Sequence record: PX880098.1
DNA length: 44,688 nt
Source: a phage
Direction: 5' to 3' (one strand)
The translations under genes were made by a program, and so were the position numbers. The notes under the pieces were generated by a model. That model worked only from the letters and a program-made list of their open reading frames with translations. It made no database searches and had not been told where the DNA came from. Positions 1 to 44,688 of the stretch are shown one piece after another. Within the stretch, counting starts at the first letter, position 1. Each line of letters starts with the position of its first letter.

Positions 1-1227
1 ATGTTGCTTCTCCCCCACCAATACGAGCTATTGGCAGATACCACGACAAAGATAATCGGGCTGTGTTCCGGATTCGGGGGTGGTAAAACGTACAGTGCCG
101 CGCGTAAAGCGGTGCATCTGGCTCTTCTCAACCCTGGCGTAGACGGAATAATAACAGAGCCGACGTTCCCTCTGTTGGTGCAGGTTATGTTTCCAGAACT
201 TATGGCGGCGCTGGACTTCTTCGGCGTCAAATACAAGTTCAACAAGGTCGAGTCTATTTTTTATTGCGACATCAATGGCCAAACAACCCGTATTATTTGC
301 GGAAGCATGGAGAACTATCAGCGACTTATCGGTATAAACGCCGCGTGGTGTGTGTGCGACGAGTTTGATACCGCTAAGCAAGAAACGGCTTATGCCGCGT
401 ACATGAAGCTGCTGGGTCGTCTTCGCAGGGGTAACGTGCGTCAATTGGTAATAGTGTCCACCCCCGAGGGATTCAGGGCTATGTACCAGATATTCGTAAC
501 CGAAGCAGATGCCAGCAAACGGCTAATACGAGCGAAGACAACCGATAACTACCACTTGCCGGCAGACTACGTAGAGTCAATGCGCAGCCAGTACCCTGAG
601 CAACTCATAAACGCCTACCTGAATGGCGAGTTCGTAAACCTTACATCTGGGGTTGTGTATTACGGGTATCAACGGGGTAAATGTGAATCTAACGAAACTA
701 TTAAACCGGGTGAACCGCTATACATTGGGCAGGATTTTAACGTCGGCAAAATGGCGTCGTGCGTTTATGTAAAACGCGGTGCTGATTTTCATGCGGTAGC
801 CGAGTTGGTCGACCTTTTTGATACCCCTGATGTAGTTCGCGTTATCAAGGAGCGGTGGGCCGGGCATCATATAATTATGTACCCAGACGCCAGCGGACGT
901 AACCGTAAAAGCAACTCCGCTTCCACATCTGACATAGCTATCCTGGAGCAAGCAGGATTTGAGATTAGAGCTAAATCAAAGAACCCACCTGTGAAAGACC
1001 GTGTTGCCGCTAGTAACGCCGCATTTGAGAAAGGTAGAGTCTTTGTTAACTCGAAGGCTTGCCCAGCAACGACACGTGGGTTAGAGCAGCAGGCCTACGA
1101 TAAAAACGGTGAACCAGAGAAGAATGGTGTAATCGACCATATGGTTGACGCCGCGACATATTTGATCGCTTACGAGATGCCAGTAGTTAAACCTGTCATT
1201 AATATACCGGTTACTTTCGCTCTCTAA
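1..1227 (+). CDS. terL: terminase large subunit
   Basis: 408-aa ORF; Walker A P-loop GFGGGKT near the N-terminus; first gene of the head block, directly upstream of a portal-sized ORF; preceded by terS and HNH at the other window end. Confidence 0.8.
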   Translation: MLLLPHQYELLADTTTKIIGLCSGFGGGKTYSAARKAVHLALLNPGVDGIITEPTFPLLVQVMFPELMAALDFFGVKYKFNKVESIFYCDINGQTTRIICGSMENYQRLIGINAAWCVCDEFDTAKQETAYAAYMKLLGRLRRGNVRQLVIVSTPEGFRAMYQIFVTEADASKRLIRAKTTDNYHLPADYVESMRSQYPEQLINAYLNGEFVNLTSGVVYYGYQRGKCESNETIKPGEPLYIGQDFNVGKMASCVYVKRGADFHAVAELVDLFDTPDVVRVIKERWAGHHIIMYPDASGRNRKSNSASTSDIAILEQAGFEIRAKSKNPPVKDRVAASNAAFEKGRVFVNSKACPATTRGLEQQAYDKNGEPEKNGVIDHMVDAATYLIAYEMPVVKPVINIPVTFAL

Positions 1228-1246
1228 CGCGCATGTGTTACCCTTT

Positions 1247-1272
1247 AAAAAGCCGCTTAATTGCGGCTTTTG
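1247..1272 (+). terminator. stem-loop after terL
   Basis: AAAGCCGC-TTAATT-GCGGCTTTT hairpin just after the stop codon; T run is short. Confidence 0.4.
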
Positions 1273-1375
1273 CCGTGGGTGAGATTCCTTAGTGCAACTA
1301 TCGTGTGATACCCTGTCAGCACTAGGCGGGCGAATTCTTGCGCCCTGATATAGCCAACATGAGGGCCAGCGAACA

Positions 1376-2845
1376 ATGTTAACTACGAACGGTCAGAATC
1401 AGGGTGTTAAAACAAAACACCGGGAATGGCTGCACCACTTCGATAAATGGCAGAAGGTACGCCACGCTCTGGAAGGCGACCTTATCCGCTATCTGCGCAA
1501 CGTCGGGAAGAACGAACCGGACCAGAAGTACGCCGCCCAGCGCCAGGAAGAATATGAGAATGGCGCTATCTGCTACAACTTCACTAAACGTACCCTGGCC
1601 GGGATGGTCGGCAGTGTCATGCGCAAAGATCCCGAGCAAATTATCCCTCCTGAACTGGAATACCTGTTGCGTAATGCCGACGGTTCTGGCGTCGGGCTGT
1701 GGCAGCACGCGCAGGACACGCTAATGGAGATTGACTCGGTGGGTCGTGGTGGCTTGCTGGTGGACGCGCCGGAGACAGCCGCAGCGACGGCGGCAGAACA
1801 GAACGCAGGATTATTAAACCCGGTCATCGCATTCTATACCGCAGAGAACATCATCAACTGGCGACTGACACGCATCGGTTCCGTTAACCGCGTGACGATG
1901 GTCGTGCTACGCGAAGTATGGGAATACTCAGAACCCGGCGCAGAGTTCGAAACCAAGTTCGGTGAGCAGTATCGCGTCCTTGACCTGATTGACGGCCGTT
2001 ACCGCCAGCGCATTTACCGCTTCGATGCCGAAGGTGGTGCTCAGGACGAAGTAATCGAAATCTTCCCGGAACTGGGCGAACAGTTACGCGGCAAAATCCC
2101 GTTCACGTTCATTGGGGCTAGCAACAACGACGCTACTATCGACGATGCCCCTTTGCTGCCGTTGGCGGAGCTTAATATTGGGCATTTCCGCAACAGCGCA
2201 GATAATGAGGAATCCAGTTTCGTTGTAGGGCAACCCACTCTGTTCATCGCCCCTGGCGAGAACATGAGCATGGAGCAGTGGAAAGAAGCTAACCCACACG
2301 GCGTGCGTATGGGGTCACGTTCAGGCCATAACATTGGTTACGGCGGCAATGCGTTTCTGGTTCAGGCCGAAGAGAATAATCTCGCCAAACAGAACATGCT
2401 GGATAAAGAGAATCAGGCTATCCAGATTGGCGCGCAGCTTATCACCCCGACGCAGCAAATCACCGCTGAATCCGCCCGCCTGCAACGCGGCGCTGATACT
2501 TCAGTTATGGCGACAATCGCACGTAACGTAAGCATGGCGTATACCGATGCGTTGCGCTGGGTAGCGGCGATGCTGGGGATGCGTGAAGGCACAGAGATTG
2601 AGTTCAAGCTGAATATGGAGTTCTTCCTGCAACCAATGACCGCTCAGGACCGAGCACAGTGGATGGCAGACATTAACGCCGGTTTGCTGCCCGCGACTGC
2701 TTATTATGCTGCGTTGCGCAAGGCGGGTGTAACTGACTGGACAGATGAGGACATTCAGAACGCTATCGAGGATACACCGCTGCCGTTAGGTGCGGTTACT
2801 CAGGTAGCGGGAGAGATTCCGCAGTCGGCGCAGCAACAGGAGTAA
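1376..2845 (+). CDS. portal protein (putative)
   Basis: 489-aa ORF immediately after terL and before a Mu F-like head morphogenesis gene; size and position typical of portal; no motif confirmation. Confidence 0.65.
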   Translation: MLTTNGQNQGVKTKHREWLHHFDKWQKVRHALEGDLIRYLRNVGKNEPDQKYAAQRQEEYENGAICYNFTKRTLAGMVGSVMRKDPEQIIPPELEYLLRNADGSGVGLWQHAQDTLMEIDSVGRGGLLVDAPETAAATAAEQNAGLLNPVIAFYTAENIINWRLTRIGSVNRVTMVVLREVWEYSEPGAEFETKFGEQYRVLDLIDGRYRQRIYRFDAEGGAQDEVIEIFPELGEQLRGKIPFTFIGASNNDATIDDAPLLPLAELNIGHFRNSADNEESSFVVGQPTLFIAPGENMSMEQWKEANPHGVRMGSRSGHNIGYGGNAFLVQAEENNLAKQNMLDKENQAIQIGAQLITPTQQITAESARLQRGADTSVMATIARNVSMAYTDALRWVAAMLGMREGTEIEFKLNMEFFLQPMTAQDRAQWMADINAGLLPATAYYAALRKAGVTDWTDEDIQNAIEDTPLPLGAVTQVAGEIPQSAQQQE

Positions 2846-2849
2846 AGAA

Positions 2850-2869
2850 AAGGCCCCGTTATGGGGCCT
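2850..2869 (-). terminator. intrinsic terminator for the counter-oriented 71-aa gene
   Basis: AGGCCCC-GTTA-TGGGGCCT hairpin; on the minus strand it is followed by TTTTCTTT. Confidence 0.5.
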
Positions 2870-2876
2870 AATAACG

Positions 2877-3092
2877 TTATACGCCGTATTTTATGAAGTC
2901 GAAAGCCCATTGTGTCGGTCTGTATTCAACCCCATTCCCGTCGTCGACCATTACAAGAAAACCCTTATCCATTAGTTTTCTAATTGTGCGGTCCCCTTGC
3001 TGAAAGCTAGTGAAATGTGAGTCGTTTTTGAAGGTATAGCCATGTTTAATGGCTTCTTCTGTTGTTTTCTTCTCTAATTTAGTTAACTTCAT
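2877..3092 (-). CDS. hypothetical protein (counter-oriented moron, 71 aa)
   Basis: Only minus-strand ORF inside the plus-strand head block; visibly AT-rich; own promoter (3121-3149), GAGGA SD and own terminator. Confidence 0.6.
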   Translation of the reverse strand: MKLTKLEKKTTEEAIKHGYTFKNDSHFTSFQQGDRTIRKLMDKGFLVMVDDGNGVEYRPTQWAFDFIKYGV

Positions 3093-3120
3093 TTCTTTAT
3101 ATCCTCGTTTCGATAACTGA

Positions 3121-3149
3121 ATAGTACCCTATTATATTGGTGTCTGCAA
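3121..3149 (-). promoter_or_regulatory. sigma70-like promoter, family B (TTGCAG-N17-TACTAT)
   Basis: Minus-strand reading TTGCAGacaccaatataatagggTACTATTCA; 17-nt spacer; contains ATAG-N4-CTAT; upstream of the 71-aa gene. Confidence 0.55.
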
Positions 3150-3193
3150 ATATTATTTTTATGCGTTACACTGGTGATACTACAGGAGGGCCT

Positions 3194-4237
3194 ATGAGCT
3201 TACTTACATCCCTAATCAGCCACCAGATATGGCTGCAACGCACCGCATCCGGTGAAGTGAAAGACCTTGCGCCGTTTCTTCAGGAAATGCGGGACGAAAT
3301 CAAACAGCAGGTGCTGTTATTCGGTGACGACGGGCGAAGCACCGCGCGGTTGAATAAATTGTTACGCGACCTTGAAGAAGCACTGACCGGGATTACGGAC
3401 GACTGGCAGACAAAGCTGGCAGAAGACCTCAAAGAACTGGCAGCGTACGAGGCCGAGTGGAACGTAAAGACACTGACAGCCAACGTTAACGCGGAATTTG
3501 TTACGCCTACTGCCGAGCAAGTGTGGGCCGCCGCCGAGTTTCAACCTCTGTCACTAAGTGACAAGCCTGTCGATTTCACCAAGCTGATGTCTGGTTGGGG
3601 TGAAACGGAGGTGGCGCGCCTGGTAACTGGCGTTAAGATGGGCTTTGTTCAAGGCAAGACTACACGGCAGATTGTAAAAGAAGTAGTCGGTAAAGGCGGG
3701 CTGGCTGACGTATCGGAGAAATACGCAGCTACGGTAATCCGCACCGCGCTGTCTCACGTGTCCAATGAAGCACGCAACGAGACGTACCGCCAGAACGACG
3801 ACATCATCGAGAAGTATGAGTGGGTGTCAACGCTGGACAGCCGTACCAGTACGATTTGCAGAGCCCGGGACGGAATGACGTGGGAAATTGGTAAAGGGCC
3901 AATGCCCCCAGCCCATCCGAATTGTCGGTCGTGCACGGCCCCGGTAATCAGTTCAGAGTTCGACTTCCTCGATAAAGGTGCAAAACGTGCGGCTAAGGGT
4001 GCGGACGGGGGTACTCAGGTTAGCGCAGACACAACCTATTACGAGTTCCTGAAACAACAACCGGCATGGTTTCAGGATGAAGCACTCGGCCAGGTTCGGG
4101 GTAAGATTTTCCGCAACAGCGGTATATCACCGGAAGAGTTTCGCGTAATATCTGTAGATGGTTTCGGGAATCCGCTCACGCTTAAGCAGATGGCGGAACT
4201 CGATAAACGTGTTGCTGATTATCTGAAAGGGGAATAA
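3194..4237 (+). CDS. head morphogenesis protein (Mu gpF / SPP1 gp7-like)
   Basis: Follows portal; C-terminal region with PMPPAHPNCRSC resembles Mu F-like minor head proteins; start chosen at ATG 3194 after GGAGGG; listed ORF begins at TTG 3137 inside the promoter. Confidence 0.6.
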   Translation: MSLLTSLISHQIWLQRTASGEVKDLAPFLQEMRDEIKQQVLLFGDDGRSTARLNKLLRDLEEALTGITDDWQTKLAEDLKELAAYEAEWNVKTLTANVNAEFVTPTAEQVWAAAEFQPLSLSDKPVDFTKLMSGWGETEVARLVTGVKMGFVQGKTTRQIVKEVVGKGGLADVSEKYAATVIRTALSHVSNEARNETYRQNDDIIEKYEWVSTLDSRTSTICRARDGMTWEIGKGPMPPAHPNCRSCTAPVISSEFDFLDKGAKRAAKGADGGTQVSADTTYYEFLKQQPAWFQDEALGQVRGKIFRNSGISPEEFRVISVDGFGNPLTLKQMAELDKRVADYLKGE

Positions 4238-4698
4238 TGATGGGCTTTTTCAAAGTAACTGATGTGCCGTCGCGTCGTGTAGTCCAGTATGCCCGTGTGT
4301 CTGGCTCTAGAGAGAACGTGGTGTTTATTGAGGATGAAAGTGTACTAGGTACGCCAGTAGACGATATGCCGTTTGCGGACAAGACAGGTATCGCTTTACC
4401 CGCGGCAGGTATGCTTTACGAGATTCCGTATCTGGCGGACGCTGGTGACGTGTATTTCTCTGTGCAACCACAGGACGTTGAACTGGCAGACGGCAGCGCA
4501 ACTATCACTGTCGAGGTTAAGGCTGGTAAAGTGCCGTACGCTCTGACCTGGTACAAAGACGGTAGGGAAGTGGTTAATGCACCAGAAGAGGCTTTGTCTC
4601 TGACAGTTAATGCTGTTGGCGAATACTTCGTTAAAGTTACTGATGCCGATGGTGTAGAGGCTGTCAGCAAAGCGGCGAAGGTTACTAAGCCAGAATAA
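4237..4698 (+). CDS. Ig-like domain structural protein (possible decoration protein)
   Basis: 153-aa ORF; TAATG overlap with upstream gene; Ig-like signature YALTWYKDGREV...GEYFVKVTD. Confidence 0.5.
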   Translation: MMGFFKVTDVPSRRVVQYARVSGSRENVVFIEDESVLGTPVDDMPFADKTGIALPAAGMLYEIPYLADAGDVYFSVQPQDVELADGSATITVEVKAGKVPYALTWYKDGREVVNAPEEALSLTVNAVGEYFVKVTDADGVEAVSKAAKVTKPE

Positions 4699-4702
4699 AC
4701 TG

Positions 4703-4725
4703 AAGCCCCGAAAGGGGCTTTTTAG
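4703..4725 (+). terminator. rho-independent terminator
   Basis: AGCCCC-GAAA-GGGGCT hairpin followed by TTTTT, right after the stop at 4698. Confidence 0.7.
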
Positions 4726-4775
4726 TGTCTGTGATTATTCCATTTATTCCACCGAATTGTAAATGTTGGAATAAA

Positions 4776-4787
4776 CTATTCGAATAG
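4776..4787. promoter_or_regulatory. perfect 12-bp palindrome CTATTCGAATAG abutting a -35 element
   Basis: Self-complementary 12-mer immediately upstream of TTGACT at 4788; shares ATAG/CTAT half-sites with the promoter-embedded palindromes. Confidence 0.5.
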
Positions 4788-4816
4788 TTGACTTTTCACT
4801 AAAAATGTGCTAAGCT
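4788..4816 (+). promoter_or_regulatory. sigma70-like promoter (TTGACT-N17-TAAGCT)
   Basis: -35 TTGACT, 17-nt spacer, -10 TAAGCT; upstream of the spanin genes; preceded by ATGTTGGAATAA motif also found at about 5545. Confidence 0.45.
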
Positions 4817-4996
4817 CCACCTGAGCTTGTGAAGTATGAACAAGCGACCGCGGCGCGGGCAGGTAACGGAGCGGGACGTAAGTCCTGAGTGTAGTTACGC
4901 TGACGCGTTCGGAAGGGCCATACTCTATTGCTTGTGTAAAAAGGAACGGGTTTACTGAGATTACGCCGTTTCTATGTTTAAATGATAAGGACTAGC

Positions 4997-5023
4997 GCCC
5001 CGCTTTATGGCGGGGCTTTACTT
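4997..5023 (+). terminator. hairpin with T run upstream of the spanin start (terminator or attenuator)
   Basis: GCCCCGC-TTTATG-GCGGGGC followed by TTTACTT; lies between the 4788 promoter and the ATG at 5042. Confidence 0.45.
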
Positions 5024-5041
5024 ATCGAGAAAGGGGGAAAC

Positions 5042-5428
5042 ATGAATCTTAAAGCAACTGTCGTAGCGGGGGCATGTTTCATCATCCTGCTATACGCACA
5101 CGGCTACTATCAGTACCGCGTAGGCTGGACCGAAGGCCGGGCGAATCTCGTTTCGCAGCAACAGCAGAAAGCACAGGCTGAGTTAGCGAAGAAAACACAA
5201 CGGCAGCAGCAGGACGAATCAAAGGCCGCTGGTGCTGACAACGAAGGCAAGACGAAATCAGAGGTGATTACCCGTGAAGTCGTTAAGTACATTAAAACGC
5301 CTGGCCGCAGCGTGTGCACTTTCGACGATGCTCGCGTCCTGCTCAAGTCCCGCGCCGTCGCCAACGCCAATTCCATCCCCGGATACGACGATGATGCAGC
5401 CGCCGTGCAAACTGGCAGCGCCAAGTAG
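5042..5428 (+). CDS. i-spanin (Rz-like)
   Basis: N-terminal TM helix (ATVVAGACFIILLYAHGYY), Q/K/A/E-rich coiled-coil periplasmic region; SD AAGGGGGAA before ATG 5042; contains an overlapped lipoprotein ORF. Confidence 0.6.
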   Translation: MNLKATVVAGACFIILLYAHGYYQYRVGWTEGRANLVSQQQQKAQAELAKKTQRQQQDESKAAGADNEGKTKSEVITREVVKYIKTPGRSVCTFDDARVLLKSRAVANANSIPGYDDDAAAVQTGSAK

Positions 5429-5537
5429 CGACGCCGATGAGGATTTGGCTATCGACGTTCAGAACGCCGAATGCGTACGGCAATTGCGCCTGAAAGTGTT
5501 CATGTTGCAGGATTACGTGAGGAATATTCTGGAATAG
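5274..5537 (+). CDS. o-spanin (Rz1-like lipoprotein), overlapped with the i-spanin gene
   Basis: Signal peptide with lipobox LASC, proline-rich mature part SSPAPSPTPIPSP; starts in another frame inside the Rz-like gene and extends beyond its stop. Confidence 0.55.
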   Translation: MKSLSTLKRLAAACALSTMLASCSSPAPSPTPIPSPDTTMMQPPCKLAAPSSDADEDLAIDVQNAECVRQLRLKVFMLQDYVRNILE

Positions 5538-5619
5538 TTGCCTTGCATGTTGGAATAATTTATTCTTGACATGTAAATCCGGGTGGCCCGGGTTCCAACG
5601 TCCAGGGGACATACTGACT

Positions 5620-6324
5620 ATGAATCGTTTTTTACGTTATCCGTTCCAGGAAGAAGCTGGAGCAGAAGATAAATCTGGTGGCGGTGATGCGCCGAAAATG
5701 TTCACCGCTGAAGAAGTTCAGGCGCTGATTGAGAAAGAAGTCGCCGGGCTTAAGGCCAATCAGGAAGCATTGCTGGCGGAGAAGAAAGAAGCCGCCCGTA
5801 AAGCAAAAGAGGCTGAAGAAGAGCGGCAGCGCGCACACCAGGAGGCGTTAAAAGCCGCTGGTAAGATGGACGAGTTCGAAAAGACGATTCGTAGCCAGTA
5901 TGACCCGGTGTTAGCCGAGAAAGATGGTCGCATCTCCAGAATGGCAGAGCGCATCCTCGGCAGCGAACGTAAAGCGGTGCTAGGCTCTTTCGCGGGCGAC
6001 TTTATTACCCCGGAAGCAGTAGACATTCTTGCTCCGTTCGTTAAGACTGAGTTCGAAGGCGATGACGTGGTTACTAAGTTTGTCGGTGCAGATGGCAATG
6101 TAATCACGACTGACCCGGAACAGTTCCGCAAATACCTGCGTGAACACAAAGCGTTTTCGCATTTGATTAAAGCAAATGCAGCTTCCGGCGGCGGGGCTTC
6201 CGGCAGCAAAGGCGGCGGGGCCGCACCAGCGTTTAAAGACATGAGTGAAGCGGAGCGCATTGCTCTGTACGAATCGAACCCTGCCGAATTTGAACGGCAA
6301 CTTAAAGCCCTGAGGAAAAAATAA
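5620..6324 (+). CDS. scaffolding protein (putative)
   Basis: Directly upstream of the major capsid gene; highly charged alpha-helical sequence (KEAARKAKEAEEERQRAHQEALKAAG); start at ATG 5620 after AGGGGA. Confidence 0.6.
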   Translation: MNRFLRYPFQEEAGAEDKSGGGDAPKMFTAEEVQALIEKEVAGLKANQEALLAEKKEAARKAKEAEEERQRAHQEALKAAGKMDEFEKTIRSQYDPVLAEKDGRISRMAERILGSERKAVLGSFAGDFITPEAVDILAPFVKTEFEGDDVVTKFVGADGNVITTDPEQFRKYLREHKAFSHLIKANAASGGGASGSKGGGAAPAFKDMSEAERIALYESNPAEFERQLKALRKK

Positions 6325-7373
6325 TGGCAATTACTACTATCGGCGATATCGTAACTGGTAAAGAATCGGTAATTCTGTCTTATATGACCGAGGACCCGGT
6401 AGAAAAAACCGCGTTCTTCCAGTCCGGTATTCTTACCCCTACTCCGTACGCCGCTGAGATTGCTCGCGGTCCGTCCAACATCGCTAATATTCCTTTCTGG
6501 AAAGCTATCGATACGTCTATCGAGCCTAACTACTCGAACGACGTATACCAGGACATCGCAACCCCGCGTAACGTGCAGACCGGTGAGATGATGGCGCGCG
6601 TTGCGTACCTGAACGAAGGTTTCGGCCAGGCGGACCTGACTGTAGAACTGACCAGCCAGAACCCGCTGCAATCCGTAGCGTCCCGCCTGGATAACTTCTG
6701 GCAGCGCCAGGCGCAACGCCGTCTGATTGCTACCGCGCTTGGCCTGTACAACGACAACGTAGCTGCTACCGATGCCTACCACGAGCAGAACGACATGGTA
6801 ATTGACGTGTCCGCTACTCTGGGCTTCGACTCCGGCGCGTTCATCGATGCTACCCAGACTATGGGTGACGCTCTGATTGGCAACGGCGGCGAAGTGCTAG
6901 GCGCTATTGCTATGCATAGCTTCGTTTATGCGCAGGCACGTAAGCAACAGCTTATTGACTTCATCCGTGACGCCGACAACGACACCATGTTCGCCACCTA
7001 CCAGGGCTATCGTGTGATTGTTGACGACAGCATGACCGTAGTCGGTACAGGCGGCGACCGTAAGTTCATCTCCATCATCTTCGGCAACGGCGCTATCGGT
7101 TACGGGGAAGGCAACCCAACCAATCCGCTGGCCTATGAGCGCGAAGAGTCTCGCGGTAACGGTGGCGGTGTAGAAACCCTGTGGACCCGTAAGACTTGGT
7201 TGCTGCACCCGTTTGGCTACAGCTTCACCAGCGCGGTAATCACCGGCAACGGCACCGAGACTGTCGCACGCTCTGCTTCCTGGCAGGACCTGGCGAACGC
7301 CTCCAACTGGAACCGCGTTGTCGAGCGTAAGCATGTACCGATTGCCTTCCTGGTAACTGGTGTCGGTGCTTAA
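6324..7373 (+). CDS. major capsid protein
   Basis: 349-aa ORF after scaffold, strong SD GAGGA 7 nt upstream, followed by a strong terminator; position and size typical. Confidence 0.7.
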   Translation: MAITTIGDIVTGKESVILSYMTEDPVEKTAFFQSGILTPTPYAAEIARGPSNIANIPFWKAIDTSIEPNYSNDVYQDIATPRNVQTGEMMARVAYLNEGFGQADLTVELTSQNPLQSVASRLDNFWQRQAQRRLIATALGLYNDNVAATDAYHEQNDMVIDVSATLGFDSGAFIDATQTMGDALIGNGGEVLGAIAMHSFVYAQARKQQLIDFIRDADNDTMFATYQGYRVIVDDSMTVVGTGGDRKFISIIFGNGAIGYGEGNPTNPLAYEREESRGNGGGVETLWTRKTWLLHPFGYSFTSAVITGNGTETVARSASWQDLANASNWNRVVERKHVPIAFLVTGVGA

Positions 7374-7388
7374 GGTTAAGCTATAATC

Positions 7389-7417
7389 GAGAGGGACTTC
7401 GGTCCCTCTTTTCATTT
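7389..7417 (+). terminator. rho-independent terminator after the capsid gene
   Basis: AGAGGGAC-TTCG-GTCCCTCT hairpin followed by TTTCATTT. Confidence 0.7.
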
Positions 7418-7432
7418 ACTAAGAGGTAAATT

Positions 7433-7732
7433 ATGGCTAAGACCGGAAAAGGCTTACCGCGCAGCCTTCAGAACGTTGACTTTAGCGACCTAGATATCCC
7501 CGTCACGCCTGCTACTACCAGCGTAGTTGGTGGGGTTAAAAAGTCAGCTACTGTAGCTGCTCCCGCGGCCATTACTGCCGCTGCCGGAGTTCAGGCCGCC
7601 ACAGACCCGACTAAGGCAGAGTTTGATGCGCTTGTAGCGGAGTATAATAAACTCCGAACCGATGTTACCGCGCTGCGCACTACCGTAGCGAACCTGTTAA
7701 CCGCGCTTAAAAACGCAGGAACTGTAAGCTAA
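7433..7732 (+). CDS. hypothetical structural protein (99 aa, Ala/Thr-rich)
   Basis: ORF with SD AAGAGG upstream; in head gene block; no recognisable motif. Confidence 0.5.
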   Translation: MAKTGKGLPRSLQNVDFSDLDIPVTPATTSVVGGVKKSATVAAPAAITAAAGVQAATDPTKAEFDALVAEYNKLRTDVTALRTTVANLLTALKNAGTVS

Positions 7733-7744
7733 AGGAGCTTAAAA

Positions 7745-8095
7745 ATGGTTGATGTAATTAAACGTCGTATTACCGGTGTTTCTGACGATTCTCCTGCCGA
7801 CGGTCAGGTTGAAATCGACATGGCGAATATCTCACCAGCATCTTTTTCTACCGCACTCGCGGCTACCACCGCAGTTACGGCAGGGCAGACTATGACCCTG
7901 ACCGTCGCGGTAACCGGCGGTCTGGAGTCATATTCCTACCAGTGGTACAAGAACAACAACGCTATTGCCGGGGCAAACGCTGCTACCTATGCGAAGGCGT
8001 CCACTACTACCGCAGATTCAGGCACGTATAAAGTGGTTGTTCACGATGTGTATGGTAATATTATCTCCAGCAGCACTGTAGCAACTGTGTCTTAA
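7745..8095 (+). CDS. Ig-like domain protein (possible capsid decoration)
   Basis: SYQWYKNNNAI...SGTYKVVVHD Ig-like signature; SD AAGGAG upstream. Confidence 0.5.
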   Translation: MVDVIKRRITGVSDDSPADGQVEIDMANISPASFSTALAATTAVTAGQTMTLTVAVTGGLESYSYQWYKNNNAIAGANAATYAKASTTTADSGTYKVVVHDVYGNIISSSTVATVS

Positions 8096-8131
8096 TACAA
8101 CGGCCCCTCGGGGCCGTAATAAGGAAAGGTC

Positions 8132-8311
8132 ATGGCAGATAATTATGTAATCCGCGAAAAGTACACCCACGTTGACGTTGTTGACGGTCAGGTGATGCCT
8201 GTTCGCGGTGTGGTAGAGGCTGATGAACTGGTTGCGACTCAACCGGACAACGAAGAAGCGCACAACAACGGCGGTGGTGCTAAGCGTCGTCGCCGTAAAT
8301 CAGAGGAATAA
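8132..8311 (+). CDS. small basic protein (59 aa), absent from ORF track
   Basis: ATG 8132 preceded by AAGGAAAGG; uninterrupted 59 codons; C-terminus GGGAKRRRRKSEE; fills the gap between flanking genes. Confidence 0.5.
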   Translation: MADNYVIREKYTHVDVVDGQVMPVRGVVEADELVATQPDNEEAHNNGGGAKRRRRKSEE

Positions 8312-8314
8312 TTT

Positions 8315-8827
8315 ATGCCGCTAATCGTGGAAGACGGGTCGATAGTACCTAACGCCGACAGTTACATTAGTCTGGCTGACGCCCGCGCGTTAGCGGCTAA
8401 TTATGGTCTGGAGTTGCCAGAAGACGATACCGCTGCTGAAGTAGCCTTGCGCAACGGCGCCACTTATGTCGGGCTTGCAGAACCGCAGATGTGCAGTCGC
8501 CGTGTGTCCGCCGAACAGTCTCTTGCATACCCTCGCGCTGGTGTAACGCTAAACGGGTTCCCCGTAGCGAACAACGCCATCCCGAAGCAGGTGATTCTTG
8601 CGCAGGTAATCGCTGCCGCTACATATGGTGCAGGTACCGAGGTGCGGGCCAACTCAGACGGTCGTTCCGTGCAGACTGAGCGTGTCGAGGGTGCGGTAAC
8701 AGTGACCTACTTCAACAACGGCAGCAGTGGGGCTACAACCGCGATTACAGCTGCTGACGACGCATTACGCCCGTTACTGTGCGGCGGTCTTAACAATGGC
8801 TTCTCGTTTAACGTGTACCGGGGTTAA
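8315..8827 (+). CDS. putative head-tail adaptor / head completion protein
   Basis: 170-aa ORF between capsid and tail genes; assignment by position only. Confidence 0.4.
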   Translation: MPLIVEDGSIVPNADSYISLADARALAANYGLELPEDDTAAEVALRNGATYVGLAEPQMCSRRVSAEQSLAYPRAGVTLNGFPVANNAIPKQVILAQVIAAATYGAGTEVRANSDGRSVQTERVEGAVTVTYFNNGSSGATTAITAADDALRPLLCGGLNNGFSFNVYRG

Positions 8828-8829
8828 AA

Positions 8830-9444
8830 ATGGCGAAAACTAAAACAGAGATGTTCACCCTTATCGGGGCCAATCTCCCTGATAACACGACAGGGCTTAT
8901 CACCCCCGCAGCGTTGCGTGAGGTAATGACGCAGATGGCGGACTCGCCTATTTATGCCACTCCTGGTGTTAAAGAGGTTGAAGTTCTCCGTGCTGCATCG
9001 ACCGTGATACAAGCGCCTACCGCGGTAGACACAGCATTGCAGTTAACTTTTGGCTCTGCTCAGGGAAGTGCGTCTGACCCGGTAATGATTAATGCCGCTG
9101 GGCTAGTTACGTTTAACACCGCGGGTAGCTACGCTGTTCGCATCAAGTTACAGGCGGGGCGTACTGGCGCGAGCGGGACGTCCATCCTGTTATCGCGCAT
9201 TCTTCTTAACGGCGCTCAGTACGGCTCACCCGCCGCTACGAAACTGGTAAGCGCCGACGTAACAATCCCGATTGAGTCTCGGGTCGTTATTAACCCGACC
9301 GCGGGGCAGACTTTTGCCGTTCAGATTATGCGAGACATCGCCGGAAGCAACTTTGGCGGAGTATACTCTCAAGCGGCTACTGTAACCGCATGGGGCACAG
9401 CACCGTCAGCCCTACTGGTTATTTCGAGACTGGAGGCCGCCTGA
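8830..9444 (+). CDS. hypothetical structural protein (204 aa)
   Basis: Tightly packed ORF in head-tail joining region. Confidence 0.5.
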   Translation: MAKTKTEMFTLIGANLPDNTTGLITPAALREVMTQMADSPIYATPGVKEVEVLRAASTVIQAPTAVDTALQLTFGSAQGSASDPVMINAAGLVTFNTAGSYAVRIKLQAGRTGASGTSILLSRILLNGAQYGSPAATKLVSADVTIPIESRVVINPTAGQTFAVQIMRDIAGSNFGGVYSQAATVTAWGTAPSALLVISRLEAA

Positions 9445-9803
9445 TGAGCACAGCTTTCAGTAAACGTATGCAAGGCGTTGGTACACGCCTGTTAACCAAA
9501 TTCGGTAGCACGGTATCTCTGATTCGCGCTGGCTCGAAAGTGTGGGATGAAGTTCTCGGCGAGTACGTCTGGTCCGCGGATGAAGTGTTGCCATTAAAGG
9601 CCGTTCCGGTTCCGGTTAATGCAGGACTGGTGAACGGTACGACGATTCAGGCAGGCGATATGATTGTTAAAGCCGATTACAGCGTAGTTCCGAAGATGGA
9701 AGACAAGGTGCAATTTGGCGGCGAGCAATGGTCTGTCGCAGCTATTGAGAAGAAGATGGTTAACGATGATGTCGTGGCCTACTTTATTCAGGTGAGAAAA
9801 TGA
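9444..9803 (+). CDS. putative head closure / neck protein
   Basis: Start ATG 9444 overlaps upstream stop (CTGATGA); position in neck gene run. Confidence 0.45.
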   Translation: MSTAFSKRMQGVGTRLLTKFGSTVSLIRAGSKVWDEVLGEYVWSADEVLPLKAVPVPVNAGLVNGTTIQAGDMIVKADYSVVPKMEDKVQFGGEQWSVAAIEKKMVNDDVVAYFIQVRK

Positions 9804-10195
9804 GTTTCGCTCTCGATGTCTCTAAGTTCGTGGAAAAGGCGAAGAAGAATCCTGAGAAGGTGATGCGTCAGGTGTCTATCAAGCTGTTTTCCGCTATCAT
9901 AAAGGCGAGTCCGGTAGATACAGGCCGATTCCGTATGAACTGGATGGCGTCTGGCGGTACTCCTGCTTCCGGGATTATGGACGCTACGGATAAATCAGGA
10001 AACATAGCTATCGGAAACGCTACAAGTTTCGTGCTGAAAGCCGCCGACTGGCACGAGTTCACGCTGACAAATAATCTGCCGTATGCCCAACGGCTGGAAT
10101 ATGGCTGGTCGCAACAGGCCCCCGCCGGTATGGTCAGGACTAACGTGTCTCGCTTCCAGCAACTCATTAACGAAGAAGCCAACAAGGTGAAATGA
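9800..10195 (+). CDS. HK97 gp10-like tail component (neck/tail completion)
   Basis: C-terminal NNLPYAQRLEYGW matches the HK97 gp10-family signature; ATGA overlap with neighbours. Confidence 0.55.
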   Translation: MSFALDVSKFVEKAKKNPEKVMRQVSIKLFSAIIKASPVDTGRFRMNWMASGGTPASGIMDATDKSGNIAIGNATSFVLKAADWHEFTLTNNLPYAQRLEYGWSQQAPAGMVRTNVSRFQQLINEEANKVK

Positions 10196-10608
10196 TGGGC
10201 TACTTTGAGGACTTAACCAAAGCGTTCGATGTGCCGCTGGTAGCCTTTGGAACGACCAACGGCATCAAGGTAGCGCTTGAAAACATCGACGCGCCGACGT
10301 CAACAGATACGGCGTATCTGGCAAGCTACATGTTGCTGGCAGATACGGAACAGGCGGATTTGTTCTTCACGGAACAACGCTCAGGTGTTTATCAGGTTGA
10401 CATTAACTACGCATCGGTGAAAGGTAGCGCGCCAATCAATAAAATGGCAGACTTACTTAACACGGCGTTTAAAGCAGGTAAGTCATTTTCACGTAACGAC
10501 ATCTGCGCCGAGGTTCAATCGGTTAGCCTGGGGCCACTGATTGTAGAAAACGGATGGGCCAAACGACCATTGTCAATTAACTTTATTGCATTCACCAAGA
10601 GGCTGTGA
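10192..10608 (+). CDS. putative tail terminator protein
   Basis: 138-aa ORF immediately upstream of major tail protein gene; ATGA-coupled. Confidence 0.45.
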   Translation: MMGYFEDLTKAFDVPLVAFGTTNGIKVALENIDAPTSTDTAYLASYMLLADTEQADLFFTEQRSGVYQVDINYASVKGSAPINKMADLLNTAFKAGKSFSRNDICAEVQSVSLGPLIVENGWAKRPLSINFIAFTKRL

Positions 10609-10610
10609 AT

Positions 10611-11780
10611 ATGGCTACAACTCCTTTTAAGGGCGCGAATACCGCGCAATTCTATGTGGCGGAGACAACCCCTGGCGTAACCCCAGACAACCCTGTCTGG
10701 TCGCCGTTGCGTAACACCGGCGGTGTTCCTGCGGTAACCCGCGATGCGCTCACCTCCAACGAACTCGACGGCAGCCGTGAAACTACGTCCATCCGCACTG
10801 GTAACAAGCAGGTCAGCGGAGAGTACGCCATTGAGCTTAGCTCCCGTAGTCAGGATGATTTCCTCGCTGGTGCGATGACATCTACGTGGCAGGATGGGGT
10901 AACCTTATCCGCTGTCGGTATTACGGTAGACCCGGTAGCAAAAACTTTCACCCGCGACGCTGGCAGCTTCATTACTGACGGTGTAGAGGTCGGGGACCTT
11001 CTGTATTTTGACGCTTTAACTGGCGATAACTCTAAACCGTTCATCGTTACTGCCGTAACAGCTACTGTGGTTACAGGCGCAGGCATTCAGCACACCCTTA
11101 CCGCCGAAGGCCCTATTGAGACCGATGGAAAAACTGGCGACAAACTGGAAACCGGTAACGCATGTAAGACGTTCTCCATCCTGACATGGTTCAAAGGCCA
11201 GTGCGGGAACCCTGACGCGTACATGCTGACCAAAGGCGTGGAAATCTCCGGTTTCACCATTGAACAGGCCGTAAACGCGATGGTGACAGGAAGCTTCCCG
11301 TTCATCGGTCTGAGTCAGGAAATTCTTTCCGGCCCACCGGCAGGTTCCGACTTCTCTCAGGTCACATTCACCGATGAGCCGTTCTCATCTGTAGATGTGT
11401 CTGTGTCCGACGGTTCTACGCCGTTGCGTTGCGATACTCTGACCATCACCAACGACAACGGCGCATCTGCTCAGTTCGAACTTGGTAACAGTAGTGTTGC
11501 GTTCGTGGAGCGTGGTCGCGCGGCTAACACCTTCTCCATCTCCGGTAAGCTGTATGACATGGCGATGATTCAGAAGTTTATCAACGAGCAGCAGGTAGAG
11601 ATTAACTCTATTCTGGCTGGGGTAAACGGGGCCATGTCTTTCAGTTTGAAACGTGCGGAACTTACGGCGGTTACACCAGAGATTGGCGGACCTGAGTCAA
11701 TCACTCAGTCCATTGAAGGCCAGGCCACCGGCAATCAGTACCAGTCTTCTATTGTTATCCAGCGTATCACCTACGCATAA
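10611..11780 (+). CDS. major tail protein
   Basis: 391-aa ORF; SD AAGAGG 8 nt before ATG 10611; followed by strong terminator; position before chaperone and tape measure genes. Confidence 0.6.
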   Translation: MATTPFKGANTAQFYVAETTPGVTPDNPVWSPLRNTGGVPAVTRDALTSNELDGSRETTSIRTGNKQVSGEYAIELSSRSQDDFLAGAMTSTWQDGVTLSAVGITVDPVAKTFTRDAGSFITDGVEVGDLLYFDALTGDNSKPFIVTAVTATVVTGAGIQHTLTAEGPIETDGKTGDKLETGNACKTFSILTWFKGQCGNPDAYMLTKGVEISGFTIEQAVNAMVTGSFPFIGLSQEILSGPPAGSDFSQVTFTDEPFSSVDVSVSDGSTPLRCDTLTITNDNGASAQFELGNSSVAFVERGRAANTFSISGKLYDMAMIQKFINEQQVEINSILAGVNGAMSFSLKRAELTAVTPEIGGPESITQSIEGQATGNQYQSSIVIQRITYA

Positions 11781-11784
11781 AACT

Positions 11785-11810
11785 AAGGCCCCGAAAGGGG
11801 CCTTTTTCTT
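11785..11810. terminator. bidirectional intrinsic terminator
   Basis: AGGCCCC-GAAA-GGGGCCT followed by TTTTTCTT on plus strand; sits where plus and minus transcription converge; identical 29-mer repeated at 23352. Confidence 0.7.
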
Positions 11811-12363
11811 ACAAACCTAATTTTAAAGCAATGTCTATAACGTTCGATTTAACGTCACCGGGTATGATGTAGGTGTCGTAATCTTTTACACCATCAATAT
11901 CGTACAGGTAACTACGACTATCGCCGATGAACGTATAGCCGTCGCGGTGGAGGCGAACGATTCGCACGTCATGCCCCGCGGCGACGATAGGGGCAACTTC
12001 ACTGGCGAATCCACCGTCGGACACTACAAAAACTTCGTCGCCGTCAGGCAAGTTTTCAGCGAGATACTTACCGAAATAATCATCACCGAATACCGGTTTA
12101 ATGAATTGCTCAGAAATGGCAATCATGAACTGACGACGGGACAACCCATTAAGAAAACCCTCTGGCTTTTCTTTCCGTGCCCGGTCGTCGTAGCCGTCGA
12201 TAAATTCGTGGTAAGCATCCTGGCCTAACGCTGCCAAAGCAATATTGAACATTGGATTCTTGAAACTAGTAGTTCCTTTCGCAAAGCCCATTTCTACCAG
12301 CGCCATAGCAAGCGTGTCTTTCCCGCAACCCGCAGGGCCATTAAGAATGATTACCTTAGCCAT
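11809..12363 (-). CDS. deoxynucleoside monophosphate kinase (T4 gp1-like)
   Basis: P-loop GPAGCGKDT; C-terminal DGGFASE...VRIVRLHRDG resembles the T4 gp1 DTRQDHE...VIHVVRPG region. Confidence 0.55.
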   Translation of the reverse strand: MAKVIILNGPAGCGKDTLAMALVEMGFAKGTTSFKNPMFNIALAALGQDAYHEFIDGYDDRARKEKPEGFLNGLSRRQFMIAISEQFIKPVFGDDYFGKYLAENLPDGDEVFVVSDGGFASEVAPIVAAGHDVRIVRLHRDGYTFIGDSRSYLYDIDGVKDYDTYIIPGDVKSNVIDIALKLGL

Positions 12364-12851
12364 TATTTATTGCTCCCATGTGGTTTTAAGTGTGTAGAGT
12401 TCCCGTTACAGTCGTATTCAGTAACCGCGTGAGTGGTTATGCCGAGTTCGCGGAAATGCTTTATTACCGCCGGGGAGTCGTCGAACGCACACAAGATTCT
12501 TTCCAGCCCGATAGCGCGCAACACTTCTTCTTTAATTACGATGTCTTTTCTGTTGTCGTGTTTGCTGCGCATTATCAGCGTGTCAAACTTAACGTTATTT
12601 TCTCGCAACCATTTACGAGTCTCATCCTCAGCATCATCACTGCGCCCGGTAAGGATGATTATGGTCATCCCGGTATACCACAGTGTGTTGCACAAGTGAA
12701 TGTTGTCATATATCGGCGCATCATCTTTACAGGCTATGTTAAAAGGCTTCCACGCCCAGGTTTCGCCGTAGTTATCTTTCGGCAGCAGGTGTAACCGATG
12801 GGTGCCATCTGCCAATGTTCCATCTAAATCGAAAATTACAATATCTTTCAT
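12363..12851 (-). CDS. HAD-family phosphatase, T4 Pnk 3-prime-phosphatase-domain-like
   Basis: VIFDLDGTLA, ILTGR, NRKDIVIKEEVL and AFDDSPAVI align with T4 Pnk phosphatase motifs VIFDVDGTLA, VVSGR, TRKDDVVKEEIF, AIDDRTQVV. Confidence 0.65.
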   Translation of the reverse strand: MKDIVIFDLDGTLADGTHRLHLLPKDNYGETWAWKPFNIACKDDAPIYDNIHLCNTLWYTGMTIIILTGRSDDAEDETRKWLRENNVKFDTLIMRSKHDNRKDIVIKEEVLRAIGLERILCAFDDSPAVIKHFRELGITTHAVTEYDCNGNSTHLKPHGSNK

Positions 12852-13978
12852 CCCAGCATCTCCGGTGAAATAGTTAAACGTGCGACCTCGCCATATTCGG
12901 CGCTATAAGTAATTACGTTTGCACTACGGCCTGACATCCATCCGCCTCGCGAGGCGTAGGCATCTTTAGCCGCTAAGGTGCGGTGTTGCTCAACAATCAT
13001 GTTACGACTTTCTACAATCTTCTGGTGGTGCAGGTGGCCTACGTGGGCGTAGCTGTAAACACTCTCGCCGAACGCTTTACGGAACTTGGCAATCATAACC
13101 GGTTCAATAGCGTCGAACCGTGCTTTATGCCCGTGATGAAAGAACAGCGTCGTTTTGCCGTGTTGCACCATCTTGTAAACATCCGGCGACGTATCGACAA
13201 TCACTCGGCTGTCTTTTGAGTATAAAGTCGTGAACATTTCCGCCAACCACACAGACCCTACAGGGTCGTGATTTCCTTGCACGATAAGCAAGCGAACATT
13301 TTTGTGTTTAACCAGCGCCATATCAACAACACGACGCACCATACGAATCATGTAGCGGACCAGTTTCTGGTAGCGCGTATCTGCATCCAACACATGACGT
13401 GACTCAGGAGTAACGGCATCCAGACTATCAAAGTGCGCGAAGTCACCAAGAAGGTTAATAACCCCTGTTCCAGCATCCGGCGCTTTCTGGAACGCCGCAT
13501 CGAACCAACGAGAAAACAGGTCTTCCGCGATCTTCATGTCCCAATCGTCGCCGCTCTCGTCGGCCCATGCCAGCATACCGAGGTGGAAATCAGATACCGT
13601 GTAAAGATTAAGTAGCTTGTCGTCGCGTTTGGCGCGAACGGCTTTAACAGGTACAACTGGCGTAATCTCTGACTTCATGCCTTCGATTACGGCTTTCATC
13701 AACTCGACCTGACGTTCGGCGTCAGTATCGGTCTTAACCCATTGCAGTTTGGTGTTACCGAACTCATCCACCAGTGACGACGTTCCTTTAATCTTGTAGC
13801 CGTCCGGCACAAGGTGACTAACGTCACGCCCGTGGCCTACACCTTTCTTAGCCAGCTTCGCTTTACGGATACGAATCACGCGGTCTGAGATGCCGTATTT
13901 ACGTGCTATATCTATATTCTTCATCCCGGCGTTCAATTCTTCCTGTAACTGTTCGTCGGTTATTTTCTTATAGGCCAT
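12848..13978 (-). CDS. calcineurin-like metallophosphoesterase with N-terminal HTH-like region
   Basis: MPE motifs SDFHLG (DxH), GDFAHFD, QGNHD, HHGH, GHLHH; N-terminal NIDIARKYGISDRVIRIRKAK resembles an HTH. Confidence 0.6.
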   Translation of the reverse strand: MAYKKITDEQLQEELNAGMKNIDIARKYGISDRVIRIRKAKLAKKGVGHGRDVSHLVPDGYKIKGTSSLVDEFGNTKLQWVKTDTDAERQVELMKAVIEGMKSEITPVVPVKAVRAKRDDKLLNLYTVSDFHLGMLAWADESGDDWDMKIAEDLFSRWFDAAFQKAPDAGTGVINLLGDFAHFDSLDAVTPESRHVLDADTRYQKLVRYMIRMVRRVVDMALVKHKNVRLLIVQGNHDPVGSVWLAEMFTTLYSKDSRVIVDTSPDVYKMVQHGKTTLFFHHGHKARFDAIEPVMIAKFRKAFGESVYSYAHVGHLHHQKIVESRNMIVEQHRTLAAKDAYASRGGWMSGRSANVITYSAEYGEVARLTISPEMLG

Positions 13979-14016
13979 GCTTACTTCCTCGTGTTTAGGA
14001 TTTGTCCTATACTAGC

Positions 14017-14208
14017 TCACTTCTCTTTGACATTCGAGTTGCACGCCCAGATTAAAATAAATATCCATGGCAGCAGAACCCAGCCAAGAAACATATTAGC
14101 CATGAATATCGCCAGTTTCGCTTTATGACCCCGCATATGGGCCACTAAAAACGGGATAAAATAAACTAAAACGATAATGATTAAGAAGAACATAGTAATG
14201 CCGGTCAT
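14017..14208 (-). CDS. superinfection immunity (Imm-like) small membrane protein
   Basis: 63 aa, two TM segments; YFIPFLVAHMRGHKAKLAIFMANMFLGWVLLPWIFILIWA matches the Imm superinfection-exclusion family pattern; AT-rich. Confidence 0.6.
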   Translation of the reverse strand: MTGITMFFLIIIVLVYFIPFLVAHMRGHKAKLAIFMANMFLGWVLLPWIFILIWACNSNVKEK

Positions 14209-14249
14209 GCTGTAGCTCCTGTTTGAGTTAACATTGTTAGTGTAAGTGA

Positions 14250-14278
14250 ATAGTATCCTATTATGTTGGGGAGTGCAA
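14250..14278 (-). promoter_or_regulatory. sigma70-like promoter, family B (TTGCAC-N17-TACTAT)
   Basis: Minus-strand reading TTGCACtccccaacataataggaTACTATTCAC, almost identical to the plus-strand copy at 36092; drives the Imm/MPE/HAD/kinase operon. Confidence 0.6.
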
Positions 14279-14385
14279 GTAATGTGTTAGAATTATTTTG
14301 CGCCTAGTGTCGCACACGAAAAGCGGGTGGTTCCCGTCTGGCGCATTAACCTTAACCAGTAACCTCTTAACCAAAGGATTAAAGA

Positions 14386-14802
14386 ATGAAACTTTCTGAT
14401 TTTTATTACGAAGCTGAGGCGGAAAAAGGCGCCCGTATGCCAATCCCGCTGAAAGACGGCACCGATTCAGGGGAGTGGCTGAACGTTGTTTCACCGGAGG
14501 CAGACGTTGCCGTTAAAGCTATGAGGGCGTTTACACTTGCGTACCGTGCGGCATTAGGTAAATTGAAACCGCTTCGTGATAAATGCGAGGAACTGAAAGA
14601 TTTCTCGGAATACAATATCAAGATGGAAGACGCCGCGGCGGACCTTAACCGCCAGTTAGCACTTGAACTGGTTAACGGTTGGAGTCTCGATGATGAATTT
14701 AATGAAGAGAACCTGAATACTCTTTTTTCACAATATAAACGCCTCGCTGAACACGTTGTTGTTTTCCACAATGAACAGCTACGCCAATTGCAGGAAAAGT
14801 AG
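14386..14802 (+). CDS. tail assembly chaperone (gpG-like)
   Basis: 138-aa acidic ORF immediately upstream of tape measure gene, with downstream ORF in the -1 frame. Confidence 0.6.
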   Translation: MKLSDFYYEAEAEKGARMPIPLKDGTDSGEWLNVVSPEADVAVKAMRAFTLAYRAALGKLKPLRDKCEELKDFSEYNIKMEDAAADLNRQLALELVNGWSLDDEFNEENLNTLFSQYKRLAEHVVVFHNEQLRQLQEK

Positions 14803-14807
14803 ACGCG

Positions 14808-15167
14808 TTGCTCCAGTTTGCCCGTTGGAACTTCATAACCCGCCACAAACGGCGGGAGTTTGACAGTATCGCCGACGGGCATAAAGCCGCGCTAATTGCT
14901 ATGGGGGTTATGCAAGACGCGCCGGAAGCAACGCAGGACACAGGGCCGGAATGCCCCCCTGAGCTATTAACCACCTTCGAGAAGTACAGGGAAATCAAAT
15001 TCACCCGCCGAGTGGACGATGATGGCATCAAGATGTACCCGCGCGAACAGTTAAGATGGTCGGATTTAGTGGCGTATAGCACTGTTTCAGGCCAGAATAT
15101 AGGCATGTTTGAATCCGACATCATCATGAGCTTAGACGCTATTTTCGAGGGTAGAAACGATGGCTGA
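14808..15167 (+). CDS. tail assembly chaperone T-like segment (probably expressed as G-T fusion by -1 frameshift)
   Basis: ORF in -1 frame relative to 14386-14802, open from 14775; listed start is TTG; overlaps tape measure start. Confidence 0.45.
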   Translation: MLQFARWNFITRHKRREFDSIADGHKAALIAMGVMQDAPEATQDTGPECPPELLTTFEKYREIKFTRRVDDDGIKMYPREQLRWSDLVAYSTVSGQNIGMFESDIIMSLDAIFEGRNDG

Positions 15168-17499
15168 TGTAGCTAGTTTAGTTGTAAAAGTATCAGAGCA
15201 AGGCGCGAAAGCTACATCGGACCGTCTTGATAATCTCTCCAAGTCGGCAAAAGTAGCGGGGGCGGCCGTAGCTGGCCTCGCTTCCATCGTCGCCGCTACC
15301 GCGTACAAGGCCGCACAGGAACTGGTAGACTCCCAACGGCAACTGGACAAGATGTCCGCCAGCCTGAAAACGCTAACCGGAAGCACGCAGGGGGCAAGAC
15401 AGGCGTTAAGCATCCTGCAAGACTTCGCGCGCGACACTCCGTATGGCCTTGAACAGGCGGTAGAGGGATTCCGTAAACTGGTGGCTCTCGGCCTTACCCC
15501 CTCAGAAGAAGCGTTGCGCTCCTATGGCAACACTGCCGCTGCTATGGGCAAAGACCTTAATCAGATGATTGAGGCCGTTGCGGACGCTAGTACATTTGAA
15601 TTTGAGCGCCTTAAAGAATTTGGTATCAAGGCCAAGCAGAACAAAAACGATGTTGAATTTACATTCCAGGGCACCACTACGGTAGTTAAGAAGAGCGCCG
15701 CCGATATCGAGCAATACCTGCTCAACATTGGTAACGTAAACTTCGCGGGGGCTATGGCGGACCAGGCTAACACGCTTAATGGGGCTATCGCCAGTGCCAG
15801 CGATTCCTGGTCGCAGTTAAAAATGACACTGGCTACCAGCCTTGATGTTGGTGCTCTTGCGGAACCTATCCGGTACATCGATGATTTAATCCAGGAACTT
15901 AACGCACAGGTAGCATCCGGCGAACTCGCCGCTGAGATGCGTATGTGGGGTGACATCGCGTCGGAAGTAGGAAGCGCGATAGAGATGTCGTTCGATGCGG
16001 CATTTGGTTTCGTAGGTGATGCGATAAATGGACTTAATGAACTTTGGGATTTTAGCAGTAAAAGTATCACCGACAGCGGCGAACAAACTGCGACAACCAT
16101 CGCGGAATCAGCTGCCGATGCGCTCGATTTCATCGCAGAAGAATTTACCGCGATGGAGCGCTTCTTTGAAGATATGGTTAAAGGGGCACAGGACGCGGGC
16201 CGGTTGGTGAAAGCTGCCTTCACACCAGGGGAATCTGTAGACGTAGCAAAAAACATTAACTTCCAGCTAGGGATGGCACTGGATACTCAGCGCGATGTTG
16301 CAGACCTGACCCGTAAAAGTTTCCGCGAACAGGTGGAGGCTCAGCAAAACATAGTCGCGCTTAAACGCGCGGCATATGACATCGACAAAGAAGCCGCTAA
16401 GGAAGAAGGTCTTAGTAAATTTAAGGTAACTGGTACTGGTGGCGGATCCGAAGATGACAGCGCAGGTGCAAAAGCCGCTAAAAAAGCCGCAGATGCGTTC
16501 GAGCGCCAGAAGAAAGCCGCTGAGGATTTCTACTACCAGTCGATTCATCTCAATGATGACGTATTCCAGAAAATAGAAGCCAACCAGGAACAGCAGCTAA
16601 CCAAGCTACAGGAGTTTTACGGCAATCAGCTTCTTAGCGACCAGCAATACGAGAACGCTAAAACTCAGATTATGTTGGAGGCGGACACCGCTCGCCAGGA
16701 AGAACTCGCCAAGCGGGAGAAAGAACGACAGGAGAAAAAGCAGAAAGGCGACGACTTCATGGCTCAGATTATGGGCCAGAACGCTACTGAGCTTGAGCTT
16801 CTCGACATCCAGGAGCAGCAGAAACTGGCGGTCGCAGATAAGTACCGCGAACAGGGTCTGATTAACGAGGAACAGTATCAGGCGGCGCTTAACGCTATCA
16901 ATGAGCAGTATGCTATGAAGCGCGCCGACGCAACGGCAACGGCCTTTGGTAACATGGCCTCAAACATCGGGTCTGCGTTGGGCGAGGCTTCTGGAGCGTA
17001 TAAGGCATTCGCTATCGTACAGGCCACTATCGCCACGTACACCGCGGCTATTGAGGCGTATAAGTCAACGGCGGCCATCCCCATAGTCGGCCCGTTCCTG
17101 GCCCCTGTAGCCGCTGCCGCTGCTGTCGGGGCGGGTATGGCGCAGATTTCCGCTATCAGGTCCGCGCGTGAACAGGGTGGTCAGTTATCCGCGGGGCAGG
17201 CTTCCACCATCGCTGAACGCGGTAAACCCGAAGTTATCATGCCCGCTGGCGCATCGCGCGTGCGCACAGCACAGCAAATGAAAGAGATTATGGGGCAAAA
17301 CGGGTCTTCTTCCGGCCCGTCTAATGTTACCATTGTAAACAACACATCGAGTCAAATCGGCAACGTATCCACTGAGCAAGACGATGAGGGGCGTCTTCGT
17401 ATCATCATCGAAGAGCAAGTTGCCGCATCTTTGCAGAACAGCAACAGTAAGATTAGCAAGGCCCGCAAGGCCACAAGAAACGCGCCGGGGTTCAAGTAA
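15160..17499 (+). CDS. tail tape measure protein
   Basis: 779-aa mostly alpha-helical ORF after chaperone pair and before lambda-like tail tip genes. Confidence 0.8.
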   Translation: MADVASLVVKVSEQGAKATSDRLDNLSKSAKVAGAAVAGLASIVAATAYKAAQELVDSQRQLDKMSASLKTLTGSTQGARQALSILQDFARDTPYGLEQAVEGFRKLVALGLTPSEEALRSYGNTAAAMGKDLNQMIEAVADASTFEFERLKEFGIKAKQNKNDVEFTFQGTTTVVKKSAADIEQYLLNIGNVNFAGAMADQANTLNGAIASASDSWSQLKMTLATSLDVGALAEPIRYIDDLIQELNAQVASGELAAEMRMWGDIASEVGSAIEMSFDAAFGFVGDAINGLNELWDFSSKSITDSGEQTATTIAESAADALDFIAEEFTAMERFFEDMVKGAQDAGRLVKAAFTPGESVDVAKNINFQLGMALDTQRDVADLTRKSFREQVEAQQNIVALKRAAYDIDKEAAKEEGLSKFKVTGTGGGSEDDSAGAKAAKKAADAFERQKKAAEDFYYQSIHLNDDVFQKIEANQEQQLTKLQEFYGNQLLSDQQYENAKTQIMLEADTARQEELAKREKERQEKKQKGDDFMAQIMGQNATELELLDIQEQQKLAVADKYREQGLINEEQYQAALNAINEQYAMKRADATATAFGNMASNIGSALGEASGAYKAFAIVQATIATYTAAIEAYKSTAAIPIVGPFLAPVAAAAAVGAGMAQISAIRSAREQGGQLSAGQASTIAERGKPEVIMPAGASRVRTAQQMKEIMGQNGSSSGPSNVTIVNNTSSQIGNVSTEQDDEGRLRIIIEEQVAASLQNSNSKISKARKATRNAPGFK

Positions 17500-17999
17500 T
17501 GAGCGACTTATATTTCCCACGTAGCCTTAAGCCTATCGTATCGAAAGGCTATTCAATGACCAGACGCAACAACGTCTGGAGTGTAGATTTAGCTGGCGGC
17601 GGGGTGCGTCAGGGCCGTGACACGTACTACGACGTGTTCCCAGTGAGCGTAACCCTGATTACATCTGCAATGGGGCGGCAGGCGTTTCTGTCGTTCCTTG
17701 AGAAAGTCGATGGTGGTGCTTCAAGTTTCTGGATGGCGCACGACTTCGGCATGGGTATCGAGGATTATCAGGTAACAATCACGTCAACCATCGCGGAATC
17801 CACCGAAGACGGCATTAACTGGACAATTACCTTCACGGCAACCGCTGAGAAGTCTCCATTCCAGGACCTCGAGAATCAGTGCCTGATTAATAATCTGCCC
17901 GATTTGTACGGCTGCTATGGTGATGGGCTGGGATGTTTCCTTAAAGCATACGGAACCGCACAATCAACGTTTCCACGAATTTGGGACCCGATGCAATGA
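17499..17999 (+). CDS. minor tail protein (gpM-like position)
   Basis: First gene after tape measure; ATGA overlap. Confidence 0.5.
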   Translation: MSDLYFPRSLKPIVSKGYSMTRRNNVWSVDLAGGGVRQGRDTYYDVFPVSVTLITSAMGRQAFLSFLEKVDGGASSFWMAHDFGMGIEDYQVTITSTIAESTEDGINWTITFTATAEKSPFQDLENQCLINNLPDLYGCYGDGLGCFLKAYGTAQSTFPRIWDPMQ

Positions 18000-18511
18000 G
18001 CCAGGAATCAGTAGAAGCCGCCTATCGCCGCAAGCTGGCCTCAAATCCCGACGGCGAGATGGACTACATCACGTTACAAATCAGCCACCCGTTGCTGTCA
18101 AAGACGTATTATCTTGTGCGCGGGTTACAGGAACTCACAGCAACACTGGAGACGGGCGAAACTATCACGTTTGAGCCGACCCCGATGGAGGCGTCGGGGG
18201 CTGCTAATAATAACGACATGGACCAGACTACGACGTTTACCCTTCCTGACGTCGGAAATTTACTGGACGATGAGCTGGATAATATTCCGATGGACAGTAC
18301 TGAGTTGCCGAAGTTCGTATTTCGCCGTTATGTCAGCACCGACCTGTCTTACCCAGCAGACGGCCCTGTGGTATACGAGGCGCAGACAATAGCCCAGGAC
18401 AAGGGACGATTCTCTGCTAATTTAGGGACACCTATGCTTAACCAACGAAGCACTGGTATACTCATGACACCTAAAGAGATACCTTTATTACGCGGCCTGT
18501 TAATCACATGA
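17996..18511 (+). CDS. minor tail protein (gpL-like position)
   Basis: Start ATG 17996 overlapping upstream stop; second gene after tape measure. Confidence 0.5.
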   Translation: MSQESVEAAYRRKLASNPDGEMDYITLQISHPLLSKTYYLVRGLQELTATLETGETITFEPTPMEASGAANNNDMDQTTTFTLPDVGNLLDDELDNIPMDSTELPKFVFRRYVSTDLSYPADGPVVYEAQTIAQDKGRFSANLGTPMLNQRSTGILMTPKEIPLLRGLLIT

Positions 18512-18873
18512 ACATTAACGACTACACGGGGATACCCTACGACTTTCGCAAACGCAATTGCTGGCATCACGTGCGTATTGTCCGTGCGGATGCCGGGTTA
18601 GCTACACCGGCGTTCGACGCCACAAGCCCAACGGCAATTAACGACGCGTTTGATGAAGGCCGTCGTGACACGAAGGGGCTTACGAAAATTGATAAGCCTG
18701 AAAACTTGTGCGCGGTTCTTATGGGTAGGCGTCGCGGTGGTAGAATCGTATGGCACGCCGGGGTCTACTTTGACGGAATGGTGAGTCATTGCGAAATGGC
18801 CTCCCGTCAGGTACGGCTTGACAGGCTTGTTGACCTAAGAGACTTGTACACGGAGATTGAATTTTGGCGATAA
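18508..18873 (+). CDS. tail assembly protein with NlpC/P60-like Cys-His motif (gpK-like)
   Basis: RNCWHHV and HAGVY motifs suggest a Cys/His peptidase fold; position matches lambda K. Confidence 0.5.
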   Translation: MNINDYTGIPYDFRKRNCWHHVRIVRADAGLATPAFDATSPTAINDAFDEGRRDTKGLTKIDKPENLCAVLMGRRRGGRIVWHAGVYFDGMVSHCEMASRQVRLDRLVDLRDLYTEIEFWR

Positions 18874-21410
18874 TCCTGCACTACACGCGAAATGCTAACG
18901 GTGTTTTCGACCGCACAAAACACGTCGGGACGCCGATGGAGTTTGTCGTCAACAATATCCCCGACGGCGTTCCTGTGCGCGTATATCTCGGTGAGATTGG
19001 TGATGACACCGATATCACTGACGACTTCGACGCGCTTAAAGACGAGGACGCGGTGTTCCACATAGTAGAAGGAGCTGGTGGCGGTGCGCTTGTAGTAGGT
19101 GCGCTTGTTGCGTTGGTCGTCGTCGCGGCTACGGTTTTACTAACTAAGAAACCTAGTCTGGCGGTAACAGCGACAAATAACCAAGCAAAATCCGCTAATA
19201 ACAGCCTCACAGACCGCTCCAACAAACCACGGCCTTATGAGCGCTCTTATGATATCTGCGGGACGGTGCAGACTATACCCAACGACCTGATGCAGACGTA
19301 TAAGGCGTTCGACAATATCGGGAATTTACTAGAATACTCGTACTATGACGCGGGGCGCGGGTATCTGCATATTGAGGCTGACGGTGTCACAGAGGGCGAC
19401 ACCCTGATAAGTGACATCACAGGCTCCTCTGTTGCCGTGTATGCGCCATATACCTCCCCGAACAACACCGCGTCACCGCAACTACAAATCGGCGACGTCA
19501 TTGACCAGAAACTCTATGTAACATACTCCAACGACGACGTTGACGGTATTGTACTAAAAGCGCCAAACGACATTGGGGCTAACCCAAGCGCCGACGGCAC
19601 AGCTAAACGCATTTCAAACACCGGCTACATCTATGACCCGTCAGGAGACTCTGCTTTTTCTGAGTTTCTTAGCGTTGGTGATATCGCGGTGCTGAGCAAC
19701 TTCGATGTTGCTGATGTCACTAACCTGAACGGCTCGTTTGAGGTTTTATATGTTGACGACTTCGAAGTGAGATTAGCCGTAAACGGTGCTTCTAACTGGA
19801 CAGCGTTGACCAGCGGGCAGACGTACACACTAACTGAGCGTTCGGATACTTTCATAGGCCCGCGCGACACCTATGATGTGTCCTTGACCGACTGGTACTA
19901 CATGGTACGGGGAGAGGTTGACCGCGTGCTCGCTAACGTTGCCGGGCAGAACGGCCTCTACAAATACGACGGAGGTTATAGTCGCGCCAACGTAACCGTA
20001 GAACTCCAGTACCAGATGATTGATTCTCAACGTAACCCGTTGGGGGATATCTACACAGTACAGGCCACAGTTACCGGTAATAGCACTGATTACGTCGGCA
20101 CGTCCATTTATGGGCAATTGCCTACTGCATCGCGTTTCCGCGCCCGCATGCGCCGTGTAACTAATTTCGATAAAGACTACGACGGTACGGTAAGCGACGA
20201 GATAACATTCACCAACCTGTATGGGCAGTCTCTGGACACAACCCCGCACTACGGAAACCGAACTACCGTACATTGCGCACGTAAACAGACGCCGCGGGCC
20301 GCAAGTATCGATAACCCTGAACTACGCATGATTGCGACCGAGATGTGCTACAAATACCTCGGCAACGGGGTATTCGATACCGAGATGACCCCTAATACAC
20401 AGGCGGTGCAGTCGCTAATCAGACTTGCCAGAGACCCCGCAGTGGGTAATCTGGAACTGACAACGGCAAACATGGACAAGTTACTTGCTGTGCAGGAAGA
20501 AATTGAGTCCTATTTCGGAAGTGAATTAGCGGGGCAATTCTGCTACACGTTCGACGACTATGACACAACTATGCAGGACATTGTTCAGACCATAGCGGAA
20601 GCCGTGTTCTGTACTGCATACCGTAAAGGTGCGGATATTATGCTGCGATTCGACCGTCCTGTCGCGGGTCCTGAAATGGTGTTCACCCACCGCAGTAAGA
20701 CGACAGGAACGGAGAAATGGACGCGCACATTCAACGATTCGACAACCTACGATAGCCTGTCGTTCTCGTACATTGACCCGGATACAAACGTGCGGGAAAC
20801 TATTTATATCCCGGAAGAACTCGGCGCAAACACCGAGGAATATGAATCGAAGGGCGTGCGTAACTATCAGCAAGCGTACTGGCTGGCATGGCGTCGTTAC
20901 CAGCGCAATGCGTTAAGTAAAGTTGTCGTAGAGTTCGAAGCTACGGAAGAAGGTGCTCTCGCTACTCCCGGCGGCGTAATCAGTGTGGTTAAAGGCTCGC
21001 GTATCGCGCCGCAGGATGGCTATGTTGTTGCCGTTAATGGGCTTACGCTGACACTGTCGCAGCCTGTTACGTTTACCCCCGGCGATGACCACTCCATCAT
21101 CCTCAAGAAGCGCGACGGCTCTGTTCAGAGTATCTCTGTTATCAAAGGAAGCCACGACCGCGAGGTGATTATGCTATCCGCGCCGGAGGAGGCAATCTAC
21201 ACGGGGAATAGCGCGCTAAAAACCGAGTTTTCATTCGGCAACGAAGCAAGGCATAATGCTCAGAAGATAGTTGTTTCTTCAATCGACCCGGGCGACGACC
21301 GCACGGTCAAGATTACTGGCTACAACTATGACGACGGATTCTATAAATACGACGGCGTCGCGCCTCACGGCAGCGGTTTCTCCGACGGATTAAGCAACGG
21401 TTTTAGTTAA
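18864..21410 (+). CDS. tail tip / central fiber protein (gpI-like N-terminus fused to gpJ-like body)
   Basis: 848-aa ORF; N-terminal GAGGGALVVGALVALVVVAATVLL hydrophobic patch typical of lambda I-like proteins; listed start is TTG, true start may be ATG 18936. Confidence 0.55.
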   Translation: MAIILHYTRNANGVFDRTKHVGTPMEFVVNNIPDGVPVRVYLGEIGDDTDITDDFDALKDEDAVFHIVEGAGGGALVVGALVALVVVAATVLLTKKPSLAVTATNNQAKSANNSLTDRSNKPRPYERSYDICGTVQTIPNDLMQTYKAFDNIGNLLEYSYYDAGRGYLHIEADGVTEGDTLISDITGSSVAVYAPYTSPNNTASPQLQIGDVIDQKLYVTYSNDDVDGIVLKAPNDIGANPSADGTAKRISNTGYIYDPSGDSAFSEFLSVGDIAVLSNFDVADVTNLNGSFEVLYVDDFEVRLAVNGASNWTALTSGQTYTLTERSDTFIGPRDTYDVSLTDWYYMVRGEVDRVLANVAGQNGLYKYDGGYSRANVTVELQYQMIDSQRNPLGDIYTVQATVTGNSTDYVGTSIYGQLPTASRFRARMRRVTNFDKDYDGTVSDEITFTNLYGQSLDTTPHYGNRTTVHCARKQTPRAASIDNPELRMIATEMCYKYLGNGVFDTEMTPNTQAVQSLIRLARDPAVGNLELTTANMDKLLAVQEEIESYFGSELAGQFCYTFDDYDTTMQDIVQTIAEAVFCTAYRKGADIMLRFDRPVAGPEMVFTHRSKTTGTEKWTRTFNDSTTYDSLSFSYIDPDTNVRETIYIPEELGANTEEYESKGVRNYQQAYWLAWRRYQRNALSKVVVEFEATEEGALATPGGVISVVKGSRIAPQDGYVVAVNGLTLTLSQPVTFTPGDDHSIILKKRDGSVQSISVIKGSHDREVIMLSAPEEAIYTGNSALKTEFSFGNEARHNAQKIVVSSIDPGDDRTVKITGYNYDDGFYKYDGVAPHGSGFSDGLSNGFS

Positions 21411-21422
21411 AGAGGACTCTAT

Positions 21423-23354
21423 ATGTCAAGCGGATGCGGTGACGTTTTAAGCCTGGCGGATTTACAGACCGCCAAGAAACACCAGATTTTCGAGGCCGAG
21501 GTTATCACGGGTAAATCCGGCGGCGTAGCCGGTGGCGCCAATATCGATTACGCTACAAATGCCGTTACAGGGCAGACGCAGAAGACACTCCCTGCCGTGT
21601 TGCGTGACGCCGGGTTCAGACCTGCGTCTTTCACATTCGAAACAGGTGGGACGCTGGGCGCGAATGACGCCGACTTGGCGGTGTTGTGGCCAGGGCCATC
21701 TGGCGACGGCAACTATTATGCGTGGAAAGGTGCTCTGCCAAAAACTATCCCTGCATCTTCGACGCCAGCCTCGACGGGCGGAGTAGGTCAGACCGCATGG
21801 GTTGCCGTTAGCGAAGCTGCATTGCGCCGTGATTTGGCCCTAAGCACTGGCGCAGGGTTAGTTGGTACGTCTTCGGGGCGCACGGTGCAGGGCGAGGTCG
21901 ATCATTTCAAAATAGGGTATATGACCCCCGATGATTTCGGCGCGGTAGGTGATGGTGCCACCGACGACACCACGCCTTTGCAACAGGCTATTGACTATTG
22001 TTCAAGCAACGGTATCGCGTTAAGAATCCCCGCAAAATCTTATGTTTGGAATGGCGGTATTATAACTTCACCCATAACAATAATCGGTGACAGACGTCCA
22101 GATTACAATTTTAGCTCCAATTCTATGTCTAACGGGTCTGTCATAATTGGCAATTTAAGATTTTCCGCAAGCCAGGTGATTATTAAGTCACTTGGTGTGC
22201 GTAGGCCTACAGGCTCCCCCGGAGATTGTCTGGTGTTATCGACCGATAACTATGCTGGTGGGGCTTGTATTGTTCAAGATGTAGTTGCCGCGGGCCTTTC
22301 CGGTTCGGACACGTACCACAGCGTTCTTGTTGAAGGCTACGATTCCGCGCATGTATCTCAAATAACTGGCGGTTATAATCTTTTTGGCCTCGCGATTAAG
22401 TCAAGAAACGTTGTTGCCAGAGGCGTAATAACCGTAAGCTGTGATACTGGCGTTATCATTAAATCTGATAGTGAGTTCAGCACGGCAAAAAATGTGGTGC
22501 TGGACGGGCACATTAATGTCGGTAATGGTGTTTCTAGTCAAGGTGTTTGGATTTACAGCACAACCGCACAACTTGAGCGTATTACCTGCGCAAACTTACA
22601 AAGCATCGATTCCGCTATACATATGCGGATTAAGTCCGAAAACGTAGCTAATGACGTGCAAATTGTTGGGGCAAATTATTCAGGATCTACTTATGCGGAT
22701 GTGCTCGTCGAAGGCACTTCGGCTGGCACGTTGTACAATGTTAGTTTAGATAGTATAACCGCAGTAAATAGCCAGAAATTTATGGCTGCAGGTTTCTGTG
22801 AACAACTGATGGTAACAGGATTCTATGGGTCCCTGAAACCTGGCGCTCCCGCCGATACTGCGTTTGAGGTTAGCGCCGCCGTAGGGCTTTTTAGCGGGTC
22901 AAATATCCAACTAGTCCGTCAATACAGCAGTGACCTAATGACAATGAATCTCGGTAACAGTTATCTTAATAATAGATTATCATCTGTTAAGGCGAAAGTA
23001 ATAGGAAACGGCAAACCTAGGCCGGGGTATAAAGAACAGAATCTTAGCGGCGCTGCGGCTACAATGATTGTTGGCGACAGTTTGGGGCCCTCTGGGGTTG
23101 TGTCTGTCACCGCGATATCCACCGGCAGTTCATTCAGCAGTATTGCTATTAATGACGACTATGGTCAGCCGGTTAAGCCAGGTTTTCTTCTAATAATCCG
23201 AAACGCATCCGCTATCTCGTTCGTTATGAACCATAATCCAGGGTCTGGTGGAATCGCAAATAACGGGGCGGTTGGTAAGACCATTGCGGGCGGAGACACT
23301 ATAATGTACGTTTTTGACGGGACGAATTGGCGTCAAACTCCATCTATAGCTTAA
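21423..23354 (+). CDS. tailspike / receptor-binding protein with pectate-lyase-like beta-helix
   Basis: 643 aa; DDFGAVGDGATDDTTPLQQAID is the pectate-lyase-superfamily beta-helix signature common in phage depolymerases; last gene of tail block. Confidence 0.65.
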   Translation: MSSGCGDVLSLADLQTAKKHQIFEAEVITGKSGGVAGGANIDYATNAVTGQTQKTLPAVLRDAGFRPASFTFETGGTLGANDADLAVLWPGPSGDGNYYAWKGALPKTIPASSTPASTGGVGQTAWVAVSEAALRRDLALSTGAGLVGTSSGRTVQGEVDHFKIGYMTPDDFGAVGDGATDDTTPLQQAIDYCSSNGIALRIPAKSYVWNGGIITSPITIIGDRRPDYNFSSNSMSNGSVIIGNLRFSASQVIIKSLGVRRPTGSPGDCLVLSTDNYAGGACIVQDVVAAGLSGSDTYHSVLVEGYDSAHVSQITGGYNLFGLAIKSRNVVARGVITVSCDTGVIIKSDSEFSTAKNVVLDGHINVGNGVSSQGVWIYSTTAQLERITCANLQSIDSAIHMRIKSENVANDVQIVGANYSGSTYADVLVEGTSAGTLYNVSLDSITAVNSQKFMAAGFCEQLMVTGFYGSLKPGAPADTAFEVSAAVGLFSGSNIQLVRQYSSDLMTMNLGNSYLNNRLSSVKAKVIGNGKPRPGYKEQNLSGAAATMIVGDSLGPSGVVSVTAISTGSSFSSIAINDDYGQPVKPGFLLIIRNASAISFVMNHNPGSGGIANNGAVGKTIAGGDTIMYVFDGTNWRQTPSIA

Positions 23355-23358
23355 AACT

Positions 23359-23382
23359 AAGGCCCCGAAAGGGGCCTTTTCT
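23359..23382. terminator. bidirectional intrinsic terminator
   Basis: AGGCCCC-GAAA-GGGGCCT plus T run; between convergent tailspike and minus-strand operon. Confidence 0.7.
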
Positions 23383-23523
23383 CTACTCTTCTGATAACTT
23401 CTCCAGTACAAACGCCAGTTGTGCATTAGCGGCATCTCTCTGTTGCCGTAGGCGTAGAACCTCCTCTTCAATTTCCTTGATACGTTTTTGCAATGCCGGA
23501 ATCGGGGCTATGATGTTCATCAT
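23383..23523 (-). CDS. small coiled-coil protein (46 aa), absent from ORF track
   Basis: ATG overlaps the stop of the upstream gene (ATGA); uninterrupted 46 codons; last gene before the terminator. Confidence 0.4.
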   Translation of the reverse strand: MMNIIAPIPALQKRIKEIEEEVLRLRQQRDAANAQLAFVLEKLSEE

Positions 23524-23708
23524 TTGAACTCCACCAAACCGTTGTTAAAGAACTCGGCGATTATGTAGCCCGAGTCATCGTCGTAATCGGCGACTATCTC
23601 GCCATCGTCCTCATAAGTTACGCGGTACTCAATGCCGTTATAGTAGGCCTGATATTCTTCACCCTCTTTGAACTCAGGTACGTTTGAGCTAACACAAAAC
23701 AATTTCAT
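23520..23708 (-). CDS. hypothetical protein (62 aa, acidic)
   Basis: ATGA-coupled ORF in minus-strand operon. Confidence 0.5.
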   Translation of the reverse strand: MKLFCVSSNVPEFKEGEEYQAYYNGIEYRVTYEDDGEIVADYDDDSGYIIAEFFNNGLVEFK

Positions 23709-23890
23709 TTCTTACCTTCGCTTTTCTTGAAACTGCACTTTATGTCCGGCAGCGTGTAGCACCGTGATTTTTCGTATTTACCGTTCGAGCTTACCAAAAC
23801 AAAGCTGTTGCCGTCTTTTGATATGTACTCGACAATAAAAGTATTGGATGTATGTACGCTGTATATTTCGTCTCCAACATTAAGCTTCAT
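23705..23890 (-). CDS. hypothetical protein (61 aa)
   Basis: ATGA-coupled ORF downstream of helicase gene. Confidence 0.5.
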   Translation of the reverse strand: MKLNVGDEIYSVHTSNTFIVEYISKDGNSFVLVSSNGKYEKSRCYTLPDIKCSFKKSEGKK

Positions 23891-26352
23891 TTCTTACCTC
23901 GTCTCTTCATGTAATTAAGCAATTCTTCCTGGACAGATTTCTTCTCGTCAGTGCGCGCGGCGACAACCTCATCCAGCGTGTCTTTAGCAACGATGTGGTA
24001 TAGGAACACAGGGCGCTCGTGACCCGCCTGTTTCTGGCGTACTGGGCCTATACGCTCAACAACCTGCAAATAGTGCTCAAGGTTCCAGCCTTGTGAAATG
24101 AATGCCAGATGATGCCCTCCGTCCTGTAAATTCAAACCATGGCCCGCTGACGCAGGATGCACGCATAATATTTCGATTTCCCCGCGGTTCCACGCTTCCA
24201 TCTGCTTATTACCTTTAACGCCTTTGGCAAACGCCTGCGCCTGCGGGAATCGCTTAAGGATGCGCTCCAGTTCGTGCTTGAACTGATAGGCCACTAGTAA
24301 CGGCGCACCCTGTAGCTCCTCAACAATGGACTCCAGAGCATCCAGTTTCGTGTCGTGTACTTTCTCCCAGTCTTTCGTTGCTTCGCCATCTGGCCCTGAT
24401 ACGTATACGGCACCGGATGCAATCTGCAGACACTTAGAGGTCTTCGCCGCAGCGTTAGCCGCTTCAACTTCTCCGCTCTCCAGTTCAGCAAATAACTTCT
24501 CCTCCATATCGATGTACGCCTGACGCGCTTTCTTCGGCAGGTCAATTTCAACCGGTACAATTATTGGCGCTTCACAACCAAACCACTCGGCAGCGTCAAT
24601 CGTGAGACTAATGTCCTTCATCTTCTGGTGAATTTCGTTATCCGCACCTGGGCGGGCGTGGTATTCGCGCGCCATAGCCGATTTGCCTTTCTGTACCGAG
24701 TTAAACCAGCGGTCGGTGAATGCTGTGTATGATGACCCCAGGCGCTCGCCAGCGTCGATAAACCAGTTCTGGCCCCACAAGTCCTTGAGGCCGTTTGGTG
24801 ACGGTGTACCGGTCAGATTGATGAAACGTTTAACATTACCGAACGCCACTTTGCTTAGTGCCTTTGCTCGCTTGCTTCCGCCAGAACGGCTGCGGAATGA
24901 TTTCAACTTCGTGCTCTCATCGGCAACAATAACCGTAAAAGGCCAGTCGTCTTTGCCGTAGTAGTCAATCAGCCACTCGATTACCTCATAGTTCGTGCAC
25001 ACCACGTTAGCGTCGGACTCCAGCGCCGCGATGCGGCGCTTCTCTGAACCGGTCGCATCTACGACGCGCAGACAAGGGAAACCCCACTTAGTTTGTTCTG
25101 CCGGCCATGTGCCGGACGCAACACGCAACGGCGCAAGGATTAACACACGGTCGTCATCATTAAGTTGGCCGTTGCGGAACAGCCGATTGAGAACCCACAT
25201 CGTCGAGCTTGTGTTGTGCGTTACGGTGAAGTCGCCTAATAGAAACCGGTGGTCACCGTCGATAGTGAAGCCGTAATAATCATCTACGCCGACCGGGGTT
25301 ATAGATTCTATTCCAACGTTAAGTACGTTTTTATTAATATTACGCTTCGGTAAATTCTGGTGGCGGCCACGCACGAAAGGCACCTCAGAAAAATCGCCTG
25401 ATACCGATACGCGGAAGTAATCCCCCCAAACATCAGTGTTTGCGCAACGCTTACGAGTTTTCTTCTTGTAAGCGGCGAAACCAAGAGAACGGCATAGATA
25501 GCAAAAATCATCAGCGAGTCGCTCGCTTACCGAAATCCAGTCAAAACCTGCTTTAGACAAATCACAATAACCGTCGCTATCCAGAAGCCCCGCCAGCAAT
25601 TCTAAACGTTGCTGCCGGTCGCCGCATTTGTAATTATGCGGTATATGCTTATGGTTCAAGACCCCCGCCGACCTCAGCGCGTGCGTAAGCCCGTGCTTCT
25701 TATTGCCAGTATTGCCGTAAGATATACTCCATGTAAGTCCTTCTTTTCGTATTTGCATCCCATTACGCGCTGCGTACGATTCAAGATACTCCCTTATTTC
25801 CTTTTCGTTTTCCCCAGATGTTATGGCTCCCGACGATGAGGTGCCATCACCAAGCCACAGCCCCATAAGGTACGGGGGCAATAAAGCATCGTCCTGATCT
25901 TTCCTCGGGAAATCGACAGGTACTCGCCAACCCTTAAGATACCCATTAGGTCCGGTTACATATTTCGGCAACTTAAGCCAGTCGCGGACGCTTATGTCGA
26001 AAACGGTATTATCCGGCCATGAACCCTTTGCTATCCCTGTAGTAGTTCGCAGTGATAATATATGGCTTTCGTTTACCGTATACGACTCTCCTTTTCGCGG
26101 TTTAACCTCGTACATCATCTCCCGGCCTCTACCGAGAGACAGTACATTTCTAGGCGTTGAATCTGGCCCCATAAGCACGTCACCGACGATGACGTCTTCT
26201 ACTTTCTTGGTCGTACCGTCAAACATAATAACTTCAGTCCCGCGTTTCAGGCACTTGCCGCTACCCATACTTGCCCAGATATTACAGCGCGGGTTCCGCA
26301 GCATGAACGAGGTCATGAGCTTTTGATAAGGCCTTCTAGTGAATTTACTCAT
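23887..26352 (-). CDS. SNF2-family helicase interrupted by an intein
   Basis: Walker A split as MGSGK|intein|TSS; DExx-like box VIVADESTKLK; NLTGTPSPNGLKDLW and GHGLNLQDGG helicase motifs. Confidence 0.75.
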   Translation of the reverse strand: MSKFTRRPYQKLMTSFMLRNPRCNIWASMGSGKCLKRGTEVIMFDGTTKKVEDVIVGDVLMGPDSTPRNVLSLGRGREMMYEVKPRKGESYTVNESHILSLRTTTGIAKGSWPDNTVFDISVRDWLKLPKYVTGPNGYLKGWRVPVDFPRKDQDDALLPPYLMGLWLGDGTSSSGAITSGENEKEIREYLESYAARNGMQIRKEGLTWSISYGNTGNKKHGLTHALRSAGVLNHKHIPHNYKCGDRQQRLELLAGLLDSDGYCDLSKAGFDWISVSERLADDFCYLCRSLGFAAYKKKTRKRCANTDVWGDYFRVSVSGDFSEVPFVRGRHQNLPKRNINKNVLNVGIESITPVGVDDYYGFTIDGDHRFLLGDFTVTHNTSSTMWVLNRLFRNGQLNDDDRVLILAPLRVASGTWPAEQTKWGFPCLRVVDATGSEKRRIAALESDANVVCTNYEVIEWLIDYYGKDDWPFTVIVADESTKLKSFRSRSGGSKRAKALSKVAFGNVKRFINLTGTPSPNGLKDLWGQNWFIDAGERLGSSYTAFTDRWFNSVQKGKSAMAREYHARPGADNEIHQKMKDISLTIDAAEWFGCEAPIIVPVEIDLPKKARQAYIDMEEKLFAELESGEVEAANAAAKTSKCLQIASGAVYVSGPDGEATKDWEKVHDTKLDALESIVEELQGAPLLVAYQFKHELERILKRFPQAQAFAKGVKGNKQMEAWNRGEIEILCVHPASAGHGLNLQDGGHHLAFISQGWNLEHYLQVVERIGPVRQKQAGHERPVFLYHIVAKDTLDEVVAARTDEKKSVQEELLNYMKRRGKK
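25213..26253 (-). mobile_element. intein with LAGLIDADG homing endonuclease domain (347 aa)
   Basis: Begins with Cys after GSGK, ends THN followed by Thr; two LAGLIDADG-like motifs LMGLWLGDGTS and LAGLLDSDGY; C-terminal block FLLGDFTVTHN. Confidence 0.75.
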
Positions 26353-26540
26353 TTCAGCACCAGTACCAGTTCTTTACGCCCGAACGCCGTAACGTTACCG
26401 GTTACATCTTCGATAACCAGTTTACCGTTCGACCCGACGAACACCGTATCAACGGCAACAGGACGACGTGTCTTAACGTTGAAAATCATGTCGCCAGGTA
26501 CGATGTCACGTGCTGGTTTGCGGTCGTATTCGTGTTTCAT
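26349..26540 (-). CDS. hypothetical protein (63 aa)
   Basis: First ORF downstream of promoter 26574-26602; ATGA-coupled to the helicase gene. Confidence 0.5.
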   Translation of the reverse strand: MKHEYDRKPARDIVPGDMIFNVKTRRPVAVDTVFVGSNGKLVIEDVTGNVTAFGRKELVLVLK

Positions 26541-26570
26541 TTCTCAATTCCTTATATTGTTGGTGTAGGG

Positions 26571-26858
26571 CTAACTATAATAGTATGCTATTAGGGTGTC
26601 AACCTGTTTTATAGAGCCAACCACAAAAACATTCGCACCACGTTTACGCATCCGCTCGTGTTCACGTAACTGGTGCGGGTCTGGCTTCGTGTTTTCGTCT
26701 TTCTTCACCTCGACGAACCAGACTATGCCGCCAGGGAGAATTACCAGCAGGTCAGGAGCGCCGGAACGTCCTTCGTAGGAGAGCTTACGAACGAGGCCAC
26801 CCAGGGCCTCGAATCGCCCCTTCGCATATTTCTGTACGCGCCCCTCAGGCGTACTCAT
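26571..26858 (-). CDS. VRR-NUC domain nuclease
   Basis: PD-(D/E)xK signature GAPDLLVILPGGIVWFVEVKK; SD GAGAGGGG upstream. Confidence 0.55.
   Translation of the reverse strand: MSTPEGRVQKYAKGRFEALGGLVRKLSYEGRSGAPDLLVILPGGIVWFVEVKKDENTKPDPHQLREHERMRKRGANVFVVGSIKQVDTLIAYYYS
26574..26602 (-). promoter_or_regulatory. sigma70-like promoter, family A (TTGACA-N17-TATAGT)
   Basis: Minus-strand reading TTGACAccctaatagcatactatTATAGT with AT-rich upstream region; contains ATAG-N4-CTAT. Confidence 0.6.
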
Positions 26859-26939
26859 CTACGCACCCCTCTCGTTTTGTGTGCTCAATCCCGCAGCGCG
26901 GACAGATTCGATAGTCTTCTTCGTAGAACCAGTAAATTT

Positions 26940-27071
26940 TCATTCCAGCACCCACAGATAAATTGCGACGAACATACCTAATACGGCGACAATCATGCCG
27001 TATTGACCCTCGTGACAGTAGACCCCGGCGGCAAATCCCGCCAGTACCGCGATAATCAGTTTACTTAGCAT
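26940..27071 (-). CDS. small hydrophobic protein (43 aa), absent from ORF track
   Basis: ATG overlaps the 3-prime end of the polymerase gene; sequence MLSKLIIAVLAGFAAGVY...FVAIYLWVLE predicts a membrane hairpin. Confidence 0.35.
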   Translation of the reverse strand: MLSKLIIAVLAGFAAGVYCHEGQYGMIVAVLGMFVAIYLWVLE

Positions 27072-29301
27072 AACGCATCATCTCCGCGCCTTCTGCTACA
27101 AGAGGGAACCCCTCGGCCCATTCAGGTAATTCGCACATCAACCGCTCAAGTTCAGCCACCGTGTACTCGGGGGTATCTGGTGTCTCGCAGATAATCTCAT
27201 CGTGGACATGAAGTACAATCGGATAACCGTTTGCTTCTACGTTCAGCAGCGCGTTGGCCAGCAAATCACGGCACAACGCCTGGGTGCAGTTTTCCACCAG
27301 TTTACCGGAGTAGGTGTACTGGAAGCCCCACTGGCGGGTTAGCTGATTTTCGCCCTGGTACTTGATGCGCACGTTAGTAGACACCTTTCCGTCTTCATCT
27401 GTCTCTTTCGATACACTTAACCCGACGCCAGGGTATGACATAACGCGACCCGACGGCAACGTCATGCGCAGCCACCAACCAGCGACCTTGTTGCCGTTGT
27501 TGTCTGTTTCTACGTTGCGCGAAAACTTAACCCCCCGCGGCCCTGCGGTGAACTCTTTACCCGGATTGCGGATAGCCGCCATAGCCGCGTCTTCAATATC
27601 GCGCCAGAATTGGACTATTGCAGGATTAGCTTCCCGGTACATGCGCTTTAAAGCGTCACAGGTACGCCAGACTTTCTTATCAAGAATATACGATGGTCTG
27701 TCATCCTTTTCACCAGGACGTGGGGGGCGCTTGGCTTCCTGAATACGCGCCCACTCATAGCCTCGCGCGGTAGCAGCCCAGATATGGTCCGGGAAAGTCC
27801 CGTCTAAAGTGCAGGTCATATCGTTCAAATCAAGACCTAAGTTTTTAGCAAACGTGACGAAAGCACCGACGCCCCCCGCGTAGCCGAGGCCCAGAACCAT
27901 TGCTTTGGCTATTTGTCTTTGGTCCTTTGTTACGGCTTCATACGCAACGTTGAACACCGTTGATGCGAGTTTCTTGTACACATCAACCCCGTTTACAAAT
28001 ACTTCGATTAAATCGTCTTCTCCGGCCAGCCACGCAAGCCCGCGGCCCTCGACGTTGGAGTAATCGGCAACAACAAACTTATGCCCTGCTTCCGGTATTA
28101 TGCAGCTGCGCACCGTCGACGCCGTTAGTTTGGCTACATCGAAACGGCGATGTGCGCGTCCTTTAAGCAGAAGGTCTATTCCGTAGGACAATGGGTGCGT
28201 TACTCGCCACCAGTCCTTCTCTGACATCCAGTCGTAACGTACTTTCTTCTTTTCATTCTTCGGGTCGTCGTGATAGTACCCGCGCGCCAGGTTCTGTGGC
28301 TGAAAGCCTTTACCCGCAAACCGCAATGTACGCTTAGCCCCACCATACTGGATGCAGCCACGGCGGCGGTCGTCCGACGAGCGGCCCAACAGCAGCGGGT
28401 TATATTTCGTTGACGCAGTGGACGCGGCGCCGAGGCGCATTTCGATAATCGTGCGGGCGTCGTCCGGTAAATCATCATCTGCTAGCAGGTCATTCAGCAT
28501 CGACTTCTGTGCGTTATGGATGCGGTGCGCTGGCGCAAGTTCACGCAGAATCGGCAAGAAGTCTTTACCAGTAAGTGAGCCGCCGTATTTACGTTGGGCT
28601 TCTTCCTGTAACTGCGCCTTGTGTTTCTCTACCGCTTCAATCGCTGCTTCTGCAAGCGCGACGTCAACCTTAAACCCGCGGTCATTGATTAACTGGTCCA
28701 GCTCCAGTACACGGTCTTCGAACTCGGAGTTACCCCACCGCGGCAGCTTATGGAAGACTTCGCGCATCGCAGTGATGTCGCTAACGGCGTACTTGATGAA
28801 CAGCGACCACTCATCCGGGTGCGTTTCCGCGGTGTAGCGTCTGATTTTGTAGTTCTTCGGTGTCGGTTTAGAGAAACGCTGAATCAGTGCCTTGCCGCGT
28901 TTGTCTTTCGCGTTGTCGGCGGATACACCAAGCACTTCACACAAGGCGTCAAGTGAACCGGGCAGCGCGTGACGAAAAGCCCAAATCATCGTATCAATAG
29001 TGTTGCTTACCGGAATATCAAAACCCCAGCAGTGCTTCATGATGAGCCTGTCGAACATTGAGCCGTTGTGCCACACCATCTTGATGCGGCTGTTTGGCTT
29101 AACCAGTCGGCGTAGCGCGCGGTGCAAATCGCCCGGCATATCGCTGCCGTCAGTGCAATCCCATACCTGCACAGGCTCGTCGTCAAAAGCATAGGTACAG
29201 ATAAGCACTTCTGTAGTTGGGTGTTCGGCGTAAGCGTAAGAACCGACTTTCTTTAAATCGGCTTCGGAGAATGTTTCAAAGTCTAAGAACAGGTAACTCA
29301 T
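27061..29301 (-). CDS. DNA polymerase, family A, with 3-prime-5-prime exonuclease domain
   Basis: Exo I motif LDFETFS; motif A DYSNVEGRGLA, motif B RQIAKAMVLGLGYAGG, motif C HVHDEII. Confidence 0.85.
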   Translation of the reverse strand: MSYLFLDFETFSEADLKKVGSYAYAEHPTTEVLICTYAFDDEPVQVWDCTDGSDMPGDLHRALRRLVKPNSRIKMVWHNGSMFDRLIMKHCWGFDIPVSNTIDTMIWAFRHALPGSLDALCEVLGVSADNAKDKRGKALIQRFSKPTPKNYKIRRYTAETHPDEWSLFIKYAVSDITAMREVFHKLPRWGNSEFEDRVLELDQLINDRGFKVDVALAEAAIEAVEKHKAQLQEEAQRKYGGSLTGKDFLPILRELAPAHRIHNAQKSMLNDLLADDDLPDDARTIIEMRLGAASTASTKYNPLLLGRSSDDRRRGCIQYGGAKRTLRFAGKGFQPQNLARGYYHDDPKNEKKKVRYDWMSEKDWWRVTHPLSYGIDLLLKGRAHRRFDVAKLTASTVRSCIIPEAGHKFVVADYSNVEGRGLAWLAGEDDLIEVFVNGVDVYKKLASTVFNVAYEAVTKDQRQIAKAMVLGLGYAGGVGAFVTFAKNLGLDLNDMTCTLDGTFPDHIWAATARGYEWARIQEAKRPPRPGEKDDRPSYILDKKVWRTCDALKRMYREANPAIVQFWRDIEDAAMAAIRNPGKEFTAGPRGVKFSRNVETDNNGNKVAGWWLRMTLPSGRVMSYPGVGLSVSKETDEDGKVSTNVRIKYQGENQLTRQWGFQYTYSGKLVENCTQALCRDLLANALLNVEANGYPIVLHVHDEIICETPDTPEYTVAELERLMCELPEWAEGFPLVAEGAEMMRYAK

Positions 29302-29320
29302 TATTTTGACCCTTAGTAAA

Positions 29321-29340
29321 AAGGCCCAATGAAGGGCCTT
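29321..29340 (-). terminator. hairpin with downstream T run (possible attenuator before polymerase gene)
   Basis: AAGGCCC-AATGAA-GGGCCTT; minus-strand reading followed by TTTTACT. Confidence 0.4.
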
Positions 29341-29359
29341 AGTTAAATTGATTCAGATA

Positions 29360-29986
29360 TTAGCGGCGGCGACGTTCGCGGCGCGGTGCCCCATCTTCTT
29401 CGTCGTCTTCCAGGTCATTGACGCTTGCTGCGACTTTAGAACCGCCGAACGCTTTACCTTCACCAACGTATTTAATTGCCAGAAGGTTAACACCGAGAAC
29501 TTTATATTTCTGGCTGAACCAGATTTCGACGCTTGCGTTAGCGACACAGCCGCTGTAAACCTGTTCGCCTTCAATCTGTTCTCCGTCTACATTGAAGTCC
29601 TGCTCTACCTGAGTCTCACCTTTTTTAGAGGTTACAATCAGCGGCTGTTTCTGTGCCTTCGCTTTGAAGTAGAAGCCTTCCGGGAAGTCTTCAAACGGAT
29701 TGTCGCGCTCAGCAATGTCTTTAATCGCGCATTTATCCATGTGCTTACCTTCACCGTAGTTGGACTTCATCCACTTCTCGGCAGCGGCTGCACCTAACGC
29801 TTCTTCAACTACAGCGTACACAGTGTCGTAGAGCGCATCGATTTGAGCATGGTCTGACGGCAGGATGATAGTCGCGCTGTACTGGCCTTTAGTGATGGAG
29901 CCATCATCGTTTTCACGGTCTTTTTCGCGTTCAAATACGTTAACCCATGCAGTGTTTACTTTACGCAGATTTAATTTCAGTCCCAT
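29360..29986 (-). CDS. putative single-stranded DNA-binding protein (T7 gp2.5-like organisation)
   Basis: 208 aa; position between exonuclease and polymerase; C-terminal acidic stretch DLEDDEED followed by basic RRERRRR; assignment tentative. Confidence 0.4.
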   Translation of the reverse strand: MGLKLNLRKVNTAWVNVFEREKDRENDDGSITKGQYSATIILPSDHAQIDALYDTVYAVVEEALGAAAAEKWMKSNYGEGKHMDKCAIKDIAERDNPFEDFPEGFYFKAKAQKQPLIVTSKKGETQVEQDFNVDGEQIEGEQVYSGCVANASVEIWFSQKYKVLGVNLLAIKYVGEGKAFGGSKVAASVNDLEDDEEDGAPRRERRRR

Positions 29987-30041
29987 TTCTCGATTCCTCA
30001 GTTTTCAGTTTACTCCGGGAGCTGCCCGGCCAGTGATTAGA

Positions 30042-30070
30042 ACTATAATAGCTAACTATTCAGGTGTCAA
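30042..30070 (-). promoter_or_regulatory. sigma70-like promoter, family A (TTGACA-N17-TATAGT)
   Basis: Minus-strand reading TTGACAcctgaatagttagctatTATAGT; near-identical to the copy at 32491. Confidence 0.6.
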
Positions 30071-30074
30071 CACT

Positions 30075-31316
30075 TTATTCTAAATCTTCTTCACTAACCT
30101 GATTCCACTCAGGCCGTTTGTCGTCTGCCGTTGCGACGCATGGCGCGCCTGGCTTACGTGTAATGAAGTCTTTCAGTTCTTCTTCGGGTATTACTTTAAC
30201 AGCTTCTGTCGGCGTCATGAGCACTTGCTTCATTAGTGCTATGCCATACTCGCCAGCCACTTTCTCTGTATCTTTCCACGCACGATTGCCCATCTTACCT
30301 TCAACCAGCTTGTACCCCGGAACTTTCTTACCGGAATGCAAAGCGGCGGCCATCGCTTTCTCAACCTTGTCGATGTGCTGGCGCAACAACGGCAACTTCT
30401 CATACTCAGCTACGAGTTGCTCTGGTGTAAGTTCCAGTGCAAAGTCGTCTTCCAGTTCTTCCGCCAGTACAGAATTAACCGTTTTTGTACGCGCTGCGCA
30501 CTGTTCAGAGAAACGACACCACTGGCATCCATCGACCGACGGCTTGAAGTCAGACGCTTTCAGGTTCTTTTTACCGCGAGAATAAGCATCAAGGGCTAAC
30601 AATGCACGTTTCTGTGCGAACTTAGCGAACAGTTCCAGACCTTCAACCGAGATGTCCCACTCGGACGCCCCGCCAGCATACGGCTGGAAGATGACCAGAC
30701 GAACCACGGTGATGTTATAACGTCTCTTGAGTCGGCGATAGACACCGAGAGCATAAAGCATAAGCTGCTTGTTTTCTTTCGCTTCAACACGATGTCGTCC
30801 AGTTTTCAGGTCGCCGACAATGAGCATGTGCTCGTCTGTGTTTGCCAGTTCCTGAACGGCAACAAGGTCAGCGGTTCCGAACGTCTCAACGCCTTCATAC
30901 CCGGGATGCAACACCTCAGTAAGATTGACGCGCATTTCCAGCTTGGCGTAAGTCGCTACGTCGATAATCGCTTTGCAATAGTCTGTGTACTTGCGCACCT
31001 GCTCAATCATGTCAGCCGTAATCAGTACCGCGCCTTTCATCTGGCTGATTAGCGCCTTAATCTGGCCTTTACCCTCGTCCAGCACATAAGCGCCGAGTTC
31101 GCGCTCTAGCGGCAGCGCAGTGCCTTTGATGTACTGATTTAAATGGACCTCAGCTATAGTGTGCATAGCTGTGCCTAATACCGCAGATTTACCTGACGTG
31201 TTAGGGATATCTTTTTCACAGGCCAGCGATGCGGCGCAGCTTAACCACTTTTTAGCACCTGACGGCGACAGTAAGGCGTGCACATCGTTATTGCCGCCGC
31301 GTTCTTTTAAAATCAT
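30075..31316 (-). CDS. Cas4/RecB-like PD-(D/E)xK exonuclease with Fe-S cysteine cluster
   Basis: Nuclease core LIVGDLKTG; N-terminal Cys (LSCAASLAC) plus C-terminal CQWCRFSEQC as in Cas4-type nucleases; C-terminus SEEDLE. Confidence 0.6.
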   Translation of the reverse strand: MILKERGGNNDVHALLSPSGAKKWLSCAASLACEKDIPNTSGKSAVLGTAMHTIAEVHLNQYIKGTALPLERELGAYVLDEGKGQIKALISQMKGAVLITADMIEQVRKYTDYCKAIIDVATYAKLEMRVNLTEVLHPGYEGVETFGTADLVAVQELANTDEHMLIVGDLKTGRHRVEAKENKQLMLYALGVYRRLKRRYNITVVRLVIFQPYAGGASEWDISVEGLELFAKFAQKRALLALDAYSRGKKNLKASDFKPSVDGCQWCRFSEQCAARTKTVNSVLAEELEDDFALELTPEQLVAEYEKLPLLRQHIDKVEKAMAAALHSGKKVPGYKLVEGKMGNRAWKDTEKVAGEYGIALMKQVLMTPTEAVKVIPEEELKDFITRKPGAPCVATADDKRPEWNQVSEEDLE

Positions 31317-31453
31317 TCCGTAATCTCCTCAATCCACGCGCAATCAAAACTGTCTGCGTCAAGTTCGTCTAGCATGTATTCAGCATCAGCGTAAGTTAGG
31401 TATCGACTGTGCTCGTAATCTTTATCGCCAATTGAGTACATAACCGCAAACAT
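31313..31453 (-). CDS. small acidic protein (46 aa), absent from ORF track
   Basis: SD GGGAGG before ATG 31453; stop overlaps exonuclease start (ATGA); overlaps the end of ORF 31422-31721 by about 30 nt, so uncertain. Confidence 0.3.
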   Translation of the reverse strand: MFAVMYSIGDKDYEHSRYLTYADAEYMLDELDADSFDCAWIEEITE

Positions 31454-31721
31454 TCCGTACCTCCCACTGGTCAATTAAATGCCGCGTCTGGTGCTGGCAG
31501 TGCATAGCCCACCCATACATCGATTCGAAGACATAAAAGTCAGGTTTGGCGAAAGTCGTGCGCTTAATCTGCAACACGTGGCGGCCTATATCTTTAGGCC
31601 GCGGCACTTTGCCTAAGTATGCCATCTCTTCCATCTGGTGCGCACCGGACGGCGCACGCAACAGCCACAACGCCTCTGTGTTATCTCGCCCGTCTACGGC
31701 GCGGTAGAGTTGGTAAATCAT
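31422..31721 (-). CDS. hypothetical protein (99 aa)
   Basis: ATGA-coupled ORF in replication operon. Confidence 0.5.
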   Translation of the reverse strand: MIYQLYRAVDGRDNTEALWLLRAPSGAHQMEEMAYLGKVPRPKDIGRHVLQIKRTTFAKPDFYVFESMYGWAMHCQHQTRHLIDQWEVRNVCGYVLNWR

Positions 31722-31927
31722 TCTGCAACCTCACATTCGCCGGCGGCCAAGCTAAAATAGAACACATCATCATCACACTCAGACCTAATATTTAACCCAA
31801 ATTTGTCAAATTCTGTCTCGCTAACATCGAAGCCCTTACCAGCCCAATCATATCCATTGACTTCCACTGGAAAATTAATACTCGACAGTTCGGCGTATCC
31901 GTCGTCGTTCAGTAGCCTTATTTTCAT
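31718..31927 (-). CDS. hypothetical protein (69 aa, acidic)
   Basis: ORF in replication operon. Confidence 0.5.
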   Translation of the reverse strand: MKIRLLNDDGYAELSSINFPVEVNGYDWAGKGFDVSETEFDKFGLNIRSECDDDVFYFSLAAGECEVAE

Positions 31928-31970
31928 ATTTCCGACCCTCAGTTAAAGCGGCCCGAAAGCCGCCGGATAA

Positions 31971-32459
31971 TTATTCTTCTTCGAAATACTTGTTCTTGAT
32001 TGCCGTCAGGCGTTCCAGGTACTCCGCCAGGTCTTCGTCTTTAATCGCGGCAATCTTCATTTTCTTACCAGTGAACTCTTCCAGCAGTTCATCAGAATCA
32101 TCGCACGCGGCATCGCTCGGACCTTCGTTAATAGCGTCATCGATAGCCTGAATCTGGTCACGAAGAGACTGGTAATCTACTTCTTCCTGCTCTGGCGCTG
32201 GCTCCTCTGCTTTAGCTTTACGCGGCTTGCGTTTTGACTTCTCTTCTTCTTCCGGTTTAGTGTCAACGATGTCTTCACCTTCGACCGGAATTTCTTTTGA
32301 AGGTTTAGTTAAAGCCTCTTTTACGCTTACACCCTGCAACTTACAAAACTCAGCAAAATGTTCTGGTGAGCCAATCACAGGTTCTTTCACACTGTTCGCG
32401 GCAATCAGTTCATGCGCAACTACGAAACGTTCCAGTAATACTAAGAATTTCTCTAACAT
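31971..32459 (-). CDS. hypothetical acidic protein (162 aa)
   Basis: First gene after promoter 32491-32520; conserved leader TAAACGAGAGGAGAGAAACAA before ATG. Confidence 0.55.
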   Translation of the reverse strand: MLEKFLVLLERFVVAHELIAANSVKEPVIGSPEHFAEFCKLQGVSVKEALTKPSKEIPVEGEDIVDTKPEEEEKSKRKPRKAKAEEPAPEQEEVDYQSLRDQIQAIDDAINEGPSDAACDDSDELLEEFTGKKMKIAAIKDEDLAEYLERLTAIKNKYFEEE

Positions 32460-32490
32460 TTGTTTCTCTCCTCTCGTTTAGTATGGGCTA

Positions 32491-32520
32491 ACTATAATAG
32501 CTAACTATTCATGTTGTCAA
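32491..32520 (-). promoter_or_regulatory. sigma70-like promoter, family A (TTGACA-N18-TATAGT)
   Basis: Minus-strand reading TTGACAacatgaatagttagctatTATAGT; divergent from the HTH gene. Confidence 0.6.
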
Positions 32521-32584
32521 TGGGCTTTTCTAAAATAATTAATATGGTACTATTCACATATCAACTGACTAAGGAGTAATTGAC

Positions 32585-32800
32585 ATGCAACCATCTGAGC
32601 TAGGTATCCGTGTAGAACAACGCCGCAAAGAACTCGGCATCTCCCAGCGCCGTCTGGCTGTCCTGGCCGGCGTTTCCCAGGGCGCGATTAACCAACTGGC
32701 TCTCGGGGTAACTCAGGACGTCCGCCCGGCAACTCTGTTTAAACTGGCGGAAGTGCTGCAAGTAGACGCCAAGTGGCTGGCGTTCGGTGAAGGGGCTTAA
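32585..32800 (+). CDS. XRE-family HTH transcriptional regulator (Cro-like)
   Basis: 71 aa; HTH ISQRRLAVLAGVSQGAINQLALG; only plus-strand gene in the replication block, divergent from a family A promoter. Confidence 0.7.
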   Translation: MQPSELGIRVEQRRKELGISQRRLAVLAGVSQGAINQLALGVTQDVRPATLFKLAEVLQVDAKWLAFGEGA

Positions 32801-32816
32801 CGCCCCTTTCTTTTTG
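32790..32816 (+). terminator. intrinsic terminator after HTH gene
   Basis: GGGGC-TTAAC-GCCCC followed by TTTCTTTTTG. Confidence 0.6.
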
Positions 32817-32817
32817 C

Positions 32818-35100
32818 CTATTCCAAATCCTCCTCTGTCACCACCAGCATTTCATTAGGTTCGTATATTGTCTTCGGCCTTAGTCTATCCCCTATTCTTT
32901 CAGGTATACGATACGTTCGCGGCACTACTTCGCCGTTAGCGTCACAGCCTAGCATTAGTTCGCCATCTTTCAGCATTTTATCAAGATGGGTGTTAGTCAC
33001 AGAAAAGTCACCGGAACGGGCAACTATCTGCTGCTGAGTAAAACCGCGACCTGTGTCATCTGACTGTTGCAGGTCTTCCAGTGCCGAAAGTATTGACTCC
33101 TTTCTCCCTTCATCCCTGCCGCGTTTAACTTCTTCCTTTACTTTTTCTTTACCTTTATCGGATAGCCCTTCTTCCCGCTCCTTCTCCTCGTCAGTTTTGA
33201 ACGGCTCGAAGCCCCACGGCATCAATACAAGCGCTTTGTGCGGTTCAGGCAGGTCGAGGTTTACGATTGTGCCGTATTCCTCTGTGCTACCCCGGAACTC
33301 AACCGCGCGGTACTCTTTCGGCGGCGGGGCTTCGCGGAACTGTACGGACTCAAGCACCATGCCAACCGTTTTCTGCTGAGGCCCGTGCTTAAATTTTGAG
33401 TGGTATACGTTTATCTGACGGTCGGTAGCGCGTTCGATTGTCAGCTCTACGTCAACGCCCGCGTACAGCGCCCCACTGCCACGGGCTTTCTTTCCACCCT
33501 TCGGCGTATGGTGGACGACGCCTACCGCGGCTTTAGTCGCGTCGCGTACTTCTTTCAGGATGGCGATGACTTTACCCATGCCGATTGCCGTTGATGAACT
33601 GTTCTCGTCGAACTTATCAATCGTCAGGGCCAGGGTCTGGTTAAGGGTGTCGAACGCGACCATGCCAATTGGCTCGTCGCCAGCAGTTTCTCGCATCAGC
33701 TTAATCAGGCTTTTCAGTTTTCCGACTTCACCCATATCGATGACGTGTACATAATCTTTACCTTCCACGCCATATTTAGCCGCGAGCGCGTCAATACGTG
33801 TGCGGGTGGCGGCACCGCCCTCCCCGTCGATATAGAAATGGTGGCAACGCTGGGTGTCCGCCCCTGCAAACCTGTATCCGGCGGCGCTGAGGTACATCAT
33901 CCCCAGCGTATAAAACGATTTGTACGTACCGGATTCCCCAACAATATCCCAGATGCAATCTGACGGCATGTACCCTTCAACGACGAAATCAGCCTTTACC
34001 GGTTCCGGCAACTCGCCCTCCTCTGAGTCTTCGTCATCTTCCAGGTCGTCAAGGCTGCATGAAACGGACTCCCGCGCACCCCAACCTATAGCCTCTGCAA
34101 CCTCACTGAACGGAAGCCCGGTCGCGTCGCACGCGTATTTCCACACCTCTTTCGGTGACATGCCTTCGGTCGCCGTAATGTCGGTGTCGTGAATCATGGT
34201 TACGTTCGGCGCTTCGTACCCCTCGCGCGGGAAGCACAGCAGGAAGTCATCTGGCCTCGGCGTCGGGTCGCTGTATTTTTCTGCGTGTTCCGGCGTAGCT
34301 GGCATCTTAAGGCCGCGCGGCGTCATGATACCGCCGTATTCAAACGCCAGCGCCTCAAACGCATCGGTAAACGCTGTGCGCAGTTCTTCCGGTATCTGGT
34401 AATCCGACGCGCTGCTAACGTCGACGGCTGGGATGCCTTCCAGTAACTCGTCCGGGTCAATCAGGTCGTTGCGACGAGACCAGATAACCTGAGAGCCGAC
34501 CGGCGGCAGGTACATCGGCTGCGACAGAGTGAACCCGCTGCGGTCAGCACCCATGCCTTTAAAGAAGTGCTCCAGCAATCCGTGACGAACGCGGATGATG
34601 TCACCGCCTTCAACCGGACGACCCAGAGGCATGACTACGCGAAAGCGCGGTGACTCATCGGTATGTGATGCCGTGGTGTAGAGACACATAGCCCGACGGC
34701 TGCGCTTAACCAGACGCACTGCTTCCTGGTACTCTTCCGGTGTTGCACTGTCGAAGTCCAGATACGCCAGCGACGATTTGCTTACAGACGCGTCACAGCG
34801 ATAAAAGAAACCTTTGCGCGCTTGCTTAAAGTCACCGGTTTCCGGGTCTTTTACGGTGCTGTGCGTTGAGTCGCACGCGGCAGTGATATAGCCAGGCGCT
34901 GTCTTCGGGTTAACCCCGTCTCGAATGGCATCGAGCGGCTGTATTAACTCTTTCAGGTCGTCCAGTGTTGCCGTGTGCGTGGTTCTGACGTTTATATCCT
35001 TTTTCTCAGCCCGCGCGTTGCGACGTGACCACGAGTAGGATAAAATTACATCGGACATGTTGTATATTCCTTCAGCAAGTAATTTGGCCTCGGCGTTCAC
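32818..35100 (-). CDS. primase-helicase (AEP-type primase domain fused to P-loop NTPase)
   Basis: AEP-like DxD motif AYLDFDSATPEEY and SH-TDE motif in N-terminal half; Walker A GESGTYKS in C-terminal half; C-terminus TEEDLE. Confidence 0.6.
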   Translation of the reverse strand: MNAEAKLLAEGIYNMSDVILSYSWSRRNARAEKKDINVRTTHTATLDDLKELIQPLDAIRDGVNPKTAPGYITAACDSTHSTVKDPETGDFKQARKGFFYRCDASVSKSSLAYLDFDSATPEEYQEAVRLVKRSRRAMCLYTTASHTDESPRFRVVMPLGRPVEGGDIIRVRHGLLEHFFKGMGADRSGFTLSQPMYLPPVGSQVIWSRRNDLIDPDELLEGIPAVDVSSASDYQIPEELRTAFTDAFEALAFEYGGIMTPRGLKMPATPEHAEKYSDPTPRPDDFLLCFPREGYEAPNVTMIHDTDITATEGMSPKEVWKYACDATGLPFSEVAEAIGWGARESVSCSLDDLEDDEDSEEGELPEPVKADFVVEGYMPSDCIWDIVGESGTYKSFYTLGMMYLSAAGYRFAGADTQRCHHFYIDGEGGAATRTRIDALAAKYGVEGKDYVHVIDMGEVGKLKSLIKLMRETAGDEPIGMVAFDTLNQTLALTIDKFDENSSSTAIGMGKVIAILKEVRDATKAAVGVVHHTPKGGKKARGSGALYAGVDVELTIERATDRQINVYHSKFKHGPQQKTVGMVLESVQFREAPPPKEYRAVEFRGSTEEYGTIVNLDLPEPHKALVLMPWGFEPFKTDEEKEREEGLSDKGKEKVKEEVKRGRDEGRKESILSALEDLQQSDDTGRGFTQQQIVARSGDFSVTNTHLDKMLKDGELMLGCDANGEVVPRTYRIPERIGDRLRPKTIYEPNEMLVVTEEDLE

Positions 35101-35117
35101 CGCGTCGGGGCTTTCTT

Positions 35118-35351
35118 TTATTCCAGGTCTTCTAAAGTAGCGGTCATTCCGCGAACTTCAGCAACAGCGCTATATTTCCCGCCCACATTTTTCACGACAC
35201 CGGATTTAACCAGTACTCGTAACGACGCTTCAATAATGGCGGAACTATAGTACTTAAAATAACTACGGCGCAAGTCGATAACACTGCACGACCCTTTTTT
35301 ACGTGTTAACGAAACTACAGCTGTGAATACCCGTGACTGAAACTCGGTCAT
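35118..35351 (-). CDS. hypothetical small protein (77 aa), possible winged-helix
   Basis: ATGA-coupled to upstream HTH ORF; C-terminus TATLEDLE. Confidence 0.5.
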   Translation of the reverse strand: MTEFQSRVFTAVVSLTRKKGSCSVIDLRRSYFKYYSSAIIEASLRVLVKSGVVKNVGGKYSAVAEVRGMTATLEDLE

Positions 35352-35518
35352 TTCACGTTCTCCTTAATCCATGCTTCCACTTTCTCCGGGTCGAACGTGC
35401 CTGGCTGCCGGCGGCCCATAATGCGAATACAACAATCCGGGAACTTCCCACTCTTTAACCAGTTATTGAGCGTGCGGCGAGTAACCCCGATACGCTCAGC
35501 TACTTCATTCTGTGTCAT
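35348..35518 (-). CDS. AlpA/Xis-like HTH DNA-binding protein (56 aa), absent from ORF track
   Basis: SD AAGGAG before ATG 35518; HTH VAERIGVTRRTLNNWLKSGKFP; stop overlaps next start (ATGA). Confidence 0.6.
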   Translation of the reverse strand: MTQNEVAERIGVTRRTLNNWLKSGKFPDCCIRIMGRRQPGTFDPEKVEAWIKENVK

Positions 35519-35657
35519 CTTTAATCTCCTTAATTATTTCACGCGCTAACGCTGTAGCTGTGCCGTATTTATTGGGGCAGTATCTGCTCTCATTATGCCC
35601 ACTAAACCACGCTTCTATCAGCAACTCTTTCAACTGTTCTTCTGTCAAAGTAACCAT
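35505..35657 (-). CDS. small protein (50 aa), absent from ORF track
   Basis: First ORF after minus-strand promoter 35690-35718; SD GAGGG; overlaps downstream gene start. Confidence 0.4.
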   Translation of the reverse strand: MVTLTEEQLKELLIEAWFSGHNESRYCPNKYGTATALAREIIKEIKDDTE

Positions 35658-35689
35658 TCTCAAACCCTCATTATCAGTTAACGAAACCG

Positions 35690-35718
35690 AGTATACATTG
35701 CGAATAATGGGAAATCAA
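35690..35718 (-). promoter_or_regulatory. sigma70-like promoter (TTGATT-N17-TATACT) of the leftward operon
   Basis: Minus-strand reading TTGATTtcccattattcgcaatgTATACT; back-to-back with the plus-strand promoter at 35734. Confidence 0.5.
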
Positions 35719-35733
35719 ACACAATCGCACCTA

Positions 35734-35762
35734 TTGACATTAAGAAAATCTTCGTTTAAGGT
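35734..35762 (+). promoter_or_regulatory. sigma70-like promoter (TTGACA-N17-TAAGGT), rightward
   Basis: Consensus -35 TTGACA with 17-nt spacer and TAAGGT; no ORF for about 380 nt downstream; terminator at 35999. Confidence 0.45.
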
Positions 35763-35998
35763 GCTTCTATATCTTAGTTACTTTGATTCCTGTTCACCTT
35801 GTAAAACCCGCCGAAAACGAGCGCCCAACGCGAAGTGTTAGGCGGCAGTTTACTGAACACGAGAATTATTGTAACTTTCCGTCCTTAGTATCTCCGGTTG
35901 CCATGGGCAAGCTCTATTCTCATCGGCAGCATATCTCTTAAGTATCTGATTTTCTTAATGTGCCGTAGATTCGCAACCGTAAAAATGTAACGATTATT

Positions 35999-36026
35999 GG
36001 GCAGGCTTAAGGCCTGCCCTTTAGTT
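35999..36026 (+). terminator. intrinsic terminator in divergent control region
   Basis: GGGCAGGC-TTAAG-GCCTGCCC followed by TTTAGTT. Confidence 0.6.
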
Positions 36027-36091
36027 ACCAAGTAATAAGAATAATGGCACAACAGTTCCTAAATAATCACAACGGCAACGCAATTAATCTC

Positions 36092-36120
36092 TTGCACGCC
36101 CCAACATAATAGGATACTAT
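36092..36120 (+). promoter_or_regulatory. sigma70-like promoter, family B (TTGCAC-N17-TACTAT)
   Basis: TTGCACgccccaacataataggaTACTATTCAC; contains ATAG-N4-CTAT; upstream of the PAPS-reductase-like gene. Confidence 0.6.
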
Positions 36121-36154
36121 TCACTTATAGTGACGAGACAGAGGAGTGATGGTC

Positions 36155-36916
36155 ATGAGCAAGCCGGTAATAGCGGTCTGGTTTTCGTGTGGTGCTGCCA
36201 GTGCGGTAGCTGCAAAAATAACTATCGAGAAATACAGTCATACTCATGATGTGCGTGTGCTTAACAACCCGGTGGCAGAGGAGGACGCTGACAACATACG
36301 TTTTCTTCATGATGTTGAAAATTGGATAGGTGTGAAAATTGAATCAGTAATTAACCCTATGTTCCCGAACGCCAGCGCTGTAGAGGTCTGGGACCATCAG
36401 CGTTATATGTCCGGCATTGCTGGAGCACCATGTACGAAGGCACTTAAGAAGCTCGCCAGAAAGCATTGGGAGCAATCAAATCGCTGTGACCATATCGTGC
36501 TTGGTTTTACTGCTGATGAGGCGCATCGCGCAGATAATTTCGTCAAAAACGAAAGGCGCAGTTTGATTCCAGTTCTGATTGAAGCCGGATACACAAAAGG
36601 AGACTGCTTTCGAATCCTTCTGGAGAACGGCATTCGACTTCCTCGTATTTATCACTTGGGTTACCCAAACGCGAACTGCATAGGATGTGTAAAAGCCACA
36701 TCTCCAACCTACTGGAATCTTGTCCGTCGCGTTCATCCTGAGGTATTTGTCCAACGTGCAGAGCAATCACGACGATTGGGTGTTCGTCTTGTTAGATATT
36801 CCGGAGAGCGCATCTATCTCGACGAGTTGCCGCCAGACGCAGTTGGCCGCCCAATAAAAAGTCTTGATTTTGAATGTGGGATTTTCTGTAAACCAGCAGA
36901 TGAGGATGAAGAATGA
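36155..36916 (+). CDS. PAPS reductase-like / PP-loop ATP pyrophosphatase superfamily protein with C-terminal Cys pairs
   Basis: N-terminal VWFSCGAAS at the position of a PP-loop SGGxDS; C-terminal CIGC and CGIFC; start ATG 36155 chosen 8 nt after GAGGAG. Confidence 0.5.
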   Translation: MSKPVIAVWFSCGAASAVAAKITIEKYSHTHDVRVLNNPVAEEDADNIRFLHDVENWIGVKIESVINPMFPNASAVEVWDHQRYMSGIAGAPCTKALKKLARKHWEQSNRCDHIVLGFTADEAHRADNFVKNERRSLIPVLIEAGYTKGDCFRILLENGIRLPRIYHLGYPNANCIGCVKATSPTYWNLVRRVHPEVFVQRAEQSRRLGVRLVRYSGERIYLDELPPDAVGRPIKSLDFECGIFCKPADEDEE

Positions 36917-37254
36917 AAACTGATATCACCGAACTGACTCAGAGAGAGCTTTATGCAAAAGTTGAGAAGCAAGCTCATTCCCTTCGAGGAAATCCATTTG
37001 AATATATGGTAATAACCGGGATGTGTCCTGTGAACGTTGTCGAATTACATGCTAAGAAAATACAATCCTTACTAACAGATCAAATTGGTTATAAAGAGGA
37101 GATTGCAGCACTCCGCCAGCGCATCGCTGAGCTGGAGTCACGCACCGTGACTTCCTATTGCGATACCGACAACCACCAGTTCGAAAGACTCAGCGACCAC
37201 AAACATCACTTCATCAACGGCACTTGCGTAGAGTGCCTGGCTAAAAGTGAATAA
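36913..37254 (+). CDS. hypothetical protein (113 aa) with C-terminal Cys/His cluster
   Basis: ATGA-coupled; coiled-coil middle; CDTDNHQF...HKHHFINGTCVEC suggests metal binding. Confidence 0.5.
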   Translation: MKTDITELTQRELYAKVEKQAHSLRGNPFEYMVITGMCPVNVVELHAKKIQSLLTDQIGYKEEIAALRQRIAELESRTVTSYCDTDNHQFERLSDHKHHFINGTCVECLAKSE

Positions 37255-37439
37255 CTACCTGTTCATATTAATTATAAGTGCGCTCTATGTGGCGCACGCT
37301 TTAGTGGAGACGCATCTATGACCAGACACCAACGACGTCGCTACACACTAACAAAGTTCAGTTTCAACACGGATTTTAAAGAACGAACGGCATCGAATCA
37401 TGATGCCCGTGCCTACGACTCTGAGGGAGGTTGCCGTTA

Positions 37440-37631
37440 ATGAAAATTCGTATAACTGATGTTGATTATGTGCTGCCGCCGGATTATGGCGACCATTCAC
37501 TGCGTTACTTTGGCATCTCCGTCGGGGATGATTTCGATGTTACGTCAAGTAATGATTTTGGCCACTTCGTCGAACACTGCGGTGAGGAACTGTACGTGCG
37601 TAACCGTGAATGTGAAGTTCTGGAGGACTAA
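37440..37631 (+). CDS. hypothetical protein (63 aa)
   Basis: ATG 37440 preceded by GAGGGAGG; listed ORF starts at upstream TTG. Confidence 0.5.
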   Translation: MKIRITDVDYVLPPDYGDHSLRYFGISVGDDFDVTSSNDFGHFVEHCGEELYVRNRECEVLED

Positions 37632-37634
37632 GTT

Positions 37635-37784
37635 ATGAGAGAAGCATTCGAACGGTGGGCCGTAGTCGAGGGTCTGCCGGTTAACAAGGGTTCGAAGAAA
37701 GAGTACCTGAACGTTAAGACGCGTCTCGCGTGGCGGGCGTGGAAAGCTGGTGCGCAATTTCGTGCTGGTGTAACAGGTCAATAG
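37635..37784 (+). CDS. small basic protein (49 aa), absent from ORF track
   Basis: SD GGAGGA before ATG 37635; 49 uninterrupted codons; followed by terminator. Confidence 0.5.
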   Translation: MREAFERWAVVEGLPVNKGSKKEYLNVKTRLAWRAWKAGAQFRAGVTGQ

Positions 37785-37807
37785 GTTACTATTTTGCTTT
37801 GTGTCTT

Positions 37808-37837
37808 ACGCTGCTACACAGCAGCGTATCATTTTTC
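37808..37837 (+). terminator. rho-independent terminator
   Basis: ACGCTGCT-ACAC-AGCAGCGT followed by ATCATTTTTC. Confidence 0.65.
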
Positions 37838-37921
37838 TCATTTTTGTTCTATTTCACCAAACGCAACAATCGAAGCGACTATTGCAGGAGATGCAACAAT
37901 ACAGGCACCAATAAAATTTAC

Positions 37922-37950
37922 TTGCACGCTAAGATAGAATAGGCTACTAT
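37922..37950 (+). promoter_or_regulatory. sigma70-like promoter, family B (TTGCAC-N17-TACTAT)
   Basis: TTGCACgctaagatagaataggcTACTATTCAT; contains ATAG-N4-CTAT; followed by conserved leader. Confidence 0.6.
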
Positions 37951-37981
37951 TCATTTACACAAACGAGAGGAGAGACAGAAG

Positions 37982-38131
37982 ATGGTTACTTTGATGGTTA
38001 TGGAATTCGAAAACAGCGTAGCAACTTACCGCGAGATGACTATGGCGCAGGCGTATCACCTGGCCTCAAACGGCAACTTCTACAAGGCGCAAATCATCAA
38101 TGAGTTCGGGGTAATTGACTATGAATTTTAG
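37982..38131 (+). CDS. small protein (49 aa), absent from ORF track
   Basis: ATG preceded by the conserved 21-nt leader AAACGAGAGGAGAGACAGAAG; 49 uninterrupted codons. Confidence 0.5.
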   Translation: MVTLMVMEFENSVATYREMTMAQAYHLASNGNFYKAQIINEFGVIDYEF

Positions 38132-38393
38132 CAGCTACACCGTGACCGTTGATTTTGAGGGGCTGGAGTTGCCCCTCCCAAACAACTATCGGTATATAAC
38201 CCGTGACCGTTTCGGTTTTATTCAGGGGTGGCGGGACAAACCAACAGACACTGAGTTCGGGATGTCAGGCGGAGAAGAGTTGCCGATTACTTTCGGGCAT
38301 CAGAGTAGTAATGAAGAACTTAAAACTGTGATTCGTAAGTACCGCCGCCGCGGTAACACCGGGCTTATAGCTATAACCGGCGTTGTTGAGTAA
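38121..38393 (+). CDS. hypothetical protein (90 aa)
   Basis: ATG 38121 overlapping upstream stop; listed ORF begins at TTG 38115. Confidence 0.5.
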   Translation: MNFSSYTVTVDFEGLELPLPNNYRYITRDRFGFIQGWRDKPTDTEFGMSGGEELPITFGHQSSNEELKTVIRKYRRRGNTGLIAITGVVE

Positions 38394-38412
38394 ACGAGAG
38401 GAGAGACAGAAG

Positions 38413-39111
38413 ATGAGTAACAAAAACGAAGTATTCGAGTACCTGATTGACCAGTTACGGCAGCACGTAAATAGCCACCCATACAAGCAACAGTGCGAAG
38501 ACCTGGCGCATGAGGTGCAGTCACTCAAGAATCAGTTACGTGATGCGTCGGCGCTGGTGGCGGAGTTGCAGGAAGACAACATTAAGAAATCCGACCATAT
38601 ATCACATCTGACCGGGCAATTGTCCGCGTATCGCAATGATGCGTTGCGCTTTCAAGCGCAAGTCGGGGACCTGGTAAAACGACTGGCTAAGGCCACTGGT
38701 GACGAGTCTGTGCAGATTAAGGAGTTGACGCTCGCGCTAGATAGTTTAGATAACGAGGTTATGTGTCTTCGTTCAATCGTTTACCTGGACCCTAAAGGCG
38801 CGATTGGGTACATCCGGCGGGCAAATAGTGCAATGACTGACACCCTGCGCCGCCAATACCTTAGCAAAGCACTTGAGGAACTCGGATGTAAGGATGCGCC
38901 AGAACAATCCGGTTGCCGAAAGGAAGACGTGCAGGAATGTGCGCACGATTGGGTGCTAGATGAAAAAGGGGACTACTTCATTTGCGCTAAATGCGGTAAG
39001 CAAGAATCGGAATTGAGCGATTGCCAACACGCTAATACCGTCGGTTTGCGCAAAGGCTTTGCGCCGGGTTTTACTAAAAAGTGTCTTGATTGCGGGGCTA
39101 AACTGAAATGA
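38413..39111 (+). CDS. hypothetical protein with N-terminal coiled coil and C-terminal zinc-ribbon-like Cys pairs
   Basis: Preceded by identical 21-nt leader; Cys pairs CAKCGK and CLDCGAK near the C-terminus; 232 aa from ATG 38413. Confidence 0.55.
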   Translation: MSNKNEVFEYLIDQLRQHVNSHPYKQQCEDLAHEVQSLKNQLRDASALVAELQEDNIKKSDHISHLTGQLSAYRNDALRFQAQVGDLVKRLAKATGDESVQIKELTLALDSLDNEVMCLRSIVYLDPKGAIGYIRRANSAMTDTLRRQYLSKALEELGCKDAPEQSGCRKEDVQECAHDWVLDEKGDYFICAKCGKQESELSDCQHANTVGLRKGFAPGFTKKCLDCGAKLK

Positions 39112-39311
39112 CCAGCATCTTATTTATCTGGGTACTGTCCGCAGGCCAGATGCACCTGGCGGCATCAGAAACGTTTTACTCGATGGAGGCGTGCCAGTCA
39201 GCGGCACGCGCCGCAGAGAACGCGCACTTCCTGTTTCAGGGCGACAAGCCCAACGATTCAGAGGTACGCGCTATCTGCTCACCTAAGCGACTTGGTAAAC
39301 AGGAGAAATAA
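39108..39311 (+). CDS. hypothetical protein (67 aa) with N-terminal hydrophobic segment
   Basis: ATGA-coupled; N-terminus MTSILFIWVLSAGQMHLAAS resembles a signal peptide or TM. Confidence 0.45.
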   Translation: MTSILFIWVLSAGQMHLAASETFYSMEACQSAARAAENAHFLFQGDKPNDSEVRAICSPKRLGKQEK

Positions 39312-39312
39312 C

Positions 39313-39498
39313 ATGGTACAGAGATACGATGTATGGTGCATAGAAGATATTTTTAAGAATAGCCACGACGGTAGCTACGTTAAGTACGAAGATTACGCGA
39401 AACTTGAAGCTGAGTTACAGAAATACAAAGACCAGTACCCTGATTACGTCGAGTGCGCGAACTGTGGGTCAGTTACACATGTGGAAGGGGTGGAGTGA
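39313..39498 (+). CDS. small protein, paralog 1 (61 aa)
   Basis: SD AGGAGA before ATG 39313; N-terminus MVQRYDVW and YEDYAKLEAELQKY shared with the next gene. Confidence 0.5.
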   Translation: MVQRYDVWCIEDIFKNSHDGSYVKYEDYAKLEAELQKYKDQYPDYVECANCGSVTHVEGVE

Positions 39499-39677
39499 TG
39501 GTGCATAGATACGAAAACGACCACGGCGATATGTTTCAGGCCGCGGGAGGGCGCTGGGTCCTATACGAAGACTACGCGGAGCTGGCGCGTAAACTGCGCG
39601 AGCTTGCTAAGCAGGTAGTAAACAGTCCGTGCGACTGGAAGACGGATGAATTAGCGCGCGAGATTCTGGACCTATGA
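39498..39677 (+). CDS. small protein, paralog 2 (59 aa)
   Basis: TGATG-coupled; N-terminus MVHRYENDH and YEDYAELARKLREL parallel the upstream gene. Confidence 0.5.
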   Translation: MVHRYENDHGDMFQAAGGRWVLYEDYAELARKLRELAKQVVNSPCDWKTDELAREILDL

Positions 39678-39967
39678 GCCTTGCAACTGACATCCTGAAA
39701 CGGAGCGGCCTTGCGCCGCTGTCGCCGAGAGCGAACACACGAATATACAAGCGCCGCCGTAATGCGCTGTACCCTGAGATTCAGGCCAGACGCAAAGCAG
39801 TCCGCGCCTGCGGATTCCAGAACGGGAAGGCTGTGAATCTCGGTGAGTTTAAAACAAAGGAACGTGCGGCTATCGCTAATCGGTTATTTAATTACTGGAA
39901 ATCGCTGGGTTATGAAGATATTCCGACGAAACCACAGAGACGACAATACATCTGGCGTCATAAATAA
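39674..39967 (+). CDS. hypothetical basic protein (97 aa)
   Basis: ATGA-coupled ORF; last gene before the lysis cassette. Confidence 0.5.
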   Translation: MSLATDILKRSGLAPLSPRANTRIYKRRRNALYPEIQARRKAVRACGFQNGKAVNLGEFKTKERAAIANRLFNYWKSLGYEDIPTKPQRRQYIWRHK

Positions 39968-39997
39968 ACCGTTATTAAGATAATTCCTAACCGTGCT

Positions 39998-40037
39998 ATC
40001 CTCCAGTTACTGCATACTTAATACGCACCTGGAGGAT
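39998..40037 (+). promoter_or_regulatory. hairpin able to sequester the holin Shine-Dalgarno
   Basis: ATCCTCCAG (39998-40006) pairs with CTGGAGGAT (40029-40037), which includes the GGAGGA SD of the TTG-initiated holin gene. Confidence 0.45.
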
Positions 40038-40042
40038 TCATC

Positions 40043-40351
40043 TTGGATAAATTTACTGAAACAGTGACTGGGTGGCTTCTGGCAGCCGCACTAGCTGGTG
40101 GGGTAATCGGACTACGACAACATAAGTCTGTTATTTCTGGCCCCATCGACGGATTCTGCTTTATCGCAACCGGCTTCACTTGCGCTGTATTCGGCGCGCC
40201 TCTTGCCGCTCAATGGTTCGGTATTACCGGCGAGCGCGAGATAGCTGGCCTCGGATTCATCATCGCTATTCTCTGGATGCCCATCTATTCCCGTCTCTCC
40301 GGTATCGTCTCTGGAGAATACATCGCTCGTCGAGGAGGCACAGATGAATGA
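40043..40351 (+). CDS. holin (putative, multi-TM)
   Basis: 102-aa protein with several hydrophobic helices; TTG start 6 nt after GGAGGA; immediately upstream of endolysin. Confidence 0.55.
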   Translation: MDKFTETVTGWLLAAALAGGVIGLRQHKSVISGPIDGFCFIATGFTCAVFGAPLAAQWFGITGEREIAGLGFIIAILWMPIYSRLSGIVSGEYIARRGGTDE

Positions 40352-40616
40352 GTTATTCTGGTTCGGTGGTATGCTGGCAATCGGGGGCACATCGCTGTTT
40401 AATGTGTATCATCCCAGCGTTGACGACGGGCTATTTGGTCGGGTGCTCTATATCCTGACCGCTATCGTCTGCGCCGCCGGATGTATCCACCTGTTACAGG
40501 GCAGCATGTCGCCGACGCTGCCTGAGACGTTAATCACATTAGTTGCGCTGCGCCAGATTCGTCAGGCGTGGCTGTCATACGGAGGGTATAAGCGTGTCTC
40601 GAAATATTTCAGATAA
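40344..40616 (+). CDS. second small membrane protein of lysis cassette (holin or antiholin-like)
   Basis: 90 aa, two predicted TM helices; overlaps both holin and endolysin genes. Confidence 0.45.
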   Translation: MNELFWFGGMLAIGGTSLFNVYHPSVDDGLFGRVLYILTAIVCAAGCIHLLQGSMSPTLPETLITLVALRQIRQAWLSYGGYKRVSKYFR

Positions 40617-41082
40617 TGGATTGCAGTTCAAGAAAGCGTGGGAAAAGTTTCGCGGAACTGCATACAAAGCAACGCCGAACGAGAAATACTGGACTATAGG
40701 CTGGGGCCATACCGGGCCTGATGTGTACGAAGGGCAGAAGATTACAGAAGGCCAGGGGTTGCTGTTACTGAACCGCGATATGCAGTGGGCTGTGAAAGCA
40801 GTCGATGACGTCGCACACCCCTCCCTGACCCAGGCCCAGTTTGATGCTGTTGTTGACCTGGTGTTCAACGCAGGGACTGGCGTGATCGCGGCTACTACTG
40901 GCACGGGTAAGGCCCTGCGCTCCGGTGATGTTGCGACGCTGCGGGCTAAGCTGGCGCTGTTCATCAATCAGAACGGCAAACCGTTACTCGGCCTGCGTCG
41001 CCGTACCGCCGGTCGTCTGGCGCTGTTCGACGGTAAACCGTGGCAGGAGGCTGAGGCTATTGGGCGCGCGGTGAAAGGTTGA
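40594..41082 (+). CDS. endolysin, T4 lysozyme-like (GH24)
   Basis: KATPNEKYWTIGWGHT matches the T4-lysozyme-type YxxIGxGH catalytic region; GTG start 8 nt after GGAGG; listed ORF has longer N-terminal extension. Confidence 0.7.
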   Translation: MSRNISDNGLQFKKAWEKFRGTAYKATPNEKYWTIGWGHTGPDVYEGQKITEGQGLLLLNRDMQWAVKAVDDVAHPSLTQAQFDAVVDLVFNAGTGVIAATTGTGKALRSGDVATLRAKLALFINQNGKPLLGLRRRTAGRLALFDGKPWQEAEAIGRAVKG

Positions 41083-41147
41083 CACCTAAGACTAATCCGA
41101 CGATACTTAAATCACCTCCTGTTCCATCCCTCTACTCTCCAGTTTTA

Positions 41148-41178
41148 TCCCGGCCCTGACCCAGCCGGGATTTTTTTA
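41148..41178 (+). terminator. rho-independent terminator after lysis cassette
   Basis: TCCCGGC-CCTGACCCA-GCCGGGA followed by TTTTTTT. Confidence 0.75.
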
Positions 41179-41261
41179 TCTATTTTCTGCAATGACTAGT
41201 GGACTATTATTCTCGACCCTATTATACTTACTCCATCGACAGCGAGAACGGAGTAGAGAAT

Positions 41262-41411
41262 ATGAAAATCACAGATATCGAAGCATTCAAAGATGCACAA
41301 CTGATGGCACGCATTGCCGTTAGTAACCTAAGCAACAATATTCCGGCGGACGCTTTCTGGTCCGCGGCGATGCAGACACTGAAAGCAGCTTATGCAGGTG
41401 ATAAGAAATGA
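41262..41411 (+). CDS. small protein (49 aa)
   Basis: ATG 41262 after GGAGTAGAG; listed ORF starts further upstream at a non-ATG codon. Confidence 0.45.
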   Translation: MKITDIEAFKDAQLMARIAVSNLSNNIPADAFWSAAMQTLKAAYAGDKK

Positions 41412-41566
41412 GCGAACAAGGTCCAGCAAGCCAGCCATTACGAGTAGGCCGTAAAGTCAGTCACACCCCGTTCCCGACACGCGAGGAACTGATGAAACGT
41501 AACAGTTTCCCGGGGCCGGACAAGAACAAGTATCTCAATCGCATGTGGGGAGAGCGTAAAGAATGA
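41408..41566 (+). CDS. small protein (52 aa), absent from ORF track
   Basis: ATGA-coupled at both ends; 52 uninterrupted codons. Confidence 0.45.
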   Translation: MSEQGPASQPLRVGRKVSHTPFPTREELMKRNSFPGPDKNKYLNRMWGERKE

Positions 41567-41799
41567 CTGACCGTGAATACGAAAAGATGATGGTAGAGGC
41601 TGTTAACGGCGGCGTAGACATCGGTCACGTGATGCACGTCCTGAATACTAAAATAGCGGTAGCCGAGCAAATGGTAGAGTCGCTTTACGAGACACGCCGT
41701 GAACTTATTAACCGCTTCAACCTGAACAAGGGGCGAGCTATTTCTGACGATTTCGATGGGGATTACCGAAATGGCGATTTTTATGAGGGAGCCGAATAA
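41563..41799 (+). CDS. hypothetical protein (78 aa)
   Basis: ATGA-coupled ORF. Confidence 0.5.
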   Translation: MTDREYEKMMVEAVNGGVDIGHVMHVLNTKIAVAEQMVESLYETRRELINRFNLNKGRAISDDFDGDYRNGDFYEGAE

Positions 41800-42077
41800 T
41801 GCCTAAAATCACAATCGCATCACTCGAACACCGTATTATGGTGCTTGAGTCAGAGAAACAGACGTTAGGCGGGCAACTGTCGATTAACGGTGAGTTTCAA
41901 CTGGAGGCGTTTAAGTTGTTACTCGCACTCACGGCGGACATAGAAAATATGCTCAGCTTGCTGGAGTCAGGAGAGTGGTCAGAGCATTGCACTAAATCAG
42001 AGTCAGGCCAACGGCTTGAGTCGGAGATTACTAACATGCTTAGTGGTCTTGGGTGGTCGCCAGATGAAAGCGCCTGA
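41799..42077 (+). CDS. hypothetical protein (92 aa)
   Basis: TAATG-coupled ORF. Confidence 0.5.
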   Translation: MPKITIASLEHRIMVLESEKQTLGGQLSINGEFQLEAFKLLLALTADIENMLSLLESGEWSEHCTKSESGQRLESEITNMLSGLGWSPDESA

Positions 42078-42246
42078 ACCAGTAGTTATTGATGGCGTCC
42101 TGTGGAAACCTTACTCGGTTAACCACATCGACGCCGACGGGAAGAAGTTCAGCTTCTACATTTTTGCAATTAGCCGTGAGCACGCCGCTTGTGTGGTAAA
42201 CGACATACGAGAAACGGCGTGGCTCGGTGATGAGATAGTGGGGTGA
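42064..42246 (+). CDS. hypothetical protein (60 aa)
   Basis: ATG 42064 chosen; weak SD, alternative TTG start at 42016. Confidence 0.4.
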   Translation: MKAPEPVVIDGVLWKPYSVNHIDADGKKFSFYIFAISREHAACVVNDIRETAWLGDEIVG

Positions 42247-42248
42247 GT

Positions 42249-42509
42249 ATGGAACAGATTGAGCAACTCAAGAAGAACAACAAAGACCTTAAAAAAGCAT
42301 TGGATAAGATTAACGGCAAATATTCAAAAGCGACTCAGGAGCTGACCGCTGCGAAACTGGAGATTGAACACTTAACGCGTGTTCGCGACATTCTGGAGAA
42401 CGCCGAAACTTTGCGCAGCCAGCGGGCTCGGATTAATACGACAGTATCAATTCTGATTGGCGTCGCGGTTGGGATGTTAGTTATGTGGGGTGTTGGGTAT
42501 GGGTCTTGA
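42249..42509 (+). CDS. coiled-coil protein with C-terminal TM segment (86 aa)
   Basis: SD GGTGAG before ATG; C-terminal ILIGVAVGMLVMWGVGYG hydrophobic segment. Confidence 0.5.
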   Translation: MEQIEQLKKNNKDLKKALDKINGKYSKATQELTAAKLEIEHLTRVRDILENAETLRSQRARINTTVSILIGVAVGMLVMWGVGYGS

Positions 42510-42581
42510 GACGGTTACTGTCCTTGTAACGGCAAGCTATTTTATCGGCGTATTGGTTGGATTTCTGTGGGGTCGTAGATA

Positions 42582-42863
42582 ATGGCACGTACTGTTTCCG
42601 CGAGATTCACTGATATTGAATCCGCTATAGAAGAAGCCGTTTATTGTAGATTTTGCAACCCCTCCGCAGTACATAACTACGGAGTTATTGTTAAATACGG
42701 CAAGTTTGAGGTTAGAAGGGTGCGCGCCGACCGTCCGTACGAGTTTTTATGGACAACAGAAAGCCTCATCCCGCGGTGCCACATTTACACAAGCGGTGCA
42801 CATACGATTTTTGTAGACCTTAACAAGAAAGATATTACCGTCACTAAAGGAGAGACAAATTGA
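42582..42863 (+). CDS. hypothetical protein (93 aa)
   Basis: ORF with ATG 42582. Confidence 0.5.
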   Translation: MARTVSARFTDIESAIEEAVYCRFCNPSAVHNYGVIVKYGKFEVRRVRADRPYEFLWTTESLIPRCHIYTSGAHTIFVDLNKKDITVTKGETN

Positions 42864-43096
42864 TTACCAGCATCCCTAAACTGATTGAAGAGTACGGAAA
42901 TATGTCGGAGACTTGCCGACAAACCGGTATCTGCGAGATGACGATTGCCAAGTACAGCAAAGACGTGAACTGCGAGCGCCACGTAATTTATAACAACCGT
43001 CTGATGACGCACGTTAAGACAAGCCCGGTGTTATTCACGCGCCGGGGTATCACTAAAACTGAGCAACGTATCGCACGAGGTGAGAGCGGGGAATGA
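42860..43096 (+). CDS. hypothetical protein (78 aa), possible HTH
   Basis: TTG start 6 nt after AAGGAGAGACA leader; ETCRQTGICEMTIAKY could form an HTH. Confidence 0.45.
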   Translation: MITSIPKLIEEYGNMSETCRQTGICEMTIAKYSKDVNCERHVIYNNRLMTHVKTSPVLFTRRGITKTEQRIARGESGE

Positions 43097-43197
43097 GACT
43101 ATTAATCATCCCTAACGCCTGGGCTATTGCCGTAGCCAACGACCACTACGGCGGAGATGGTAAAAGAGCACCACGACACGGCCTATACAACTGATGC

Positions 43198-43223
43198 AAG
43201 CCCTCTACGGAGGGCTTTTCTGT
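43198..43223 (+). terminator. rho-independent terminator
   Basis: AAGCCCTC-TACG-GAGGGCTT followed by TTCTGT. Confidence 0.6.
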
Positions 43224-43315
43224 ACATCCCGCCCAATCCCCTTATATAATCCCTTTAGACGCGTAGGGCGCGTCTGGTGCGCTCTGATGGTCAGACGCAT
43301 ATGCAAGGGGATTCT

Positions 43316-43825
43316 ATGAAGCTGAAACTTAAGCAGCCATCGCCGGAGGTGGTGCAAGCTGCACATGAAGAAGCTGTTAGCGCAAACCGTCGCCGTAAAC
43401 GACCGCGCGGTAAACAGAGCCTTTATCAATCATCCCATAATTCCGCCGCGTTGTGGGACCCGGACTATTGCGACGCGTTAATCGAGTTCTTCGACCGCAC
43501 GTCGTGGGAACTTGTGCCCACGTCCAAAGGCGACGAACGTCCGCTGATTAAGGATAAACCACCATCACTGGCCCGCTTCGCCTTACACATCGGCGTCACT
43601 ATCCCGATTATTAAGCTGTGGTTGCGCGAGATTCCCGCATTTGCAGAAGCCTATGAAACGGCACAGGCACTGGAAGAGGCATATTTCACTGAGACAGGCG
43701 CGGCGGGTATCTCTGCTACGTTTGCCGCTGCGAAGCTGGGGTTGAATAAGAAAGACGAACCTGAGAGCGAAGGCAATACATCGCAGAACATCACAGTAGT
43801 GATAAAGAAAGATACAGGCGAGTAA
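43316..43825 (+). CDS. terS: terminase small subunit (putative)
   Basis: Position upstream of terL across the window junction; basic N-terminal region RRRKRPRGK; SD AAGGGG 6 nt before ATG 43316; no motif confirmation. Confidence 0.5.
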   Translation: MKLKLKQPSPEVVQAAHEEAVSANRRRKRPRGKQSLYQSSHNSAALWDPDYCDALIEFFDRTSWELVPTSKGDERPLIKDKPPSLARFALHIGVTIPIIKLWLREIPAFAEAYETAQALEEAYFTETGAAGISATFAAAKLGLNKKDEPESEGNTSQNITVVIKKDTGE

Positions 43826-43849
43826 TAGACGGGCTAGATAATTGATGTT

Positions 43850-43883
43850 AGTATCAACCCATCCATTGAAGTGGGTTGATACT
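43850..43883 (+). repeat. perfect 12-bp inverted repeat abutting the HNH start codon
   Basis: AGTATCAACCCA (43850-43861) and TGGGTTGATACT (43872-43883) with 10-nt loop; ATG at 43884. Confidence 0.6.
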
Positions 43884-44681
43884 ATGAATTACGAAAAGAT
43901 ATACGAAAGCCTGATAGCTCGTTGTAGGTCGTTACCCCGCCAGGGCTACACCGAAAGACACCACATACTGCCGAGGTCCTTAGGCGGTGATGACTCCCCT
44001 GAGAATCTTATTGATCTATCCGCAAGAGAACATTTCTTCGCGCATCTCCTTCTGGCAAAAATCCACGGTGGTAACATGTGGGCCGCTCTGGCATACATGT
44101 CAAGAGGCGGCACTAAGTCAAGCAAACTGCATAAATGCACATCCCGTCAGTATGAGTTTATAAAGCGTAAAGACGCTGAATGGCGTAGCTTGAGGTACCG
44201 CGGGGATAAGAACCCGTTCTACGGGAAAACACATTCACCACAAGCCCTGGTGAAAATGCGCAAACCTAGGGTCAATAAAGAGAGACTTTTTGGGCGGACG
44301 GTGCCAGGTGTCGGGGCTATCATATCGTTTGTGCAGACGTATAAACCCCGCGCGGTAGAAATAGATACTACGGTTAGAGACCGAATTGATAGTTGGTTCA
44401 CGGTAGACGAGGAACTGCGGCAGCTTAATGTATTCCTCGCCCGTAGCCAGGGGCAGAAAGCGCTCAATCGCGACCACCGCGGCGAAAAGAACCCAAACTA
44501 CGGCAATGGGAAAGCCATATCAGGCGAAAAGAACCCGATGTTTGGAAAGAAACACAGCGAAAGCACCAGGGCCAAAATTGCGGAGAAAATGAAACGCACT
44601 ATGGTGTGCCCGCACTGCGGCAAAGAATCTAACATAGCAAACGCACATAGGTGGCACTTTGACAACTGCAAACACAAATGA
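43884..44681 (+). CDS. HNH homing endonuclease with NUMOD-like DNA-binding repeats
   Basis: HNH core YTERHHILPRSLGGDDSPENL...EHFFAH; repeated NPFYGKTHS and KNPNYG/KNPMFGKKHSESTRAKI NUMOD3-like motifs; C-terminal CPHCG...C zinc finger. Confidence 0.7.
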   Translation: MNYEKIYESLIARCRSLPRQGYTERHHILPRSLGGDDSPENLIDLSAREHFFAHLLLAKIHGGNMWAALAYMSRGGTKSSKLHKCTSRQYEFIKRKDAEWRSLRYRGDKNPFYGKTHSPQALVKMRKPRVNKERLFGRTVPGVGAIISFVQTYKPRAVEIDTTVRDRIDSWFTVDEELRQLNVFLARSQGQKALNRDHRGEKNPNYGNGKAISGEKNPMFGKKHSESTRAKIAEKMKRTMVCPHCGKESNIANAHRWHFDNCKHK

Positions 44682-44688
44682 GAAAGAG

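Follow-up and report, generated by a model that had tools for sequence, protein, structure and literature searches.

In the phage analysed here, the gene at the head of the lysis cassette, encoding a holin, starts at a TTG codon, and its Shine–Dalgarno (SD) sequence lies within the 3' arm of a perfect 9-bp inverted repeat. What the aligned sequences show directly is the helix with its SD, the TTG, the conservation of all three, and the RNA-type and compensatory substitutions found in relatives; that the helix would lower translation, that lysis timing would be set in this way, and that there would be any effect on transcription in this phage, we infer. The best-supported reading is that the weak TTG and the occluded SD probably act together to lower the translation of the holin.

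The window, i.e. the whole stretch of DNA that was analysed (44,688 bases, PX880098.1), amounts to an essentially complete genome of an E. coli siphophage of Kagunavirus type (Guernseyvirinae), with more than 100 GenBank relatives at 85–90% identity. The hairpin site is located at the head of the lysis cassette, and the relevant features are the following.

39966..40042, + strand: leader module travelling with the holin; homology to relatives with other upstream content resumes at 39966–39973
39994..40002, + strand: TGcTATCCT, a candidate extended -10-like motif (TGnTATnnT) seen in the sequence, overlapping the base of the 5' arm
39998..40006, + strand: hairpin 5' arm, ATCCTCCAG, an anti-SD sequence, paired in the minimum free energy (MFE) and centroid folds
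40007..40028, + strand: hairpin loop, 22 nt, A/U-rich, with an in-frame TAA at 40019–40021 inside it
40029..40037, + strand: hairpin 3' arm, CTGGAGGAT, holding the Shine–Dalgarno GGAGGA (40031–40036)
40043..40045, + strand: TTG start of holin gene 1, the first start after the in-frame stop, with a 6-nt spacer, TTCATC, from GGAGGA
40043..40351, + strand: holin gene 1, 102 aa, with three hydrophobic segments discernible by eye; phrog_2359 'holin' (PHROGs, E = 1.8e-29)
40344..40616, + strand: second holin-like gene, 90 aa, ATG start, own GAGGAGG SD; phrog_2508 'holin' (E = 5e-33)
40594..41082, + strand: endolysin, GTG start; PF00959 Phage_lysozyme (Pfam, E = 5.6e-27)

Holin gene 1 matched no Pfam family, the lambda-holin family included, and is labelled holin or class II holin-like in the annotation of relatives, in which the endolysin is also annotated as the same 489-nt CDS. 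The genes of the cassette overlap, holin gene 1 and the second holin-like gene by 8 nt, and the latter and the endolysin by 23 nt. Their start codons differ (TTG at 40043, ATG at 40344 and GTG at 40594), and each of them has a GGAGG-type SD. In the relative L063 (positions 1501–2313) the gene-1-type holin is the sole holin-like gene, with the endolysin directly after it and the homologue of the second holin-like gene absent. This arrangement suggests that gene 1 may be sufficient as a holin, and therefore more than a mere antiholin.

Two GenBank records deserve a mention with respect to this locus. In fBC-Eco01 (OM272052.1; L043, 827–870, corresponding to about 40126–40169 of the window), the depositors' annotation puts, within the holin CDS, a 'Rho-dependent terminator predicted by ARNold'. 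In Escherichia phage vB_EcoS_fTaEco03 (MT711528.1; L001, 1465–2900), a 299-bp tandem duplication, corresponding to 39858–40156 of the window, runs from the last part of the upstream gene through the entire hairpin leader to codon 38 of the holin. A truncated N-terminal piece of the holin, 43 aa long and annotated 'putative antiholin/holin', thereby precedes a second, complete copy of hairpin and holin; the duplication could be either real or an assembly artefact.

An earlier note on this DNA had placed the holin start at the TTG and had pointed out that the frame holds no ATG near the N-terminus, and both claims are borne out. Given the in-frame TAA at 40019–40021, no start is possible in this frame before TTG 40043; the next candidate, a GTG at codon 8 (40064), lacks an SD, and an in-frame ATG is not reached until codon 79. 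A strong SD lies 6 nt upstream of the TTG, and the stretch TTG-GAT-AAA aligns with the start of the Dhillonvirus holin, ATG-GAT-AAG. In addition, the 19 variable sites past the TTG are distributed as 5, 2 and 12 over codon positions 1, 2 and 3, which is a coding pattern. The TTG start itself is already annotated in GenBank, where relatives carry the same start and a 309-nt holin CDS, and the Schulenburg record has a ribosome-binding site (RBS) annotated at the equivalent place. On these comparisons, UUG can be regarded as established, short of proteomics, as the true initiation codon of the holin.

The within-genus comparison comprised 49 ungapped K-type leaders, and a metagenome census added 36 contigs; the relatives examined number about 85. 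The TTG is kept in 49/49 K-type loci, in L063 and in 36/36 metagenome contigs, these contigs having been found with a pattern that allowed any base at the first position of the start codon. Since a single substitution would give ATG, this invariance suggests that weak initiation of the holin may be under selection.

As regards the hairpin, ATCCTCCAG is the exact reverse complement of CTGGAGGAT, with 9 perfect Watson–Crick pairs and a 22-nt loop. The coordinates previously given for the stem are all correct, 39998–40006 pairing 9/9 with 40029–40037, and the proposal that this stem can cover the SD stands, GGAGGA being contained in the 3' arm. Specifically, what is expected of an SD-sequestering hairpin, namely a paired SD and a fold more stable than composition predicts, was found for the local RNA, of which the hairpin is both the MFE and the centroid structure (-14.7 kcal/mol, z = -2.8, with 2/200 shuffles folding equally well). 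In an 81-nt context the fold reaches -18.4 kcal/mol (z = -2.3), and in a 108-nt context the energy of the whole segment is unremarkable (z = -1.0). The unpaired probability of the holin SD, about 0.00, is lower than that of any other among the 63 crude gene calls that have an SD (median 0.44); the values closest to it are 0.002, 0.003 and 0.025, i.e. three other calls below 0.03. By the cost of opening positions -14 to +3, the holin start region ranks third of 74 gene calls.

Perfect 9-bp stems with a loop of up to 30 nt gave 10 positional hits (6 hairpins) over the whole genome, compared with 5.8 ± 3.0 in dinucleotide shuffles. As stems of this length are not rare in the genome, the mere existence of the hairpin is no evidence, and the case rests on its position and conservation. 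A search of Rfam returned no family, the only match being a sub-threshold one on the opposite strand to STnc500 (13.7 bits, compared with a gathering score of 44), and the hairpin appears to be previously undescribed.

The 3' arm is invariant across all K-type loci, and the 5' arm is identical in 45/49 of them and in 36/36 metagenome contigs. Among the 49 K-type loci, 1 of the 18 arm positions is variable, compared with 8 of the 22 loop positions (Fisher p = 0.027), the conservation of the 5' arm taken alone not being significantly higher than that of its surroundings (p = 0.25). The arm variants that do occur, A40005G (L041 and L066–68) and C40004T together with A40005G (L063), convert in every case a Watson–Crick pair to G·U, and none of the roughly 85 relatives carries an arm-breaking variant. 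Substitutions of this kind keep the helix in the + strand RNA while breaking both the DNA palindrome and the helix in the - strand RNA, and they therefore point to selection on the + strand RNA. They also speak for the presence of both arms on at least some of the functional + strand RNA.

Covariation within the genus is not significant, because the helix hardly varies. Over nine distinct sequences, 90.6% of the cells are paired, compared with 19–46% in slid registers; shuffles do about as well, 36/500 of them reaching the covariation score, and on the other measures the alignment is no better than shuffles. Some relatives carry a longer stem. In the LSPA1-like lineage (L031/L066), two changes in the 3' strand (GCACC to GTAAC) pair with GTTAC and convert part of the loop into stem, giving a 14-bp helix in a fold of -22.4 kcal/mol. 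Likewise, L027 has gained one new G-C pair in the stem, and L063 also carries stem-extending changes.

The upstream genes form a tightly packed block which ends 75 nt before the holin, and the leader of about 70 nt, with its hairpin, stays beside the holin across four or more upstream contexts. In the LSPA1-like phages (L031 and L066) the upstream gene is a different one and homology restarts at about 39966, and the protein encoded upstream in Kagunavirus is unrelated to its Dhillonvirus counterpart. In many relatives (RP180-like phages such as L025, 1003–1430; also H51, H61, H62, H64 and others in GenBank), a gene of about 428 bp, labelled 'peptidase HslV family / ATP-dependent protease', is found exactly between the upstream stop and the leader, with an insertion point at about 39966–39973 of the window, and it looks like a moron-type insertion that has spared the leader. 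As for the 97-aa protein encoded upstream in the window, no Pfam hit was obtained even at E <= 10, and no PDB relative. The idea that it might be a regulator was abandoned, on account of these missing matches, of the lack of homology in Dhillonvirus and of a poor single-sequence AlphaFold model (pLDDT 60.6); an impression of an AP2 domain in the same protein proved unsupported and was dropped.

Outside the K-type loci, the arrangement was compared with that of two sister lineages. L063, whose holin is 68% identical, has an unrelated and shorter loop; helix and SD are retained, and so are the TTG and its 6-nt spacer. The Dhillonvirus set (HK578, i.e. L045, KarlBarth, SP1 and 14 IMG/VR contigs) encodes a holin about 50% identical to that of the window, which starts with ATG at the homologous codon. 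Directly 5' of this ATG stands AGTCCCAGTGAG-CTAAAA-CTTACTGGGACT-TTTTTT, in which the sole SD-like element, GGGA, is located in the 3' arm, and the leader segment folds at -29.5 kcal/mol (z = -4.3). The ATG of the Dhillonviruses (HK578, L045 1103–1140; L046, L047, L049–L062) thus comes after a 12-bp terminator-like hairpin and a T6–7 run, without a separate SD.

A covariance model made from K-type sequences only gave the Dhillonvirus element as its top hit at the homologous site in 6/6 loci. The match is full length, with the helix paired and E of about 0.001–0.04 with the filters off; filters-off searching was needed, as default filters missed Dhillonvirus. The two genera have in common the flanks CGTG-N-TAT upstream and (A/T)TG-GAT-AA downstream. 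When the shared CAG/CTG is used as anchor, four base pairs are seen to have changed in both partners from one genus to the other (T-A/C-G, C-G/T-A, C-G/G-C and T-A/A-T). The cross-genus register is not unique, the covariance-model and hand-anchored alignments being off by one column with several double changes in both, and a MAFFT alignment of Kagunavirus with Dhillonvirus sets the helix one column out of register. Pair-preserving change across lineages consists of the new loop of L063 and about four double changes in Dhillonvirus, as seen in three lineages only and in a register that is not unique. The layout is the same in all three, with the SD in the 3' arm and the start 6–7 nt further on, and the spacing between the arms is 22, about 12–14, 7 or 6 nt, depending on the lineage.

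Searches for more distant relatives were sparse in their yield. An exhaustive HMMER search for distant holin relatives gave 14 representatives only; tblastn with P0019 returned Dhillonviruses only, the Sodalis phage SO-1 being itself a Dhillonvirus; and no IMG/VR loci were obtained via P0019 and P0020. The Ounavirinae homologue Wc4-1 (L048) is without a comparable hairpin over its RBS. As a consequence, covariation is informed by three lineages only.

All together, the G·U substitutions, the variable arm spacing and the compensatory changes argue for a helix kept as a structure of the + strand RNA, and against a DNA operator or a - strand RNA. We consider it exceedingly improbable that the repeat is a palindrome acting at the DNA level, for instance as the operator of a dimeric protein of phage or host origin, or that it is a functionless chance repeat. 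Perfect 9-bp inverted repeats do arise by chance about six times in such a genome, and the within-genus covariation statistics are weak, as this explanation would have it. However, an arm spacing which varies as described above is unfit for a fixed protein-binding geometry, the substitutions that give G·U break the DNA symmetry, and a helix that has diverged in sequence persists in another genus, with no arm-breaking variant in about 85 relatives. On the grounds of spacing and of G·U-forming substitutions, the operator reading was rejected.

The hairpins were also submitted to an intrinsic-terminator scan. The homologous hairpin of Dhillonvirus (L045) passes it with 12 pairs, a loop of 6 and a T-run, and that of L063 passes it with 13 pairs, a loop of 7 and TTATTTT; in both, the U-run of the terminator doubles as the spacer between SD and start. 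The window hairpin fails the scan, having a 22-nt loop and a poor U-tract (tail UUCAUCUU / TTCATCTT), and the LSPA1-like hairpin (L066), with its 14-bp stem, is rejected as well. Since its homologues pass, the window element belongs to a family of hairpins that probably acts on transcription too, and it would probably also limit, or insulate against, transcription arriving from upstream.

Pushed further, the same data could be taken to mean that the hairpin is mainly a terminator or attenuator of the operon upstream, and that it overlaps the holin SD only incidentally, as a consequence of tight packing. Two homologues that satisfy the scan, and a packed upstream block that ends 75 nt before the holin, agree with this proposal, which we nevertheless judge improbable. 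The window and LSPA1-like hairpins fail the scan, and the leader accompanies the holin, rather than the upstream gene, through changing contexts. Moreover, an SD in the 3' arm with a start at 6–7 nt, found in three lineages, is hard to explain by packing alone, and a terminator at this position would starve the lysis genes of transcripts unless it were bypassed.

A different role is suggested by the -10-like motif at the base of the 5' arm. It is a serious possibility, if an unlikely one, that the hairpin is an insulator with an embedded promoter: TGcTATCCT (39994–40002) would drive transcription from about 40009, giving transcripts that lack the 5' arm and are freely translated. Only read-through transcripts would then hold both arms, and these would be silenced (or, in Dhillonvirus and L063, terminated). 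According to this possibility, the hairpin would guard against premature holin synthesis, following the logic of IS10 and IS200, and would perform no steady-state tuning.

The pattern TGnTATnnT is kept in all three lineages, reading TG[C/G]TATCCT in L063 and the K-type loci and TGATATAGT (5/6 plus TG) in the Dhillonviruses, while the neighbouring bases diverge, and the Dhillonvirus motif lies mostly outside the helix. In Dhillonvirus, in addition, the RBS is buried in a terminator stem of roughly -20 kcal/mol, so that read-through mRNA would be nearly untranslatable; another source of open mRNA would therefore be needed, and an embedded promoter would explain it. The module boundary at 39966–39973 is about where such a promoter would begin, and IS200 and Tn10 provide precedents. 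On the other hand, a consensus sigma-70 promoter scan at the hairpin called none, the -35 being weak and the -10 matching at only 4/6, and the genome shows no recurrence of the motif: CGTGNTATCCT, allowing up to 2 mismatches, was hit 26 times, compared with 34 expected, and ATCCTCC 3 times, compared with 3.4 expected. A recurring promoter or operator motif was rejected on this basis. Furthermore, the likeness to a -10 is partly automatic, coming from the anti-SD sequence; CGUG can pair instead, as an outer helix with the spacer or the start region; and, if another -10 candidate spotted by eye, GATAAT at 39979–39984, were the one used, the mRNA would begin with the hairpin.

Quite doubtful, in our opinion, is the combined idea of a hairpin with three jobs, a 'gate' that would be terminator, anti-SD and promoter overlap at once, in a portable module with this holin family. 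If true, lysis timing in virulent siphophages (Kagunavirus and Dhillonvirus) would be set by promoter choice at an element of about 70 nt. Early-gene transcripts would be terminated or silenced and the arm-less transcripts of the promoter would be translatable, which amounts to an IS10-like fold-back applied to lysis.

The reading that we favour, a holin translation lowered by the weak TTG and the occluded SD, would operate as follows. In + strand transcripts entering the lysis cassette from upstream, the inverted repeat would fold as a hairpin whose 3' arm is the SD of holin gene 1, and a 30S subunit would bind only with the helix open. The helix and the intrinsically weak TTG would hold translation of the first holin low compared with that of the downstream holin-like gene and the endolysin, which would present exposed SDs and have ATG and GTG starts. 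As holin accumulation sets the time of lysis in the lambda paradigm, lower initiation should delay lysis, and by this analogy the hairpin and the TTG may serve as the lysis 'timer' that the earlier note had considered plausible. The element may descend from, or partly still act as, a terminator-type hairpin that curbs upstream transcription, which would provide the lysis genes with insulation at two levels.

This favoured reading has its weak points. SD function by itself constrains the 3' arm, and the overlapping -10-like motif could account for the conservation of the 5' arm. In addition, a holin mRNA starting at about 40009 would leave the 5' arm off the main transcript, and some holin mRNAs might be without the 5' arm altogether.

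An SD held in a stable helix and a weak start codon are standard ways to lower initiation, and occlusion of the RBS by mRNA structure is reportedly the subject of the work of de Smit and van Duin on the MS2 coat gene. The window hairpin joins this general class of RBS-occluding hairpins, from which it differs in nothing essential; particular to it are its place ahead of a lysis gene, its deep conservation and its homology to terminator-like hairpins. As RBS occlusion and the translational control of holins are both familiar principles, it extends the class and overturns nothing. With intrinsic terminators it shares a stem followed by a U-containing tail, but it differs from them in its 22-nt loop and poor U-tract.

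In lambda S, an upstream stem-loop controls access to an SD, and lysis time tracks the rate of holin translation (bioRxiv 10.1101/2025.05.14.654169). As in the lambda 'sdi', the stem-loop of the window lies just 5' of the holin and includes the SD of the first start. Lambda, however, has two AUG starts (Met1 and Met3), and its stem-loop partitions initiation between antiholin and holin, whereas the window holin has a single TTG and no Met-Lys-Met, and hence no dual start. With only one holin start, the window phage does not belong to the lambda dual-start/sdi system, and a balance of antiholin and holin, if any, would need to arise from the two separate genes.

A second comparison is offered by mobile elements. 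IS10 is protected by a fold-back mechanism, its transcription start site being located between the arms. The left end of IS200 combines a terminator against impinging transcription with a stem-loop that sequesters a near-consensus SD (PMC4513863), and IS10/Tn10 is protected from external promoters, according to Davis, Simons and Kleckner 1985 as cited in PMC13181058. The likeness consists of a gene that is harmful when over-made and is shielded by termination and by a cis hairpin hiding the SD. In IS200, however, the two functions are carried by two separate inverted repeats, whereas here a single hairpin would, putatively, combine them, most clearly in Dhillonvirus and L063. IS10, for its part, guards a transposase and has its start site between the arms, whereas in the window a phage lysis gene is concerned and the candidate TGnTATnnT lies over the 5' arm.

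The level of holin determines the moment of lysis, and hence burst size and fitness, and members of both genera, Kagunavirus and Dhillonvirus, have been widely isolated as potential therapeutic phages against E. coli. How their lysis genes are regulated is little-trodden ground, our literature search having found no transcript mapping or lysis-gene study for either genus. A change of TTG to ATG, and mutations that open the stem, would be handles for tuning lysis time in these phages. The comparative picture also suggests a compact way of insulating a lethal gene from upstream transcription, which might be of use as a synthetic-biology part.

Other elements of the genome were recorded along the way. 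The longest perfect hairpin of the genome is a 13-bp inverted repeat at 43849–43884 (TAGTATCAACCCA ... TGGGTTGATACTA, 10-nt spacer), placed at the very start of the ORF 43842–44681, just upstream of the terminase region; it is possibly a packaging or regulatory site. At 1248–1271, right after an ORF ending at 1227, a perfect 9-bp hairpin with A-runs and T-runs on either side (AAAAGCCGC ... GCGGCTTTT) has the form of a bidirectional intrinsic terminator. Promoter-like sequences are found at 41079–41107 (TTGACA-17-GATACT, 10/12 matches) and 41200–41228 (TGGACT-17-TATACT), in or at the edge of the 116-nt gap that opens directly after the stop codon of the endolysin and precedes a further group of small genes. 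Finally, terminator-like hairpins are in excess between 32000 and 38500, with 17 compared to 6.7 ± 2.6 in shuffles, and strong + strand examples lie around the divergent early region, at 35086–35112, 35999–36019 and 37807–37828.

Follow-up and report, generated by a model that had tools for sequence, protein, structure and literature searches.

A Mob-type homing endonuclease gene between terS and terL and its probable spread with a terL cassette in Guernseyvirinae phages

Whether an HNH endonuclease gene lodged between the small and large terminase genes of a phage acts as a mobile element or belongs to the packaging machinery is the question raised by the locus analyzed here. The window, by which we mean the whole 44,688-nt stretch of DNA under analysis (sequence record PX880098.1), represents a circular genome opened at terL: it begins at the terL ATG and ends 7 nt past the HNH stop codon, and the contiguity of terS, the HNH gene and terL is directly visible in EP-B-K_E2 and LSPA1. 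An earlier note had placed the HNH gene between the two terminase genes, and this arrangement is borne out by the ORFs on either side, the upstream one matching PHROG 3064 and the downstream one Terminase_6N/6C. The features of the locus are as follows.

1-1227 (+): terL, large terminase, HNH-linked allele (Terminase_6N/6C)
1228-1375 (+): terL-portal spacer, 148 nt, right end of the cassette (97-98% identical to LSPA1, TU03 and PK1)
43221-43250 (+): sigma-70-like promoter candidate, TGTACA-18-TATAAT, upstream of terS (consensus match only)
43316-43825 (+): terS, small terminase, 169 aa (PHROG 3064 'terminase', E = 7.9e-73)
43751-43825 (+): terS 3' tail, ending in ITVVIKKDTGE and the stop, left end of the exchanged cassette (sequence comparison)
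43849-43884 (+): predicted RNA hairpin, 13 perfect pairs and one G-U, loop of 8-10 nt (fold, conservation)
43884-44681 (+): Mob-type free-standing HNH homing endonuclease gene, 265 aa (Pfam, PHROG, MobE alignment)
43953-44045 (+): HNH (His-Me finger) catalytic core, residues 24-54 (E24, H26, H27, N41, H50, H54)
44511-44582 (+): best NUMOD3 DNA-binding repeat, residues 210-233, with a second stretch upstream (Pfam, 1i3j)
44607-44669 (+): C-terminal CCHC zinc finger, C242, C245, H258 and C262 (invariant in 56 homologues)
44649-44661 (+): Shine-Dalgarno AGGTGG (44649-44654) and in-frame TTG (44659-44661), probable terL start (conservation)

The HNH gene and its protein

The HNH ORF extends on the plus strand from an ATG at 43884 to a stop codon at 44679-44681. 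Two further in-frame starts lie 5' of this ATG (ATG 43845 and TTG 43842), and 43884 was taken as the real start because the homologues, T4 MobE included, all begin with MNY. The encoded protein matches PHROG 655 'homing endonuclease' (E = 4e-59) and, in two stretches, the Pfam NUMOD3 model (E = 1e-18), as well as the Pfam HNH model with a score just under its cut-off (E = 4e-4; 20.9 bits, cut-off 21.4). In a 56-sequence family alignment, residues E24, H26, H27, P30, G35, N41, H54, C242, C245, H258 and C262 are invariant, which confirms the HNH core and the CCHC zinc finger, and the catalytic residues E24, H26, H27, N41, H50 and H54 vary little or not at all both in this and in a 12-sequence alignment. 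T4 MobE can be aligned end to end with the window protein (33% identity, 100% query coverage, E = 2e-23 in tblastn). A PDB sequence search with the HNH protein identified the I-TevI DNA-binding domain 1i3j as a match to the NUMOD3 segment (E = 0.045) and returned no other match, while structure searches yielded only local and weak matches to HNH domains.

An Rfam scan of positions 43100-44688 found no intron match, and the gene is a separate ORF outside any intron or intein. Together with the full-length homology to MobE, the NUMOD3 match and the invariant zinc finger, this upholds the initial description of a free-standing HNH/NUMOD homing endonuclease, whose nuclease activity is predicted from its conserved catalytic residues. 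The distinction that had been drawn from the short HNH packaging cofactors also holds, as the protein is Mob-like, 265 aa long and devoid of CxxC pairs at its HNH core. Across intact HNH copies, dN/dS values of 0.07-0.11 (0.011 for terL) clearly point to purifying selection. The helicase intein reported alongside this gene was likewise recovered, in a minus-strand ORF (23887-26352) encoding an SNF2 helicase with Hom_end_hint (8.8e-23) and LAGLIDADG_3 (1e-7) matches.

The 3' end of the HNH gene probably harbors the true start of terL as well. The Shine-Dalgarno AGGTGG and the in-frame TTG sit within the zinc-finger codons and generate a 23-nt overlap between the two genes. Both elements are kept in K1M, L011, L012, L013, L016 and L098, where the ATG is absent, and in L171-L176 gene callers put the terL start at positions overlapping the HNH gene.

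Distribution, decay and exchange of the terL cassette

Comparison of terS-terL junctions in related phages revealed a presence/absence pattern, with about 170 Guernseyvirinae records lacking the HNH gene. The whole gene is present in only 4 of the 146 phage records matching terS, and among the 175 records that match the portal gene only six match the window terL at the DNA level, these being exactly the records with the HNH gene or a remnant of it. Presence among close relatives is hence sporadic, at a fixed site, and no 'never invaded' copy of exactly this terL allele was found. In the wider terL clade, the HNH gene is found in K1M, L011, L012-16 and L098 and is absent in L093, L094/95 and eiAU. 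Orthologues down to 47% identity occur in many distant phages, always located immediately upstream of terL and overlapping it, and metagenomic orthologues fall into about 75 clusters.

The six records with this terL allele comprise one intact copy of the HNH gene, two identically frameshifted copies and two independent microhomology deletions, and their TerL proteins are 99% identical throughout. The frameshifted copies belong to LSPA1 (ORF02) and TU03, where GenBank entries label the gene 'homing endonuclease'. They are orthologues of the window gene (93% nt identity) with the same position, hairpin and terL allele, but common 14-nt and 10-nt deletions introduce a stop after residue 58 and turn them into pseudogenes split into two ORFs, whereas the window copy is intact. 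In PK1 the gene was lost between CGATGTT repeats, together with the inverted repeat that precedes it, and in FSL SP-101 it was lost between GGGCTA repeats. Since the gene is frameshifted or deleted while TerL remains 99% identical, it appears to be dispensable for packaging in these relatives. An orthologue present throughout and required for packaging is thus contradicted by absence in about 170 records and by decay or deletion in four viable relatives. The deletions invariably spare the final 119-153 nt of the HNH gene, a stretch that likely persists because the terL Shine-Dalgarno and TTG start lie within it. In L093, the terS tail (RDNSHS) could be read as the scar of a lost HNH gene, but the resemblance is perhaps a coincidence, as the bases in common specify MTT, the conserved N-terminus of terL.

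The exchanged unit consists of the terS tail, the HNH gene, terL and the 148-nt spacer. Between Kagunavirus and Jerseyvirus this cassette is about 93-98% identical, whereas its flanks are 77-81% identical. At the nucleotide level, identity of the window to Jerseyviruses is 80-81% in the terS 5' part, 88% in the terS tail, 93% in both the HNH gene and terL, 97-98% in the spacer and 77-79% in the portal gene. With HNH-less Kagunaviruses, in contrast, terS shares 91-94% nt identity as far as approximately position 43750, and the tail beyond it, 88-93% identical to that of Jerseyvirus cassette carriers, has no DNA homology to typical Kagunavirus tails. The same type of tail (ITVVI(K/Q)xD) accompanies the same terL type in the HNH-less contigs L093-L095. 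The terL allele itself shares only 39-53% aa identity with the terL of other Guernseyvirinae, and typical Kagunaviruses present just 12 nt between terL and portal. The longer spacer found here carries a GC hairpin followed by TTTT, which was considered as a firm terminator and dropped, since the four T residues fall below the threshold of the terminator scan.

These identities indicate that the HNH gene travelled between phage genera along with the neighboring terL. The insertion between terS and terL proposed in the earlier note is therefore correct as to position but not as a simple insertion, given that the gene arrives with a different terL allele as an exchanged cassette. Within terL, mismatches between the window and Jerseyvirus are distributed unevenly, with 18-21 in the first 650 nt and 64-65 in the last 574 nt (Fisher p ~1e-8), and third codon positions hold over 90% of them. 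In the terL 5' half, EP-B-K_E2, also a Kagunavirus, differs from the window at 36 positions, more than the Jerseyvirus copies do, and the newest conversion tract has its center around the HNH 3' end and this half of terL. The cassette boundaries were rejected as a guide to the cleavage site, as they mark where homology resumes.

Probable cassette mobilization and alternative explanations

We consider it probable that the HNH gene is a free-standing Mob-type (MobE-like) homing endonuclease that mobilizes the cassette under the control of a hairpin. The gene would be read from a late terS-HNH-terL transcript, with a 14-pair hairpin over its weak Shine-Dalgarno and AUG presumably keeping translation low. 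Upon co-infection, the enzyme would nick or cut the HNH-less genome of a rival close to the boundary of terS and terL or to the terL 5' end, possibly at the same position relative to its neighbor gene as MobE does in nrdB. Because the rival terL is too diverged to recombine, repair would have to extend to the homologous terS and portal, so copying the entire block of terS tail, HNH gene, terL and spacer. Once resident, the HNH gene decays or is deleted, as seen in the relatives. Such homing is hinted at indirectly by the transfer of the cassette and by the gradient of the conversion tract.

MobE has no promoter, introduces a nick at the 5' end of the gene that follows it and mobilizes flanking DNA (PMC2790892), and the apparent absence of an own promoter and the mobilization of flanking DNA link the window gene to the Mob family at large (MobA-E; Aeh1 mobE) (PMC2790892). 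Like the window protein, T4 MobE contains an HNH core, NUMOD3 and a C-terminal CCHC finger in the same order, and its gene likewise lies between two essential genes with almost no spacer (nrdA-mobE-nrdB, with overlapping stops and starts). The host here, however, is a 44.7-kb siphovirus and not a T-even phage, the locus is terS/terL and not nrdA/nrdB, the element brings an entire diverged allele of its essential neighbor, and the start codon of this neighbor is inside the endonuclease gene. Homing endonuclease genes are known to cluster near terminase genes and at genetic-exchange boundaries (PMC10448857), and the HEG islands described by Barth, Dunham & Seed (2023) similarly constitute endonuclease-bounded blocks of high identity that hold essential structural or packaging genes, recur in phages with less similarity elsewhere and favor the neighborhood of terminase genes (PMC10448857). 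Those islands involve the T5orf172 and IPA-HNH families, exceed 10 kb and are flanked by endonucleases, whereas the cassette studied here spans about 2.3 kb with a single Mob-type gene at one end, and features in addition a nested conversion tract and documented stages of decay. The window gene is therefore a clear case of an element type already known, not of a new one; what is new here is the cassette organization of terS tail, HNH gene, terL and spacer.

It is unlikely, in our view, that the HNH gene is a relic or passenger of a block that crossed between genera through ordinary homologous recombination within terS and portal, the endonuclease being uninvolved. Selection could in that case perhaps act on a different terL that evades host defense, or on the need for the terS tail to match terL. 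The ends of the block are the points where homology to other alleles resumes, and any recombination would give the same ends; moreover, at least three terL types occur at this Guernseyvirinae locus, all without an HNH gene, and half of the carriers harbor dead copies. Purifying selection on the intact copies, on the other hand, would be unexpected for a functionless passenger, the newest conversion tract is not randomly spread but centered around the 3' end of the HNH gene and the 5' half of terL, and MobE, the characterized member of the family, drives just this type of flanking-marker transfer (PMC2790892).

Even less probable is that the HNH protein works as an accessory of this terminase type, aiding concatemer cutting by terL in the manner of HK97 gp74 or the Skunavirus HNH protein. 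Packaging factors of this sort are well established next to terminases (PMC3592412; discussed in PMC10448857), and the window gene resembles them in adjoining the terminase genes. The order of small ORF or terS, HNH gene and terL is maintained in all orthologues at 47-94% identity, a range of no fewer than 10 lineages and three families of terS. The HNH gene extends into the start of terL, its dN/dS is close to 0.1, and the HNH tree broadly agrees with the terL tree. A purely selfish element would not usually be linked to terL so stably, and a terL-tied role would likewise be in keeping with this linkage. The gene is nonetheless frameshifted or deleted in four viable isolates with near-identical TerL, near terL relatives (59-64% identity) lack it entirely, and phiP4-7 carries the same HNH clade beside a different terL type. 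Furthermore, enzymes of the HK97 gp74 type are short, contain a [CxxC]2 site in the HNH core, are encoded beside cos, ahead of terS, and enhance cutting by the terminase (PMC3592412; PMC10448857), whereas the 265-aa protein described here is Mob-like with NUMOD3, has no [CxxC]2 zinc site (PMC3592412), has its gene between the two terminase genes and can be dispensed with in relatives, and the associated terL is of the T4-like Terminase_6N/6C type. It hence departs from the gp74 type (PMC3592412) in size, zinc site and position, and in not being intact wherever the cognate terminase occurs.

The hairpin at the HNH start and wider implications

The mobilizing endonuclease favored here would be expressed under the constraint of an inverted repeat at its start codon. 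The 12-bp perfect repeat originally noted was recovered (arms 43850-43861 and 43872-43883), but it is in fact 13 bp long (43849-43861 and 43872-43884) and includes the A of the ATG instead of ending 1 nt short of it. It is the only separated-arm inverted repeat of at least 11 nt in the 44.7-kb window. The corresponding RNA folds into 14 pairs (-21.4 kcal/mol, z = -3.6; none of 200 shuffles folds as well), and the weak Shine-Dalgarno-like GAAGTGGGT (43868-43876) is covered by this structure, as is the first nucleotide of the AUG. Pairing probability from -13 to +3 reaches 0.90 at the HNH start, compared to a maximum of 0.71 and a median of 0.50 in an approximate background of 59 other gene starts. 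The hairpin of L171 shows a compensatory C:G to U:A change, those of LSPA1 and TU03 present G:U in place of G:C, and the loop varies among relatives; K1M and L011 bear another hairpin, over a GAGG Shine-Dalgarno, with a G:C/A:U swap between the two. This covariation involves four distinct sequences and is matched by 145 of 500 shuffles, and occlusion of the start region is weak or nonexistent in phiP4-7, L012-16 and L098. No Rfam family matches the hairpin, and a role as terS terminator was ruled out because no U tract follows it.

The hairpin thus probably throttles HNH translation by burying the Shine-Dalgarno and AUG. Of the two roles suggested for the repeat in the earlier note, translational control gains support from the pair-preserving substitutions and the occluded start, whereas marking of the insertion boundary does not. 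That the repeat acts instead at the DNA level, whether as an insertion scar or as an operator or other site bound by the endonuclease or by a different protein, is very improbable: it is a perfect palindrome-like repeat right at the gene boundary, and I-TevI autoregulates its expression via a DNA operator, but the C-to-T change in LSPA1 and TU03 keeps the RNA G-U pair while spoiling DNA symmetry, the double change in L171 preserves pairing as the loop drifts, the start regions of K1M, L011 and the distant L017 and L019 are unrelated in sequence yet fold over Shine-Dalgarno and AUG, the left cassette boundary lies about 100 nt upstream in terS, away from the repeat, and PK1 lost the repeat together with the gene.

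A promoter scan of positions 42800-44688, with phage-specific promoter types lying outside its scope, identified only the TGTACA-18-TATAAT site upstream of terS, so that the HNH gene appears to lack a promoter of its own. A T4-style late promoter inside the hairpin was also considered and dropped, as there is no promoter-like site between terS and the HNH gene; an RNA made from the GATAAT at 43837-43842 would have its 5' end at the foot of the stem and would hence contain the entire hairpin. Hairpins sequestering the ribosome-binding site control I-TevI, I-TevII, I-TevIII, segB and Aeh1 mobE (PMC2988022). The window gene resembles Aeh1 mobE in this respect (PMC2988022), and I-TevI in both hairpin control and its NUMOD3 module (PMC2988022), although I-TevI has a GIY-YIG catalytic domain and is intron-encoded. 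As in this class, the stem engages the Shine-Dalgarno and AUG and pair-preserving changes are present (four distinct sequences), but a promoter for a hairpin-free late transcript is absent; in contrast to the Mob family, no late promoter that could relieve the block was found in the hairpin.

A broader possibility, which we put forward tentatively and hold to be rather doubtful, is that the HNH gene and terL, interlocked by the terL Shine-Dalgarno and start within the zinc-finger codons, form a co-evolving cassette with a matching terS tail that spreads across genera, as between Kagunavirus and Jerseyvirus, by replacement of the whole terL of rival phages and cannot be fully lost once the endonuclease is dead, and that the terL diversity of the Guernseyvirinae largely reflects sweeps of homing endonuclease genes.

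The intact, frameshifted and two independently deleted copies form a small natural set that captures the life cycle of a homing endonuclease. The coliphages and Salmonella phages concerned are small and easy to engineer, and HNH-less relatives that could serve as recipients, such as the BASEL Kagunavirus isolates (PMC11990801), are at hand. In engineering these phages, a clean removal of the HNH gene would take the probable terL start with it, and where phages are applied together in a therapeutic cocktail, an element of this kind would be expected to transfer markers among them non-reciprocally. The pattern suggests that a single homing endonuclease gene is able to take a complete essential packaging gene from one genus to another, and cross-genus transfer of terL bears on phage taxonomy and terL-based typing.

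A Mob-type endonuclease gene between the terminase genes

The window spans the full genome of a Kagunavirus-like siphovirus (Guernseyvirinae), linearised from a circle; its closest public match is Escherichia phage EP-B-K_E2 (~94% identity across the region). Because it was opened at terL, starting at the terL ATG and ending 7 nt past the HNH stop codon, the terS-HNH-terL order becomes visible only once the circle is closed; the contiguous terS-HNH-terL-portal arrangement can be viewed directly in EP-B-K_E2, LSPA1 and TU03.

Features of the terminase locus and of the intein-bearing gene
43316-43825: terS, small terminase gene; PHROG 3064 match
43884-44681, plus strand: HNH gene, ATG at 43884 to stop at 44679-44681, 265 aa; NUMOD3 and PHROG 655 matches
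1-1227: terL, large terminase gene; Terminase_6N/6C match
23887-26352, minus strand: SNF2-type helicase ORF, 821 aa, carrying an intein

The ORF, its NUMOD3 and PHROG 655 matches and those of terS and terL bear out the proposal of the earlier note that an HNH/NUMOD gene separates the terminase genes. The same holds for the helicase intein as the second homing-type element of the genome, given its Hom_end_hint (8.8e-23, residues 34-108) and LAGLIDADG_3 (1e-7, residues 248-305) domains. The region upstream of terS (43164-43250) contains a GC hairpin with a T run (GCAAGCCCTCTACGGAGGGCTTTTCTG, ~43196-43222) and, directly 3' of it, the only sigma-70-like promoter of the region (43221-43250); a below-threshold Rfam isrB match (43164-43220, E=0.21) is probably due to chance.

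The HNH protein matches NUMOD3 in two stretches (Pfam, E=1e-18) and PHROG 655 'homing endonuclease' (4e-59), with a Pfam HNH score marginally below the gathering score (20.9 vs 21.4 bits). T4 MobE aligns with it end to end (33% identity, E=2e-23), as do, at full length, hundreds of Mob-like genes of T4-like phages. In alignments of 12 sequences including MobE and of 56 database homologues, HNH residues E24, H26, H27, P30, N41 and H54 and the C-terminal CCHC finger (C242, C245, H258, C262) are invariant, and H50 is invariant among the 12 and at least 90% conserved among the 56. The AlphaFold model is a confident one, with a pLDDT of 83 overall and above 90 over residues 1-105; structure searches yielded no more than local HNH-domain matches of weak statistical support, and one NUMOD3 repeat is matched by the I-TevI DNA-binding domain. 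MobE is an experimentally established homing endonuclease: its gene lacks a promoter, and the enzyme nicks nrdB, the next gene downstream, in the 5' region, with mobilisation of the DNA on either side (PMC2790892). Judged by sequence, the window gene likewise belongs to the free-standing HNH homing endonuclease genes of the Mob type, and in LSPA1 the decayed orthologue already carries the annotation 'homing endonuclease'.

More distant Mob-like HNH genes (~34% identity; L017 12-1781, L025 773-3009, L028 2031-4171) lie between the halves of a RecA/UvsX-like gene, and the flanking ORFs end or begin with split-intein-like sequence (...VVSHN / ...IIHN), a layout known as the 'fractured gene' arrangement (PMC2677866).

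Distribution, decay and association with terL

The whole HNH gene was found in only 4 of 146 phage records matching terS, and the window terL was matched at the DNA level in only 6 of 175 portal-matching records. These six (EP-B-K_E2, LSPA1, TU03, PK1 and FSL SP-101 under two accessions) are exactly the records holding the HNH gene or a fragment of it, and in the remaining Guernseyvirinae terS abuts a different terL allele, 39-53% identical to that of the window at the amino acid level. Comparison of terS-terL junctions, a check suggested in the earlier note, showed the insert to be variably present. The gene is intact in EP-B-K_E2 and the metagenomic contig L171, whereas a 14-nt and a 10-nt deletion common to LSPA1 (China) and TU03 (Nepal) lead to a stop after residue 58, and deletions between CGATGTT repeats in PK1 and GGGCTA repeats in FSL SP-101 have left only its last 153 and 119 nt. 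Intact copies are, by their dN/dS of 0.07-0.11 (vs 0.011 for terL), under purifying selection, and the series of intact, frameshifted and deleted copies follows the textbook course of a homing endonuclease gene from invasion through decay to loss.

Both deletion remnants contain short ORFs that may be kept for translational coupling to terL. In PK1 (L008 1331-1500), the upstream ATG is fused in frame to yield a 47-aa ORF ending at the old HNH stop; in FSL SP-101 (L004 3628-3752), a 30-aa ORF with a GGAG Shine-Dalgarno encodes the zinc finger alone up to that stop.

Outside the genus, the nearest homologues belong to Citrobacter phage K1M (59% amino acid identity) and Plesiomonas phage phiP4-7 (52%), in both of which the gene again separates terS from terL. 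The order small ORF/terS, HNH, terL recurs in every recovered IMG/VR orthologue of at least 51% identity and in four further metagenomic orthologues (80, 63, 51 and 47%), and the HNH 3' end extends 4-44 nt past the terL start as called. Three unrelated terS families precede these orthologues, and the terL genes beside them are mostly related to the window allele (56-69% identity), though in phiP4-7 the partner is a phage-26-type terL. HNH and terL trees are roughly congruent. This persistent linkage is the chief argument for a rival explanation, in which the HNH protein is a packaging partner of terL. Against it stand the dead HNH copies of the carriers: TerL is 99% identical to that of the window even beside frameshifted or deleted HNH genes, so the gene is dispensable for packaging by the window-type terminase. 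The rival is also countered by HNH-free relatives, as terS directly joins a terL 59-64% identical to the window's in L093, L094/95 and Edwardsiella phage eiAU, and lineages with and without HNH interleave on the terL tree. A gp74-type packaging HNH was rejected on size, zinc site, position and dispensability (criteria from PMC3592412).

Exchange of a terminase cassette between genera

Nucleotide identity of the Kagunavirus window to three Jerseyviruses (LSPA1, TU03, PK1), by segment
Upstream region: ~77% (PK1); LSPA1 and TU03 align over at most 16%
terS 5' part: 80-81%
terS last 75 nt: 88%
HNH: 93%
terL: 93%
148-nt terL-portal spacer: 97-98%
Portal: 77-79%

An ordinary Kagunavirus displays the opposite pattern, with 92% identity to the window in the terS 5' part, 91% in portal and no usable DNA homology between them, indicating that the block spanning ~43751-44688 and 1-1375 moved horizontally between the two genera. 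Nested within it is a younger tract, from ~44591 to ~650 of terL, with an identity of 0.96-1.00 to LSPA1 and PK1 that drops on either side. Mismatches in terL number 18-21 in the first 650 nt vs 64-65 in the last 574 nt (Fisher p ~1e-8), over 90% of them at third positions, and in the terL 5' half the window is nearer to the Jerseyvirus copies than to the Kagunavirus EP-B-K_E2 (36 mismatches). MobE-type homing would produce a conversion gradient of this kind, with its centre at the 3' end of the endonuclease gene and the 5' end of the gene that follows, and may have done so here.

The exchanged spacer (1228-1375), replaced by a 12-nt gap in ordinary Kagunaviruses, is strongly structured (z = -2.7), and its hairpin AAAAAGCCGC-TTAATT-GCGGCTTTTG (~1248-1274) resembles a weak terminator, below the scan threshold. 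Comparison of window 1-1227 with L003 3629-4864 and L007 1350-2573 revealed that one Guernseyvirinae locus, flanked by conserved terS and portal genes, is occupied by at least three highly divergent terL alleles: that of the window, the 22664BS2 type (53% amino acid identity) and the phage 26 type (39%). The terL locus has the look of a replacement hot spot, for which endonuclease attack, terS-tail matching and escape from terL-sensing defences are candidate causes. The terS tail 'ITVVI(K/Q)xD' accompanies window-type terL even in HNH-less contigs; the terS C-terminus contacts terL, and a matching tail would fit that contact.

Start signals of the HNH and terL genes

The inverted repeat preceding the HNH gene is real, but it is longer than the 12 bp first described, with 13 perfect pairs (43849-43861 / 43872-43884), and does not end 1 nt before the start codon, since its final base is also the first base of the ATG. 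It is the sole separated-arm inverted repeat of at least 11 nt within the 44.7 kb. As RNA it folds into 14 pairs (-21.4 kcal/mol, z = -3.6; 0 of 200 shuffles as stable), burying both the weak Shine-Dalgarno-like GAAGTGGGT and the AUG. Mean pairing probability at positions -13 to +3 is 0.90, vs a maximum of 0.71 and a median of 0.50 at 59 other approximate window gene starts and 0.33-0.53 for terS and terL. All 14 pairs are kept across four distinct sequences while the loop drifts, with a double C:G to U:A change in L171 and G:C to G:U in LSPA1 and TU03; with so few sequences, the covariation shuffle control (145/500) is not significant. K1M and L011 present a different hairpin over a GAGG Shine-Dalgarno, a compensatory swap separating the two versions, and the distant L017/L019 genes a 10-bp stem ending exactly at the ATG; in phiP4-7, L012-16 and L098 the start region is little occluded. 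Hairpins sequestering the ribosome-binding site control I-TevI/II/III, segB and Aeh1 mobE (PMC2988022). Here, in contrast to those genes, our scan detected no internal promoter from which a transcript free of the hairpin could arise; its sole promoter-like site lies upstream of terS. We accordingly interpret the hairpin as throttling HNH translation constitutively.

Just 5' of the hairpin, 13 codons before the real HNH start, lies an in-frame ATG (43845-43847) that is conserved in EP-B-K_E2 and LSPA1 and picked by gene callers (database cluster P0001, 278 aa, 219 members); its K1M equivalent opens an 8-codon mini-ORF ending in the hairpin loop. Ribosomes initiating at 43845 would unfold the hairpin as they translate across it, which could provide leader-peptide style activation of the HNH gene.

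At the other end of the gene, K1M, L011, L012-16 and L098 lack an ATG at the position of the window terL ATG, but conserve an in-frame TTG after AGGTGG within the HNH zinc-finger codons (...AGG TGG CAC TTT GAC AAC TGC...).

Window equivalents of the conserved terL start signals
44649-44654: probable terL Shine-Dalgarno (AGGTGG)
44659: probable terL TTG start

On these signals, the likely terL start falls within the HNH gene, giving a 23-nt overlap; this would explain why the 3' stretch is conserved at the DNA level even in K1M and phiP4-7 and why both natural deletions keep it. At 44659-44669, TTGACAACTGC encodes F-D-N-C of the Mob zinc finger and, in the next frame, M-T-T-A of terL; in the HNH-less L093 (~690-710) the same bases, (G)TGACAACT, encode R-D-N-S of the terS tail and the M-T-T of the terL start. 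This may be coincidence, or microhomology where the endonuclease gene first joined terL.

Homing endonuclease genes adjoining terminase genes and at exchange boundaries have been described (PMC10448857). Added here are a documented cross-genus cassette including a whole terL allele, the conversion tract nested within it, a likely terL start embedded in the endonuclease gene and a conserved, probably translational hairpin at the HNH start. The locus is mainly useful as a tractable system in which to test homing-driven replacement of an essential gene.
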